Assembly: GCA_038852315.1 (NCBI GenBank)
Contig: JAWCKF010000004.1
Coordinates: 27,265 to 91,264, forward strand
From: Thermoplasmata archaeon
GTDB taxonomy: Archaea > Thermoplasmatota > Thermoplasmata > UBA10834
Reading direction: 5' to 3'
Length of the DNA stretch: 64,000 bases
Part shown: one piece after another, positions 1-64,000 of the stretch
How the letters are laid out: every line of letters begins with the position of its first letter
How positions within the stretch are numbered: position 1 is the first letter of the stretch
The notes under the pieces: model-generated
What the model saw: only the letters and a program-made list of their open reading frames with translations
Database searches by the model: none
Told to the model about the DNA's origin: nothing
Program-made: the position numbers and the translations under genes

Positions 1-108
1 TCCGAGGATCAGAGGCTGACGGAGCCTGTGAAAGAGCACGACGATGACCGCCGCGATGGCTATCACGGTGGCCATGCTGAGGAGAAAGGCACTGTCGACG
101 TCCGTCAT
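1..108 (-). CDS. Cation:proton antiporter (CPA2/Kef type), N-terminal part; gene runs off the window start
   Basis: Hand translation from ATG at 108: MTDVDSAFLLSMATVIAIAAVIVVLFHRLRQPLILG. A hydrophobic helix followed by RLRQPxILG is typical of CPA2 N-termini. Not in the ORF track. Confidence 0.75.
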   Translation of the reverse strand, partial: MTDVDSAFLLSMATVIAIAAVIVVLFHRLRQPLILG

Positions 109-250
109 CCGCCTGCACCGTGCTGCGCTGGACCCTGCCCGCCTGAGCAGCGTCCCGGGGTTCCCTGGCCACACGCATGCAGTTCATCTTACTTAAGAGT
201 CATCATTGCGTGAAACATTGAAATGTGCGCAGGGCGTTGAAAGGCATGAA

Positions 251-1177
251 ATGGCCTCGATGCTCCTCACGTTCTCCAGGCCCACAAACGACCAGGTCAT
301 GCGCGCCAAGCTCTTCGGCGTGGGCAGCGCGGGCTGCAGCATCATAGAGAACTCCCGGTTTCCAACTGTGGCCTTCAGCACGTCCATCGATGATCTGGGT
401 AAGTCGCATGCACAGAGGAAGGTGCTCGTGGGTCCTGACCGCCTAGTGGGCGTGGCGCACGTACGTCACGGCATCATCAAACACCTGACCTCGGTGGTCG
501 GGCACGAGCTCCTGGACATCTTCAACAACACAGACCTGGCCTTTCTGATGTGTGGCCTGGGAGGCCTGACGGGCAGCCTCGGGTCTCAGGTGCTAGCAGA
601 GGTTTGTCGAGCGAAAGGCATACCTTGCATCGTCGTCGCAGCCACCCCTTTCTCCGTTGAGAGCATCCGTCGTCGGGAGACGGCCTCAAGGGCCATCGAG
701 AACCTGCTGAAGGCATCGATGCTGTGCCTCGTGTTCGACAACGACAAGCTCTCATCGCTGGCCCCGAACATGCCGCTGTCCAGGGTCTTTGCGGTCATGA
801 ACAGCATCATGATGAGACCTGTGCTTGATGTCATCTCATCGCTTCCCCGTTCCGAGCTGCCCTCCCTGAAGCAGGTGCTGGGCGATTCTAGCTATGCGAG
901 GTTCGGCCTGGGCCTGGGAAGAGGTGACGAACGTGTCGAGCGGGCGGTCATGGAGGCGATGGATTCCCCATGGTTCGATTTCCCCCTGTCAGAAGCAGAG
1001 GCGGCTCTGGTAGTGTACTCGTCTGCGGACCCGTGGGACAGGGAGGCTGAGAGGATTGTCGATCAGGTGAAAGCAAGGCTGCCAAACGCGCGCATCGCCT
1101 TCGGGTCGTATGCCGATACCACACTGAACGACAGGATACGGGTGAGCGTGGTGGTTGCGAGAGCGAGGCGGACGTAG
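251..1177 (+). CDS. Divergent FtsZ/tubulin-family protein
   Basis: KLFGVGSAG (T1-like), GLGGLTGSLG (altered tubulin signature), TPFSVE..RR, VFDNDKL, ARFGLG, AMDSPWFD and a C-terminal IRVSVVV follow the FtsZ layout. Start could be 206, 251 or 260. Confidence 0.8.
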   Translation: MASMLLTFSRPTNDQVMRAKLFGVGSAGCSIIENSRFPTVAFSTSIDDLGKSHAQRKVLVGPDRLVGVAHVRHGIIKHLTSVVGHELLDIFNNTDLAFLMCGLGGLTGSLGSQVLAEVCRAKGIPCIVVAATPFSVESIRRRETASRAIENLLKASMLCLVFDNDKLSSLAPNMPLSRVFAVMNSIMMRPVLDVISSLPRSELPSLKQVLGDSSYARFGLGLGRGDERVERAVMEAMDSPWFDFPLSEAEAALVVYSSADPWDREAERIVDQVKARLPNARIAFGSYADTTLNDRIRVSVVVARARRT

Positions 1178-1186
1178 AGCCGCAAA

Positions 1187-1981
1187 TCACTTCGGCTTGC
1201 CCGCGAGGAGCTCAAGCGCCTCCTCCTCGAGGAAGTGCAGCCTTCCAGGCACGACCAGCGTGTGCAGCGGCGCTCCGTAGTCCTCGTCGATTAGCTTCTC
1301 CAGCGGTCCAGCCCTGGCAAGGCAGTCGGGCGAGCCGGCACGGGCTACCACACATACAAGGGTCGTCGGCAGCAGGACCTTTCTGCCGACGCGGCGCTCC
1401 ATCTCCAAGAGTTCTCGAAGGCCCTCGTTCGCCGTCATGTAGGCCTTTCTGTCGGCATCGATGTCCAGGAGGACAAGCGTGTGCAATCCCCGGGAGAGGT
1501 TCTCGGCGATGACGTCGTACGGGCTGGTGGGGGCGTATCCTGGGCGGGGGAACGGCACAGTCGTCGCCCTTCCGAACTTGTAATGCTGCAGCCCCAGCAC
1601 GCCGGGGACAGCTGTGAGCGCCGACGAACCATGAATGATGTGGGTCGGTATCCCACTTCGCACACATCTCAACCTTAGGTCCACGTGAGTCGTGGCGGTC
1701 ATGGGGTCGCCCGCCACCAACAGCACGCATTTCCGGCTCCTGCAGGCTTCCAAGATGACCTTGCCGTCCTCGACGGAGGTCCTGTCCAGAAGCACGAAGG
1801 TCTTTCCGGCGCGCTCTGCTAGTCTCTCGAGGGCGCCGGCGACCAGGGTCGAGGTGTAAGCCTCTGCGAACACCACATCAGCCCTCTCGACCGCCTCGAG
1901 CCCACGTAGGGAGATGCCGAAGTCGTCGTGCAATCCGAGGCCGACGAAGGTTAGCGACCCCTTCTCGGGCTGTTCAGGCAT
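1187..1981 (-). CDS. dph5: Diphthine synthase
   Basis: LTFVGLGL, EAYTS, GDPMTATTH, YKFGRATT and HTLVLLDI motifs. Confidence 0.95.
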   Translation of the reverse strand: MPEQPEKGSLTFVGLGLHDDFGISLRGLEAVERADVVFAEAYTSTLVAGALERLAERAGKTFVLLDRTSVEDGKVILEACRSRKCVLLVAGDPMTATTHVDLRLRCVRSGIPTHIIHGSSALTAVPGVLGLQHYKFGRATTVPFPRPGYAPTSPYDVIAENLSRGLHTLVLLDIDADRKAYMTANEGLRELLEMERRVGRKVLLPTTLVCVVARAGSPDCLARAGPLEKLIDEDYGAPLHTLVVPGRLHFLEEEALELLAGKPK

Positions 1982-2074
1982 GACTCACTGAATGGCCAAG
2001 ACTGTAGATTAGCCTTGTCAGGCACTCCATCGCTCCGATTCGGTTATCTCGGAGTAATGAGATTTCCCAGCAGA

Positions 2075-3079
2075 ATGGACTCGCTCTGTGTCGTCGTACC
2101 AAAGAAGAAGGCAGAGCCGATAAGGCGGAAACTGCTCGAGAAGGGCATACTGAGGCGGGACCTTCAAATCAGGTCGGACGCGAAGAACGTGTACCTCCCC
2201 GTGACCCAGAGGGTTGATCTGGGCTATCCGGTGGAGACAGCGTCATTCAAGGAGATTGAGGGTAGGGTCACGGATTACAGGGCCCTTGTCGACATCCCCG
2301 ACGGGCTTAGGCCACTGCTGCCCTCATCGTTCGACGTGTTGGGCTCGATAGCCATCGTGAAGATGGCCGACGAGGTGGTCCCCTACGCGAAAGAGGTGGG
2401 CAGGGCTATCATGGCCGCTCAGAAGAGCATAAGAACCGTCTGCGTGGACTCCGGTGTGTCTGACCGGTTCCGGACGAGGAAAGTCAAGGTCGTTGCTGGT
2501 GAGAAAACCACGCAGACGATGCACCGGGAGTACGGCCTGGTCTTCAAGGTGGACGTGGCAAAAGCCTTCTTCTCGCCCAGGCTCGCCACAGAGCGGGACA
2601 TCGTCGCCAAGCAGGTGAGGCCGGGCGAGGTGGTGATAGACATGTTCGCGGGCGTAGGGCCGTTCTCCATCATGATAGCCAAGACCCGCTCTCCGAAGGT
2701 CGTCTATGCGATAGACATCAATCCTGACGCAGTCGAATCGATGAAGGAGAACATATCGTTGAACAAGGTAACCACCGTCGTGCCAGTCCTCGGCGACGCG
2801 CGGGAGATCCTTCCCGGGCTTGAGAAGGCCGACAGGATCATCATGAACCTGCCACACAACGCGGGCGAGTACATCGCTGACGCCATCAGGGCGCTGAAGC
2901 CAGGGGGCTTCGTCCACTACTACGAGATAATGGAGGATGCGGTCGTGGAGCGTCGGCTGGGGGAGCTCGCGGACACCGCCGTCAGGGAGGGTAGGGTCCT
3001 CAAAGTCCTTGCGCGGCGCCGTGTCAAGAGCTACTCCCCGACGCTGACCTTCTACGCTTTCGATTTCCAGTTACTCTAG
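2075..3079 (+). CDS. trm5: tRNA (guanine-37-N1)-methyltransferase, Trm5/Met-10+ family
   Basis: SFDVLGSIA, HREYG, FFSPRL..ER, DMFAGVGPF and IIMNLP motifs; N-terminal D1 domain present. Start may be further upstream. Confidence 0.85.
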   Translation: MDSLCVVVPKKKAEPIRRKLLEKGILRRDLQIRSDAKNVYLPVTQRVDLGYPVETASFKEIEGRVTDYRALVDIPDGLRPLLPSSFDVLGSIAIVKMADEVVPYAKEVGRAIMAAQKSIRTVCVDSGVSDRFRTRKVKVVAGEKTTQTMHREYGLVFKVDVAKAFFSPRLATERDIVAKQVRPGEVVIDMFAGVGPFSIMIAKTRSPKVVYAIDINPDAVESMKENISLNKVTTVVPVLGDAREILPGLEKADRIIMNLPHNAGEYIADAIRALKPGGFVHYYEIMEDAVVERRLGELADTAVREGRVLKVLARRRVKSYSPTLTFYAFDFQLL

Positions 3080-3101
3080 CTGCTTTGGCGGCAGGCAGGG
3101 C

Positions 3102-3581
3102 TCACTTCAATGGCTCGAGAGTGATGCCTCTCTGCCCCTGATAGTTCCCGGAGCGGTTGCCGTAGCCCTTCTCCGATGGTGTGCGAAGGGGGATGAAGAC
3201 GACTTGGGCGAAGCTCTCCCCCACCCGGACCTCGACGGGCTCCTGCGAAGCATTGAGAGCAGAAAAGGTCAAGTTTCCTACGAATCCAGCATCTATTATT
3301 CCGAAAGAGGACACTATGCCCTTGCGGGCCCACGAGGTCCTGATCCATATCTGCCCCGCGAGGTCGTGGGGCATCGAGATGACCTCCTTGGTGCCTATGA
3401 GGAACCTTGTGCCGCCTCCCACGACTGCCATGCCTGACGACACCTTCTCACCCGTGGAGGGGATAAGGATGAGCCCTATCGTCACGTCGTACCCGTTGGG
3501 GGTGAGGTTGGCCTCCTCGAACCCCTCTATCTTGAGCGAACCATCGGACAGCCTGCTCAGTATGTCTGAATCGGATAGCAT
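3102..3581 (-). CDS. dcd: dCTP deaminase (trimeric dUTPase family)
   Basis: MLSDSDI, PNGYDV, RTSWARKG, IDAGFVG and YQGQRG motifs. Confidence 0.85.
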   Translation of the reverse strand: MLSDSDILSRLSDGSLKIEGFEEANLTPNGYDVTIGLILIPSTGEKVSSGMAVVGGGTRFLIGTKEVISMPHDLAGQIWIRTSWARKGIVSSFGIIDAGFVGNLTFSALNASQEPVEVRVGESFAQVVFIPLRTPSEKGYGNRSGNYQGQRGITLEPLK

Positions 3582-3599
3582 GTCCAGGCGGACCCCCGG

Positions 3600-4181
3600 T
3601 CAGCGTTTGCTCCCATTGCGCTTCCGTTTCGTTTGAGCCCTCGGTTCAGCAGCCCCCTCCAAGGCCAAGAGCCGCGCCCCTTCATGTACGAGAGCTTCCA
3701 GCCTCTTGAAGGCCCTCGGCCACTTCTCCTCGAGCTCGACCTTGAAGGCATCTGAGAGGGCCTCTGGGCCCTCCAGCTGTATCTTCCCGAACCCTCTCTC
3801 AGCAAGATGGACGTTCACCGCCTCCACCGACTGCGCTATCCTGTCCCACGTGATGAGCTGTCCTATCCCTTCGATTTCCTTCGCGAGAACGTCGACCCGC
3901 TCGGCCCCGAGCTTTGCCAGGAGGCGAGTATACAGGCCTGCGAGGTCGCCTGCCGCCTTCATCGCGGCCTTCCTGACTTTCTCCGTGTATCTGTCGAGCT
4001 CTTCGTCGTCCATCTGCGCCAGTTTCCTCGGCGAAGAGGCCATCGAGCGTCTCGCCTCGGAGACGAGTGCGGGCGCGAGCTCCGTCTCGATGCCCCTGAT
4101 TATCACGATGCCGTGACGCGCGACGTCCGACCTCGCCTCCGTGAGGTCGCGATCGAGCGCTAGATCGAGCTGAGTGCTCAT
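3600..4181 (-). CDS. Hypothetical alpha-helical protein
   Basis: ATG at 4181 directly after the peptidase stop with GTGAGTGGGAG upstream; typical codon usage; no recognisable motif. Confidence 0.65.
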   Translation of the reverse strand: MSTQLDLALDRDLTEARSDVARHGIVIIRGIETELAPALVSEARRSMASSPRKLAQMDDEELDRYTEKVRKAAMKAAGDLAGLYTRLLAKLGAERVDVLAKEIEGIGQLITWDRIAQSVEAVNVHLAERGFGKIQLEGPEALSDAFKVELEEKWPRAFKRLEALVHEGARLLALEGAAEPRAQTKRKRNGSKR

Positions 4182-4192
4182 CGCTCTCCCAC

Positions 4193-5314
4193 TCACAAAG
4201 CCGTCAGGGAGTCCACCGTCTTCCTGTCCAGCTTCCTTACCACCTCGACGACAAGCTTGATGGTGTTCTCGATGTCGGTTAGGGAACACATCCCCACATG
4301 GGAGTGGATGTGCCTGGTGGGCACGCCCAACACCACGCTCGGGCAGCCCGCGTTCGATATGTGTATGACGCCGGCGTCCGTGCCGCCCCTTGCGATCTGC
4401 GACAGCTGGTAAGGTATCTTCTTCTCCTCGGCTGTCTTGATCACGAGCTCCACAAGCTGCTGGTTGGGTATCATTGAGGAATCGTAAGTCGTCACCGAAG
4501 GTCCGAGGCCCATCTTCGTGGGCGCCTCGTTCGGCTCTATACCCGGCACGTCACCTGCTATGTCGACCTCGAGCGTCAGGCAGACGTCGGGCTTGACGAT
4601 GAACGCGGTCGTCCTGGCCCCCCTGAGCCCGACCTCCTCCTGTGTCGTCGCTGCCCCTATGACCGTGTTCGGATGGGCGATCTTCTTCTCGGCCAGCATC
4701 CGGACAGCTTCTGCGGCGATGAACGCACCTGTCCTGTCGTCGAACGCCTTGCCTATTGCTATGGTGTCCGAGCCCTTCTTCTTGCCGTCTTTGTAGACCG
4801 TCTTGGTCATGGTTGAGAACTGTGAGTCCGGCATGACTGGGTTGCCTATCCTGACGCCCATGGCCTTCGCCTCGTCCTCGTTCGAAGCCCCGATGTCTAT
4901 GAACATCTTCTCCTTGGTCACGACCTTCTCCCTCTCGCTGGGGGGCAGGAGGTGGGGCGGCTTCGCTGCGATTATCCCTGGTATAAGGCCCTTCTCCGTT
5001 TTCACCTTCACGCGCTGGCCCAACAGAACCTGGTCGAACCATCCTCCGAGTGGGTTGAATGTGAGGAACCCGTTCTTGTTTATGGATGAGACGATGAACC
5101 CGACTTCATCCACGTGGCCCGGCAGGAGCACGACGGGGCTGTCCGACTTGCCCTTCTTCCTGAACATGAGCGAGCCGAGCTTGTCGGTGTACACCTCGTC
5201 AGCGAACCGCTCCACGTATCCCTTGACTATCCTCGCCGGTTCTCTCTCGAAGCCGGACGGCCCGAAGCTGTTGACCAGCTCTTCCAAGAACTTGATCGAT
5301 CGTTCGTCCATCAT
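4193..5314 (-). CDS. M42 family (TET-like) aminopeptidase
   Basis: GPSGFE, GHVDEVG, GKAFDDR, QEEVGLRGA, GGTDAG and RHIHS motifs. Confidence 0.95.
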   Translation of the reverse strand: MMDERSIKFLEELVNSFGPSGFEREPARIVKGYVERFADEVYTDKLGSLMFRKKGKSDSPVVLLPGHVDEVGFIVSSINKNGFLTFNPLGGWFDQVLLGQRVKVKTEKGLIPGIIAAKPPHLLPPSEREKVVTKEKMFIDIGASNEDEAKAMGVRIGNPVMPDSQFSTMTKTVYKDGKKKGSDTIAIGKAFDDRTGAFIAAEAVRMLAEKKIAHPNTVIGAATTQEEVGLRGARTTAFIVKPDVCLTLEVDIAGDVPGIEPNEAPTKMGLGPSVTTYDSSMIPNQQLVELVIKTAEEKKIPYQLSQIARGGTDAGVIHISNAGCPSVVLGVPTRHIHSHVGMCSLTDIENTIKLVVEVVRKLDRKTVDSLTAL

Positions 5315-5436
5315 CCAAAGCGCCCCGTTTCGAAGCAACACGTTGAGCATAGATAATGGTTGCTGTGGGCCATCGGACCGAGAGCGAGGAACAAGATTCA
5401 AGCTTCCGCGTTGTGATTACACCATGGGATGCGCTC

Positions 5437-5925
5437 TTGAGACCGTCTACGCACATTCTCGTCGGGGCCGCGGTCGGCGCGTTCGTGGGCTCGGCGACGG
5501 GCGCGAACCCCCTTGAGCTCCTCATCATCGGCGCAGCAGCTGCGATCATGCCGGACCTCGATGTCCTCACCAGGCTCGCCGGTAGGAGGCCGCACAGGTC
5601 AGCCATCCTGCACAGCCTGTTAGGAGCATCTGTCATAACGCTCGGCTGGGCGGTCCTCTACTCCGTTGTCCGGCTCGACCCGACAAGCGCCTTCGAAACC
5701 GTCCCAGCCCTTCGGTCTGTCCTCGTGGTGTTCGTCGCTTCCTTTCTTCATCCCGCTGTTGACGCGCTCACTAGCGAGGGATGCGCTTTATGGTATCCTC
5801 TGTCAGCAAAACCCATCAGAGGACGGCTGAACAACACTGACGCCCGCTCCAACCTCGCCATCTTACTCGCAGCCGTGTGTGTGACGCTCTTCGCGCTCAT
5901 CGTCGAGATACACGAGCTGTTCTAG
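5437..5925 (+). CDS. Membrane-bound metal-dependent hydrolase (YdjM/DUF457-like)
   Basis: TH..G, PDLD, HRSAILHS, H..VDALT..G..LWYP motifs; TTG start at 5437 inferred. Confidence 0.8.
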   Translation: MRPSTHILVGAAVGAFVGSATGANPLELLIIGAAAAIMPDLDVLTRLAGRRPHRSAILHSLLGASVITLGWAVLYSVVRLDPTSAFETVPALRSVLVVFVASFLHPAVDALTSEGCALWYPLSAKPIRGRLNNTDARSNLAILLAAVCVTLFALIVEIHELF

Positions 5926-5992
5926 CTCACGTCCGATGGGGATAGGTATAAATCCGGATAATCGATACTCGGCAGAGTGAGGAGGGCCAGCC

Positions 5993-6376
5993 ATGTCCGT
6001 AGTTCTGCCGGACCTCAGGTACACTAAGGACCACGAGTGGGTGAGAGTCGAAGGGAACTTGGCGCGAATCGGGATAACCGACCATGCGCAGACCGAGCTG
6101 ACAGAAATCGTCTTCGTCGAGCTGCCGAGCCAGGGGAAGGAGGTCAAGGCAGGCGACGTCCTCGGGAACGTGGAGTCTGTGAAGACCGTCTCAGAGGTGT
6201 TCTCGCCAGTGTCGGGGACGGTCGTCGAATCCAACGGGAAGCTGGTCGACTCCCCCGAGCTTCTGAACAAGGACCCGTACGGCCAGGGCTGGATCGCCTT
6301 GCTGGAGATGAGCAACCCCTCTGAGCTGGATTCGCTCATGGACGCTGAAGCGTACAAGAGGCTCCTGGGCGAGTGA
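5993..6376 (+). CDS. gcvH: Glycine cleavage system H protein
   Basis: YTKDHEWV, GITDHAQ, lipoyl-lysine VESVKT, DPYGQGW; SD GTGAGGAGG; TATA-like TATAAA at about 5947. Confidence 0.95.
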   Translation: MSVVLPDLRYTKDHEWVRVEGNLARIGITDHAQTELTEIVFVELPSQGKEVKAGDVLGNVESVKTVSEVFSPVSGTVVESNGKLVDSPELLNKDPYGQGWIALLEMSNPSELDSLMDAEAYKRLLGE

Positions 6377-6426
6377 GCGTCTAATGCTGATTCCGCCTTG
6401 TACCGTCAAGAGAGGAGGGCGTTGAG

Positions 6427-6942
6427 TTGGCTGTGAAGAACGTCATCTCGAGCGAGGAAGCTGAGGATGTGTTCTCGGGCTTCCCGGTGGTCCTCGCCAC
6501 AGTCTCAGCGGAGAGGGACAACATCATCACGCTCGCAATGTGTCACGTGTTCTCCTTCCGGCCACCTTTGCTCGGCATAGGCGTGGCCCCGCGTCGCTAC
6601 AGCTACGGCCTCCTCAAGGCGAGCAAGGACTTCGCGGTGAACATACCCTCAAAGGAGATGCTCAGGGCGGTCCAGATATGCGGGACCAGGTCGGGGAGGA
6701 GCACTGATAAGTTCGAGGCGGCCGGCCTGACGAGGGAGAAGGCCGACAGGATATCCGCACCCCTGATCGCTGAATGCCCTGTGAACATCGAGTGCGTGAA
6801 GGTCAAAGAGGTGGACGCGGGCGACCACACTTGGTTCATAGGTGAGATCGTCGCCGCTCGCGCCGCCCCATCATACGACAGGTACAGGGACATGTTGCTG
6901 TACTGGGGCGAGTACAGGACGATAGGGCAGCCTGTGAGGTAA
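6427..6942 (+). CDS. Flavin reductase-like protein (flavoredoxin family)
   Basis: FAVNIP, CGTRSGR..DKF, APLIAECP..IEC and GDHTWFIGEI motifs. Confidence 0.9.
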   Translation: MAVKNVISSEEAEDVFSGFPVVLATVSAERDNIITLAMCHVFSFRPPLLGIGVAPRRYSYGLLKASKDFAVNIPSKEMLRAVQICGTRSGRSTDKFEAAGLTREKADRISAPLIAECPVNIECVKVKEVDAGDHTWFIGEIVAARAAPSYDRYRDMLLYWGEYRTIGQPVR

Positions 6943-6946
6943 GGCT

Positions 6947-7450
6947 ATGGATGTCGTCGAAGCAATCAGATCGAGGAGGAGTATCAGGAGGTACTCGGAA
7001 AGGCAGATCCCGCCTGATGTCATGAGCGAGCTCCTGGAGTCGATGAGGCTCGCGCCATCGTCCAACAACAGGCAGGCATGGGCTGTCGTCGTCGTGACTG
7101 AGCCGAGGCTCAAGTCTGAGCTCGTGAACGCCTCCGGCAACCAGGCTTTCGTGGGAGAGTGCGGAGCCTACCTGGTGGGCGTGACGGATCCCGGGGCGTA
7201 CTATTCCGCGGTCGACCTCACGATAGCCCTCGACCACCTGTCGCTCCGGGCGGTCGAGCTGGGACTGGGCACGTGCTGGGTCGGCGACTTCGACCCAGAG
7301 AGAATAAAGGGCATGCTCGGGATACCGAAGGATCGTGAGGTCGCAGTCTGCATGACCCTTGGGTACCCTGCAGAATCGCCGAGAGCGCGCAGTCGGAAGC
7401 CTTTGAGCGAGCTCTTCCACAAGGACAGATGGGGCACACCTTGGCGGTAG
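6947..7450 (+). CDS. Nitroreductase family protein
   Basis: RRSIRRY, APSSNNRQAW, GLGTCWVG, LGYP and RKPLSE motifs. Confidence 0.93.
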   Translation: MDVVEAIRSRRSIRRYSERQIPPDVMSELLESMRLAPSSNNRQAWAVVVVTEPRLKSELVNASGNQAFVGECGAYLVGVTDPGAYYSAVDLTIALDHLSLRAVELGLGTCWVGDFDPERIKGMLGIPKDREVAVCMTLGYPAESPRARSRKPLSELFHKDRWGTPWR

Positions 7451-7570
7451 GCGGATGTGCCGCTGCGGTCCGCGCGGTGCGTCACAGTCCTGACTGGGAA
7501 TTTATAAATCCCCCGAGGCTCTTCTCGTGAGGGGGCAGCCCAGCAGCGGTCGGCCCCTGGGGGCATCAGC

Positions 7571-9514
7571 GTGTATGTGTTCAGCACCTGCCCGAGGGAC
7601 TGCTACGACACCTGCTCGATGGTGACGCGCGTCAGGAACGGAAGGCTGCACTCCGTCGAGGCAAACGAGAAGCAACCATTCACACAGGGTTTCCTCTGCC
7701 CGAAGGGCCAGAACTTCTCAAGGTACGTGTACTCCAAACAGAGGGTCCTGCATCCGATGAGGCGCGTCGGGAGGAAAGGAGAGGGGAAGTTCGAGAGGAT
7801 ATCCTGGGACGAAGCACTCAGCACGATCGCCAAGGAGATAAGGGAGCGCTCCTCCGAGCACGGCCCAGAATCGATACTGCAGTACGACTACGCTGGGACG
7901 ACAGGACTCATACAGCGCCACTTCCCAAGCAGGTTCTTCAACGCCATAGGGGCGTCGAGGATATCCCACACGATCTGCTCGAGGGCGGGGGAGAAAGCGC
8001 TCCAGATACTCTACGGATCCAGCCTGGGAATGCTCCCCGATGAGATCGAGGATTGCAGGCTCATAGTTGTCTGGGGCATGAACCCCGCATGGAGCTCTCC
8101 GCACGGGTTCCAGATCATCAAGAAGGCACAGAAGAAGGGTGCCAAGGTCTACGTGATTGATCCCATCCGCACGGAGACGGCGGCGATAGGAAAGCACCTG
8201 CAGATACGTCCTAACACTGACGCTGCCATGGCACTGGGTTGCGTTAACCACATAATCGCGAACAAGCTCTACAATGAGGAGTTCGTGGCCGCGAACACCA
8301 CGGGCTTCGAGAGGCTTGTTGAGGTCTCCAAGAAGTGGGACCTGAACGCGATGTCGCGGATCACAGGGCTGAAGACGAGGGAGATGGAGAACTTCATCGC
8401 CGACTACGTCTCCCTCCGGCCGAGCTGCATAATGATAGGCTACGGGATACAGAGGCAGAGGAACGGCGGCGAGATGGTGAGGGCGATAGCGACCCTCCCG
8501 GCGCTGATAGGTGAGAACAGGGGTTTCTTCTACTCCACCGACCTGGGCGACTTCGACATGGACTACCTCGAGGGGACCAAGCTAACATCGAGGAAGAAGG
8601 TATACCACAACATGGTCGACCTCGGGAGGACTCTGGAGGCCGGCAAGATCAAGTTCATCTTCGTCTACAACTCCAACCCTCTCGCGACCCTGCCCAACCA
8701 GAACCTCGTCCGGAAGGGCTTCTCGAAGGAGGACATCTTCGTGGTGGTGCACGACCTGTTCATGACCGACACCGCCGATTACGCGGACATCGTACTGCCA
8801 GCCACCAGCTTCTTCGAGCACATGGACATACACGTCTCCTATTTTCACCAGTACCTCTCCCTCAACGAGAAGGCCCTGGAGCCCCTCGGCGAGGCGAAGT
8901 GCAACAGCGACCTCTTCAGGGCGCTCGCCTCGGCGATGAAGCTATCTTCGAGGGAGCTGTTCGAGGACGACGAGAGGATCGCCCGCACGCTGATCGAGAA
9001 GAGCAAGGGAGTGGAGGGGTCGTTCGAAGACTTGAAGAAGAAGGGCTTCGTGAAGCTCAAGGTGCCGAACAGGCGCATCTACCGGACGCCGACTAAGAAG
9101 ATCGAGCTGTACTCCGCTGCCGCGGCCCAGGAGGGCCTCGGAGGCCTCCCATCGCACGTGGACGTCGAGCGACAGCTCCCTTACCAGCTGCTGTCGCCGG
9201 TGCACCAGCTGCTGGTGAGGTCTGAGTACCACCAGATGCACCCGGAGATCAAGCCTGTCGTGTACATGAACCCGAAGGACATCTCGGACGAGGAGCTGGA
9301 GGAGGGCGGCACGGTCACACTCGCCAACGAGTTCGGCGAATGGACGGCGGCGCTGGAATCCTCTGACGCCGTCCCTCGGGGCGTGCTGCTCACCTACTCG
9401 GCCTTGTGGCCGAAGCTCTCGGGAGGCGCGAACGTCAACTTCCTCACGACGGACTTCGTCCAGAGGTACGGGGGTAACTCGGCCTTCAACTCCACATTCG
9501 TCAGGATAGCCTAG
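7571..9514 (+). CDS. Molybdopterin-dependent oxidoreductase (DMSO reductase superfamily), substrate unknown
   Basis: N-terminal CPRDCYDTC...LCPKG Fe-S motif, FERISWDEAL, TIC, WGMNP, TDTADYADIVLPA and a C-terminal MGD-binding domain; TATA TTTATAA at 7501. Confidence 0.9.
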   Translation: MYVFSTCPRDCYDTCSMVTRVRNGRLHSVEANEKQPFTQGFLCPKGQNFSRYVYSKQRVLHPMRRVGRKGEGKFERISWDEALSTIAKEIRERSSEHGPESILQYDYAGTTGLIQRHFPSRFFNAIGASRISHTICSRAGEKALQILYGSSLGMLPDEIEDCRLIVVWGMNPAWSSPHGFQIIKKAQKKGAKVYVIDPIRTETAAIGKHLQIRPNTDAAMALGCVNHIIANKLYNEEFVAANTTGFERLVEVSKKWDLNAMSRITGLKTREMENFIADYVSLRPSCIMIGYGIQRQRNGGEMVRAIATLPALIGENRGFFYSTDLGDFDMDYLEGTKLTSRKKVYHNMVDLGRTLEAGKIKFIFVYNSNPLATLPNQNLVRKGFSKEDIFVVVHDLFMTDTADYADIVLPATSFFEHMDIHVSYFHQYLSLNEKALEPLGEAKCNSDLFRALASAMKLSSRELFEDDERIARTLIEKSKGVEGSFEDLKKKGFVKLKVPNRRIYRTPTKKIELYSAAAAQEGLGGLPSHVDVERQLPYQLLSPVHQLLVRSEYHQMHPEIKPVVYMNPKDISDEELEEGGTVTLANEFGEWTAALESSDAVPRGVLLTYSALWPKLSGGANVNFLTTDFVQRYGGNSAFNSTFVRIA

Positions 9515-10908
9515 GACACGGGCCCACCAGACGTGTCCTGCGAAAGCCTCTCTTTGAAGAACTCCTCGTGTATCGCATTGACCGTGTTCTTGAGGTCCCT
9601 CCTGTCAACGGTGAAGTGGTACGCGACCATGGATGCCCCCGCGGATATGAGGTCGACGTTCACGTTCTTCGCTGCGACGGCCTTGAAGACCCTGGCGGCT
9701 ACGCCCTTCGTGTACCCGAACCCCTCGCCGACGGTACAGACCAGCGCCACGCCCGGGTTGATCTCGTAGCTCTCGCCCATGTCGCCTATGGTTGCCTTTA
9801 TCGCTTTCTTGGCCGCGGGTATGTCGGCCTCGTCTATGAGGACTGCGACACATGTCTGGGATGTCGCAGCGGAGATGACGTTGATCCCGGCCTTCGAGAG
9901 GCACGAGGTGATGTCTGCCAGGAACCCGGACTTGTAGCCAGCACCCGTGTCGTAGACCTTCAGCGTCGCGATGTTCGCGAGGTACGAGACGCTCTTTATG
10001 ACCTCCTTCCTCGCGAGCCTGCTGCTGCCTATTATGGTGCCGGGCGAGTGGGGCTTGTACAGGTTCTTTATCACTATGTCGATGTTCTTGAGCCTGGCGG
10101 GCTGCACGGCCCGAGCGTGAAGAACCTGAGCCCCGAAGTACGCGAGCTCGGCCGCCTCCTCGTACGACAGCCTGTCGATCTGGAAAGCCTCCTTCACGAG
10201 CTTCGGGTCGGCGCTCATGAACCCATCCACCTCCTTCCAGATCTCTATGGGCCTCGCGTTCGCGGAGTACGCAACCACTGCGGCAGTGTAGTCGGTCCCG
10301 CTCCGGCCGACGGTGGTCACGTGCCCCGACTCGGTTATCCCGAAAAAGCCCGTGACCACGGGCGTGATGCCCTTCTTGACGGCGCTCTCGAGAGTGGGCC
10401 CCATGTTCTTCTCGCACTTGTCAAGTATCGCGACCGCGTTCCCGTGCTGCTCCGTGGTGATGAGCCCCAGCGCGTCAGTCTCCATGGGGACCGCATCGAG
10501 ACCCTCGTGGCTCAGTCTGGCGGCGACGACGACCGCTGAGAGCCGCTCGCCGAAGCTCATGACCAGGTCATAGGTCCTGGGTGTGAGCTCTTCGGTGTAT
10601 GTGATGCCGTAGAGCAGTCGCTCCAGCTTGGTCATCTTTGCCTCTATTATCTCGAGGGCCTCCTTCCTCACGCCACCGTCCTTCTTCGGAAGCATGTCCA
10701 CATGCCTCAGCTTCAGGCCCAGGAGGTAGTCGTCTATCTCCTTCTCCTGCCGCGGCTTGGACATGAAATCCTTCAGGGAATTCGTCACGCCCGAGGCGGC
10801 TGAGACCACCACTATCTTCTGCTCCTTCTCGTCCTTGACCACCTTGGACACCCGGGTGAGGGCGTCCTCGGACCCGAGGCATGTGCCTCCGAACTTCATT
10901 ACCTTCAT
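9511..10908 (-). CDS. lysC: Aspartate kinase
   Basis: VMKFGGT, VVVSA, SFGERLS, GRSGTDYTA, EAAELAYFGA and two ACT domains; SD GGAGGTG 5 nt before ATG. Confidence 0.95.
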   Translation of the reverse strand: MKVMKFGGTCLGSEDALTRVSKVVKDEKEQKIVVVSAASGVTNSLKDFMSKPRQEKEIDDYLLGLKLRHVDMLPKKDGGVRKEALEIIEAKMTKLERLLYGITYTEELTPRTYDLVMSFGERLSAVVVAARLSHEGLDAVPMETDALGLITTEQHGNAVAILDKCEKNMGPTLESAVKKGITPVVTGFFGITESGHVTTVGRSGTDYTAAVVAYSANARPIEIWKEVDGFMSADPKLVKEAFQIDRLSYEEAAELAYFGAQVLHARAVQPARLKNIDIVIKNLYKPHSPGTIIGSSRLARKEVIKSVSYLANIATLKVYDTGAGYKSGFLADITSCLSKAGINVISAATSQTCVAVLIDEADIPAAKKAIKATIGDMGESYEINPGVALVCTVGEGFGYTKGVAARVFKAVAAKNVNVDLISAGASMVAYHFTVDRRDLKNTVNAIHEEFFKERLSQDTSGGPVS

Positions 10909-11684
10909 TGTATCACCTCCGCAGGTCTCACGGTGTGTCCGAAGTAGCTGGATGACGACATCTTGCTGTGCACAGTCACCCGCTCAGGGGAGTGCTCGAC
11001 GGCCACGATTCTCGGCAGGTCGCCGCAGACTGCGACCTTCTCGTCCCTGATCACCATCCCGGCCCGGAAGCCTGCGAGTCCTCTAAAACCTTCGAAGCAG
11101 CGGGAGAGCGATTCTCCGTCGACCGCCCTGTTCCCTATGGCCGTGGCCAGCGCATCTGCTAGGACGGCGTCCGCCGCGATGGCCACAGCAGCGTCCGCAT
11201 CCCCGAAGCTTATCGAGTGCCCCAAGCGTCCGCTGGATGTGCAGATGCCGATGATGCCCCCTGTCGGTTCGATCTCCAGACCGAGGGCGTCCGTGCGCCC
11301 AGGCTCGCATAAGATCTCGACGACGACCTTCTCCCCGGCCATCAGCGCGATGTCTCCGCCGTTGTCGACCCATCCGTGACGCAGCCCCGAGGCGACCATT
11401 GCCTCCAGAGCCTCCTGGGCGACAGCACCCGCAACCGCGGCCATCGGGCCGACGCCGGCAGCCCTAGCCGCATCGCACATGCGCCTGACGACTCTGGACG
11501 AGTCCGAAGGAGGATCGTACGGCTCGATAGTTGTGAGGAAGAAGCGGTCCCTCCGGATCTGTCTCTCGATGTCCCTGCGGGCCGCCTTCATGGCCTCGAC
11601 GGCGGGGCCGATGAACTCCCTATCGGCGCCGATCGTAGCCGCCGTCTCGTCTATCTCCACCTTTGCAAGCACGAACTCGCTCAT
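10905..11684 (-). CDS. UPF0280/ApbE-like protein (COG2122, MA1715-like sulfide assimilation protein)
   Basis: GPMAAVAGA, VDNGGDIA, GICTSSG..GHSISFGDAD and LADALATAIGN motifs. Start MSEF at 11684 overlaps the upstream stop (ATGA). Confidence 0.88.
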   Translation of the reverse strand: MSEFVLAKVEIDETAATIGADREFIGPAVEAMKAARRDIERQIRRDRFFLTTIEPYDPPSDSSRVVRRMCDAARAAGVGPMAAVAGAVAQEALEAMVASGLRHGWVDNGGDIALMAGEKVVVEILCEPGRTDALGLEIEPTGGIIGICTSSGRLGHSISFGDADAAVAIAADAVLADALATAIGNRAVDGESLSRCFEGFRGLAGFRAGMVIRDEKVAVCGDLPRIVAVEHSPERVTVHSKMSSSSYFGHTVRPAEVIQ

Positions 11685-12082
11685 ATCAGTATCTCCATCG
11701 CCCTTGGTGGGCACGCATCGATGCACACGCCGCACGCCACGCACTTCTCCTCTGTGAACGTGATCTTGCCCGTCTTCAAATCCACGGCCAGGGCCTTCGT
11801 GGGGCATATCGACACGCACATTCCGCAGTGTGTGCAGAGGTCGTCGTCCCTCCTCACGCCCTCCTTTATGGGCCGGACGCCCACGCGGTTGGCCTTCAGG
11901 AAATCGATACCCTTCCTGATGTCGTCGGCCTTGCCCGACAGTTCGAGCACCATCTTGCCGCCGAACTCGTCTATCTCGGCCCTGAGGATGTTGACGACGA
12001 GGTTGTGCTTCGCTATCAGGTTGTGGGTTATCGGCTGGTTCGACGCCTCCGGACTGAAGTTCAGCACCACTTTGGTCTTCAA
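11681..12082 (-). CDS. NIL-domain 2x[4Fe-4S] ferredoxin (MA1822-like; homocysteine biosynthesis)
   Basis: VNILRA NIL motif and two CxxCxxCxxxCP motifs. Confidence 0.9.
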   Translation of the reverse strand: MKTKVVLNFSPEASNQPITHNLIAKHNLVVNILRAEIDEFGGKMVLELSGKADDIRKGIDFLKANRVGVRPIKEGVRRDDDLCTHCGMCVSICPTKALAVDLKTGKITFTEEKCVACGVCIDACPPRAMEILI

Positions 12083-13288
12083 TCACATCGCCTCCTTCTC
12101 GGTCCTCACCTCGAGAGGTCGGAAGACTCTGTCCATCGAGAAGTTCTGGACAGGCTTCTCTATCATGAACTCGCCCTTCAGTATCCAGTTCTTGAGCGTC
12201 TCTGATATCTGCCGCGCTTTGAAGAGGCTCGAGAGCGACGATGTGGGCACCCGCTTGCCCTTGACAGTTATCTCGCCCGACCTCAGCTCGGCGTATGTGA
12301 CCTCCCGGAGCACGGTCCGGGAGCGCTTGGGCTCGCTGTAGTCGAACAGCGCCGTGACTATCCTGTCGTTGGTGACCGCACAAGTCCTCGCCATCTCCTC
12401 GTCGAGTATGGGGATGGGCACGCCTATGCCCAGGCCCAGCGATGTGCCGTACTTCGTGAAGGTGAGCCCGCGGAGGAAGTCAGGGGACATCTTCTTCAGG
12501 TCTCCTATCACGGCCAATGACCCAGCAGGCCTCTTGGGCACGCCCTCCTCGGTGCGCGGGACGCCGGGGTTGAACTGCGTGCCCTCCCACACGACAAACC
12601 CCTGCCCGCCCCCAAGGAAGATCCTCGTGCCTATGCCTATCGTCCTGTAGTACGGGTCGTTGATCAGCGGAGAAAGCTCTCCAGCGCTGCAGTAGGTCGC
12701 GTTCCCGAACTCGGGCAGGAGCTTGCCCATGTACGTGTACAGCGTCCTCGCGGACGAGTTCGTCGCGGCCGCGTAGTTCTGGTAGCAGTTCCGCGTGTTG
12801 AACAGCACGGCCTGGTTCACAGTCTTCAAGCTGATGTATGTGTCGATCTCCTTCCTGGGGTAGCAGTCGGTGCCGTACGAAGTTGCCCTGAGCCTCACCG
12901 CTTTGCCTCTCACCAGGTCCTCGATCACATGCGCGCCGCCGTGAAGCATGTTGTTCGACTCGTCCAGCTCGGTCGCCCCCAGATACGCGTCGACTGCCGC
13001 CAGGCCGGCGTAGGCGGGTATGCCGTCGAGCCAGACCTTCTGCATCTTGATGGGCGGGTCCGAGTGGCCGAAGTTGAAGTAGGCGCCCGAGGAGCACATC
13101 GCACCGAATGTGCCCGTCGTCACCACATCTACCTCCTTCGCCGCCTTTCGCACGCCGTTTGCCGCTGCGAACTGCTTGAACTCCTCCGCGGTCATCACGA
13201 CCGCCTCGCGGTCGGCTATCTTCTGCCTTATCTCCTCGAAGCTTTTTGTCGTCCCCGCGGCCTTCTTCGTCACTCTCGCCCTGGTCAG
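12083..13288 (-). CDS. L-aspartate semialdehyde sulfurtransferase / homocysteine biosynthesis protein (DUF39, MA1821-like)
   Basis: AVVMTAEE, VDVVTTGTFGAMCSSG, GLAAVDAYLGAT, GTDCYPRK, RNCYQNY and IGIGTRIFLGG motifs. Start CTG 13288 or GTG 13273. Confidence 0.9.
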   Translation of the reverse strand: MTRARVTKKAAGTTKSFEEIRQKIADREAVVMTAEEFKQFAAANGVRKAAKEVDVVTTGTFGAMCSSGAYFNFGHSDPPIKMQKVWLDGIPAYAGLAAVDAYLGATELDESNNMLHGGAHVIEDLVRGKAVRLRATSYGTDCYPRKEIDTYISLKTVNQAVLFNTRNCYQNYAAATNSSARTLYTYMGKLLPEFGNATYCSAGELSPLINDPYYRTIGIGTRIFLGGGQGFVVWEGTQFNPGVPRTEEGVPKRPAGSLAVIGDLKKMSPDFLRGLTFTKYGTSLGLGIGVPIPILDEEMARTCAVTNDRIVTALFDYSEPKRSRTVLREVTYAELRSGEITVKGKRVPTSSLSSLFKARQISETLKNWILKGEFMIEKPVQNFSMDRVFRPLEVRTEKEAM

Positions 13289-14358
13289 ATCATCCCCTCC
13301 TTGTATGCGAGCTCTGCGTTCAGCACGGATCCCCCCGCTCCTCCTCTTATCGTGTTGTGCGACAGCAGGAAGAACCTTAGCCGATGATCGTCGGTCCTTA
13401 TCCGGCCCACCGTGACGGCCATGCCCCTGGCCCTCTCCGGGGTTCCGGCATACGAGTCCAGGAGAGGCTGCGGTCGGTCGGGCTCTGCCCTCACTATTAT
13501 CGGCGCTTCCGGCGCGCTCGGGAGTCCAAGCCTCTGCGGCTCGGACCTGAAGCTGGCCAAGGTCTTCGCTATCTCCTCCTCTGGGGGCATCTCCTCGTGC
13601 CATATGAAAACGGCCTCGAGATGGCCGTCCCTGACGTTTACCCTGGCGCACGAGGCGGATACATCCACCGGGGAGTCCACAAACCTTCCTCCCTCGTACC
13701 TTCCCAGGATCTTCTTCGCCTCGGCGGCCATCTTCTCCTCCTCGCTCTTGATGTAGGGCAGCACGTTGCCCAGGATGTCCAGGGACGGCACGCCCGGATA
13801 TCCGGCACCAGAGAGGGCCTGGTATGTCGCGACGTCGACAGCCGTGAAACCGAAGCGGTCCACCAGAGGCTTGAGGCCTATCGCAAGTCCGGTGATGGAG
13901 CAGTTCGCGTTTGTAACCACGAACCCGTTCCCGCGCCTGCGCCTCTTCTGGACCTCGACAGATGCCAGATGCTCATGGTTGATCTCCGGGATCAGGATGG
14001 GCGTGTCCTTCTCCATGCGGTGCGATGCAGCGTTGGAGAACACGGCCATCCCTCTGTCCGCGCACTCGTCCTCCACAGGACCGGCCACGTCCGACGGCAG
14101 CCCGCTAAAGACGACCTCGACGCCTTCCTTCGCCAGCGATTCTGGTTCCGTCGATTCTATGACGACGCCTTCGAGTCTCTCTGGTATCGGGAGGTCCTTC
14201 AGCCTCCAGACATCTTCGAGCCTCTTGCCCTCCGACCTGTCAGATGCGCAGTATGCCACGACGTCGAAGTACGGGTGATCGTTCAGCATCTGGGCGAACC
14301 TCTGTCCTATCATGCCGCTAGAGCCTAGTATGGCAGCCTTCCTCTTGCCCATGGTCAC
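13285..14358 (-). CDS. asd: Aspartate-semialdehyde dehydrogenase
   Basis: GSSGMIGQRF, SNAASHRM, NANCS, QALSGAGYPG and HNTIRGGAG motifs. Confidence 0.96.
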   Translation of the reverse strand: MTMGKRKAAILGSSGMIGQRFAQMLNDHPYFDVVAYCASDRSEGKRLEDVWRLKDLPIPERLEGVVIESTEPESLAKEGVEVVFSGLPSDVAGPVEDECADRGMAVFSNAASHRMEKDTPILIPEINHEHLASVEVQKRRRRGNGFVVTNANCSITGLAIGLKPLVDRFGFTAVDVATYQALSGAGYPGVPSLDILGNVLPYIKSEEEKMAAEAKKILGRYEGGRFVDSPVDVSASCARVNVRDGHLEAVFIWHEEMPPEEEIAKTLASFRSEPQRLGLPSAPEAPIIVRAEPDRPQPLLDSYAGTPERARGMAVTVGRIRTDDHRLRFFLLSHNTIRGGAGGSVLNAELAYKEGMI

Positions 14359-15437
14359 ACCGCCTGGAAGTATCTTCTGTTCGATTCCATTATCCTTCTG
14401 AACTCCGTCGGATCAGGGGAGGTGGCCGCCTCCCCGAGCAGATCGAGAGCGTTCGACATGGCCTTTATGAGCCCCCTCGTCCGCGGGTTCAACGCCTCGA
14501 TGTCGTGATAAACCCTCGCGCTCTCCCTTGAGAGCTCGCGCGAGATCGCGGCGAGCTTGCGGAACGACGGCCCCTGTACGGCCTCCAACGTCCCGAGTTC
14601 CTTCCCTGATTGCGTCAACACAGCTCCGAACAACAGTCCACAGAGGTGCGGAAGGTTGAGGACGAAAGCCATGGCCTCGTCGTGCTGCTCGATGCCCATC
14701 CTCACCACGTTAGCCCCCTCTGCTCTGAAGATCCCCTCTGCCTCGTCGTCGGCCTCGGGGCAGCCACAGCTGCAGATGATGACGTTCCTGCCCATCGCAG
14801 TGGCAGAGCTGGGGCCGAACATCGGATGAACGCTCGTGATCCTTGCTCCGGATGAGGCAGCGCTCCTCAGCCTGCCCGCGATATGAGTCTTGACACTGCA
14901 GACGTCGAAGATGAGGCCGCGCGGTCCTTCGTCGATGATTCTGGTGATGTCCGAGGGGCACACGCCGGGCGGGCTAGCCACGACAGTGATGTCGCATTCG
15001 CCTGCGTGCCCGGGCCCGGCCACGTTCTCGTAGCCATCGAGGGTGCCCCGGCTGTCCCAGACGACGACCTCAGCCCCGCGGTTCGCGAAGCGCCTGCAGA
15101 ACCAGGCACCTGTCTTCCCAGCACCCCCGACAACGAGCACCCTCAGCCCGGCCAGGTCATTGCGCGAGTGCTGTAGCTGGAGCTTCACCGAGTGCTGTAT
15201 CAGGAGCTCTGCGAGCGCCTCCGACAGGCCGGGGTCAAGGCCCGTCTCCGCAGCTCTTCTCGCGAACGCGGCCCGCACCCGCTCCTCCCTCTCCCTGTCG
15301 CGGACCTCGAGCCCGTCCCTGGCCTTGACGAGACCTATCTCGGCTGCAATCTGCTGCCTCTGGGCCACGAGCTCTACTATCTGCTCGTCGATCCGCTCGA
15401 TCTCACTCCTGAGGGAGTCTATCTCGGCCTTCGTCAC
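14355..15437 (-). CDS. tyrA: Bifunctional chorismate mutase / prephenate dehydrogenase
   Basis: LRSEIERID..IV.L..R (AroQ) followed by VGGAGKTG, DVCSVK, HPMFGP and HDEAMA. GTG at 15437 overlaps the aroC stop. Confidence 0.88.
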   Translation of the reverse strand: MTKAEIDSLRSEIERIDEQIVELVAQRQQIAAEIGLVKARDGLEVRDREREERVRAAFARRAAETGLDPGLSEALAELLIQHSVKLQLQHSRNDLAGLRVLVVGGAGKTGAWFCRRFANRGAEVVVWDSRGTLDGYENVAGPGHAGECDITVVASPPGVCPSDITRIIDEGPRGLIFDVCSVKTHIAGRLRSAASSGARITSVHPMFGPSSATAMGRNVIICSCGCPEADDEAEGIFRAEGANVVRMGIEQHDEAMAFVLNLPHLCGLLFGAVLTQSGKELGTLEAVQGPSFRKLAAISRELSRESARVYHDIEALNPRTRGLIKAMSNALDLLGEAATSPDPTEFRRIMESNRRYFQAV

Positions 15438-16510
15438 AGGAACCCTCCTTGGAGCATCAGGTCCAGGATGACCGCAGCAGCTGCGTTCTCGACCACTGGG
15501 ACCGCCCGGGGGACGATGCAGGGGTCGTGTCTGCCCTTGATCTCCAGCTGTACGGGCTTCTTCTCGACCACATCTACCGACATCTGCGGCCTGGCGATGG
15601 ATGATGTAGGCTTGAATGCGACCCTGAACTCCACGGGCATACCCGTAGTGAGGCCGCCCAGGATTCCGCCCGCATTGTTCGTCTTCGTGATTATCCGGCC
15701 TTCCCTGACCGCGAATGGGTCGTTGTGCTCGCTCCCCCTCATGCTGGCGCACCTGAAGCCCGAGCCGAACTCGACGCCCTTGACGCCCGGTATGGAGAAC
15801 ATCATCTCGGAGAGCTTGCTCTCCACCGAGCCGAAGAAGGGTTCGCCGACACCGACGGGGAGGCCGTGTATCGAGCACTTGACAACCCCTCCTACGCTGT
15901 CCTTCTCCTTGTGTGCCTTGATGATGGCGGCGGCCATGAGCTCCCCCGTCCTCCGGTCCGCGCATCCGACTGGACTAGCCTTCACCAGCCTGGCCGCCGC
16001 GCTGAACGGGACCTCTTTCTTGAGGACCACGTCCCCTATCTGCACCGTCTGGGCGAGGAACGCCACTCCCTCTTTCTCGAGGACCTGCCTGGCTATCGCC
16101 CCCGCTATCACGAGCGCGGCGGTCATGCGTCCCGAGAACTGCCCTCCCCCTCTGTGATCGTGGTGGCCGCCATACTTGACCATGGCTGGGTAATCCGCAT
16201 GTCCTGGCCTGGGAACCCTCAGGAAGGCGTCGTAGGCTGATGAGTCCCGGTCTACATTCCTGACGAGTGCGACTATCGGACCGCCCGTGGCCTTTCCGTC
16301 CTTGATGCCGGAGATGATCTCGAGCCTGTCCCTCTCCTTCCTGGTCGTGGCCAGAGGCCCCCTGCCGGGCGCGCGCCTGTCCAGCTCCGCCTGGATGAAC
16401 GCCTCGGATATCCTCGCGCCCGGCGGACAGCCTTCTATCTTGGCGCCCACGCAAGGGCCGTGGCTGGTGCCGAACACGCCGACCTTGAACCTCGTGCCGA
16501 AATCGTTCAT
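15434..16510 (-). CDS. aroC: Chorismate synthase
   Basis: FGTSHG, RPGHAD, GGGQFSGRMTA, NNAGGILGG, FKPTSSI and GRHDPC motifs. Confidence 0.96.
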   Translation of the reverse strand: MNDFGTRFKVGVFGTSHGPCVGAKIEGCPPGARISEAFIQAELDRRAPGRGPLATTRKERDRLEIISGIKDGKATGGPIVALVRNVDRDSSAYDAFLRVPRPGHADYPAMVKYGGHHDHRGGGQFSGRMTAALVIAGAIARQVLEKEGVAFLAQTVQIGDVVLKKEVPFSAAARLVKASPVGCADRRTGELMAAAIIKAHKEKDSVGGVVKCSIHGLPVGVGEPFFGSVESKLSEMMFSIPGVKGVEFGSGFRCASMRGSEHNDPFAVREGRIITKTNNAGGILGGLTTGMPVEFRVAFKPTSSIARPQMSVDVVEKKPVQLEIKGRHDPCIVPRAVPVVENAAAAVILDLMLQGGFL

Positions 16511-17778
16511 CTCCTCACCTCCATGCGGCAACCCAGCTGGTGCATGTCCCGGATGAAGCCTGGATAGGAGACCGCATACGAGCTCTCGTCCGCTATCACG
16601 CTCTCCGAGGATGCGGCCAGCGCGGCCACGGCGGCCGCCATCAGTATCCTGTGGTCCCCCTGCGTTTCTACGGTCGCTCCTCGGAGCCTTGTTCCGCCCT
16701 CGATCTCGCACCCGTCCTGCCTGGGCTCGACCTTCGCGCCCATCGCTTTGAGGAAAGCGACCGTCGTGGAGATCCTGTCGCTCTCTTTCTCCTTCAGGGT
16801 CTCGCCCCCCCGCAGGACGGTCCTCCCCTTCGCGACAGCTCCGACAACTGCGAGTACGGGGAAGAGGTCCGGCGTGTGCCTCACATCAATCTCAGCACCC
16901 CGGAGGGCGCCTCCTCGGACCCTTACCGAGTCGGCACGGACGTCCACTTCCGCGCCGAACATCCGCAGGTACTGGACGATCGCCCTATCGCCCTGAGGAG
17001 AATCCTTCGCGAGGCCTCTGACGGTGACATCGCCCCCTGTGACAGTGGCTGCAGCGAGCGGGAAGGCGGCAGAGGAGTAGTCTCCCGGCACCGTGTAAGA
17101 CTCTTTCGAGAGTGTTTGCTGTCCGGGCACCAAAAAGCCGCTGGCTGATTCTTCGACAGCGCCCCCGAACTCCCGGAGCATCTCGAGAGTGATATCGACG
17201 TAAGGCCTCGACCTGAGCTCGCCCTTCACGACTATCTCCGTTGGCCCGCGCTTCTGCGTACACGCGATCAGCAGGGAGGAGACGAACTGCGAGCTCACAC
17301 CTCCCGGTATCTCGGCTCGCGACCCAGCGATCGCACCCTCCACAGCCAGTGGTGGGTAGCCGAGTTGGCCGAGGTACGCGCACTTCGCGCCGAGCTGGAC
17401 GAGCGCATCCACGAGAGGCTTCATGGGCCGCCTCACTAGGCTCTGGTCGCCCGTGAGGGTTGTCCTAGCCGGAAGAAGCGAGGCGATACCAGCCACAAGC
17501 CTTATCGTCGTGCCAGAGTTGCGCGCGTCTATCACGCCGGGCGGAGCCCTCAGTTCATCGCAGCGTATCCTGACCGAGTTGGAGTCGATCCTGACTTCGC
17601 TCCCGAGGGCGAATATCGCGTCCATGGTGGCCTTGGTGTCTTCTGACAGGAGAGGGTTCCTCAGTGTGAAGCTCTCGTGGGTCAGCATCCCGAGCACCAT
17701 CGCCCTGTGCGTGTATGACTTCGAGGGCGGCGCTGTGACGGTGCCGCGCGGCACTGAAGGGCGGACTACAATAGCCGT
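16507..17778 (-). CDS. aroA: EPSP synthase (3-phosphoshikimate 1-carboxyvinyltransferase)
   Basis: PPSKSYTHRA, NSGTT.R, SSQFVSS, KESDRI and DHRILMA motifs. Start proposed at ACG 17778; first canonical start is GTG 17754. Confidence 0.95.
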   Translation of the reverse strand, partial: TAIVVRPSVPRGTVTAPPSKSYTHRAMVLGMLTHESFTLRNPLLSEDTKATMDAIFALGSEVRIDSNSVRIRCDELRAPPGVIDARNSGTTIRLVAGIASLLPARTTLTGDQSLVRRPMKPLVDALVQLGAKCAYLGQLGYPPLAVEGAIAGSRAEIPGGVSSQFVSSLLIACTQKRGPTEIVVKGELRSRPYVDITLEMLREFGGAVEESASGFLVPGQQTLSKESYTVPGDYSSAAFPLAAATVTGGDVTVRGLAKDSPQGDRAIVQYLRMFGAEVDVRADSVRVRGGALRGAEIDVRHTPDLFPVLAVVGAVAKGRTVLRGGETLKEKESDRISTTVAFLKAMGAKVEPRQDGCEIEGGTRLRGATVETQGDHRILMAAAVAALAASSESVIADESSYAVSYPGFIRDMHQLGCRMEVRR

Positions 17779-18629
17779 GGGACCACCTCCGGGGCGGGGG
17801 TCTCGTTGATGCGCGCTCTGAGCACAGCGCCTCCGAGCGCCTCAAGTGCTCTCACCACAGCTGACGCTTCGGTATGCGAGCACAGCGCCACCGTGGCAGG
17901 GCCGGTTCCAGATATGCCGGCTGCGAGCGCCCCGTGCCTCCTGGCGGCCTCCGCTGCATCCTCCGGCACGTCCAGCACTTTTGCGTAAGCTCGTGAGTTC
18001 AATTCCATGGCCTTCATGTAGCTGCCCTTCATCGCCAGGTCGAACGCCTCTTCAACCTTCGCCCTTATGGGGCTGAAGTCCAGACCCTTGATGCTCGCCT
18101 TCGTTATCCGCCGCTCGGGTACATGGATGACCACGCTCAGGTCGGGGTCCATCCTCCCGCGGCCGAGTATGGTGAAGCTCCTGTTGTTGGTTACAACGAC
18201 GCCGCCGAGGTAGCACGCGGCGGCATCGTCGAACGCTCCAGTGATCGTAACGCCAGCCTTGATGGACTCCTCGATGCCGGCCATGATGAGCTCCATGTCC
18301 GTCAGGTTCGCATCCAAGGCTCTCGCGGTGGCCAGGCCGACCGCGTTCGAAACCGCGCTGCTGCTCTTCAGGCCGCGCGATATAGGTATCTCTGACCTTA
18401 TGGTGACCCTGCCGTGAACCTCCTTTCCAGCCTTCGATGCCACGGCTCGCACGCATCCTGCGACCAGGTTGCCGCCCTCATCGCCCTCGGTCGTCAGAAT
18501 GTCCCCTCGCCCGGGCTCGAGGTGGGCGACGACATCCGTCTCGAGGGAGATTCCGAATGCGGCGCCCTTGCCTGTCGCTATGGCGTTCACTATTGTCGCC
18601 GCCCCCCGACACGCGGCCCTGCCGATCAT
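17766..18629 (-). CDS. aroK: Archaeal shikimate kinase (GHMP family)
   Basis: NAIATGKGAA, GLKSSSA, TITGAFDDA and SGTGP motifs. Confidence 0.95.
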   Translation of the reverse strand: MIGRAACRGAATIVNAIATGKGAAFGISLETDVVAHLEPGRGDILTTEGDEGGNLVAGCVRAVASKAGKEVHGRVTIRSEIPISRGLKSSSAVSNAVGLATARALDANLTDMELIMAGIEESIKAGVTITGAFDDAAACYLGGVVVTNNRSFTILGRGRMDPDLSVVIHVPERRITKASIKGLDFSPIRAKVEEAFDLAMKGSYMKAMELNSRAYAKVLDVPEDAAEAARRHGALAAGISGTGPATVALCSHTEASAVVRALEALGGAVLRARINETPAPEVVPRLL

Positions 18630-20110
18630 CCGAGTGCCCTCCTCGCGGCCTCGCGCATCGCATCGACGTCAGGCTCGATCCCCGTCCAGAGCCTGAACGA
18701 CTCCGCCCCCTGCTGGACGAGCATCTCGAGGCCACCATATGCCCTCGCTCCCCTCGATTCCGCGAGCCGCATCGTCGCCGTCACGGGCGGGTTGAAGACT
18801 ATGTCTATCAGCACATTCGATGGCTCGAAGAACCTGCCGTCTATGGGACTCTCGTCGGACACGCCCTTCATCCCCATCGGGGTGCAGTTAACGATCAAAT
18901 CATAGTGCAGATCGCGCCTGCGCCTGAGCTCGCTGGGCCTGATGGGGCGCGCTCCGAAGTCGCGCGCGAGCCTGCGCGCCCTGTCCATGTCCTTGTCCGT
19001 CACAGTCAGCTTCGCGCCCCTCTCCCGGAGGACATACGCGACTGCCCGCGCGGCTCCGCCAGCGCCCACCACCAGCACCCGGGTTCCCGGGATGATGTCC
19101 TTTTTACCTTCAAGGAGCCTTGAGAATCCGTATACATCCGTGTTTTCTCCTTCAATCAGGCCGCCGCGGAATATGAGTGTGTTCACCGCCCCCGTCGCCT
19201 TCGCCGCAGGGCCCTTCCGCGAGCAGTTCCTGAAGGCCCATGCCTTGTGGGGAATCGTAACATTGACTCCCCTGAAGCCTAGCCTCACGAGCGTGCGGAG
19301 GGCCAACCTCGTGAGCTTGTTCGGCGGAACATCGAGCGGGACATACGCTCCCGTAAGGGAAGCCCTGGCCATCGCCGCCTCCTGCATGGGCTTGGAAACG
19401 CTGTGCGATACGGGATGGCCCAGCAGCCCGAGCAAGAGCTTCTTCTCATCTAGCAGACGACGCTGTGCGGCGATGTCCAGCTGTCCGGGGGCCGCCTCCC
19501 GCCCGGGGAGGCAAGCGTACGCGAGCTCGGCCCCCATCTCCGCGGCGCACACGCGTGTGAGCTGTCCCTGGGTCCCCATCCCAACGAGCGAGAACCTGCG
19601 ATTTGCTTTGGCAGCGCCTATCCCGACCTGAGCGAGCATCAGCGCGTGGCCAGCATGCTCGCAAGGCATCGCAACCTTGCCTATGTCCGCTACTTCACAG
19701 GCCCTCCTTAGCGCGTTCTGTACTGCCTTCTTTGATGCCGGCCTGGAGAAGTGCTTAGAGGCGATTATGACGGGCCTCGGGTCTTCCTCTGCGAGACGGC
19801 GCAACGCGCCCCCATCTCGCTCGAGCTCCATATCGATGTACTCGAAGTGGGCATCGGCAGCAAGCCTCAAGATCTGCTCTCTGTTGCGAGGACCCAGGCG
19901 GGATCTGCCACCTTCGATTGCAGACCTCAGCGTGGCTATCGCTGGCCCCAGGACGGCCTTCCTGGCGTCAGCGACCGAATCGTCGCTGAGCTCGTCAAGC
20001 TGGTCCAGCCTCACCTCGACGATGTCCGCTCCGGTTTGGAACGCGGCCCGCGAAGACTCGGCCAATGCATCGATGGACTTCTCGACTAACGAGCCGACCA
20101 GGTATGTCAT
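18626..20110 (-). CDS. aroDE: Fused type I 3-dehydroquinate dehydratase / shikimate dehydrogenase
   Basis: N-half: EVRLD, TLRS..EGG, SKH, GKVA, GMG..G..TR, APGQ. C-half: GHPVSHS.S, NVTIPHK, GAVNT, NTD, GAGGAA, NCTPMG, GLEMLVQQG. Confidence 0.92.
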   Translation of the reverse strand: MTYLVGSLVEKSIDALAESSRAAFQTGADIVEVRLDQLDELSDDSVADARKAVLGPAIATLRSAIEGGRSRLGPRNREQILRLAADAHFEYIDMELERDGGALRRLAEEDPRPVIIASKHFSRPASKKAVQNALRRACEVADIGKVAMPCEHAGHALMLAQVGIGAAKANRRFSLVGMGTQGQLTRVCAAEMGAELAYACLPGREAAPGQLDIAAQRRLLDEKKLLLGLLGHPVSHSVSKPMQEAAMARASLTGAYVPLDVPPNKLTRLALRTLVRLGFRGVNVTIPHKAWAFRNCSRKGPAAKATGAVNTLIFRGGLIEGENTDVYGFSRLLEGKKDIIPGTRVLVVGAGGAARAVAYVLRERGAKLTVTDKDMDRARRLARDFGARPIRPSELRRRRDLHYDLIVNCTPMGMKGVSDESPIDGRFFEPSNVLIDIVFNPPVTATMRLAESRGARAYGGLEMLVQQGAESFRLWTGIEPDVDAMREAARRALG

Positions 20111-20111
20111 C

Positions 20112-21143
20112 TCACTTCTCCCGTATGGTTTCCTTGACGCGCATCCCGAAGTGCCTCCCGCCCTCTTCCAGCTTGAGCAGTATCGGGTCGCCTATCTTCA
20201 GCTTGGACACTGACACGACCTTGCCCCTGGAGTAGACACGGATCGTCTCAGCGTTCTGGACTATCGTGGAGCAGCTCTGCCCTTCCGCCTCCGCCTCTAT
20301 GAGGAGCAGCGGCCTCCTCTCCACCTTGGTCCTGCCCACGACCACCTTTCTGGTATGTCCGTCGGCCCCGACAACCAAAGCCTCGTCACCGCCGGCGAGT
20401 TCAGAGAGGTACCTCGTGCTGCCGTCGGGCATGAGTATGTAGGCATGGACCGGTCCCGCGTTCACCCTGAACGGCCTCGAGGCAGCGTACTCAGATTCGA
20501 GCGTCTCGGAGTGGATCAGGAATAGCCCGGAGGATTGGTTCCCGATCAGCATCCCCTCGCCCACGCTGAGCATGGAGCAAGTGTCTATGCACACCCTGTC
20601 GCCGAGGCCTAGCTGTCTCAGGCCAGTTACTCTGCCCTCGACGAGCTGAAGACGAGGAGACGACTCCTCCACGAGCTTGCGCAGCTTCGCGAGTTCATCC
20701 AGCTTATCTGGCACGAAGAGCACGCCGTCCGCGCCCCTCTCCATGGTCTCGAAGAACAGCTTGGCCTCGCTCGCTGTTCGCGCCAGCATCATCAGCTTCG
20801 ACCCCGAGCCCTGGAAGTGCACTATCAGGTTCTCGAGAGGGATTACCTTCCAGTCCTTAGCCGATATGACGACGGTGCTCTCCCGTCCAGAGAGCCTCCT
20901 AGCCCGCAGCTCGTCCTCCTTGCCCCTGATCTCGACGAGCGTGCCTATCTTCTTCCCGTCTTCCAGGAAGTCCTTGCCCTGCATGACTATGGTCCTGAAC
21001 CTGCCCAGCTTGGTGAAGGAAAGGTCCCTCCTCTCGAGGACTATCGTGTCGAAGCCGTTTTCGAGGGCTGCGAGCGCTATGCGCTTCCTGTTCTCACTGC
21101 TGGGCTGGAAAAGGGCGCCAACCCAGATCTGGCGGTCTATCAG
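20112..21143 (-). CDS. aroB: 3-dehydroquinate synthase II (aroB')
   Basis: DWKVIPLEN, GDRVCIDTC, RPFRVNAGPVHAY, QNAETIR and GRHFG motifs. The frame extends 53 codons upstream of the first ATG (20984) to a CTG at 21143. Confidence 0.93.
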   Translation of the reverse strand: MIDRQIWVGALFQPSSENRKRIALAALENGFDTIVLERRDLSFTKLGRFRTIVMQGKDFLEDGKKIGTLVEIRGKEDELRARRLSGRESTVVISAKDWKVIPLENLIVHFQGSGSKLMMLARTASEAKLFFETMERGADGVLFVPDKLDELAKLRKLVEESSPRLQLVEGRVTGLRQLGLGDRVCIDTCSMLSVGEGMLIGNQSSGLFLIHSETLESEYAASRPFRVNAGPVHAYILMPDGSTRYLSELAGGDEALVVGADGHTRKVVVGRTKVERRPLLLIEAEAEGQSCSTIVQNAETIRVYSRGKVVSVSKLKIGDPILLKLEEGGRHFGMRVKETIREK

Positions 21144-21147
21144 TTGA

Positions 21148-21933
21148 TCACCGCCTATAAGCGTCCTGAGGCATCATGTCCTCGAAAACGACCCGGCCTA
21201 TAGCCCTTGTGATGAAAGCCACATCGTCGTGCTGGAACACGTTCCTGCCGATGGAGACTCCTCTGGCCCCCGCCCTGATGGCCTCGTGGACCATCCTCAG
21301 CACAGCCAGATCGTCGTCCATCTTCGGACCGCCAGCGATCACGACCGGGATTGGTGTTCCCTGGACGACCTCCTTGAAAGTCTCGATGGAGCCTGTGTAG
21401 TTTGTCTTGACGATGTCCGCGCCCAGCTCGGCGGCCAGCCTGGCGCAGTGCTTCACCGCTTCTGGATCGAACTGGCTCTTGATGTTCTTTCCCCTGGGGT
21501 AGCACATCGCAAGGAGGGGCAAGCCGAGCTCCCTGCACCTGTCCGAAACCATGCCGAAGTCGGCGACCATCTTGTCTTCCCCGTCGCCGCCTATGTTGCA
21601 GTGGATCGATACGGCGTCGGCGCCGATGGCGGACGCGTCGTCAGCCCTCGCCACGAGCACCTTGTAGTCTGGGTTGGGCGAGACCTTCGTGCTCGCGGAT
21701 ATGTGCACTATCAGCCCGAGCCTTCTGCCGACAGTCTCCCCCAGGTGCGGGACCAAGCCCTTGTGAACCACGATGGCGGATGCGCCACCCTCGGCTATCT
21801 TGTCGACGGTGGTCCTTATGTCGGCTATTCCCTTGACCGGGCCCATGGATACACCGTGGTCCATCGGGACTATGACGGTCCTGCCAGTGCCCTGGTGGAA
21901 TATCCGCCTGAGTCTGATCGCCTTGCCAATCAT
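21148..21933 (-). CDS. 2-amino-3,7-dideoxy-D-threo-hept-6-ulosonate (ADH) synthase, aroA'
   Basis: VPMDHG, YPRG, ELGADIVKTNY, AGGPK and GRNVFQH (class I aldolase); lies directly upstream of aroB'. Confidence 0.9.
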   Translation of the reverse strand: MIGKAIRLRRIFHQGTGRTVIVPMDHGVSMGPVKGIADIRTTVDKIAEGGASAIVVHKGLVPHLGETVGRRLGLIVHISASTKVSPNPDYKVLVARADDASAIGADAVSIHCNIGGDGEDKMVADFGMVSDRCRELGLPLLAMCYPRGKNIKSQFDPEAVKHCARLAAELGADIVKTNYTGSIETFKEVVQGTPIPVVIAGGPKMDDDLAVLRMVHEAIRAGARGVSIGRNVFQHDDVAFITRAIGRVVFEDMMPQDAYRR

Positions 21934-22083
21934 CCGCTCACCGACCGATGACCGTGCTATTTTTTGTCACTGTGCTCGCCATCGCGCTGGACGTATAAGT
22001 CGCTTGCCTCTGGATGGCGGTTTAGATGCGTACACTGGTCGCAATATTAATCTATTACTGTACACATGTTGTCATCGAGTGTT

Positions 22084-22584
22084 ATGTGGGACAAGATCGC
22101 AAACTACTTCGAGAAGTATCCGTCGCAGGCGAAGGTCGCGAGGTACATGCTGAAGTACGGCCTCCGCATAGACAAGGAGCAGGTCTACTGCGGGGACGTG
22201 CAGATCGCAGATTCGGCCCTTGCGAGGGCTGCTGGCGTCGATAGGAGGGTGGTCAAATCCACGATAGAGACCATCAAGAGCGACCCGACGCTGTTCAAGT
22301 TCTTCTCCCAGCTACTGCCGACGAACCATCTGAAGAACGCCGCGTCCGCAATGGGCTGGAGCGCGGTCGAGATAGTCCCGACCAATGCGCACGAGCCAGG
22401 CATAATCGCAGCGGTCTCTGACATCCTCGCCAGGGGAGGCATCAGCATCAGGCAGGCGATAGTCGACGATCCCATGACCTCCGAAGAGCCGAAGCTCTTC
22501 ATCGTGACAGAGAGCCAGGTCCCCTCCGACCTGATACCAGCCATTCGACAGGCGAAGGGTGTCAAGGGCGTTACGATATACTAG
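22084..22584 (+). CDS. Predicted regulator of amino acid metabolism with HTH and ACT domain (COG2150-like)
   Basis: F..YPSQ.KVA..ML.YG, ALARAAGVDRRVV and PGIIA.V...GISIRQ motifs. Confidence 0.85.
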   Translation: MWDKIANYFEKYPSQAKVARYMLKYGLRIDKEQVYCGDVQIADSALARAAGVDRRVVKSTIETIKSDPTLFKFFSQLLPTNHLKNAASAMGWSAVEIVPTNAHEPGIIAAVSDILARGGISIRQAIVDDPMTSEEPKLFIVTESQVPSDLIPAIRQAKGVKGVTIY

Positions 22585-22623
22585 GCCGAGAGGATCACGA
22601 CGCACTTGCCAGGCCGGTGACGG

Positions 22624-23523
22624 ATGGCTACAAGCAGCGATTCGACCAAGGCGTATCTCGCCATCGTCACGGCTGTGGTGTCCGTGTCGTTCGCCTCCAT
22701 ATTCATAAAATGGAGCGAAAGCCCTCCATTCATCATAGCCGCGTACAGGCTGTCCATCACATGCCTGATCCTCGCGCCCTACATGCTCGCGACGGACGGA
22801 TTCAGCAGGCTCAGGAATCTCAGCAAGGGCGAGTTCCAGTTGATTTTGTTGAGCGGCGTGGCGCTCGCGTTCCACTTCGGTTTGTGGATCGTCTCTCTCA
22901 CGCTCACGCTTGTCGCCACATCTGTCGTGTTGGTGACTTCGCACCCCATGTTCGTCGCCGCTGTCCAGCACTTCCTGCTGAAGGAGCGCGTGAGGCGCGT
23001 CGCTGTCGCAGGGATAGCCATTGCGTTCACGGGCGTGGCCGTGATCGCCGTGTCGGACTGGGGCGTCGGGCCAGGGACTCTGCTGGGAGATATGTTGGCT
23101 TTCCTCGGCGGCATATGTGCGGGTATATACTTCCTCTCAGGAAGGCTGGCGAGGCAGAAACTGGAAGTCGTGCCCTACTCCTTCTCGGTCTATGGACTCG
23201 CTGCAATGCTCCTTTTCGTGGGCGCCTTTGCATCAGGAGACGAGTTGATAGTGGTGGCGCCCAGGGAACTCTTGCTGTTCGTCGCCATGGCAGTGGTCCC
23301 GACGATATTCGGCCACACGATGTTCAACTACGCTCTGAAGAAGGTCCCGGCACACGTCGTTTCTACGAGCGTCCTCGGTGAACCCGTCGGAGCTTCGATA
23401 CTCGCCTTTCTCCTGCTGCCAGGCGAAACACCCGGCATCCAGATTATCGTGGGCGGGTTCCTCGTCGTCACCGGCCTGTTCATCGTGCTTTCCAAGGGCC
23501 AGGTGACGGATGTGCCATCGTGA
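22624..23523 (+). CDS. DMT/EamA family transporter
   Basis: About 10 hydrophobic segments in two EamA repeats; LALAFHFGLW, FGHTMFN and LGEPVGA motifs. Confidence 0.9.
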   Translation: MATSSDSTKAYLAIVTAVVSVSFASIFIKWSESPPFIIAAYRLSITCLILAPYMLATDGFSRLRNLSKGEFQLILLSGVALAFHFGLWIVSLTLTLVATSVVLVTSHPMFVAAVQHFLLKERVRRVAVAGIAIAFTGVAVIAVSDWGVGPGTLLGDMLAFLGGICAGIYFLSGRLARQKLEVVPYSFSVYGLAAMLLFVGAFASGDELIVVAPRELLLFVAMAVVPTIFGHTMFNYALKKVPAHVVSTSVLGEPVGASILAFLLLPGETPGIQIIVGGFLVVTGLFIVLSKGQVTDVPS

Positions 23524-23595
23524 ACTCGAGTATGCGAGCTAACGATAAGCCCAGAAAGCACAAAGCACCAGAAGAGCATACCAGTCCGACCTGCG

Positions 23596-23952
23596 ATGCC
23601 CGGGCGCAAGATATGTCCTAACTGCAAGTACTCGAACGACGAGAACGACTACTACTGTCGATACTGTAAACAAGAGCTACCCGAGGTCAAGGGCGAATTC
23701 CAGATGCGACCACGGCCCGCCAAAGTGCAGGCGGCCCCTGCGCCGCCTTCAAAGCAGTGTCCTGAGTGCGGTGCGGAGTTGCAGCGGGAAGGGGTGTCCT
23801 GCACGTCATGCGGGTGGCAGTCTGGGCCCGCCGCGGTTCCAACGAAACGGCCTAGCAGCCGCAGATGTCCTGCATGTGGCCGAAACATAAGGGATGATTC
23901 GATCTTCTGCGAATACTGTGGTTTCAGGCTCGCAGGGCAATCGTACCGCTGA
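23596..23952 (+). CDS. Small multi zinc-ribbon protein
   Basis: Three CxxC...CxxC units (CPNC/CRYC, CPEC/CTSC, CPAC/CEYC). Confidence 0.8.
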   Translation: MPGRKICPNCKYSNDENDYYCRYCKQELPEVKGEFQMRPRPAKVQAAPAPPSKQCPECGAELQREGVSCTSCGWQSGPAAVPTKRPSSRRCPACGRNIRDDSIFCEYCGFRLAGQSYR

Positions 23953-24108
23953 AGCGTCGGAAGCTGGCGTGTCGCCGCGAAGGTGTCCTGACCTCTCGCT
24001 TTCGATATTCCTTCGAAGATGCCACTAGCCTGATGTTGGACCTTTTGAAACGCGCTGTATCGGTTTGAGCGGTCCCAAACTCTAATGAACTAGCTCGGAC
24101 CGAGGAAA

Positions 24109-24369
24109 GTGTCTCCTATGACCTACGATGATGAAGATTTAGAAGTAGCGAGAATGTCTGGAGGAGATATCGCCTCATGGCGGATTCCGTCGGCCGTTAG
24201 AGAAGCAGAAGTGAAGAAGCTGGAAGCAGAGGGCAAGGTGGCCGAGGCATGGAAGTCTAAGCACGTCACATTGGAGGACAGAGGAGGTTTTGAGGGAAAG
24301 AGCTTCCTCTATCTGATTCTGCTGCTCGTTGTAGTGGGAGTTATCGTCATGGCCATTGCTCTTGTTTGA
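24109..24369 (+). CDS. Small hypothetical protein with C-terminal transmembrane anchor
   Basis: Charged N-terminal part followed by FLYLILLLVVVGVIVMAIALV; GAGG upstream. Confidence 0.55.
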   Translation: MSPMTYDDEDLEVARMSGGDIASWRIPSAVREAEVKKLEAEGKVAEAWKSKHVTLEDRGGFEGKSFLYLILLLVVVGVIVMAIALV

Positions 24370-24507
24370 ATCTTGTATTGACAAAATCGATTTCCTGATC
24401 GGGAGAAGCAGAACCCCATCTGCGAATGAAGTGAGGCTCTTGTTATCCCGAACTCGATTCTTCTATTGCTACTACGGACAGGAGCCGCTGTGGCTTTAAC
24501 ACCCGTA

Positions 24508-24524
24508 CCTTTCATGTGAAAAGG
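24508..24524. promoter_or_regulatory. Candidate operator palindrome (TTTCA-TG-TGAAA core) just downstream of TATA-like TTTAAC
   Basis: Sequence CCTTTCATGTGAAAAGG lies between TTTAAC (24495) and the regulator ATG (24554). Confidence 0.4.
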
Positions 24525-24553
24525 ATATCCCCCACCCAGTCGTAGCATCCATC

Positions 24554-25219
24554 ATGGGTCTCAATCTCGACGAGATCGACCGAAAGATACTGAGAGAGCT
24601 GCAGGAGGACGGAAGGGCGTCGTTCCGCGACATATCGTCTCGCATAGGCGTTAGCACCCCCACAGTCAGCGCGAGGGTGCAGGCGATGCTGGACATCGGC
24701 CTTATCAGGGGATACTCTGTGAATCTCGACTCAGGCCTCCTGGGACAGACGTCTGTGGCGCTCATCATAGACACGAAGCCGTCGGATCTAGACAAGGTCG
24801 TTGCTAGAATACAAGATGACGAGATTGTCAGGCAGATCTATGTGCTTTCGAACTCAAGAATACTCTGCATGCTATCCTTCTACGACCAATCCAGGTACAA
24901 GAAGTTCCTGGAAAGCCTCTCCACGATACCCGAGATCACGAAGATCGAGAACTCGGTCGTCCTGAAGGCGGCTAAGGAGGAGCCGAGAGCGTCTCTCACG
25001 GACGAGGCCGGCCTGTTGGTCAAATGCTACTACTGCGGCCGGGTCATCAAGGACGAGGGAGTGAAGATCAAGCTCGACGGGAAGTACCATTACCTCTGTT
25101 GCTCCGTGTGCGAGAAGATGTACAGGGAAAAATACGACAGGCTGAAGAAGTCGATAGGTACCATCAGACCGCATGAAGCGTCGGTTCAGCTGGCACCAGT
25201 CCACCAGCACTCGGCCTGA
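24554..25219 (+). CDS. Lrp/AsnC-type HTH regulator with C-terminal TRASH metal-binding domain (CopR/CopT-like)
   Basis: LDEIDRKILRELQEDGR HTH; CYYC...YHYLCCSVC TRASH motif; His-containing tail. Confidence 0.88.
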   Translation: MGLNLDEIDRKILRELQEDGRASFRDISSRIGVSTPTVSARVQAMLDIGLIRGYSVNLDSGLLGQTSVALIIDTKPSDLDKVVARIQDDEIVRQIYVLSNSRILCMLSFYDQSRYKKFLESLSTIPEITKIENSVVLKAAKEEPRASLTDEAGLLVKCYYCGRVIKDEGVKIKLDGKYHYLCCSVCEKMYREKYDRLKKSIGTIRPHEASVQLAPVHQHSA

Positions 25220-25242
25220 GCATTCACTTGTCTTGTTGGTCA

Positions 25243-25386
25243 CTAGCTTAGATATCTCTCAGGATTCTTGTCGAACGCCTTCTTACAGCCGGGGGCGCAG
25301 AAGAAGTATTCCTTTCCCTGGTAGGTTGATTTCCACTTAGCGTTCTTCGGATCAACTTCCATCTTGCACACAGGATCGGTTGCCAT
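25243..25386 (-). CDS. YHS/TRASH-domain metallochaperone, 47 aa (not in ORF track)
   Basis: MATDPVCKMEVDPKNAKWKSTYQGKEYFFCAPGCKKAFDKNPERYLS; DPVC...YFFC...C...F..NP..Y consensus; SD GGAGG. Confidence 0.93.
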   Translation of the reverse strand: MATDPVCKMEVDPKNAKWKSTYQGKEYFFCAPGCKKAFDKNPERYLS

Positions 25387-25605
25387 GTCAAGGTCCTCCA
25401 ATTGGTGTGGGGAGCGGAGCCAGGGGTCTTCCTCATTCGCGGGGCGCTGAAAAAGAGGCTAGCTCCGCTCCTCAGACCGTTGTAGGAAGGCGAAGGGGAT
25501 ATTCCTTGTCCCGCACACTCCACTCCATGCGGTCACACCCAGTCGTATGACAACCCTTATATGCGGGTACCTGGAATGCGAGAGCGGAACACCAGAGGAA
25601 TGTGG

Positions 25606-26397
25606 ATGCCGATATTCGAGAAATCATCAGAGAGTTCCGTGACGAGAGCGATTGTGTCGCAGTTCGCGAAGGACATGAACCAGTTCGCCGACACTGATGT
25701 CATCGTCGTGGGGGGCGGGCCGAGCGGCCTGATGGCCGCCCACGATCTGGCGAAGAAGAAGGTCAAGGTGCTTGTGATAGAGAGGAACAACTACCTCGGA
25801 GGGGGGTTCTGGATAGGCGGGTTCCTGATGAACACGCTCACGATAAGAGCCCCTGCGCAGAAAGTGCTGGATGAGCTCGGCATAGCCTACAAGCAGTACG
25901 AGAAGGGCCTGTATGTGACCTCCGGGCCTCTTGCATGCTCGAAGCTGATAGCTGCGGCGTGCGAGGCGGGGGTCAACATACTCAACATGACATCGTTCGA
26001 TGATCTCGTGCTGCGTGAGAAGAACAGGGTGGCGGGCGTGGTCATCAACTGGTCGCCCGTCGCGACGCTCCCCCGGCAGATCAGCTGCGTGGACCCCGTG
26101 GCGCTCGAGTCGAAGCTCGTGATAGACGCCACGGGCCATGACGCCTCCGTCGTGAGGAAGCTGGAGGAGCGCGGCCTGATAAAGACACCTGGGTTCGGCG
26201 CCATGTGGATCGAACAGAGCGAGGACGCCGTGGTGGAGCACAGCGGATTCGCTCATCCAGGTCTCATCGTGATAGGCATGGCGGTATCAACCACCTTCGG
26301 CCTGCCCCGAATGGGCCCGACATTCGGGTCGATGCTGCTCTCGGGCAGACGTGGGGCAGAGGTCGCCTATGAGCACCTCAAGAAGGGAAGGCGCTGA
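25606..26397 (+). CDS. thi4: Thiazole synthase Thi4
   Basis: [28 protein letters not shown] and [14 protein letters not shown] motifs; TATA-like TTATAT at about 25557. Confidence 0.95.
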
Positions 26398-27214
26398 GCG
26401 CCGGCTGCGTCGGATACGTCTGCACACCCCGGAAGGCAAGGAACCGCCGGACTTGCTTCCTGTTAGGGAGTACCTCGACTCCATGTTCGACGACGTGCAG
26501 GTTCGTCTGATTAGGTCGCCCTTTGCCAGGCTCTCGGGCCCAACACTGGACCGGGTGGCGAGGCAGATTGCGCAGGCTAGAACAAAGGATCCCACGCAGG
26601 CGCGTCAGACTCACATCCCGACGGAGGCTGAGGTGGACTACGAAAGACGTGCGATTAGAGGAACCGCAAGGCTGGGCGGCATCCCCTACGACGGAAGGAG
26701 CCTCCTCGACCTCTATTCGGACATCATGTCTCGGGAGCTGGATCCCACGGCGGCATCCATTGTTTTCACCAACCGGCTCATCACGACCTTCTCGAGGGAT
26801 GATCTGCGGCATCATCTGCGCATGCTTGTCTGCGGGTTCCCGAGCATCATATCTGTTCCGGGAGTTGTCGAGGCGCCCGCGAGGCCGAGGGAGTACTACG
26901 TCCTGCGACGAGAGTTGGAGGTCATGGGAGCGGCGCCCTTCCAGCTCGAACGACTGAAGGACGAGTTCAAAGGCAGGTTCATCGGCTATGGCGACGAAGC
27001 CGTCATAGAGGTCTTGAAGGGACTGGCACTGCAGGCGGTCATGTTCCACATGACTCTCGAACCGTTCTGTGATTCTCGGTACTGCAGGCTGTTCAACGCT
27101 CACTGGCAGGAGGAGCTCGTCCAATCACAGCTCCGCGGGGACAGGTTCTGCCCCCGCCATGCCGCCCTCGTCGCAAGACTGCGTCGCCGGCCCACCATGA
27201 ACTGGCTGTCGTGA
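26369..27214 (+). CDS. Putative metallopeptidase-like protein (DUF6775-like)
   Basis: YDG, HLR....[22 protein letters not shown]...[11 protein letters not shown] and FCPRH motifs. Start uncertain. Confidence 0.7.
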
Positions 27215-30200
27215 TCAGAGCGGGGAGGTACTGAGCTCCGCTGTTCTTCGGTGGAACTGTCCGAGGTGGTTCACCTGGAGACTCCGCTTCTTCTCGTGCT
27301 CCATCGCGAGAACGGCCGCTCGCGCCCCCTGTATCGTGGTGAACATGGGAATCTGAAGTTCCACGGCCAGTCTCCGCATCATGTATCCGTCCCTGCGTGC
27401 TCCCGACGCCTCGGTCGGTGTGTTTATGACCATGCTCACCTCCCCTGCCCGCATCAGGGACAGGGCGTCCGGGGAGCCATGCTCCGAAATCCTGAACACA
27501 GAGATGGGCTCGAGTCCGTGTCTTCTGAGAAAGTCAGCGGTGCCCTTTGTGGCGTATAGGCCGAACCCTAGCGATTCGAGGCGCTTCGCGATGTCGACGG
27601 CGGCCTGCTTGTCGGTGTCCGCGACACTGATGAACACTCTGCCTGATCTGGGGAGTCTCTGGCCAGATGCGACAAGCGCCTTCCAGACTGCTGCAGGATA
27701 GCTCTTGTCTATGCCCATCACCTCACCTGTAGACTTCATCTCGGGTCCGAGTATGCTGTCCACGCCGGGCAGCTTGAGGAACGGGAAGACGGATGCTTTG
27801 ACGGCAACGTGGTCGCACTTCGCCATGCCCGTAAGCCCGAGCTCCTTCAATGGCTTCCCGAGCATGACCTGGGTTGCCACCTTGGCTAGGGGTACGCCCG
27901 TTGCCTTAGACACCACAGGCACAGTCCGACTCGCGCGCGGATTCGCCTCCAGCATGTAGATCCGCCCGTCCTTGTAGGCCAGCTGAAGGTTGATCAGGCC
28001 AACGGTCTTCAACGCGAGCGCGACCTTACGCGTGATATCGATCACCTCGTTGACCGTCCTCTCGTTGAGCGTCTGCGGAGGAAGCACCATGGTGGCGTCC
28101 CCCGAGTGCACCCCGGCCTCCTCGATGTGTTCGAGGATGCCACCGATGTACACGTCGCGCCCGTCGCACACAGCATCCACATCTATCTCGACCGCGTGTG
28201 TGAGGTACTTGTCCACCAGTATGGGCCGTCTCTTCGAGACGCGAACGGCGCTCTTCATGTAAGTCTCGAGCTCGGATTCATTGTAGACTATCTCCATGGC
28301 CCTGCCACCGAGCACATAGCTGGGCCTTATGAGCACTGGATAACCTATCTCCTCGGCGAGTCCCTTGACCTCGTCGAACGAGGTGCCGGTCCCTGACCTG
28401 GGCTGAAGGATTCCGAGCTCCTCCATGAGCTTCGAGAACCGCTTCCTGTCTTCCGCGAGGTCTATCGAGTCAGGAGAGGTGCCAAGTATCCTCGTCTTCG
28501 ACCCCTTCAGCTCTCTTTGGAGCGGCAACGCGAGGTTGATGGCCGTCTGCCCGCCGAACTGCAATATCACACCGTCAGCCTGCTCCTTCTCGATGACGTT
28601 CAGCACGTCCTCTACAGTTATAGGCTCGAAGTACAGCCGCGTGGACACATCGAAATCGGTCGAGACAGTCTCGGGGTTGTTGTTCACCATCACGGCATCT
28701 ATCCCCATCTCCCTCAGGGCCAGCGCGCCGTGGACACAGCAATAGTCGAACTCGATCCCCTGCCCTATTCTGATCGGACCGGCACCGACGACAACGACTT
28801 TCATCCGGTCTGAGTTGCGCGCCTCGCACTCCCTCTCGTACGTGCTGTAGAAGTAGGGCGTCTGCGCCTCGAACTCGGCAGCACAAGTGTCCACCATCTT
28901 GAACACAGGCAAGATTCCTGAGGATTTCCTCATCGACCTTATCGTCCTCTCATCTTCGCCCGTGACAGCCGAGATGTACTCGTCCCCGAACCCGAGGGAT
29001 TTCGCCTTTGCCAGCAGCTGTGGTGTCAGATGCTCTGCCAGAGCGGTTTCAAGATCCACTATCTCCTTGATCTTCTTGAGGAAGAACATGTCCCACGCTG
29101 TCAGCTCGGCTACGCGCTCGAGGCTGATGCCGCGTCTGATCGCCTCGGCTATGACGAAGAGCCTCCTGTCTGTCGGGACCGAGAGTTCCTGCACGATCTC
29201 CTCGTCGGTGAGCTTCTCTGTTGCCTCGAGTCCTGCCCTGTCTATCTCGAGCGACCTGACGGCCTTCAGGAGCGCCTCCTGGACGTTCCTCCCTATTGCC
29301 ATCACCTCGCCCGTGCTCTTCATCTGCGTCCCGAGGCGCCTGTCGACGGTCCTGAACTTGTCGAAAGGCCACCGAGGTATCTTCATCACCACGTAGTCTA
29401 TCGTCGGCTCAAACGCCGCGCATGTCTTGCCCGTGATCGCGTTTGGTATCTCGTCCAGCGTCTTCCCGATGGCGATTTTCGCCGCCACCCTCGCGATCGG
29501 ATAGCCCGTGGCCTTTGACGCGAGCGCCGAGCTCCGGGACACGCGGGGATTGACCTCTATCACCCGGTATTCTCCCGTCTGCGGGTGCACGGCGAACTGT
29601 ATGTTGGCGCCGCCTTCAATGCCCAGCGCGCGGATGATCTTGATCGAGGCGTTCCTCAGCTGCTGGTGGTCCTCATCGCTGAGCGTCTGGGCCGGCGCGA
29701 CGACTATGCTCTCACCAGTGTGTATCCCCATCGCGTCAAGGTTCTCCATGTTGCACACGATTATGCAGTTGTCCTTCGAATCCCTCATCACCTCATACTC
29801 GAACTCCTTCCACCCTATGACGCTCTCCTCAATGAGGACCTGGTGTATGCGCGAGTAGATCAGCCCCCTCCCGACGATGTCCACCAGGTCCTCCTCGTTG
29901 CGCGCTATCCCGCCGCCCGTGCCCCCGAGCGTGAAGGCCGGCCTCACCAGCACAGGGTATCCGCCAATCTCCTTGGCGGCGGCCTTCGCCTCCTCCACGG
30001 AGACAACAGTCCTGCTCTTGGGTATCGGCTCGCCGAGTCCTATCATCGTGCGCCTGAACAGCTCGCGGTCCTCGGAGAGGGCTATCGCACGAGGCTGACT
30101 GCCTAGCAGCTCCACGCCCAGCCTCTCGAGAGTCCCATTCTCTGCCAGTTCCGAGCAGATGTTGAGCGCGGTCTGCCCTCCCATTCCTGACAATATGCCG

Positions 30201-30454
30201 TCCACACGCTCCTTCTCGACGATCTTAGCCACGGTCTCCGGAGTCAGTGGCTCGATGTATACGATGTCAGCCGTCTCCTCATCAGTCTGGATCGTCGCGG
30301 GGTTGGAGTTGACAAGGACGGTCGTGTACCCCTCCTCCCTCAGAGCCCTGCACGCTTGGGAGCCTGAAAAGTCGAACTCCGCTGCTTGGCCGATGATTAT
30401 GGGGCCCGAACCTATCACCATCAGCTTCTTCAGGTCCTCGCGCTTCGGGATCAT
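27215..30454 (-). CDS. carB: Carbamoyl-phosphate synthase large subunit
   Basis: GSGPIIIGQAAEFDFSG, duplicated ATP-grasp domains and a C-terminal MGS domain. Confidence 0.98.
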   Translation of the reverse strand: MIPKREDLKKLMVIGSGPIIIGQAAEFDFSGSQACRALREEGYTTVLVNSNPATIQTDEETADIVYIEPLTPETVAKIVEKERVDGILSGMGGQTALNICSELAENGTLERLGVELLGSQPRAIALSEDRELFRRTMIGLGEPIPKSRTVVSVEEAKAAAKEIGGYPVLVRPAFTLGGTGGGIARNEEDLVDIVGRGLIYSRIHQVLIEESVIGWKEFEYEVMRDSKDNCIIVCNMENLDAMGIHTGESIVVAPAQTLSDEDHQQLRNASIKIIRALGIEGGANIQFAVHPQTGEYRVIEVNPRVSRSSALASKATGYPIARVAAKIAIGKTLDEIPNAITGKTCAAFEPTIDYVVMKIPRWPFDKFRTVDRRLGTQMKSTGEVMAIGRNVQEALLKAVRSLEIDRAGLEATEKLTDEEIVQELSVPTDRRLFVIAEAIRRGISLERVAELTAWDMFFLKKIKEIVDLETALAEHLTPQLLAKAKSLGFGDEYISAVTGEDERTIRSMRKSSGILPVFKMVDTCAAEFEAQTPYFYSTYERECEARNSDRMKVVVVGAGPIRIGQGIEFDYCCVHGALALREMGIDAVMVNNNPETVSTDFDVSTRLYFEPITVEDVLNVIEKEQADGVILQFGGQTAINLALPLQRELKGSKTRILGTSPDSIDLAEDRKRFSKLMEELGILQPRSGTGTSFDEVKGLAEEIGYPVLIRPSYVLGGRAMEIVYNESELETYMKSAVRVSKRRPILVDKYLTHAVEIDVDAVCDGRDVYIGGILEHIEEAGVHSGDATMVLPPQTLNERTVNEVIDITRKVALALKTVGLINLQLAYKDGRIYMLEANPRASRTVPVVSKATGVPLAKVATQVMLGKPLKELGLTGMAKCDHVAVKASVFPFLKLPGVDSILGPEMKSTGEVMGIDKSYPAAVWKALVASGQRLPRSGRVFISVADTDKQAAVDIAKRLESLGFGLYATKGTADFLRRHGLEPISVFRISEHGSPDALSLMRAGEVSMVINTPTEASGARRDGYMMRRLAVELQIPMFTTIQGARAAVLAMEHEKKRSLQVNHLGQFHRRTAELSTSPL

Positions 30455-31521
30455 GCCACCCCCATCATGCGAAGGAACCTGTCGAAGAGGAAGCTCGTGT
30501 CGTGGGGTCCAGGATGAGCTTCCGGGTGGAACTGGACCGAGAATATCGGAAGCTCCGAGTGCATCAGCCCCTCCACGGTGCCGTCGTTTAGGTTGGTCAC
30601 ATTCACCTCGAACCCGGCTTTCTCCGCAGATGCTCGGTCGACCGCGAACCCGTGGTTCTGCGATGTTATGTACACCCTGCCATCCATCCCTACGGGCTGG
30701 TTGATGCCCCTGTGTCCGAACTTCAGCTTGTAGGTCTTGGCGCCAAAGGCAAGCGAGAGGATCTGATGGCCAAGGCAGATGCCCATGATGGGCAGCTCGT
30801 CCTTCAGCTTCCTCAGAGCCGACACAGTGGTTTTCACGACATCGGGGTGCGCGGGATTGCCAGGTCCGTTCGAGATGAATAGACCATCGGGCCTGAGGTC
30901 AAGGACGACATCCGCTGGCGTATCGAACGGCAGCCTGATCACATTGAACCTTCTTCTCAGCTCGCGGAGTATGCTCGCCTTCACGCCGCAGTCGTAGATG
31001 GCGACAGTCTTCTCACAACCCTCGTCGTGGCGGATGATAGCATTCGTGCTCACCTGTTTGACGAGGTTGGTCTCCTCGGGGTGAGTCATCGTCCTCACCC
31101 TGTCCAGCAACGCGTCGGGATCGGAAGTGCCGATCCCTCCCTTCATTGTCCCGAACATGCGGAGCTTGCGGATCAGCGACCTCGTGTCTATGCCTGATAT
31201 CCCGGGGACGGATGCGCGGCGCAGGAACTCAGCAATAGTCATGGTGCAGCTTCTGTGGCTCGGTGTGTCGCAGGCCTCCCTGACGGCGTATCCCCACACC
31301 TGAACCCTGTCGGATTCCATGTCGCGCGAGTTCACGCCGTAGTTCCCTATGAGGGGATACGAGGCGACGAGTATCTGCCCACAATACGAAGGATCTGTCA
31401 GGGATTCCTGGTAGCCCGTCATCCCTGTGGCAAAGACCACCTCACCGAAGACTTCTCGGACCGCGCCGAAAGCCTCCCCCTCGAAGACCGATCCATCTTC
31501 GAGGACCAGGAAGCCCCTCAT
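30451..31521 (-). CDS. carA: Carbamoyl-phosphate synthase small subunit
   Basis: TGYQESLTDPSY, SNGPG, GICLGHQ and QFHPEAHPGP motifs. Confidence 0.97.
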   Translation of the reverse strand: MRGFLVLEDGSVFEGEAFGAVREVFGEVVFATGMTGYQESLTDPSYCGQILVASYPLIGNYGVNSRDMESDRVQVWGYAVREACDTPSHRSCTMTIAEFLRRASVPGISGIDTRSLIRKLRMFGTMKGGIGTSDPDALLDRVRTMTHPEETNLVKQVSTNAIIRHDEGCEKTVAIYDCGVKASILRELRRRFNVIRLPFDTPADVVLDLRPDGLFISNGPGNPAHPDVVKTTVSALRKLKDELPIMGICLGHQILSLAFGAKTYKLKFGHRGINQPVGMDGRVYITSQNHGFAVDRASAEKAGFEVNVTNLNDGTVEGLMHSELPIFSVQFHPEAHPGPHDTSFLFDRFLRMMGVA

Positions 31522-31626
31522 TCACAAGACCTTTCGTGTATTCCGAGATGGGTTAAAGAAGCTTGCTGTGTCTTTCTCGACTAACTCGGCTGCGTATATC
31601 GCATATCCGACAAAACGAGTGGGACG

Positions 31627-32220
31627 CTATCTCCGGCGCCATTCCTCAGCGAGCAGCGCGAACACCATGTCGTCGAGGAAGCGTCCGCGGTGGAAGGTGT
31701 TCTGCCTCAGGGTGCCCTCGTACTTGAAACCGAGCTTCCTAGCCAGTGCCTGGGATGGCTGGTTCATCGGGTCGATGTATATGACTATCCTGTTGAGTCT
31801 CATAACGGAGAATCCGAAATCGATTGCGGCAGTCATCGCCTCAGTCATGTACCCCTGTCTTCTGTACTCGCTCACCAGGTCGTATCCCATCTCCGCCCTG
31901 TAGCCAAAACCGTCGCCCTTCACCCAGTTGTGAAAGCCGAGGGTCCCGACCAGCTTCCTCTCAGCCTTCAGCTCCATCCCCCACCTGATGCCTCTGTTCT
32001 CCCTGAACGGATTGATGCAGTACATCATCAGCTCTTTTCTTGCATCCTCGATTGTAGTGGGCGGGTCAAATGCCTCCATCTCGACTACCACGGGGTCGGA
32101 GAAGTTAGCTAGGTAGAACTCTGCGTCGTCAAGAGTCATCTCCCTCAGCACTAATCTGGGTGTTTCGAGCGTGGGGAACTCGCCAAATTCCACGAGCCTG
32201 CCGTTCTCGTCGTATTTCAT
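31627..32220 (-). CDS. GNAT acetyltransferase (RimJ/RimL family)
   Basis: LETPRLVLR, EMGY.L..EYRRQGYMTEA and N.PS..LARKLGF..EG motifs. Confidence 0.9.
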   Translation of the reverse strand: MKYDENGRLVEFGEFPTLETPRLVLREMTLDDAEFYLANFSDPVVVEMEAFDPPTTIEDARKELMMYCINPFRENRGIRWGMELKAERKLVGTLGFHNWVKGDGFGYRAEMGYDLVSEYRRQGYMTEAMTAAIDFGFSVMRLNRIVIYIDPMNQPSQALARKLGFKYEGTLRQNTFHRGRFLDDMVFALLAEEWRRR

Positions 32221-32335
32221 AGCTCCTTAAAGAGTGTAAGGCGGTTCCCTATACTTGGCTGCATCTCTTCACACCGATTCCGCCCGCCAATGCCTTTTAG
32301 AACCACCAAAGCCCTCAACCCATGGGCTTCGAGGG

Positions 32336-33193
32336 ATGTTTCCAGAACATTGCAAGGAGGTCAGCGTGAAGAAGGTCGACTTCGAGCTGACCCCTGAGAG
32401 CATAAAGAGCTATCTGCGCAAGAGGAAGGTGTACATCCGAAGCAGGTACTTCGTCCTGAACTCGGGTGATGATTGGGCCGTCGCGCTGGTGGTCAAGAAG
32501 CTCACAAACGAGGTCCTCCAGGAGGTCGCTTCGGTTCATGTCCTCTCCCTCCCCCACGAGACGACCTACATCGAGGAACCAGGTCTTGAGATAATGTCCG
32601 CCTCAGCGATGGGAGCGCTGAGGGAGAAGGTGGGCTCGAAGTGTGTCGTGGTCAAGGGCAAGGCGGAGCACGTCTCGTTCTTCATCGATGAGCCTCCGTA
32701 CCGCCTAACTGTGTTCGATGTGGTCCCGCCTGCGCCCTCGAAGCTAGTGGGCCTGGTCCAGAACGCACTCGATACCTACTTGCAGAACATGTACGTGAAG
32801 GTCGATTTTGTGAGCGCGGACCTCAATGAGCTCGCTGCATCGGCGGACACTGACACGATCATGTTCCCTTGTCGGGCATCCGGGCTCGTGTCCAAAGGGA
32901 AGACGCTGTTCTTGGATGAGACGCCGGAGCTGGGCCCGGAGGAGCTCGCCGGCGTGACTCTCGTCGGGTGCAGCCTCTCCGCGCGGATCTTCAAAGCGGT
33001 ATATGGTGTGGAACCCAAGCTCATCAACATATGTCCGAAGGACCTCTTGAGGAAGACGGGGATCCAAGGGCCCAAGTTGATCAAGTGCTGTCAGCTGAAG
33101 GAGGGCTACGAGGTCGAAGGCGATCTCGGGATAGTCCCGTGGGGCGCGAGGACGCCCGAAGTCGTGGACGCTCTGAGGGCGATCCTCCGCTAG
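32336..33193 (+). CDS. Conserved cysteine-containing hypothetical protein (DUF7714-like)
   Basis: MFPEHCKEV, HVSFF, DVVPP.PSKL, FPCRASG, VGC..S..IF, ICP, KCC and VPWGA motifs. Confidence 0.7.
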   Translation: MFPEHCKEVSVKKVDFELTPESIKSYLRKRKVYIRSRYFVLNSGDDWAVALVVKKLTNEVLQEVASVHVLSLPHETTYIEEPGLEIMSASAMGALREKVGSKCVVVKGKAEHVSFFIDEPPYRLTVFDVVPPAPSKLVGLVQNALDTYLQNMYVKVDFVSADLNELAASADTDTIMFPCRASGLVSKGKTLFLDETPELGPEELAGVTLVGCSLSARIFKAVYGVEPKLINICPKDLLRKTGIQGPKLIKCCQLKEGYEVEGDLGIVPWGARTPEVVDALRAILR

Positions 33194-35100
33194 ATGTCCA
33201 GCTGTTCCTCGCGGAAGGAGACTACGGGACAAGGGCCGAAGCAAGAGCCACAGTGGTGGCAGCGGTCCGCATCTATCACTATCCTCCCATCGAGGGTCAG
33301 GGCGCCCCTCTCGCACCTCGCTACACATATCCCGCATCCCGCGCATTCCATGGCTCGCGTCACCGCCTCTCGCACCTGCTTCGACTTCCTCTCGAGCTCC
33401 GCCTCGTCCTTCGCCCTCACCATCACAGCGCCTTCGCCGAAGACGGTGATCCGGTTTACCTCTGCAATATTGCCGTCAGGAGAGGTCGTCACGGGCCCGA
33501 TCATGTTCAGGATGTTCGCCACCCTCGCCATGTCGAGAGGCCTGCTGAAGGCGCCCTCCATGCTGAGCCCTTCGACGCAGGGGCTGTAACCGCTGGTCGT
33601 CCTCAGTACGAGGGGCCTCCGCTCGATTTCCTGTTCCGCAGCCCTGAGCGATTCCGGTTGGATGCCGAGCTCGTCCAGCACTGCCTTGGGAATTCTGCGC
33701 CACCTCCAGAGGTCGTACTCGAGCCATTCCGCCGGGAGCCCTTTGGAAGCCGCGAACACCTCGAGGTACTTCTGCCATCGCCCGTACTCGCGAGATACCT
33801 CCTTCACCTTCCTGAGCTCACCGAGGTCCGTCGCAGGGCACATGAAGCAGCCTATCCTCTCGAGGCCGGCCTCGTAGAGAGGGTTCGGGCGGGCGTTCTT
33901 CGAGAGCAGATAGAGCCAGACGTGGAGCGCGGTCCACTTCTGGATGGGCGAGGCACCGAGCTGGTTGGGCGTCCAGGGGTTGCGCCAAACGCTCCCCTTC
34001 TTCGCCCTCTGCTCTGATTCGTACGCCCTCTGGCCTATGAACGAGAGGACGCCCTCTGGGAAGTGCTCCTTGATCAACCTCGTCGCGGGCCCGAGCTTGC
34101 AGGTCTTGCAGCACCACCTGAAATCCTTCGCGGGCGGGCCGAAGTAATCGAGGTTCCTCCAGAACGCGTCCCCCGCACTCTCCATGATGAGCTCAAGACC
34201 GCGCTCCCTCGCGGTCGTGATGACGTTCTCCACCGTCTCCCTGAACTCCAGGCCTGTGTCCACAAACAACAGCTTCGGAGTCACACCGGCATCCAGGACC
34301 AATAGCAACGTGGCTAGGCTGTCCTTGCCTCCGCTGTAGGACACGGCGACGGGCATAGGGTTGTCCTTGACCACTTTCTTGATGAATTCGTGCGCTTCGC
34401 GGACCCTTTTGTCGAGCACTGTACGGTTGGCCTCCAGCACCTCGTTCCATGTCGCGCTGCGCCCGCTCGAGATCTCCTCGGATGTGTCGACCACCCACCT
34501 GGTCTTGACGGCGGTTCCGCGCGGACGCTCCATCATCTGCGGCCCGGTCATCTTCGCAGTGCCCACGGACACCGCGGTTCCAGTCTCGTCGAGGACGAGC
34601 ACTTCCGCTCCTGGCGCTATCTGCGGGTCGCAGTCGATGACGCCCACTGCGAGCGTGCTCGCGGACTTCTCTCTGATGGCCTTCGAAGCGCCCGCATCCA
34701 CCCTGACCCATCCCCTTTTCGCACTCCGGGCTATCCTCTGGGCAGCGCGCGGTCGGAGGAGGAACCTCTCGCCTCCTGAGAGTGTGAACCTCAGCGCCCC
34801 GACGACTTCCCCGTCGAGAATGACTTCGTCCATCCTGTCGATGTCAGGAGCCTTGTTGAGCAGGACCACCCTGCCCTCGGGGATGGCGGAGAGACCGGTA
34901 CCAGGGCCAAACTGTGAGTCGATCGCCGATCTTATCCTTGCGATGTCGGCGTCGAACGCAGGCCGGACATCGCCCGGGGGCGTGACGGCGACGCTGCAAG
35001 TCTGGCGTCCGCAGCGGCCGCAGGCCTTCTGCTCCAGCACCGGGACGTTGCAGTCAGCACACCAGCGCAGGTGCATCTTGCCGAGTCGGACTTCGCTCAC
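33190..35100 (-). CDS. PAPS-reductase-family protein with N-terminal zinc finger/PUA domain and C-terminal 2x[4Fe-4S] domain
   Basis: WCADCNVP..C..C, PUA-like region, SGGKDS PP-loop, RWCCKTCK, RIGCFMCP and two ferredoxin motifs. Confidence 0.88.
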   Translation of the reverse strand: MSEVRLGKMHLRWCADCNVPVLEQKACGRCGRQTCSVAVTPPGDVRPAFDADIARIRSAIDSQFGPGTGLSAIPEGRVVLLNKAPDIDRMDEVILDGEVVGALRFTLSGGERFLLRPRAAQRIARSAKRGWVRVDAGASKAIREKSASTLAVGVIDCDPQIAPGAEVLVLDETGTAVSVGTAKMTGPQMMERPRGTAVKTRWVVDTSEEISSGRSATWNEVLEANRTVLDKRVREAHEFIKKVVKDNPMPVAVSYSGGKDSLATLLLVLDAGVTPKLLFVDTGLEFRETVENVITTARERGLELIMESAGDAFWRNLDYFGPPAKDFRWCCKTCKLGPATRLIKEHFPEGVLSFIGQRAYESEQRAKKGSVWRNPWTPNQLGASPIQKWTALHVWLYLLSKNARPNPLYEAGLERIGCFMCPATDLGELRKVKEVSREYGRWQKYLEVFAASKGLPAEWLEYDLWRWRRIPKAVLDELGIQPESLRAAEQEIERRPLVLRTTSGYSPCVEGLSMEGAFSRPLDMARVANILNMIGPVTTSPDGNIAEVNRITVFGEGAVMVRAKDEAELERKSKQVREAVTRAMECAGCGICVARCERGALTLDGRIVIDADRCHHCGSCFGPCPVVSFREEQLDI

Positions 35101-35147
35101 GCTACCCTCGTAACTGCAGACGTCTAATAGGCTTTCGCCACGGGATG

Positions 35148-35564
35148 CTACTTCTGGAGCGCCTTCCACTGCTTGACGACGGACTCTACCGCGTCCTTCG
35201 CGCGGTCGACCCTGTCCTGAGCCTGGAGCCTGCTCATCCCGGGCCCGGTTATGCCCAGGCCAACGGGCTTCTCGAACTCAACAGCGAGGTCCATGATCTT
35301 CCTCGCGGCCTGGCCGATGACGACCTGGTCGTGCTCCGTTTCGCCCTCTATCACGGCGCCGAGCGTGACCACGCCGTCTATCCCCTTGTCCTTCAGAAGC
35401 GCCTTGATGGCAAGGGGCATGTCGTAAACGCCCGGAACCATCACGACCCTCGCCACGTCCACATCCAGGAACTTCGCGTGCTCTTTCGCTCTCTCCAGCA
35501 TCATCTGCGTGACGTCGAAGTTGAACTCGCTGCAGACGATGCCTATCCTCATTCTCCCTGCCAT
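35148..35564 (-). CDS. ribH: 6,7-dimethyl-8-ribityllumazine synthase
   Basis: SEFN, VPGVYDMP, LGAVIEGETEHD and GITGPG motifs. Confidence 0.95.
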   Translation of the reverse strand: MAGRMRIGIVCSEFNFDVTQMMLERAKEHAKFLDVDVARVVMVPGVYDMPLAIKALLKDKGIDGVVTLGAVIEGETEHDQVVIGQAARKIMDLAVEFEKPVGLGITGPGMSRLQAQDRVDRAKDAVESVVKQWKALQK

Positions 35565-35592
35565 GTCACTTCACCTCGTCTCCGATAAGTCC

Positions 35593-36509
<917 letters not shown>

Positions 36510-36515
36510 GGGCCC

Positions 36516-37235
36516 TCACCTGCGGATGAACTCCTTCCACGCGCTGACGATATCGGCACCCTCCAGGAACACAAGGCCGTGAGCCCTTGCATACGCTATG
36601 GCCTTCTCCTTCGAGAGCGCCTTGCCGTCGTCGCCCATCATCTCGCAAACTGTCGCGGACGGCACGAGGCCCGCCATGATGACCAGGGCGGTCGAGAGCT
36701 CGGTGTGGCCGAACCTGGTCTCGAGTATCCTCTCCGAGGTGTTAAGCAGGTGCACGTGCCCAGGGGCACGGAAGTTCCTCCCGAACTCCTGCTTCGCCCA
36801 TCCGTCCTCGGAGGTCAGGGCCCTCCTTGCCAGCTCAGCGAACTCCTTTATCGTTAGAGCCCTGTCATCGTCCGTGATGCCTGTGAAGGTTTTCCTGTGG
36901 TTGATCGTGATGCCGAACGCCGATTTCACGTCGTAGGGAATGTCGTTCGGCATGAGCCCACGCATTATCGGGTATTGGTCTGCCATGCCCAGATAGAGCT
37001 CGGTCATGAATGGCAGCCCGAGGGCTTTCTGTATCCTGGTGTCCGCCGTTGTGCAGATCAGCCCGCCTGCGTCCTTGCGCAGGGTGCGTATGGCGGCAGG
37101 AGTGACGTGTTCTGAGGCGATGACCATGTCGGTCTCCTCCTCTCTGCCATCTGCGTCGTAGACCAGGACGAACTTCCCCTCCCTGAGGTCCTGGAGGGCT
37201 TTTAGCACGGAGGCTGACACCATCTGCGCGTCCAT
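36516..37235 (-). CDS. ribB: 3,4-dihydroxy-2-butanone-4-phosphate synthase
   Basis: YDADGREEETD, DAGGLIC, TGITDDDRA, GHTEL and CEM motifs. Confidence 0.95.
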   Translation of the reverse strand: MDAQMVSASVLKALQDLREGKFVLVYDADGREEETDMVIASEHVTPAAIRTLRKDAGGLICTTADTRIQKALGLPFMTELYLGMADQYPIMRGLMPNDIPYDVKSAFGITINHRKTFTGITDDDRALTIKEFAELARRALTSEDGWAKQEFGRNFRAPGHVHLLNTSERILETRFGHTELSTALVIMAGLVPSATVCEMMGDDGKALSKEKAIAYARAHGLVFLEGADIVSAWKEFIRR

Positions 37236-37457
37236 GGCTCGACATGGATAATATTCGTGGCGAACTTACTATCCGAGAAGTATCTTGTCCACATTTCTTA
37301 AGCAGTCATGTAACCGACCAGGCACTGGAGCCTATTGAGTCGGCAGAGTTCCACTCATGATTGGCCTGTCTCGAACCTCGGATCCCTTCCGATGGTCTGA
37401 AACACCTCAGTGGAATCCAAACACCACTTTATACTCCGATGCCGTTCTTGGGCGGCG

Positions 37458-38498
37458 ATGTTGGATTCGATGGAGAGGGTCGAGGCGCTGGACAGGCGTC
37501 AGATGCTGAACAGGCTGAGCGAGATGCCCAAACACTTCTCTGACGGCCTGAGAGAGGGCAGGCTGTCTAAGCTGCCCAAGTTCGTGCCGAGAAACCTTTT
37601 CGTGTGCGGCATGGGCGGCTCGGCCATCGGCGGCGACCTGCTTCGAGAATGGCTCAGCATCACCAGCGACTTCCCATGCACCGTGGTTAGGTCCTACTCA
37701 GTCCCAGCTTCGGTAACCAAGGACTCGCTCGTCATAGTCGCGAGCTACTCAGGCGAGACCGAGGAGACCATATCGATGTTCGAGTCCGCGAGGAAGCGGA
37801 GAGCGAAGATCGTTATCGCCACATCTGGAGGAACCCTCGCTCGCACTGCTGACGCCGAAGGGCTTCCCTATGTCAAGCTCCCATCTGGGCTGGTACCACG
37901 AGCCTCGCTCGGTTTCATGCTCGGCGCCATGGTGGGCATAGTTGAGCGGGCGGGCATAATGGCATCCGAGAGGGAGATAGAAGAGACGATGGTCGTGCTG
38001 TCAAGGATCGCCAGAGAGAACGCCGTCTCTGTCAGGACCGCGGACAACCCGGCGAAGAAGATGGCTCACGGGATCATCGACAAGGTGCCCGTCGTCGTGG
38101 GCTACGGCCTCTCAGTTCCCGTCGCCAGGAGGTGGGCGAACCAGTTCAATGAGAACTCGAAGTGCCTGGCGTTCAGCTCGGAGTTGCCAGAACTCGACCA
38201 CAACGAGATCGTCGGGTGGGCCCTCGACCCGCGCAGCAGGGGGTTCGTGGCTCTGTTCCTGGATCACAGAAGGCGGGACCGCGCGATGGAGAGGAGGTTG
38301 GCGGCCACTAAGGATATGATATCAAAGAGGGCTCAGGTCATCACCGTCGAGGCGCTCGGGCAGAGCCCACTCGCTCAGATAATGTCCCTCGTGCTGTTCG
38401 GCGACTATGTAAGCGCCTACCTCGGCATACTGCGGGGTTTCGACCCTTCATCGAGCGAACCCATCGACGAGCTGAAGTCCGTCTTGTCCAAGAAGTAG
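37458..38498 (+). CDS. Bifunctional phosphoglucose/phosphomannose isomerase
   Basis: GMGGSAIGG, SYSGETEET, PRAS, QFNENSK and PELDHNEIVG motifs. Confidence 0.93.
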   Translation: MLDSMERVEALDRRQMLNRLSEMPKHFSDGLREGRLSKLPKFVPRNLFVCGMGGSAIGGDLLREWLSITSDFPCTVVRSYSVPASVTKDSLVIVASYSGETEETISMFESARKRRAKIVIATSGGTLARTADAEGLPYVKLPSGLVPRASLGFMLGAMVGIVERAGIMASEREIEETMVVLSRIARENAVSVRTADNPAKKMAHGIIDKVPVVVGYGLSVPVARRWANQFNENSKCLAFSSELPELDHNEIVGWALDPRSRGFVALFLDHRRRDRAMERRLAATKDMISKRAQVITVEALGQSPLAQIMSLVLFGDYVSAYLGILRGFDPSSSEPIDELKSVLSKK

Positions 38499-38544
38499 TG
38501 GGTCGCGCGCGCGTGACCGTTTCTGATTTCCGCTGCGTTTGATG

Positions 38545-38577
38545 AAAAAAGAGCTCGAGAGGGCGGAGCGCCCTCCC
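38545..38577 (-). terminator. Hairpin + T-tract terminator downstream of the RHH gene
   Basis: Minus strand reads GAGGGCG-CTC-CGCCCTC then TCGAGCTCTTTTTT. Confidence 0.55.
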
Positions 38578-38690
38578 CATGTTTTCCCATCCCTGGAGCC
38601 GCTGTTAGCCGGCCCTTCCTTCCCTTTGTTCGTCAGAGTGCGGGCGCGAGCGCGTCCGCCTTCCTGTAAGGCAGCCGTCCATGTCCTTGC

Positions 38691-39089
38691 TCACTGAACT
38701 CTCATGCGAGCCGCGGTCCGAGCCATCCCCTTCCTCGTCCCGCGCTCGTCGATCGCCTCGCTGACCTTCTGGCGGAGCAGGTCCCTGCCTTCGAGGTAGT
38801 AGCGTTTCTTCTCCTCTACCCAGGCCGTCAGTGCGAGGGTCACGGCCTGCGAGACGTCCGTGGCGTCCCCGCTGGCTATGAACATCTCGAGGTCTTCGGC
38901 CAGGGCGGCCGGGATGACCGCGCTGATCTTCTCCCCGTTCCAGGTGGCCGCTTCGTCGTGCAGGTAACTGTATAGAGCCTCCCTTATCACGTCGGAGAGG
39001 GTGCGATGGCCGGTGCGTTCGCGGATTGCCTCGAGCTCCCGGAGGTCTTCTTCGGGCAACCGTATGTTGAGGCGTGCGGTGCGTGTCAT
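38691..39089 (-). CDS. Tandem ribbon-helix-helix (CopG/CdrS-like) transcription factor
   Basis: RLNIRLPEE..SDVIREAL followed by a second degenerate unit KISAVIP...DVSQAV..AL. Confidence 0.8.
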   Translation of the reverse strand: MTRTARLNIRLPEEDLRELEAIRERTGHRTLSDVIREALYSYLHDEAATWNGEKISAVIPAALAEDLEMFIASGDATDVSQAVTLALTAWVEEKKRYYLEGRDLLRQKVSEAIDERGTRKGMARTAARMRVQ

Positions 39090-39104
39090 CGAAATCGCGG
39101 TGCC

Positions 39105-39127
39105 TTGTATGACGAATTGTCATACAA
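39105..39127. promoter_or_regulatory. Perfect 9-bp inverted repeat operator between TATA box and start of the RHH gene
   Basis: TTGTATGAC-GAATT-GTCATACAA; minus-strand TATA TTTTATA immediately upstream at about 39130-39136. Confidence 0.7.
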
Positions 39128-39303
39128 TCTATAAAAGGTTATCTCACAGAACGTCGACCTCCGCTTCCACTGCAGCCTGTGCAACGTTATCAAACGCTGC
39201 GCTATCGAACCGTGATGTAGGTGTCGTGCCTTGGACCCAGGATAAACCTTCGTGTCGCTGACTTTGGAATAGTTTTTTAGCCTCCGATGGTTTGCCCAAC
39301 CTC

Positions 39304-40602
39304 GTGCCTTCTGCAAAGGAGCTAGCGCAGTCCGTCAGGTCTCTGACGAGACAGCACAATGCTTGGTTCAAGGATTCCATCCCTCTCATAGCCTCGGAGA
39401 ACGTGATGAGCCCGCTCGCGCGCGAAGTACTCAACTCCGATCTCCACAACAGGTACGCGGAGGGGCTTCCTGGCAAGAGGTACTACCAGGGCAACATATT
39501 CGTGGACCAGATCGAGACCATATGCGAGGAGCTGGCAAGGGATGTGTTCTCCTGCAGGTTCGCGGACGTCAGGTCGACTTCGGGGACGGTCTCGAACCTC
39601 GCCGTGCTCATGGCACTCATGAAGCCCAGGGACAAGATGACGACTGTTGCCCTGTCAGATGGTGGCCACATCTCGCACGCGAAGATCGGGGCGACAGGTC
39701 TTCGCGGAGTGCGCACGTACCACTATCCTTTCGACGAGAAGGATATGAACATCGACGTGGAGGGGACGAAGAGGCTGATCAGAGAGGTCAAGCCGAAGGT
39801 GGCCCTATTCGGACAGTCTGTGTTCCTCTTCCCCACGCCTCTCGATGAGCTGAACGGCGTCTTCGAGGAGGTCGGCTGCACGACCTGGTATGATGGCGCC
39901 CACGTGCTCGGCCTTATTGCTGGCAAGCGGTTCCAGGACCCGCTGAAGGAGGGCGTGGACGTCGTCTCAGGCAGCACGCACAAGACGCTGCCGGGTCCGC
40001 AGCACGGGATCATTCTCTCAGACCTCAGGAGGGACGACCTCGAGACAGCTCTCAGGCGCGGCGTGTTCCCGGGAGTCACGAGCAACCATCACCTGCACTC
40101 AGTCGCTGCCCTGGCTGTGACGCTGGCCGAGACGAAGCAGTTCGGCGAGGCCTACGCCGATCAGACGATCCGGAACGCCAAGGCTCTGGGGCAGGCCCTC
40201 CACGAGCGCGGCCTGGACGTGCTCTGCGAGCATCTGGGGTTCACCGAATCTCACACGATAGTGGTGGATGTCGAGGAGTTTCACGGCGGGGCGAAGATAG
40301 CCAAGGCACTCGAGTCCGCCAACATCATCGTCAACAAGAATCTGCTGCCCTGGGATTCCAATCCCGTCAAACCGTGTGGCATAAGGATAGGCTCCCAGGA
40401 GGTCACGAGGATAGGCATGAGGGAGCACGAGATGGAGGCGATCGCGGAGCTCATCGCAAGGGTGGTCGTGAAAGGCGAAGAGCCAGCGAGCGTGAGGCCA
40501 GACGCAGTGGCGCTCAAGCGCCAGTTCACGAAGGTCCACTACTGCTTCTTCGAGAACGAGGAGGCATACGACTACCCAGCCTACGATGGCGACCTCGTGT
40601 GA
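39304..40602 (+). CDS. glyA: Serine hydroxymethyltransferase
   Basis: LIASEN, RYAEG, GGHISH, YDGAH and GSTHKTLPGPQ motifs. Confidence 0.96.
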   Translation: MPSAKELAQSVRSLTRQHNAWFKDSIPLIASENVMSPLAREVLNSDLHNRYAEGLPGKRYYQGNIFVDQIETICEELARDVFSCRFADVRSTSGTVSNLAVLMALMKPRDKMTTVALSDGGHISHAKIGATGLRGVRTYHYPFDEKDMNIDVEGTKRLIREVKPKVALFGQSVFLFPTPLDELNGVFEEVGCTTWYDGAHVLGLIAGKRFQDPLKEGVDVVSGSTHKTLPGPQHGIILSDLRRDDLETALRRGVFPGVTSNHHLHSVAALAVTLAETKQFGEAYADQTIRNAKALGQALHERGLDVLCEHLGFTESHTIVVDVEEFHGGAKIAKALESANIIVNKNLLPWDSNPVKPCGIRIGSQEVTRIGMREHEMEAIAELIARVVVKGEEPASVRPDAVALKRQFTKVHYCFFENEEAYDYPAYDGDLV

Positions 40603-40659
40603 TAGCAGGCACTCTAGGTTTATTACCGTCCAGCCTGATTCCATCTGTGCGATTTGCGG

Positions 40660-41475
40660 ATGGCTGCACGAACTAGGATGCTACAGGTCGCGATCACCGT
40701 CGTGAACCTGGTCATAGTCGGTTTGGTGTTCACGAGCATATGGCCGTTCCCGAGCGGCAACTTCAAGATAGACCTTCCCTCAGCCAGCGAGGTCACATGG
40801 AGCTACTCTGACGGCATCGTGAGCGTCGTGGCCCCGTTCTCCATAGACAACGGCGGCTTCTACGACGTCAGAGGTCTCTCCATAACCTATGAGGTCACGA
40901 ACTACTCGAGAACCGTCCTCGCATCCGGAGCGCTCGACGTGGGCGACATACCAGCGGGTCAGAGGACTTCCTCGCAACTCGAGTTCGATTTCGACATCAT
41001 CGGCCTCTACGAGCAGGGCGCACTCTGGATGGTCTTCAACGACGACATGCTGTTCTTCCGCATTGACGTCGCCTGCAGGTACACCATGGAACTCGTGAGG
41101 TTCTATGCTGACTACAGGGTCGGCGTGGAATGGCATCCGCTCATAGAGAGCTACGACGTCAACCCCGTGTGGCCGCCGACCGGTTCAGAGGTGGCAGTCA
41201 ACTGGTGGCTAAACACTTCGAAGATGCTCCGTCTCGTCCCTCCCGCCACGATGAGGGTGGCGATCATCGGTTACGATGGCCCGGACGGAACGGGCAACCC
41301 CACACTGCTCTCCTCAGTGCAGGAAACCATCCGGCTTGGAGGGCACGAGGAGGGCACCGTCAGCCTCACCATCCCGACGGCGCCGTATGCGAGCTACAGG
41401 ATCGTCTACTCATTCGACGTGGCAGGTTTCGGGATTCCAGAGGAGAGCTACGTCCTCCCAGGGGTGAGCCCGTGA
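40660..41475 (+). CDS. Hypothetical membrane-anchored beta-rich protein
   Basis: N-terminal TM/signal segment, then IDNGGFYDVRGLSITYEV (LEA-like fold possible). Confidence 0.7.
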   Translation: MAARTRMLQVAITVVNLVIVGLVFTSIWPFPSGNFKIDLPSASEVTWSYSDGIVSVVAPFSIDNGGFYDVRGLSITYEVTNYSRTVLASGALDVGDIPAGQRTSSQLEFDFDIIGLYEQGALWMVFNDDMLFFRIDVACRYTMELVRFYADYRVGVEWHPLIESYDVNPVWPPTGSEVAVNWWLNTSKMLRLVPPATMRVAIIGYDGPDGTGNPTLLSSVQETIRLGGHEEGTVSLTIPTAPYASYRIVYSFDVAGFGIPEESYVLPGVSP

Positions 41476-42227
41476 CGCACAAGAGCGGGCTCTCCGATTC
41501 CGTATGGACGGCTTTCACAGAGGCCATCAGGTTCGTGGTTGTACCCCTGGCCCTCATCGAGCTCGTCACGTCGAACTACCCACTTTTGACGACACCGTTC
41601 ATGCCTTACATCAGGGAGTACATACTCTTCTTCGGAGCGATGGTCGTTGCGGCCAGCACCCTCGAGGCCATGAACAGGCCCGGGACCTTCAAGCGCCTGC
41701 TGTTCGGGCTGAGCGCTCTCGCGTTCGTGGGACTGTGGCTCGCAGTCCTGTTCGGTGGCGGGATCGCGGAGTTCACCTACGGCCCTTACCACTTCAGGCT
41801 GGATCTCACCAAGTTGGTGTACATAATGCTGGTGGGCATCTCCCTGAAGGCCCTGCTCGTGGTCGACACATATCTGGTTCACCAGCCTCAGCTCGCTGAG
41901 GAGGCCGCTAAGAAAAGAATGGAGGAGGCGGAGGCGAGAAGGGTTGCTGCGAGGACCAGGAAGGCCGCGCATCAGGTGAAGCACACCATTCCGCTGGAAC
42001 ACATGACCAAGGTCGCGTACGAGGTGACACCGGACACATCGGTCGGATATTCACCGCCTCCGGCCCCAGAGAAGGTCTCCTCGCCAACGCCCCCTCCGTC
42101 CCAGACAGCAGTCCGGCACAGGACATGCCCCATATGCGGCGAGAGGGTCAGGTCGACGGAATCTGTCTGTCCGAACTGCGGGGCGTGGCTCACCAGAGAT
42201 TCCTTCAGGTTTTCGAAGCGGCCCTGA
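41472..42227 (+). CDS. Hypothetical 4-TM protein with C-terminal zinc ribbon
   Basis: GTG overlapping the upstream stop (GTGA); four hydrophobic segments, a Pro-rich linker and CPICG...CPNCG. Confidence 0.7.
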   Translation: MTHKSGLSDSVWTAFTEAIRFVVVPLALIELVTSNYPLLTTPFMPYIREYILFFGAMVVAASTLEAMNRPGTFKRLLFGLSALAFVGLWLAVLFGGGIAEFTYGPYHFRLDLTKLVYIMLVGISLKALLVVDTYLVHQPQLAEEAAKKRMEEAEARRVAARTRKAAHQVKHTIPLEHMTKVAYEVTPDTSVGYSPPPAPEKVSSPTPPPSQTAVRHRTCPICGERVRSTESVCPNCGAWLTRDSFRFSKRP

Positions 42228-43128
42228 GGGACCCTATGAGTTCGCACGCCTTGCATCTGCCTGATATGGTTGGCTCCCCGCACGAGCACACACCTAGCTT
42301 CGCGGGCGGGTAGAGCCGCTCGAGCGCTGGCAACATCTCTTCGTAGCTCTTGAGTATGGAGTGCCTCGTGCCAGGGTACTTCGCCTCGAGCTCGAAAACC
42401 ACCTTTCTGTAGTCGTTCCTGAGCGCCTCGGGGGCATAGGGACACTCGAGGTCGTGGTACCTTATGCCGTTGATGATGGCGTATAGCGTCGTCTCAGATT
42501 CAGGGATGGTGCGGAGGGGCTGTATCCGTGGGATCAGGCCCGGCTGCACCCGTTTGTGAGGTCCCAGACGGGCCAGTCGTTCGACATCGCCCCTCGTGAA
42601 GTTCATCAGGATCGATTGGGCCGTGTCGTCGAGATTGAGCCCTGTTGCCAGATGAGAGGCACCCCATTCCCTCGCTGCCATGTTCATCGCCGCCCGCCTC
42701 ATGACGCCGCAGTATGTACAGGCCGAGACCTCCCGCCTCGCGGAAGCGACCTCGTCCATGGTAATGCCGAAGAAGTCCTTCAGCGAGACGACATGATGCT
42801 CCACGCCGAGGGACTTGCACTGTGCGGCGACGATGGGGATGCTAGACTCCCTGTACCCAGCGATACCCTCGTCTACGGTGATGGCGCAGAACTCGACATC
42901 CCTTCTTCTCGCGAGGATCTTGTGCGTGACCGACAAGGCCACCGAGCTGTCCTTACCCCCGGATACTGCGACAGCGATGCGTCCGCCCTTCGACAGATCC
43001 GTCTGTCTCCTGAGCTCGTGCTTCACTCGCCTCTCGACGAACTCGCTGAAATGCCTCCCACACAAGCGTGCCCCACTGTACCTTATCAGGGTTACGGCCC
43101 GGCCCGTGCACTTGTCGCAGACAGACAC
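42205..43128 (-). CDS. tRNA 2-thiolation protein, TtuA/NcsA/Ncs6 family (TIGR00269)
   Basis: CDKC..LC..H, SGGKDS, CTYCGV.RR, NLDD, CPYA and a C-terminal zinc finger. Start GTG 43128 or ATG 43191. Confidence 0.9.
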   Translation of the reverse strand: MSVCDKCTGRAVTLIRYSGARLCGRHFSEFVERRVKHELRRQTDLSKGGRIAVAVSGGKDSSVALSVTHKILARRRDVEFCAITVDEGIAGYRESSIPIVAAQCKSLGVEHHVVSLKDFFGITMDEVASARREVSACTYCGVMRRAAMNMAAREWGASHLATGLNLDDTAQSILMNFTRGDVERLARLGPHKRVQPGLIPRIQPLRTIPESETTLYAIINGIRYHDLECPYAPEALRNDYRKVVFELEAKYPGTRHSILKSYEEMLPALERLYPPAKLGVCSCGEPTISGRCKACELIGSLRAASKT

Positions 43129-43236
43129 GACTTCCGATTCGGCCTCTTCGGATAAGTAGGTTGCCCCGGTGAAGGGTATGTTCCAGGCCATGGGTAACTA
43201 TTTGTAAGCACAGGTCATTCGAGCAGCTCGGTGCCC

Positions 43237-44196
43237 ATGGACGACGTCTGGGTGGAGAAGTACAGGCCCAGGAAGCTCTCCGAGGTCATCGGTCAGAAGA
43301 GCATAGTGGAGCGCCTGTCAGCATACGTCAAGACCAGGAGCATGCCGCACATGCTGTTCGCCGGCCCTGCGGGCTCCGGCAAAACGACCTGCGCCATAGC
43401 CCTTGCGCGCGAGCTGTACGGAGATGGCTGGCGTGAGAGCCTGATCGAGCTCAACGCATCGGACGAGCGAGGTATAGACATCGTCCGCGGGAAGATCAAG
43501 GACTTCGCAAGGGCCGCGTCGATTGGCGGTGCCGACTTCAAGATCATCTTCCTGGATGAGGCGGACTCTCTGACAAGCGACGCGCAGGCCGCCCTGAGGC
43601 GAACGATGGAGAGGTACACGCAGACCTGCAGATTCATCCTCTCGTGCAACTACTCGTCAAAGATAATCGAGCCGATACAGTCGCGCTGCGCGGTGTTCCG
43701 ATTCAGGCCGCTGGGCCTCTCTGACGTCAAGGCTTACCTCCAGAGGATAGCGGATGCCGAAGGACTTGAGGTCTCAGACGACGCCTTCGAGGCCATATGC
43801 GAGCTCGCGGCAGGAGATATGAGGAAGGCCACGAACATACTGCAGGCGGCGGCGTCGCTCGGGAAGAAGGTCGACCAAGACGCGGTGTTCGAATCTACGG
43901 AGAACATCAGGCCGTCCGAGATCCAGGAGCTGCTGCGGACGGCGCTCAGCGGCAACTTCACCGCCGCCAGGTCCCGATTGGACGACATCATAGTCAGGCA
44001 CGGCCTCTCGGGCGAGGACATAATCCAAGGGATACACCGTGCGGTCTTCGACCTCCCAGTGAGCGAGGAGGCGAAGATCAGGCTCATCGACCGCGTTGGC
44101 GAGGCCGAATTCAGGCTGGTCTCCGGGTCGAATGACAGGATCCAGCTCGAGGCCCTGCTGGCGCACTTCGCCCACGAGGGGAAGAGGCTCAAGTGA
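43237..44196 (+). CDS. rfcS: Replication factor C small subunit
   Basis: WVEKYRP, GPAGSGKTT, ELNASDERG, DEAD and SRC motifs; no intein. Confidence 0.97.
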   Translation: MDDVWVEKYRPRKLSEVIGQKSIVERLSAYVKTRSMPHMLFAGPAGSGKTTCAIALARELYGDGWRESLIELNASDERGIDIVRGKIKDFARAASIGGADFKIIFLDEADSLTSDAQAALRRTMERYTQTCRFILSCNYSSKIIEPIQSRCAVFRFRPLGLSDVKAYLQRIADAEGLEVSDDAFEAICELAAGDMRKATNILQAAASLGKKVDQDAVFESTENIRPSEIQELLRTALSGNFTAARSRLDDIIVRHGLSGEDIIQGIHRAVFDLPVSEEAKIRLIDRVGEAEFRLVSGSNDRIQLEALLAHFAHEGKRLK

Positions 44197-44286
44197 TGGG
44201 TCGCCTGTGAGTTGCTGGCCAGGTTTGGGAAGAGTTCACAACAGTTAAATACGGAGTCTTTGTTTGAGGCGCGAGAGGTTCTCGGC

Positions 44287-44436
44287 ATGGCGCGGTTCCC
44301 CGAGGCAGAGGCAAGGAATCTGGTGAAGAAGATCTGCATGAACTGCAACGCGAGGAATGCCATAAGGGCAACGCGGTGCAGGAAGTGCGGATACAAGGGG
44401 CTCAGGGTGAAGACGAGGGAGACGAAGAAGACCTGA
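44287..44436 (+). CDS. rpl40e: 50S ribosomal protein L40e
   Basis: [35 protein letters not shown]. Confidence 0.96.
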
Positions 44437-44492
44437 TCATGGTAGTCAGTTGTGCAACTGCTCGTTCAGGGGAAAAAGGTCCATCCACGACC

Positions 44493-44523
44493 CAAAGAAA
44501 AAAGGGTGGAGGGGACTCCACCG
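44493..44523 (-). terminator. Minus-strand hairpin + T-tract terminator with no annotated upstream gene
   Basis: GGTGGAG-TCCC-CTCCACC followed by CTTTTTTCTTT. Confidence 0.6.
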
Positions 44524-44732
44524 CAGTTGGGCATCACCCTTTGGTTAACACCTCTCCTCTTCCTTCAAAAGAGCGTGTTGCCAAATCGGCAAGCGGGAAT
44601 CTGCGTCTCCCTCTTTAACCCTTGTTGCACACATTAGTCGCTTCTTCGGAATCTTGCCAACCCAAGCTTGATGTTATTTGCCTTTTCCCGATAAGAATGT
44701 CTTTATTGCTATTTTGCCAATCACGGTAGGCT

Positions 44733-45821
44733 ATGTGGAAGTTCCTTCGCAGCGAGATGTCAGTCATACTCGGGTTGACAGAGGACGCCGAGCGCACGGA
44801 TGCGGAGATAGCTGACATATACGACATGAAGAAGGGAACGGTCTCGTCCGCGAGAAGGCGCCTGCTCGACGCCGGGGCAATGTTCTTCGTATACGTCCCT
44901 GCGTTCAACAGGCTCGGCTGCGAGCTCGTCGCGTGCCACATGGGTGCCACGGACCCAGCGGTGCGCTCGGAGGAGAAGGCGAATCACTACATGGAGTTCT
45001 GTGGGAGGACGCCGCAGGTGTTTTTCGCCATCATCGGTGGAAACAACATTGTCCTGTACTCAGTTTTTAGGAACGCGACGGAGCTGGAGATGTTCACGCA
45101 GCGTCACAACGCCTTCTTTACGGGGGCGAGACGGCCGTTTAAGGCAAAGCTCACCAGCATAGTATTCCCGTACTCCCTCTCCCGAATCACGCAAGTCCCA
45201 CAGTTCGCCCCACTTGTGCACAGTTACTTCGAGCTCGACGTCCCGAAGCCTAAACCTGTTCCACTCAGTTCAGTGAGCGTGGACGCCGTGGAGCTGAACG
45301 AATCCGAGAAGAGGGCCCTTGTCGCGATGGTGAAGGACCCGGAGGCCTCGGACAAGGAGATCGCATCTAGGCTGCGCCTCTCTCGGCAGGCGATTACGCG
45401 GATCAGGGCGAAACTGAGAGACGAGGGGGTGCTGACCAAGGTATGCATACCGAGGCTCTACAGGTGGGGTTTCGAGATCTACGTTGCAGCTCTCTCAAGG
45501 TTCAGAACGGAGGTTTCCTGGGAGAAGCGGCTCAAGACAGAACCGAGAGAGGTACTGGAACGCTCGTTCTACACGCTATCGAAATCGGATGAGTCGGTGG
45601 CTAACTACACCACGCCGAGGTTTGCCGAGTATTCAGAGCAGCTGGAGAGCTACCTCGCATGGTACCACCAGATGAAGATCTTCGAGGAGCGGCCGGAGCT
45701 GCTCCTCTTCTCGCTCGAGAGGTCCACCGAGCTGCGGACGTTCGAGTATTTACCGGCCGTGAGGAATCTACTGCTGGCCGACAGACCCGCGGACGGCAGC
45801 CAAACCTCGGCGAATTTATAA
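44733..45821 (+). CDS. Transcriptional regulator with two tandem Lrp/AsnC-like HTH + effector units
   Basis: RTDAEIADIYDMKKGTVSSARRRL...PAFNRLG repeated as ASDKEIASRLRLSRQAITRIRAKL...PRLYRWG. Confidence 0.75.
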   Translation: MWKFLRSEMSVILGLTEDAERTDAEIADIYDMKKGTVSSARRRLLDAGAMFFVYVPAFNRLGCELVACHMGATDPAVRSEEKANHYMEFCGRTPQVFFAIIGGNNIVLYSVFRNATELEMFTQRHNAFFTGARRPFKAKLTSIVFPYSLSRITQVPQFAPLVHSYFELDVPKPKPVPLSSVSVDAVELNESEKRALVAMVKDPEASDKEIASRLRLSRQAITRIRAKLRDEGVLTKVCIPRLYRWGFEIYVAALSRFRTEVSWEKRLKTEPREVLERSFYTLSKSDESVANYTTPRFAEYSEQLESYLAWYHQMKIFEERPELLLFSLERSTELRTFEYLPAVRNLLLADRPADGSQTSANL

Positions 45822-45875
45822 ATACAATCAGATTTATAATAGTCCCCAGGTGATACCATAAAGGTCACGACGCCG

Positions 45876-46253
45876 ATGGTGGGCAAGTGGGTGAAGGCCG
45901 CGTTCCTGGTCATCCTCGGCATCATCGTGTTCTACTATGCCGACAAGCTCGTTGAGGAGCTCAGGACGACTCTCGAGGACAGGTTCGAGATAGCTTTCGA
46001 GTGGGTCTGGGACCTGCTGCGGATACTCCTGTGGGTGCTTGTGGCGTGGCTCTTCGTCGATGCAGCGCTCGTGATCGCCCTCAGCTTCTCAGAGCACAGG
46101 TATTCCCTGTCGGATGTGATCAAGCGGCTCGACAGACTGGAGATGAGTATGGCGCCGGGTCGGCAGGCCCTTACCCCATCCGCCCCCGAGGAGGCCGAGC
46201 CTGTGACGGCCGAACCCGTGGAGGAGGAAGTCCCTCCCCCGCCCGGGAGCTGA
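45876..46253 (+). CDS. Hypothetical 2-TM protein with acidic Pro-rich tail
   Basis: Two hydrophobic segments; own TATA (TTTATAA about 45833). Confidence 0.65.
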   Translation: MVGKWVKAAFLVILGIIVFYYADKLVEELRTTLEDRFEIAFEWVWDLLRILLWVLVAWLFVDAALVIALSFSEHRYSLSDVIKRLDRLEMSMAPGRQALTPSAPEEAEPVTAEPVEEEVPPPPGS

Positions 46254-46264
46254 TTCATCCGGCG

Positions 46265-48586
46265 TCATGCCCCGGCGTCAGATGAGGAGGTTTCAACGCC
46301 GTCGCCGCTCGCCTTCTTCTTCGTCTTCCCAGGGCACGCCATGTTGAGGCACAGCACCCATTGTCCCCTGTTCTGCCTGACGACGGTGACGGTGGGGGCG
46401 CCGCAGACTTCGCACGCTTTTCCGGTTGGCACTATCCTTCCCTGCTGGGGGAGCGGGTACATGACCTTGCATTCGGGGTAGCCCGAGCATCCTGCGAACC
46501 GCTTGCCCCTCTTTGACTGAATCGTCCTGATGTCCTTGCCACACGAGGGACACCTGCCCAGGAACCTTTCTTTCAGGGCCGCCTCGCAACTCGGGTCGAT
46601 GCAGACCACTACAGGCGCCTGGCCCTTGGATACGGTCTTGATCTTGGGTGCGCCGCATTTCTCGCAAATCTCGCCCGTAGGCAGGACGAGCATGCCGTGG
46701 GGAAGCGGATAGGTGTTCTTGCACTCCGGGAAGTTGGAGCATCCCGCGAAGGGGCCGTTCTTGGACCTGACCTGCAGCAGATGCCCCGTCCTGCACTTGG
46801 GGCATGCGCCCAGCGCATGCTGCTCCCTCAGAGCCCTCCTTATTGCGTCCCCGATCTCCTTTCTGTGCCTCTCCAGCACCTCCATTATGTCGTCCAACAT
46901 CGCCTGGCTCTCCTCGACGACATCGGCCTGCTCCAGCTCCCCGTTGGCTATCATGTCCATGTCGCTCTCGAGGTGCGACGTCATCTTCGAGTTCGTGATG
47001 TCCGTCGCATGCTGCTCGAGAGCCTCTATGACCGCTATGCCGCTCTCAGTTGGCTCTATCGTCCTCGTGCCCCTCACGAACCTTCGGTCATACAGCTTCT
47101 GTATCGCCTCGTGCCTTGTGCTCTTCGTGCCCAGGCCCAGCTCCTCCATCTTCTTCACGAGCGAGCCCTGCGTGTATCTCTCAGGAGGCGAGGTCTTCTT
47201 CTCCGTGGAATGGATCCTGAGCACCTCGACCTTGTCACCTTGGACGAGCGCAGGAAGCGCGACCTCCTTCGCCCTGTAGTACGGATAGTACTTCCTCCAT
47301 CCTGGGGAGACTATCAGGTACCCTTCGCTCCTGAAGGGCTCGCCTCCGATGTCCAGCTCGACCTTCGTCGTCCTGGAAATGCAGGGCGGCGCGAGCGTGG
47401 CCAAAAACCTCCTGGTGACCAGCTCGTAGACGGCCCAGCTGCTGCCCTTGAGGTCGGCCTTCGTGGCGGCCTCCACAGGGTGTATCGGTGGATGGTCCGT
47501 CGTGCTCTTCTTCCCGTGCGACGGCCTCAGGACCTCCTGAGCCAGCAGCTCCTCCGCCTCCTTCCCGAACTGTGATTCCCGCAGCTTCTCAAGGATGTGC
47601 CTCAGGCCGAGCGATTGCGGGTAGACTGTGTTGTCCGTCCTGGGATACGAGATGTACCCCGCTGTGTACAGGTCCTCCGCGATCTTCATCGCCTGCGAGG
47701 CCGAGAGGCCCAGCTTGTTGGATTCCATCAGAAAGGTGGTGGTGTTGAACGGTATCGGCGGGTACTCCGTGTTCTCCGTCTCTGTCACAGACTGTACTGT
47801 GGCGCATTCGGCCCTCCTCGCTCTCGAGACGGCTGCGTGCGCCTCGGCCTTGTCGTTGAATCTGCCGTGCGCGTGCGCCGCGTGGAAGGCTTCGCCCTTC
47901 CTGAGGTCTGCCCTGACCTCCCAGTAGGGCGTGGGCACGAACTGCCTTATCTCCCGCTCCCTGTCCACAATGAGGGCGAGAGTGGGACTCTGGACCCTTC
48001 CGACCGACAGGAAGTCCTTGCCCAGCTGGCCTGACGCGAGCGATATGAACCTCGTGAGTGCCGCACCCCATGCGAGGTCTATCAGCTGCCTCGTCTCTGC
48101 AGATGCTGCGAGCCTGTGGTCGAGCTCGGTGAGCTCTGCAAAGGCCTTCTCTATCTCGGCCTTCGTCAGCGCGCTGAACCTTGCCCTCCGGACGTTCTTC
48201 GCGACCTTCGCCTCGGACACTGCCTCTGCGCCTATCAGCTCCCCCTCCCTGTCGAAGTCCGTGGCGACAATCACCTCGTCCGCCCACTCCGCCAACTTCT
48301 TCAGGGCGTTCATTATCTTGCGCGCGCTCGGCTCGACCTTCTTCTCGGGCTTGACGTAGATAAGGTCCTTGGGCGGTATCGAGTCCCAGTTCTTCTGATA
48401 CTCCTCAGGATAGTCCAGTTCGATGATGTGGCCGCGAAGTCCGAGTACGGCGTACTCGTCTCCGTCCCTCGTGAAAGTGAATGTCTGCACACCCTCGACG
48501 GACTTGCTCTTGTGCGTGTTGTTCGACAGGATGAGTGCGATCCTGCGCGCGGCGAGGTTCTTCTCCGATATGATCAGCCGACGCAT
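46265..48586 (-). CDS. topA: DNA topoisomerase I (type IA)
   Basis: LIISEK, ATDFDREGE, SVGRVQSP, catalytic GYISYPRTD, GLGTKSTR and C-terminal zinc ribbons. Confidence 0.97.
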   Translation of the reverse strand: MRRLIISEKNLAARRIALILSNNTHKSKSVEGVQTFTFTRDGDEYAVLGLRGHIIELDYPEEYQKNWDSIPPKDLIYVKPEKKVEPSARKIMNALKKLAEWADEVIVATDFDREGELIGAEAVSEAKVAKNVRRARFSALTKAEIEKAFAELTELDHRLAASAETRQLIDLAWGAALTRFISLASGQLGKDFLSVGRVQSPTLALIVDREREIRQFVPTPYWEVRADLRKGEAFHAAHAHGRFNDKAEAHAAVSRARRAECATVQSVTETENTEYPPIPFNTTTFLMESNKLGLSASQAMKIAEDLYTAGYISYPRTDNTVYPQSLGLRHILEKLRESQFGKEAEELLAQEVLRPSHGKKSTTDHPPIHPVEAATKADLKGSSWAVYELVTRRFLATLAPPCISRTTKVELDIGGEPFRSEGYLIVSPGWRKYYPYYRAKEVALPALVQGDKVEVLRIHSTEKKTSPPERYTQGSLVKKMEELGLGTKSTRHEAIQKLYDRRFVRGTRTIEPTESGIAVIEALEQHATDITNSKMTSHLESDMDMIANGELEQADVVEESQAMLDDIMEVLERHRKEIGDAIRRALREQHALGACPKCRTGHLLQVRSKNGPFAGCSNFPECKNTYPLPHGMLVLPTGEICEKCGAPKIKTVSKGQAPVVVCIDPSCEAALKERFLGRCPSCGKDIRTIQSKRGKRFAGCSGYPECKVMYPLPQQGRIVPTGKACEVCGAPTVTVVRQNRGQWVLCLNMACPGKTKKKASGDGVETSSSDAGA

Positions 48587-48680
48587 CCTCGCTTGGATGA
48601 TTGGGGGCTTATTTAATGATGATGGGGAGTCCTCAGTATGTCGCTGGCGGCGCGTCCAGCGCGCCCAAGGACGCCCTCTC

Positions 48681-51152
<2,472 letters not shown>

Positions 51153-51156
<4 letters not shown>

Positions 51157-51698
51157 ACGTACTCTCCCTTCATCAGCTTGATTATCTTGTAGGGCAAGAG
51201 GTTCCTGTTTATCGGCGTGACCTCGAGGATGCGGACGTCGTCCCTGCGCCTGATGTCCTGGAGGAGGGGGTTCCTGCTCTTCTTGTGCAGCGTGAGTATG
51301 ATGGGCTTGTCGACCTCCATCGCCTCCTCGACGGCCTTGACGAACTTCTCGGACTCGACCTCCATCTTGCCGACCTCGTCTATCACGATGACATCAGCAT
51401 TCTTGCTCGCATCGATCAGGGCCTCGACCCCGACGGTGTCGAGGCTCTCGAGGTTGACGCCGTACTTGCCGACATAGAACTTGGATTCCGTGTCGACGTG
51501 CGCGAACACTGCCTTGCGCTTCGTGCGCCAATCCATCACGTAGAAGCCGACCCTCTTGCCGTCCTCCATGATGGGCTCGGTCACCATGCCCCCGACGACG
51601 AGGTTCTCCTCCTCGAGCATCTCGATGACCTTGACGAGTGCCTGGGTCTTTCCTGCGCCCGGCAGACCTGTGATACCTACCTTGATCCCCCTCGTCAT
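51153..51698 (-). CDS. Nucleoside-triphosphatase (THEP1/NTPase_1)
   Basis: ITGLPGAGKT, VGKYGVN and IDEVGKME motifs. Confidence 0.93.
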
Positions 51699-51797
51699 CG
51701 TCTCACCGGGCAGCCAGACAAACGATACCTGTATGGCTTTCCAAATATATAATGCATATCATAAATCTTATCTCCCGGGCGATCCCCCACCGACGCT

Positions 51798-52166
51798 TCA
51801 TCGCTCCACCGTAATCTCCTCTATGTACATCAGGGGATACCGCATCTCCTTGATGTACCTCATGGAGGCCTTCACGCGGGCCGACCTGTATCTCACCACC
51901 ATGTCGACATCGAGCATGTCGCCGGTGAGCGATACGTAGTCGTACCTTCCCCGCTTCGGGCGAAGCTTCGACCTGTCTATGCGGACTTTGACGGATTCCA
52001 CGAACGGCTGGACGCCGCATCCGGCCTCTATGGCCCTCTCGAGGGTCCCGACGTTGTCCGGGCTGAGAGGCACGCCGACGAACTGATGATATATGGTGCC
52101 CATCTTTATCCCGGCCTCGAACGCGGCGCGCTCGCTGTCCGAGCATGCGAAGTAGCTGTCAGCCGT
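51798..52166 (-). CDS. mptD: Dihydroneopterin aldolase, MptD (DUF381) family
   Basis: YF..SDSERAAFEAGIKMGTIYHQFVG.P, QPFV, YVSL.G.ML and YPLMYI motifs. Conserved N-terminal motif lies upstream of the first ATG (52103); start proposed at ACG 52166. Confidence 0.85.
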   Translation of the reverse strand, partial: TADSYFACSDSERAAFEAGIKMGTIYHQFVGVPLSPDNVGTLERAIEAGCGVQPFVESVKVRIDRSKLRPKRGRYDYVSLTGDMLDVDMVVRYRSARVKASMRYIKEMRYPLMYIEEITVER

Positions 52167-52926
52167 GGCTTCCCTTGACCTTCTCGTAGAGCGGACCCCC
52201 GAAAACGTACACCGCTGTCATTGCCAGCGCGACGGCTGTGGCGGTACGTGAGGATGCTCTATATAAGTCTTGGTCGCCCACAATGGCCAGGCCAGCCATG
52301 TATGGGATAAGGGCGGCCAGGACGGCCATAGCGCTCGCCGTAGCCATCCATCCCTTTGGTTTCGGGTAAGGTATCTCCGAGGCCATGAGATAGCTCGACA
52401 GGAAGCCGATGCCCATGACTGCGGGGAGCGAGCTCTGCAGTGGGAAGTAGTACACCCCGCCTTCGGCTCCGTTGTCGGCGCCGAACAGCAGGCAGGTCAG
52501 CAGTATCAGCAGGGCGGCGGCGGGCGCGGGCATGCCGACGAAGTAGGTCAACTGATAACCACCAGCGCTGAACCTGGCTAGCCTGAAAAGGCCGGTCGCG
52601 ATGATGGCCACCGAGCACGCGAGCACGAGCCAGTACTCGAGCGTTCCGTCGGAGGGGCCACGGAACTCGGCGTACACCAGGAGCGCTGGTGCGAAGGCGA
52701 ACGATATCGAATCCGATATGGAGTCCAGCACCTGCCCCATCGAGTGTCTGCTCCCGTACCTTCTTGCGAGCAGTCCGTCCAGGCCGTCCATCACCAGGGA
52801 GAGCATCAGCAGCCCCGTGGCGCTGAGGTACTTCTCGTCCAAGATGTAGGTTATCGCCACGAAGCCAATGACGCCGTTCGCCAGCGTGAAGAGGTCTCCA
52901 ACCGAGATTCTACTCCAGGCGGCCAT
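52159..52926 (-). CDS. pssA: Archaetidylserine synthase (CDP-alcohol phosphatidyltransferase)
   Basis: DGLDGLLARR...G..LDSISD..SF, RLARF and F.GMP.P motifs. Confidence 0.9.
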   Translation of the reverse strand: MAAWSRISVGDLFTLANGVIGFVAITYILDEKYLSATGLLMLSLVMDGLDGLLARRYGSRHSMGQVLDSISDSISFAFAPALLVYAEFRGPSDGTLEYWLVLACSVAIIATGLFRLARFSAGGYQLTYFVGMPAPAAALLILLTCLLFGADNGAEGGVYYFPLQSSLPAVMGIGFLSSYLMASEIPYPKPKGWMATASAMAVLAALIPYMAGLAIVGDQDLYRASSRTATAVALAMTAVYVFGGPLYEKVKGSHG

Positions 52927-53509
52927 CGCGAACCTCCGCGATACTCGTCGAGCCCGCCCTGAGCCGATCTCCCTTCGAAACCAGTATCACAACCCGGTCG
53001 GGCGGTAGGTGGAGGTCGACCCTTGAGCCGAAGCGTATCAGGCCGAGCTTCTCCCCCTTGAGCACGCGCTGGCCCTCGCGGACGTAAGGGACTATCCTCC
53101 TGGCTATCGCTCCCGTCATCTGGACGATCGATACGCGGCCGATCGGTGTCCTCAGCACGATTTCCAGCCTCTCGTTGGCCGGGGTCCTGGGGGAGAACGC
53201 GGGCGCGTGCCCTCCGCGGCGCAGCTCCCGCTTCTCTATGAGACCCTCAATCGGAGCGCGTGTCACATGGACGTTCCTCAGGGAGAGGTATGTGGATATC
53301 AGTCCGCCTCCCTGGTCCACATCTCGGACGACCCCGTCAGCAGGCGCGACTATGTGGGGCCCTATCTGCCTTCGAGGGTCCCTGAAAACCAGCAGGAAGA
53401 GGACTGCCAAGGCGCCGAGAGCAGCAGACACGAGAGGCACGAACGGCAGCGCTGCGAGAGCGCCAACCGCGCTCAGCGCGAAGAAAACCCTACCGCCCTT
53501 GGCTATCAT
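52910..53509 (-). CDS. psd: Archaetidylserine/phosphatidylserine decarboxylase
   Basis: FRDP.R, APADG, NVHVTRAP, NER, ARRI and FGSRVD pyruvoyl cleavage motif. Confidence 0.92.
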   Translation of the reverse strand: MIAKGGRVFFALSAVGALAALPFVPLVSAALGALAVLFLLVFRDPRRQIGPHIVAPADGVVRDVDQGGGLISTYLSLRNVHVTRAPIEGLIEKRELRRGGHAPAFSPRTPANERLEIVLRTPIGRVSIVQMTGAIARRIVPYVREGQRVLKGEKLGLIRFGSRVDLHLPPDRVVILVSKGDRLRAGSTSIAEVRDGRLE

Positions 53510-53550
53510 GCATCACACCCTCAGACGCCGCTCATCGCGGCTGCAAGAAC

Positions 53551-54201
53551 CTACCTGAGCAACAGCTTCGCGTCGACTACGACCAGCCCCTTCTCCTTCA
53601 CGAAAACCGGGTTCAGGTCCATCTCGGCTATCTTGTCCATGTATCTCTCCCCGAGCGCGGAGACCTTCATCAGCAGGTTCACTATGGCCTCCCGGTCCAC
53701 CTTGATCTTCCTGAACCCCTCGAGTATCGGGGCAGCCTTGATCTCCCTCAGCATCTCCTCGGCGTCCTCTCTCTTAATGGGGACTATCCTGAAGGTGACG
53801 TCCTTGTAGACCTCCGTGTAGATGCCCCCGAGGCCGAACATGATCGTCAGGCCGAAAGTCGCATCGTTTATCAGTCCGACTATGACCTCCACACGCCTGT
53901 CCTGCATCGACTCCACGAGTATCAGGTTCTGCGGGAACCTGGACTTCATCTTCTGGAACTCCGCCTCCAGCTCATCCCTGCCGACGTCGAGCATGACGCC
54001 TCCGACATCGGTCTTGTGGAGTATGTCCGGGGAACAGACCTTCAGCACGACGGGGAACTTGAGCTTCTTCTGGTCTATCTGAGAAAACTCGCTAACGACC
54101 TGGAAATCAGTGGTGGGTATCCCCGCCTCCCTCAAGAACTCCTTCACTTCGTTCTCCGCGAGCGCCTTTCGTCCCTCCTTGAGGACGGATTCGAGGATCA
54201 T
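53551..54201 (-). CDS. ADP-forming acyl-CoA synthetase (ACD) beta subunit, ATP-grasp
   Basis: FPVVLK..SPDILHKTDVGGV, FGLGGIYTEVYKDV and EMDLNPV...VVDA motifs. Confidence 0.9.
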   Translation of the reverse strand: MILESVLKEGRKALAENEVKEFLREAGIPTTDFQVVSEFSQIDQKKLKFPVVLKVCSPDILHKTDVGGVMLDVGRDELEAEFQKMKSRFPQNLILVESMQDRRVEVIVGLINDATFGLTIMFGLGGIYTEVYKDVTFRIVPIKREDAEEMLREIKAAPILEGFRKIKVDREAIVNLLMKVSALGERYMDKIAEMDLNPVFVKEKGLVVVDAKLLLR

Positions 54202-54238
54202 CGGGTCAGCTCCATGCCGCCGAATGATGTCGCCATGC

Positions 54239-54820
54239 TTAACCCTTGCTCCTCTTCTCGGAGACCTCGTGCGCCAGCTGAACCCCGAGTTTGAGCGCCG
54301 ACCTGTTGAGGTCGTGTGTGGCGGGAGGCACGGATTCAAGGAGCGCTTTCTCGAGTGCCTCCGCCGAAACGAGTCTGGAGATCTCCCTGAACGCCCCGAG
54401 CATGACGACGTTCGCGACGATCCTGGTGCCTATGTTGGTCTCGGCAGCCTTCGTGGCGGGGATGGGGTAAACGTCGCCTTTCGGCCTTTCGAGCACGAGG
54501 TCAGGGTCGATCAGTATCTTGGTCTCTGGCTTTCGCTCGTGGATGTACTTCGCGTACGCCTGGTTGGACATGACCACGAGGTAGTCTGGAACCTCGATGA
54601 AGGGATAGAGCATCTCGCCATCGGATATCTTCACGTCGCACTTGGAGTGCCCGCCCCTGGCAGACGGCCCGTAGGACTGTGTCTGTATCGCGCTCTTCCT
54701 CCGGACCTTGCCGTCCTCCCCTATCCACGTGTCGTACAGCGCGGCCGCACGCGCCAGGACTATCCCCATGAGTATGATGCCCTGGCCACCGAACCCGCAG
54801 AACCTCACCTGGCTATCCGT
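54239..54820 (-). CDS. korC: 2-oxoacid:ferredoxin oxidoreductase gamma subunit
   Basis: RFCGFGGQG, QSYGPSARGG and NVVMLGA motifs. Start ACG 54820 proposed; GTG 54808 is the alternative. Confidence 0.88.
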   Translation of the reverse strand, partial: TDSQVRFCGFGGQGIILMGIVLARAAALYDTWIGEDGKVRRKSAIQTQSYGPSARGGHSKCDVKISDGEMLYPFIEVPDYLVVMSNQAYAKYIHERKPETKILIDPDLVLERPKGDVYPIPATKAAETNIGTRIVANVVMLGAFREISRLVSAEALEKALLESVPPATHDLNRSALKLGVQLAHEVSEKRSKG

Positions 54821-55622
54821 GCTTCCTCACCCCCATCAGCTCCTCGAAGCACTCGCGGTCGCGGCTGACGAACTCGCCAACGGTGATCTTGTTCTCGATG
54901 TTCAGGTCGACGTGGTCCACGGCCTCTGCTCTCGCCTTGTCCCTTCTCACCGAGCTCTGCCTGAACCACTCGAGCATCTGCGAGGGGTCCGCCATCCTGT
55001 TCCTCCTTCCGAAATTGGTCGGGCACTGTGAGACGACCTCCACGAAGCTGAAACCCTTCTTCTCAAGTGCGGCCTTGATCGACCTTGTCAGCTCGTGAAC
55101 GTGTCTCGTGGTCCATCGGGCGACATAGTTGGCGCCCGCCGCGACGGCTATCTCCGCGAGGTCGAACGGGTATTCCTTGTTCCCGTGAGGCGTCGTGGTC
55201 GAAAGGAGCCCGTGCGGCGTCGTTATGGATGCTTGGCCGCCCGTCATCCCGTAGATGTTGTTGTTGATGCAGATGACCGTGAGATCGACGTTCCTCCTGC
55301 AGCCGTTTATGAAGTGGTTGCCGCCGATGGCACCCAGGTCGCCGTCGCCCGTGAACACCACAACCATAAGGTCTGGGTTGGCCAGCTTCAGCCCCGTTGC
55401 GAAGGCGATCGCCCTCCCGTGAGTGGTGTGGAGAGCGTCAGAATTGATGTAGAGCGGTATCCTGGAGGAGCATCCGATCCCCCCAACGAAGGCCGTGCGC
55501 TCGAGCTGCAGCCCCAGCTCGTTGAAGGCCCTGTAGAAGCAGTTCATGACCGTACCGTTGCCACAGCCAGGGCAGAAGACGTGCGGCCACCGATCCTTCC
55601 TGTAGAACTCGAACAGCTCCAT
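54813..55622 (-). CDS. korB: 2-oxoacid:ferredoxin oxidoreductase beta subunit
   Basis: FCPGCG, GIGCS, HGRA, GDGD...NN and YGMTGGQ motifs. Confidence 0.93.
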   Translation of the reverse strand: MELFEFYRKDRWPHVFCPGCGNGTVMNCFYRAFNELGLQLERTAFVGGIGCSSRIPLYINSDALHTTHGRAIAFATGLKLANPDLMVVVFTGDGDLGAIGGNHFINGCRRNVDLTVICINNNIYGMTGGQASITTPHGLLSTTTPHGNKEYPFDLAEIAVAAGANYVARWTTRHVHELTRSIKAALEKKGFSFVEVVSQCPTNFGRRNRMADPSQMLEWFRQSSVRRDKARAEAVDHVDLNIENKITVGEFVSRDRECFEELMGVRKHG

Positions 55623-56752
55623 CAGATGGCCCCCATCTCCCTGAGCTTGTGCCTGAACTCGCTTGGCGTGGGCGGGTCGCCGCCGATCTTCGAGAGCAGC
55701 TCCACGCGCCTGCAGCCGTTCTCCAGTGCGACCCTCTTGATCTCGTTGTACATCATGCCCAGATTCATCTCGCTAACCAGTATGCGCTGAGACTCCCTCG
55801 CGACCTCCGCCACGGGTTCCTCGGGGAAGGGCCAGAGGCTCTTGAGCCTGAGGAGGCCGACCCTCGCATCCTTGCTGGCCACCTCCATAGCTCCCAGCGC
55901 AGCGGACCCGTAGGAGACAATCATCGTCTTGGATCCGGGCGAAACTACATCCCACTTGTTGATGTCCTTGCGGTTCCTGACTATCTTCTCCGACAGTCTC
56001 TTCACCAGCTCCTGGTGTACCTTCGGGTCCTCGGGCTCTATGGTGGCCGCGTCAGTATGCGTCATGCCCGTGACCATCGCCTTGTGACCCCGTCCGAACA
56101 CGGGGAACGGCCGCACTAGCTCGTCAGGAACGTCGTATGCCTCATCCGTCCTCTTTATGCCCTTCTCCTTCCTCTCTATGACCTTCACCTTCTCGGGGAC
56201 ACGCAACAGTCCCCTCATGTGGCCGATCTCGGCATCCGAAAGCAGGAACGCAGGCACTCTGTACTTCTCCGCGTAGTTGAAACACTCGACCGTCAGATCG
56301 AACATCTCCTGCACGGACGCGGGAGCGAAGGCGATCACCTGATAGTCTCCGTGAGCACCATACTTGGTTTGCATCACGTCACCCTGGGACGCCCTGGTCG
56401 GCTGCCCGGTGGAAGGCCCGCCCCTCATGACGTTGACGACCACGATGGGTGTTTCCGACATCACGGCGTAGCCGATGGATTCCTGCATGAGCGAGAAGCC
56501 CGGTCCCGACGTCGCCGTCATCGACTTGACCCCAGCCCAGGACGCCCCTATGACGGCTGATATGCAAGCGATCTCGTCCTCCATCTGCAGGAAGACCCCG
56601 TCCTGACCTGTTAGCACCTGCGCCAGCCCCTCCGCGACCTCCGTGGAGGGCGTTATCGGATATCCAGCGAAGAAACGGACGCCGGCTACTAGGGCGCCCT
56701 TCACGCATGCCTCGTTACCCTGGACGAAGTACTCCCCTGGAGGCACCCTCAT
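55622..56752 (-). CDS. korA: 2-oxoacid:ferredoxin oxidoreductase alpha subunit
   Basis: GYPITPSTE, QMEDE, TATSGPG, RGGPSTG and EMNLG motifs. Confidence 0.93.
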   Translation of the reverse strand: MRVPPGEYFVQGNEACVKGALVAGVRFFAGYPITPSTEVAEGLAQVLTGQDGVFLQMEDEIACISAVIGASWAGVKSMTATSGPGFSLMQESIGYAVMSETPIVVVNVMRGGPSTGQPTRASQGDVMQTKYGAHGDYQVIAFAPASVQEMFDLTVECFNYAEKYRVPAFLLSDAEIGHMRGLLRVPEKVKVIERKEKGIKRTDEAYDVPDELVRPFPVFGRGHKAMVTGMTHTDAATIEPEDPKVHQELVKRLSEKIVRNRKDINKWDVVSPGSKTMIVSYGSAALGAMEVASKDARVGLLRLKSLWPFPEEPVAEVARESQRILVSEMNLGMMYNEIKRVALENGCRRVELLSKIGGDPPTPSEFRHKLREMGAI

Positions 56753-56997
56753 CGCTTCTTCTCCTCCTCCGTCTCCTCGCGCCATGATATCGCCTGGTCC
56801 GGGCAGCTTAGTACGCACAGCTCGCACACGAGCCTACCGACCCTGTTGTGGTTGTAGCATTTCTCGGGCGAACTCACGACGGCCGTGAAGTAGCCCGCTT
56901 CCAGAATCTCCGTGCCCTTGGTGTAGCACTTCTTAGGACAGATGTACACGCAGATGTTGCAACCCTTGCACAGCCTCGGGTCGATGACTGGCTTCAT
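56749..56997 (-). CDS. korD: Ferredoxin-like delta subunit of 2-oxoacid oxidoreductase
   Basis: CKGCNICVYICP and C...CELCVLSCPD motifs. Confidence 0.9.
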   Translation of the reverse strand: MKPVIDPRLCKGCNICVYICPKKCYTKGTEILEAGYFTAVVSSPEKCYNHNRVGRLVCELCVLSCPDQAISWREETEEEKKR

Positions 56998-57192
56998 CTG
57001 GTTTCTCGGATGCCATCCTTTGGACGATATTTGAATCTATTTGAGCTAATGAAAACCGTTTGATTGCGCCTGGCGGTGTGACACCCGATGTTGGTCATTC
57101 AGCTGAGAATCGTCATGAAGTCAGGTCATTCGACCATCGTGGGCCCTGCGGGATCCAGCAGGCGTTTGTGACAAAGGATTAATACGGTCCCA

Positions 57193-58119
57193 TTGATAAC
57201 GCGGCACGAGAGCTTGGAAGAGCTTGGGAAGGAGATAAGGCGGCTGAAGGCGGAGAGAAAGGCCATCATCCTGGGCCACAACTACCAGCGCAAGGAGGTC
57301 CAGGAGGTCTCTGACTTCCTGGGCGATTCCTACGGGCTGTCCGTGCAAGCGTCGAAGACCGACGCGAAGGTGATCGTGTTCTGCGGCGTCGACTTCATGG
57401 CCGAGTCCGCGAAGATACTCAATCCTGACAAGACCGTCCTGCACCCGAACCCCAGCGCGAAGTGCCCGATGGCCGCGATGGTGGATGCCAAGTCGTTGAG
57501 GGACCTGAAAGCCGAGCATCCAGGGGCCCCCGTTGTATCGTACGTCAACACAACCGCGGATGTGAAGGCCGAGAGCGACATATGCTGCACGTCCGCCAAC
57601 GCAGTCAAGATCGTCCAATCCCTTCCGGACAAGAAGGTGATATTCGTCCCTGACACCAACCTTGGCCTCTATGTGCAGAGGTTCGTGAAGGACAAGGAGC
57701 TGATACTGTGGCCAGGCTACTGCCCCACGCACGTCAACATCAAGCTCGAGGACCTCAGGAGGCTCAAGGAGGAGCACCCGGCTGCCGAGGTGCTGGTCCA
57801 CCCTGAGTGCACGCCCGACGTCATCGACTTCGCCGATTTCGCCTACTCCACCGAAGGCATCATCAACCATGTCGTGAGATCGAAGAAGAAGGAGTTCATC
57901 ATCGGCACAGAGTCGAACATGCTCCACAGGCTCCGCAAGGAGGCTCCTGGGAAGATCTTCTACGAGGTGCCCAACGCCACATGCCCGAACATGAGGGAGA
58001 TCACGCTGGAGGATGTCAGGGACTCGCTCGTCAAGATGAGGTACAGGGTCGACCTGCCAGAGGACATCATCAGGCGCGCGAGGCTGCCGCTCGAGCGCAT
58101 GATATCCGTTGGAAGATAG
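57193..58119 (+). CDS. nadA: Quinolinate synthase
   Basis: HNYQ, GDS, FCGV.FMAE, CPMA, YVNT, CPTH, HPEC and CPNM motifs. Confidence 0.96.
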   Translation: MITRHESLEELGKEIRRLKAERKAIILGHNYQRKEVQEVSDFLGDSYGLSVQASKTDAKVIVFCGVDFMAESAKILNPDKTVLHPNPSAKCPMAAMVDAKSLRDLKAEHPGAPVVSYVNTTADVKAESDICCTSANAVKIVQSLPDKKVIFVPDTNLGLYVQRFVKDKELILWPGYCPTHVNIKLEDLRRLKEEHPAAEVLVHPECTPDVIDFADFAYSTEGIINHVVRSKKKEFIIGTESNMLHRLRKEAPGKIFYEVPNATCPNMREITLEDVRDSLVKMRYRVDLPEDIIRRARLPLERMISVGR

Positions 58120-58140
58120 CAGATGGTGTTGACGCAGCCG

Positions 58141-58779
58141 CTACCTCGCGAGCTCCGTGGCAGGCCCGTAGATGAAGTACGCCCCGAAGACCACCATCAC
58201 GAGGCCGCAGGCGACGAAGACCACCTTCTGCACGAGCGGGGTCCAGAGATGCCGCGTCCTGAAGACCGTGAAGGCCGTCAACGAGTACCACGCCAGGTCG
58301 CAGCTCCAGTGGACCACGGCGAAGACAACCACGACGAGCGCACCGAACTGCTGGGCGTTCATGATCAGGAAAAGGCCCACTGTCGCCCACCAGAAGAAGA
58401 AGTACGGGTTCGCGGAGGTCGTGATTGCTCCCGTCACCACGGAGCCGTACGGGAGCATCTCCTGGCCCTCCGCGGCCGCCGTCCTGGTCGAAAGGATCAT
58501 CGACGCCCCCAAGAATATCAGCAGGGCGCCGCCGACGAGTCCGATGCCCATCCTCACAACGGGGTCCTGGAAGAAGTACCCCAGGCTCAGGACTATGAGG
58601 GCCATCAGCGGGAACTCGACGAGGCCGTGGCCCAGGGCGATCTTCACGCCGGCGGTCTTGTCCCCGAACCCCTTTGCTATCGTGGCAGCGAAGACAGGTC
58701 CTGGCGTCATTACTCCTGAGAGAGATATGACCACCGTCAGGCCGAAGAACACCCAGATGTTGTCCACGAGGTCCTGCAA
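58141..58779 (-). CDS. LysE-family translocator
   Basis: SLSGVMTPGP, GHGLVE, SANPYFFFWW and HWSCDLAW motifs; TTG at 58779 about 25 nt after TTTTATA. Confidence 0.85.
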   Translation of the reverse strand: MQDLVDNIWVFFGLTVVISLSGVMTPGPVFAATIAKGFGDKTAGVKIALGHGLVEFPLMALIVLSLGYFFQDPVVRMGIGLVGGALLIFLGASMILSTRTAAAEGQEMLPYGSVVTGAITTSANPYFFFWWATVGLFLIMNAQQFGALVVVVFAVVHWSCDLAWYSLTAFTVFRTRHLWTPLVQKVVFVACGLVMVVFGAYFIYGPATELAR

Positions 58780-58875
58780 GGCGGTTGTAAGAGCGCACGA
58801 CGGTATAAAAACGGATTGCCTCAGCAGTCGGGATTGGCGCAGTTCCCCTAAAATAAGCGATTGATGATGCACGTG

Positions 58876-58943
58876 GCAGGTGATGAGAAGAGGGTCAGCT
58901 GAGGTCCTCCGGGACCGGTGATGAGCCCTATGAGTGCTGAAAA
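58876..58943 (+). ncRNA. Box C/D methylation guide sRNA
   Basis: C box GTGATGA 58880-86; 12-nt guide GAAGAGGGTCAG; D' CTGA 58899-902; hairpin spacer GGTCC-TCCG-GGACC; C' GTGATGA 58918-24; 12-nt guide GCCCTATGAGTG; D CTGA 58937-40; TATA-like TAAAATA at about 58849. Confidence 0.92.
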
Positions 58944-59449
58944 CGCACTCGATCTCGGACCCTGCACCCGCGGCGGAGGGAAGACACATTCGGAGGGCGT
59001 GCAGAGGATCTGGTGAGAGGCGACCTCTGGGCATTAGCCTCCTCATCGTGATACAGCTCCTGGTCGGGCTCTCTATGCTCGTCGCTGCCATCTGGGCGCT
59101 CTCCATCTCGTCGTGGGCCAGGACGGAGGAGGGGCGGCAGGAGCTGATTGGGGAGTTCGAGTCTCTCTCGCCGGAAACCGTCGCCGGGGTCACATTCATA
59201 CTGGGCGTGGCGTATCTCGCACTCTCCGTCTCCGCGATGCTCCTCGCACGCGGATATGCGAAGGGTCGTCCCAAGGCCAGGCGGAGGGGCAGGACTGTTG
59301 CCCTCATAGGGACAGGCCTCGCCCTGCTCGCAATCGCCGTTCCGTCCAGCGAAGTCGGCCCGGAGCACCCCGCATGGTCTATCGTCTTCAACCTCACGGT
59401 CTTCTTCTATCTGGGCAGCTCGAACGCGAGGTCGTACTTCCGAGGATAG
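58934..59449 (+). CDS. Hypothetical 4-TM membrane protein
   Basis: RRPLGISLL...G and four hydrophobic segments ending FFYL....ARSYF. Start uncertain because GTG 58934 overlaps the sRNA. Confidence 0.7.
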   Translation: MLKTHSISDPAPAAEGRHIRRACRGSGERRPLGISLLIVIQLLVGLSMLVAAIWALSISSWARTEEGRQELIGEFESLSPETVAGVTFILGVAYLALSVSAMLLARGYAKGRPKARRRGRTVALIGTGLALLAIAVPSSEVGPEHPAWSIVFNLTVFFYLGSSNARSYFRG

Positions 59450-59608
59450 GCCTGAAGACTCGACTGCATCGTCTCGGAGGGTCAGGGACTGGCTTTCGCC
59501 GGCTGATAACCGGCTCCTACGGCTATAAGAATCCGGGAAGGCAGTCTCGACAGGAAGTTTCCTCCTCACTTCTTTTTTCTTTTGTGGCCCAGGCTCGGTT
59601 GCATGCAA

Positions 59609-60163
59609 CTAGCCAGACAGCGTAACGAGGTAGTCTATGAACTTGCACAGAGGCATGCCGTCGTTCCAGCGCATGATCAGGTTACCCTCCTTGGAGGGCG
59701 TGATCTTCGGCAGTCTCTGGTAGACGAGCCTGAGCCTGCCGTTGATGGGACCCACGTCCAACGTGAAAACCCTCCAGGCGTCTCCTCTGTGACGCTTGAA
59801 CCTGTAGGCGTACACAGGCATCAGACCGACCCGCCTGCAGTCGTCGGCCATCTCGCGGGCCTGCATCGCCAGCTTCTCGCTCCTGCTGAACCTCAGGACG
59901 TCGTTCACCGAACTCTTGACCTCTATGGGCAGCGAGAGGTCCGATCTGATGGCGACCAGGTCTATCCCGAGGGAGCCCGCACCCCTGATGACCATGAACG
60001 GCCGCTCCTGTATCCTGTAGTATGCTCTGCGTTCGCTCTCATCGCAGGTCTTGGTCACACGTGCGAGCATCTCATCGTCGCCTGTGAGAATGCCCTTGAG
60101 CTCGCGCTCAAAGATGCGTCCCATCGCCTTCATCGCCTGTATCGCGGAATCACGATAAATCAC
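59609..60163 (-). CDS. hjc: Holliday junction resolvase
   Basis: G..FEREL, RGAGS.GIDLVA and IEVKS (PD-(D/E)xK). Start may be the ATG of MGRIFE. Confidence 0.85.
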   Translation of the reverse strand: MIYRDSAIQAMKAMGRIFERELKGILTGDDEMLARVTKTCDESERRAYYRIQERPFMVIRGAGSLGIDLVAIRSDLSLPIEVKSSVNDVLRFSRSEKLAMQAREMADDCRRVGLMPVYAYRFKRHRGDAWRVFTLDVGPINGRLRLVYQRLPKITPSKEGNLIMRWNDGMPLCKFIDYLVTLSG

Positions 60164-60690
60164 TTTTGACCTGCGTCGGCGATGGCGCTCAGGACTATCT
60201 GGCGGTCGTGAAGGGGAGAAGGTGTCTCATCAAAGAACCGCGCCTCTGATATGTCGCTCTGCGCGCTGACTGTGCATTCGGCCTCTTCTGCGATGCACGC
60301 GTATACGACATGGAGCCTCTTGATGGACACGTCCAAGAAGTGCATCACGACGTCGTAGATACCGGCGAGCTCCACTATCCTGAGCCCGATCCCGCACTGC
60401 TCTCTAGCGACGCGCCTCGGCGACTTCGCTATCGCCTCGTTCGCCCCTATCCTGTCCGATGGCAGCGACCAGGCCCTCTCCCTCCTCCGCCTCACGAACG
60501 CTATGCCGGCCTCCGACCTCGCAACGACTACCACGTATCCCTTGCATGGCGCGTATCCCAGGTCGGCCTTGCGTCGCCTGAGGTCGATGTCGAACTTCCG
60601 GACCTCGAACGAGGGTGAGCTGACCGCCAGGTCGTCGATCTCGTCCGCCGTGGGGAGCTCCAGCAGCATCCTCTTGGGAGGGATCCTCAC
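60160..60690 (-). CDS. Degenerate NUDIX-fold protein
   Basis: WSLPSDRIGANEAIAKSPRRVAREQCGI resembles the Nudix box with substitutions; DISEARFF. Confidence 0.7.
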   Translation of the reverse strand: MRIPPKRMLLELPTADEIDDLAVSSPSFEVRKFDIDLRRRKADLGYAPCKGYVVVVARSEAGIAFVRRRRERAWSLPSDRIGANEAIAKSPRRVAREQCGIGLRIVELAGIYDVVMHFLDVSIKRLHVVYACIAEEAECTVSAQSDISEARFFDETPSPLHDRQIVLSAIADAGQK

Positions 60691-62015
60691 GGCACCAGGC
60701 GAACCCTGTCCCTCGGGTATAGGACCGCCTCCCTTATGTTCGGCAGGTTCAGCATCTTCTGGATGTACCTCTCGATGCCGAACCCGAAGCCTCCGTGGGG
60801 CGGCATGCCGAACCTGAACGCCTTGAGGTAGAACTCGAAGGACTCGAGGTTGAGGCCGTTCTCTCTCATCTGCTCCACGAGCACCTCGTACCTGTGCTCC
60901 CTCTGTCCCCCCGAGACGATCTCCTGCCCCCGGTAGTCGAGGTCGAAGTATCCTGTGGTCTCGGGGTCGTCGTCGTATCTCTTGGCGTAGAAAGTGCCTC
61001 TCTTCAGCGATGTTGGGAACTCGGTGATGAAATAAAGCTCACATCCTTTCTCCCGCGCCATGACCTCGCCGAGGGCCTTCTCGCCTTCGGTCCCCAGGTC
61101 CTCCCCGTGCTCTATCCTCACACCCTCAGCCCGCACCATATCCACGGCCTCGCTGTATCTGACCCTGGGGAAGGGGGTCTTCGGCGACTCGATGCTGATG
61201 CCGAGAGTCTTCAGCTCCTCGCGCGCGCTCTCTCTCACGTGCGCGAGGCTGGAGACGACTATGCCTTCAGCGATAGCCATCACGTCCTCGGATGAGTTGA
61301 TCCAGGCGAGCTCGACGTCGAGGGATGTGAACTCGGCGATGTGCCTGACGGTGTCCGAGGCTTCTGCCCTGAAAGCCGGCGCGATCTCGAACACCCTGTC
61401 AAGGCCCGTGGCCATAAGGTTTTGCTTGTACAGTTGTGGGCTCTGCGCCAGGTACGCCTGCTTGTCGAAGTACTTGATGGGGAAGAGAGTCGCGCCGCCC
61501 TCGGCTCCAGCGGCGACTATCTTGGGCGTGCTGACCTCCACAAACCCCTCAGAGAGGAGGTATCTGCGGATGCCCTCGAGCGTCTTCGCCCTTATCGAGA
61601 AGATCGCTCTGACTTCCTCCTTGCGCAGGTCCATGAACCTGTTGTTCAGCCTGGTGTCTAGGTCCGCGCCGACCTTGTCGATGACGCCGAGCGGCAGAGG
61701 CGCGTCGGCCCTGTTGAGCACTTCGATGCTCTCAGGAAGTATCTCGAAGCCAGCCCTCGCCTCGCGGCTCTCCTTCACAGTGCCCGTGACGAGTACGACG
61801 GATTCCCTCGGGATCGACGCAACCAGCTCGAACAACTCCTTCGATCTCTTCTTGAGCGTGGTGACCTGTATGACCCCGTACCTGTCTCTCAGCTGGAGGA
61901 ATGATATTCCTCCAAGGTTCCTGAGGTCCTGAACCCATCCGCCAACCGTCACGCGCTTGTCGAACAGGGGTGGGCCTATCTCCCTCGAATAAGTGATGTG
62001 CTGGCTCGTGTACAA
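60687..62015 (-). CDS. aspS: Aspartyl-tRNA synthetase (archaeal type)
   Basis: GWV..RNLGG..F..LRD, AEGGA, YLAQSPQLYKQ, FRAE, SGGQREH and GMPPHGG.G.G.ER motifs. TTG 62015 is the likely start. Confidence 0.95.
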   Translation of the reverse strand: MYTSQHITYSREIGPPLFDKRVTVGGWVQDLRNLGGISFLQLRDRYGVIQVTTLKKRSKELFELVASIPRESVVLVTGTVKESREARAGFEILPESIEVLNRADAPLPLGVIDKVGADLDTRLNNRFMDLRKEEVRAIFSIRAKTLEGIRRYLLSEGFVEVSTPKIVAAGAEGGATLFPIKYFDKQAYLAQSPQLYKQNLMATGLDRVFEIAPAFRAEASDTVRHIAEFTSLDVELAWINSSEDVMAIAEGIVVSSLAHVRESAREELKTLGISIESPKTPFPRVRYSEAVDMVRAEGVRIEHGEDLGTEGEKALGEVMAREKGCELYFITEFPTSLKRGTFYAKRYDDDPETTGYFDLDYRGQEIVSGGQREHRYEVLVEQMRENGLNLESFEFYLKAFRFGMPPHGGFGFGIERYIQKMLNLPNIREAVLYPRDRVRLVP

Positions 62016-62146
62016 GCTGCGACCACCGTGCTCGCGTAACCTAGTGTCGGTTATTAACGGTTTTCCCAACCGACATACATCCGCGACGAGAAAGTAACCT
62101 TAATCTCAGGGAGAGCAGTGTAGCCCGGCCGAAAAGGTCCGTCCAC

Positions 62147-63391
62147 ATGGAGCTCATCACTCTCGTGTATGTCCTGCTCATAGTCGCGTTGGCGAAGGCC
62201 ATGGGAGAGGTCGTCACACGGTTCGACCAGCCGACGATAGTCGGTGAGCTATTGGCCGGCATCGTGCTGGGTCCTTTCGTGCTCGGGGCCGCCTTCACGG
62301 GTCTCAAAGAGATGTATTCGGTCGAGTCCGAGCCTGGCAAGTTCATATCCGACCTGGCGGACTTCGGCATGCTCTTCCTGATGCTCTACGCGGGAATGCA
62401 GTTCTCAACGAAGACGCTCATGACCTCATCTTGGAAGGGCGTCGGCATCTCCGTGCTGGGCATCGTCCTCCCTTTTGTTCTTGGCTACGTCGCCGGCACC
62501 TCCTTAGGTTATTCCGGGACGACACTTCTATTCCTCGCGCTTGCGTGCGCCGTCACGGCACTGCCCGTGACTGTTAGGGTCCTGGTCGACCTTGAGGTCC
62601 TGAGGACCAGGACAGGTAGCACGATCGTCAGCGCGGCGATCGTGACAGATGTCTCGCTGATACTCACGCTGGGCCTCCTGCTGAGCTCCGCGGAAGGTCG
62701 GCTGGACTCATTGGAGGTACTGGTCCTGGCTGTAGGATTCGTGCTCTTCTTCGTGGTGGCCGTTCTCATCGGCCGCTATGTCGTCCCGCACATCTACGCG
62801 GGCCTGAAGCGCATGCGGACTGGTGAGGCGGCCTTCGCCGTCGCGATTGCGTTCGCCATCTCCTTCGCCGTCCTCGCCGAGCGGCTCGGTCTTCCCGGCG
62901 TCATCGGCGCGTTCATCGCGGGCGTGCTGCTGAGGCAAACAGGCGCTGGGTTGAAAGTCTGGACGCACGTGAAGGACGTGCTTTCTGGTGTTACGCTCGG
63001 CTTCCTCGCCCCCATCTTCTTCGTTCTCATCGGCTTCTCGGTCGACTTCGAGGTCGTGGCGTCGAGCCTGGGACTCCTGTCGGCCGTGATTGCCGTAGCG
63101 GTCGTGGGGAAGATCGCAGGGTCGTACATACCCGCGCGCGCGTGGGGCATGAGCCACAACGAATCGATGGCGATAGGCTCGATGATGATGGGGAAGGGGG
63201 CGATGGAGCTGGTGTTCGCAAGGATTGCACTCGAAGAGCGCATAATCGGTGAGGAGATCTTCTCCGTGCTGGTCCTCATGGCGTTCCTATCCACGGCTCT
63301 AGCTCCCGCCATGTTCAAGACGTTCTTCAACAGGGCGGCCTCGAGGGGAGAGATACCGAGGGGGCCGGTCGATGTCGGGGACGTCGAATGA
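62147..63391 (+). CDS. Cation:proton antiporter (CPA2/NapA-like)
   Basis: QPTIVGELLAGIVLGP, TALPV, AAIVTD, PIFF..IG, GK..G and GAMEL motifs; about 12-13 TM. Confidence 0.9.
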   Translation: MELITLVYVLLIVALAKAMGEVVTRFDQPTIVGELLAGIVLGPFVLGAAFTGLKEMYSVESEPGKFISDLADFGMLFLMLYAGMQFSTKTLMTSSWKGVGISVLGIVLPFVLGYVAGTSLGYSGTTLLFLALACAVTALPVTVRVLVDLEVLRTRTGSTIVSAAIVTDVSLILTLGLLLSSAEGRLDSLEVLVLAVGFVLFFVVAVLIGRYVVPHIYAGLKRMRTGEAAFAVAIAFAISFAVLAERLGLPGVIGAFIAGVLLRQTGAGLKVWTHVKDVLSGVTLGFLAPIFFVLIGFSVDFEVVASSLGLLSAVIAVAVVGKIAGSYIPARAWGMSHNESMAIGSMMMGKGAMELVFARIALEERIIGEEIFSVLVLMAFLSTALAPAMFKTFFNRAASRGEIPRGPVDVGDVE

Positions 63392-63418
63392 GCCGGGCGA
63401 ATCGTTTACTCCGACTCA

Positions 63419-64000
63419 TTACCGAGGCACTGCTGTCGCGGTGGTGCGCCTGTTGGCTATGGCGATTCCAGCTACTATCACGAATCCGCACAATGCGGTC
63501 CATGGTTCCACCTTCTCCGACATGAGCACCCACGCGAAGAGCGACGCGAACACGGGCATCAGGTAGATCAGAAACGCCATCCTCGATACCTCCTGCTTCT
63601 CTAGGGATCTCAGGTATAGGATCGATGAGAAGCCTGCGCAGAAGACTCCGAGCACCGCGAGGTTTGCAGCAGAACGTTCGTCGAAACGTGCCGAGGCATC
63701 AGGCTCGAACGGCGCAACCAAGCCGAGGAGCACGGTCCCAAGGATGATCGACAGCGTTATGACAAGAATCGGCGGGTTCCTCTGAAGCATCCTCTTCGCG
63801 GACACCCAGGAGAGGCCATAGGCTGTTGCGGAGAGGAGCAAAAGGAGGTTCCCGGTGAACCCCTCGTCACCGAGCGAGATTCCGTGTCTAGCGACCAGCA
63901 TCACGGTCCCTGTAACGGCGACTAATGTCCCGACGGCCTTCATGATAGTCATGCTCTCCTTGAGCAGGATGACTGCAAAAAGGAGCGTCATCACTGGTCC
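63419..64000 (-). CDS. DMT/EamA family transporter, C-terminal part; gene begins beyond the window end
   Basis: LLKE, GNLLLLLS..YG and YLMPVFA..LMSE EamA repeat motifs. Confidence 0.85.
   Translation of the reverse strand, partial: GPVMTLLFAVILLKESMTIMKAVGTLVAVTGTVMLVARHGISLGDEGFTGNLLLLLSATAYGLSWVSAKRMLQRNPPILVITLSIILGTVLLGLVAPFEPDASARFDERSAANLAVLGVFCAGFSSILYLRSLEKQEVSRMAFLIYLMPVFASLFAWVLMSEKVEPWTALCGFVIVAGIAIANRRTTATAVPR

Follow-up and report, generated by a model that had tools for sequence, protein, structure and literature searches.

One guide RNA for the wobble position of elongator tRNA-Met is the haloarchaeal sR-tMet (Rfam family RF02163), reportedly described by Joardar et al. in 2011. 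It is a box C/D guide that acts on the intron-containing precursor, and reports on haloarchaea attribute Cm34 of the elongator to a box C/D RNP that contains it (PMC4033218; PMC6601510); a tRNA-Met sRNA of Haloferax is among the predictions in Additional file 5 of PMC2584109. For Pyrococcus, a review mentions an sRNA that targets the first anticodon position of tRNA-Met (PMC7994747); judging by its Rfam consensus, sR41 (RF01126) would be this guide. Human SNORD97 and SCARNA97 are likewise described as box C/D RNAs for Cm34 of elongator tRNA-Met (PMC6601510), but these eukaryotic RNAs are themselves intron-encoded, and the tRNA on which they act lacks this intron.

A second position of interest here is C1920 in helix 69 of 23S rRNA, a helix described as a methylation hotspot in hyperthermophiles (PMC4644070). 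Bacterial TlyA is reported to make Cm1920 (PMC5778110), as a protein-only enzyme that is not RNA-guided. In Nanoarchaeum equitans, a DPANN hyperthermophile, the box C/D sRNA sR20 is said to guide Cm1920, the authors citing mass spectrometry and RiboMeth-seq as data not shown; the second guide of sR20 is directed to 16S G1530, and to no tRNA (PMC5389701).

The locus considered here is predicted to bring both positions under one RNA. The host is a hot-spring Thermoplasmatota MAG (89% complete, 38 contigs, 1.71 Mb, 60% G+C), and near-identical DNA is present in hot-spring metagenomes. The window, meaning the whole stretch of 64,000 nucleotides that was analysed, is C4:27265-91264 of the assembly; positions below are those of the window unless a contig is named. 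On its (+) strand, at 58880-58940, lies a box C/D sRNA gene in which all four boxes (C, D', C' and D) are perfect; its parts, with the element upstream, are these:

58849-58856, + strand: TATA-like element TAAAATAA, about 24-31 nt upstream of box C
58880-58886, + strand: box C, GTGATGA
58887-58898, + strand: D' guide, 12 nt, GAAGAGGGTCAG
58899-58902, + strand: box D', CTGA
58903-58916, + strand: D'-C' hairpin GGTCC-TCCG-GGACC, 5 bp with loop TCCG
58917, + strand: single G between the hairpin and box C'
58918-58924, + strand: box C', GTGATGA
58925-58936, + strand: D guide, 12 nt, GCCCTATGAGTG
58937-58940, + strand: box D, CTGA

The spacings from C to D' and from C' to D are exactly 12 nt each, and the four perfect boxes, two 12-nt guides and D'-C' hairpin that an earlier note on this DNA had reported are borne out. 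A strict four-box pattern (RTGATGA, 10-13 nt, CTGA, 2-24 nt, NTGATGA, 10-13 nt, CTGA) has a single match on the two strands of the 1.71-Mb assembly, namely this site, and no match in any of five block-shuffled genomes. On sequence grounds, then, the locus is a real and conserved gene for a box C/D methylation guide sRNA of roughly 61-68 nt; in Thermoplasmatota it corresponds to sR-tMet and sR41, and its second guide is aimed at 23S C1920. The full reading, in which the sRNA directs both Cm34 of elongator pre-tRNA-Met and Cm1920 of 23S rRNA, we regard as probable. A looser box pattern adds two doubtful candidates in the same genome, at C1:100022-100085 (-) and C3:65587-65641 (+); both have degenerate internal boxes and may be chance.

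Rfam at its gathering thresholds gives no match in the whole window. The sR-tMet covariance model scores 20.2 bits against a gathering score of 50 and aligns only over the C'-guide-D part; there its consensus D guide, GCCCUAUGAGUG, is identical to the D guide here at 12 of 12 positions, and the resemblance to the haloarchaeal guide seen in the earlier note is thereby upheld. The 5' half and the D' guide of sR-tMet are unrelated to those of the present sRNA, and the haloarchaeal consensus has UGACGA as its C' box and a D box other than CUGA, whereas here all four boxes are canonical. The sR41 model reaches 36.4 bits against a gathering score of 54, aligning well over the D-guide half, where its consensus has GCCCUAUGAG in common with this sRNA, and poorly over the 5' half; sR41 has another D' guide and a short D'-C' spacer with no hairpin, in a model of 53 nt. 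The best Rfam E-value belongs to Pyrococcus sR3 (RF01133; 36.1 bits, gathering score 41), whose consensus D' guide resembles the one here around GGGUC and whose D guide is different. The likeness to N. equitans sR20 is drawn from its described target.

Conservation among relatives is strong and sharply bounded. BLAST finds the sRNA in 25 of 27 relatives of the same order, the two misses being assemblies 84% and 67% complete. All four boxes are kept in the 26 same-order copies (this one included); positions 2-11 of the D' guide are perfect in 23 of these, match at 9 of 10 positions in one and at 8 of 10 in two, and positions 2-11 of the D guide are perfect in 24, with a G at position 11 leaving 9 bp in G001 and G003. 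Most same-order homologs keep both guides, the check that the earlier note had proposed. Guide position 12 and the flanks are unconserved, and conservation stops at box C on one side and box D on the other. Across alignment A1, which comprises 47 distinct copies, the TGATGA core of box C is essentially invariant (one copy reads ATGAAGA), while box D', the TGATGA core of box C' and box D are invariant. The exact dual-guide pattern is present in 45 of 301 genomes sampled from the class, and a reversed-pattern control in none. It occurs in 16 of 16 genomes of the same genus, in 33 of 39 of the same family, and in 2 of 3, 4 of 7, 3 of 5, 1 of 5 and 1 of 3 genomes of five other families; the other families searched among the 301 gave no match.

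The two guides differ in reach. A scan of public genomes for the D-guide half gives at least 120 matches, and the figures here are those among the 80 loci listed: 7 are bacterial coding sequence or chance and 73 are archaeal; 26 have a perfect helix 69 guide, 8 have it with one or two changes, and 39 of the 73 archaeal loci combine the same D guide with other, variable D' guides. Because of these 39, the helix 69 guide is lineage-restricted and dispensable; the tRNA-Met guide is the old, widely kept half of the molecule and the helix 69 guide its lineage-restricted partner. Named records with the same RNA are mostly MAGs of Thermoplasmata, Thermoplasmatota, Methanomassiliicoccales, DHVE2 and Poseidoniales.

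Two sets of matches lie outside this range. In a MAG labelled Caldisphaera sp., a crenarchaeon, one contig begins (L137) with a nearly identical 3' part of the sRNA with the hairpin, and a D' guide, GAAGAGGTCAA, that is one G short of the helix 69 guide; the contig may have been mis-binned, or the copy may be real and distant. A 20-letter D-guide pattern also matches a conserved stretch in SAR116 bacteria (L081, L084, L085, L142 and L145). The upstream DNA there has no box C or D' in register, and these matches are rejected as sRNAs; they look like unrelated chance matches, probably inside a gene.

The target of the D guide can be found in the genome itself. ARAGORN locates three tRNA(CAU) genes, and the only one with an intron, C27:10462-10569, has 31 nt inserted at 37/38 and reads GACTCATA up to the junction and GGGAGTC after it. 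Positions 2-11 of the D guide (58926-58935; CCCTATGAGT) pair perfectly with A31-A37 and intron bases +1 to +3, and the N+5 base, G58932, fifth upstream of box D, pairs with C34. This is the intron-containing tRNA-CAU, with C34 at N+5, on which the earlier note had staked the D guide: ACTCATA followed across the junction by GGG is found in the C27 gene, and in neither the initiator-type nor the Ile2-type gene. In those two the sequence is GCTCATAACC, which leaves the D guide with only about 6-7 possible pairs. One of them has A1-U72, which we take to be an archaeal initiator feature; the other has an acceptor stem in common with the genome's tRNA-Ile(GAU), matches that tRNA at 57 of 75 positions, and is probably tRNA-Ile2. 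With the other two CAU genes so accounted for, the C27 gene is elongator tRNA-Met; and since those two offer so few pairs, the discriminating ones are supplied by the intron.

In the proposed mechanism, the D guide would form 10 bp with the intron-containing elongator pre-tRNA-Met, 7 with exon nucleotides (31-37) and 3 with intron nucleotides, and would direct 2'-O-methylation of wobble C34 prior to splicing, the three intron pairs conferring specificity against the initiator and the tRNA-Ile2-like CAU tRNA. Comparison within the class is consistent with this: of 37 tRNA-Met loci, each from a different genome, 35 read CTCATA-GGG (the hyphen marks the junction), and elsewhere the intron varies freely; the two exceptions are a GCG in G036 and a locus cut by the contig end in G018. 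By hand reading, a bulge-helix-bulge is possible in the pre-tRNA-Met, its central helix having C34 at the mismatched position; the minimum-free-energy fold differs, and the two 3-nt bulges are not drawn in it. One record counts against the full reading: for elongator tRNA-Met of Thermoplasma acidophilum, Table 1 of PMC4307237 lists G*26, Cm32 and Cm56, and Cm34 is not among the entries of that table.

Another tRNA gene of this genome bears on guides of a different kind. In the tRNA-Trp gene at C7:25301-25473, outside the window, a 99-nt intron contains TGATGA and CTGA boxes, and 8 nt of it are antisense to the gene's own anticodon region; it may be the intron-encoded box C/D guide that other Euryarchaeota are known to have.

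The target of the D' guide rests on relatives, since no 23S gene was found in this assembly. Positions 2-11 (58888-58897; AAGAGGGTCA) pair perfectly with TGACCCTCTT, the 3' strand of helix 69 in the relatives' 23S, and the longer stretch GGGGTAACTATGACCCTCTTAAGGT is present in all seven of the 23S genes that were read (one from the same genus, two from the same family, one from another family of the class and three reached via named loci). The N+5 base, G58894, makes a Watson-Crick G-C pair with the first C of CCC. In the alignment to annotated E. coli 23S this C falls at annotated position 1922. The helix 69 loop uridines are numbered 1915 and 1917 in the literature (PMC2584109) and fall at annotated 1917 and 1919 in the E. 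coli record used; the annotation therefore runs 2 nt ahead of standard numbering, and the target is standard C1920. The pairing of the D' guide with helix 69 at C1920 proposed in the earlier note holds, then, in 7 of 7 relatives, while the search of the genome's own 23S came to nothing with the gene itself absent from the assembly. By this guide the sRNA would form 10 bp with the 3' strand of helix 69 and direct 2'-O-methylation of the C1920 equivalent.

Each guide accordingly makes 10 contiguous Watson-Crick pairs, N+5 included, with a stable RNA, where at least 9-10 were taken as the minimal duplex and the D' guide was judged on the relatives' 23S genes. The complementarities had been put at 11-12 bp; they stand over 10, at guide positions 2-11, and positions 1 and 12 pair with neither target.

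Close to the helix 69 target, some relatives have an insertion of their own. A group I intron (RF00028; 61.4 bits, gathering score 50) lies in the 23S gene of G001, of the same genus, at L023:2515-2717 (-), right after ...CTCTTAAGGT and between E. coli 1931 and 1932, which puts it 5 nt downstream of the target. The inserted DNA measures about 254 nt in both G001 and G022, as against about 698 nt in G019; G039, G044 and G045 lack it.

One way to read the narrower distribution of the D' guide is to suppose that the sRNA is real and that only its D guide, on tRNA-Met C34, methylates, the D' match being a non-methylating chaperone contact, or decaying, or fortuitous. The D guide is far more widely conserved, 39 of the 73 archaeal loci among the matches listed having other D' guides, and the two same-order copies that match at 8 of 10 D' positions face an unchanged helix 69. 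One variant D' guide, GAAACGGGTCAG, occurs in G022 (L058) and G027 (L061) and makes fewer pairs against the unchanged helix; among the genomes with variant D' guides, helix 69 is unchanged in G022, G041 and G045, and no alternative target for those guides was found in the 23S loci of these three. An orphan second guide would have company: in Pyrobaculum, Lui et al. put at about 80% the tRNA-targeting sRNAs whose second guide is an orphan (PMC6009581). The absence of 23S from this assembly also leaves room for such a reading.

The D-guide half cannot, however, easily be made the whole story. Positions 2-11 of the D' guide are intact in 23 of 26 same-order copies, next to a position 12 and flanks that vary freely; the same D' guide recurs in other families of the class; the pair at N+5 is a Watson-Crick G-C; and sRNA-guided methylation of the same site is reported, in the terms given above, for N. 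equitans (PMC5389701). It counts against the two-target reading, on the other side, that guide-target covariation is impossible with both targets invariant. On balance, we consider it unlikely, though worth keeping in view, that the D guide acts alone. The GAAACGGGTCAG variant is also present in L102 and L115, and resembles the sR3 consensus D' guide around AACGGGUC.

A more ambitious perspective supposes that the two guides are paired for a reason and not by accident, and also that the tRNA-Met intron is retained across Euryarchaeota mainly for the specificity given by its first three bases. Abundant pre-rRNA bound to one guide might stimulate the activity of the other, or both methylations might be regulated together; those three intron bases would prevent the guide from acting on the initiator and on tRNA-Ile2, in which C34 would have to stay free for its own modification. 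Both propositions together make a doubtful case, and we would put little weight on it.

A further scenario has one or both guides acting mainly on other RNAs, for example mRNAs that contain the same 10-mers. Such sites exist: TGACCCTCTT occurs 7 times in this genome, one of these being the sRNA's own antisense, which leaves 6 further sites, and ACTCATAGGG has 2 further sites. These counts are at chance level (in G001, 8 occurrences of TGACCCTCTT and also 8 of the reversed control), and therefore the case for the targets rests on their location and conservation. The stable-RNA targets are invariant across the class and lie at sites known to be modified elsewhere, and we find it very improbable that other RNAs are the main substrates.

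The hairpin between the two guides covaries. In A1, 96.4% of cells of the D'-C' hairpin pair, and all five pairs are changed on both sides; none of 500 shuffles reaches the observed covariation values, and controls slid along the alignment pair in 24-61% of cells. The hairpin would give the internal C'/D' motif a canonical stem and so complete a full kink-turn. Many archaeal sRNAs have very short terminal stems or none, and a conserved terminal stem closing the C/D kink-turn gives no signal over the 47 loci here: flank duplexes have an energy of -3.96 kcal/mol vs -3.76 kcal/mol for mismatched flanks (p = 0.29). The properly stemmed motif in this sRNA is the internal C'/D' one, and a stem on that motif rather than on the terminal one is the reverse of the usual archaeal layout.

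The gene sits in a conserved divergent intergenic region, between a LysE-type transporter gene on the (-) strand and a small membrane-protein gene. All 19 of the relatives' loci compared have the order nadA, lysE-type (- strand), sRNA, hjc (- strand); of these 19 syntenic loci, 10 have a small membrane ORF after the sRNA and 9 lack it. In the window that ORF, if begun at GTG 58934, formally overlaps the D guide, and the earlier note had taken the overlap with its 5' end as real; with homologues of the ORF, however, the alignment begins only at residue 14-30, and GTG 58934 is for that reason an over-extended start, an artefact of ORF extension. Nor was anything found that bears on the link, also ventured there, to relaxed start-codon usage.

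Upstream, 40 of the 47 distinct homologous loci have an A[AT]ATA motif that starts 26-30 nt before box C, where the background is 1% of 17-nt windows. We infer that TAAAATAA is part of the sRNA's own archaeal promoter, with a transcription start adjoining box C. That the locus is unexpressed, a chance set of box-like motifs or the 5' region of the downstream ORF, is scarcely credible: for all the formal overlap at GTG 58934, the four-box pattern is absent from shuffled genomes, conservation stops sharply at boxes C and D while the flanks diverge, the hairpin covaries, and the ORF both starts later by homology and is missing in 9 of 19 syntenic loci.

Other elements of the upstream region have features of their own. 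A stronger TATA-like element, GTATAAAAA, at 58803-58811, about 68 nt upstream of box C, is conserved, with TATATAAC or TATTTAAC plus CCGTG as the relatives' version; it probably drives transcription of the divergent lysE-type gene, in which the conserved coding region begins at about 58776. A second box-C-like copy, TGATGATG, lies at 58862-58869, 11-18 nt upstream of the real box C, and the distance between box C and a conserved GATT element is here about 8 nt greater than in relatives; the shift and the second copy suggest a small local insertion or duplication.

The proteins for such an RNA are encoded in the same genome: fibrillarin (PF01269, 243.7 bits), Nop5 (PF01798, 195.9 bits) and L7Ae (PF01248, 99.1 bits) all score above the Pfam cut-offs, so that the genome has the enzyme that uses such guides. 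The sRNA, once transcribed, would assemble with L7Ae, Nop5 and fibrillarin into a methylation sRNP. The metagenome runs listed with near-identical DNA include none recorded as RNA; in two runs labelled metatranscriptomic, out of four examined, one contig ends at 58833 and another begins at 58925, and none spans the sRNA. Many archaea have the genes for Nop5 and fibrillarin side by side; here they are on separate contigs (C2:49688-50314 and C3:3545-4165) and not adjacent.

How unusual is the combination? A limited literature search found no description of this dual guide in Thermoplasmatota. The earlier note had thought it notable that one sRNA should serve both a tRNA and an rRNA; both complementarities are indeed present, but the arrangement is less exceptional than was implied, both target sites having precedents. 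Given the proportion of orphan second guides reported for Pyrobaculum (PMC6009581), a tRNA guide paired with an rRNA guide is a less common arrangement and no new principle.

The analysis yields a firm annotation for an RNA gene that the curated Rfam thresholds miss in Thermoplasmatota. Two modifications are predicted: Cm34 of elongator tRNA-Met, introduced before the precursor is spliced, and Cm at the equivalent of C1920 in helix 69 of 23S rRNA. No new class of mechanism is involved: this is a well-conserved, fairly ordinary relative of guides described in other archaea. It does show how far conservation extends, from haloarchaea and Thermococcales to Thermoplasmatota, both for the guide to the tRNA-Met wobble base and for the start of the tRNA-Met intron; and genomes in which the D' guide is intact, degenerate or different would form a natural comparison set for the dependence of Cm1920 on this RNA.
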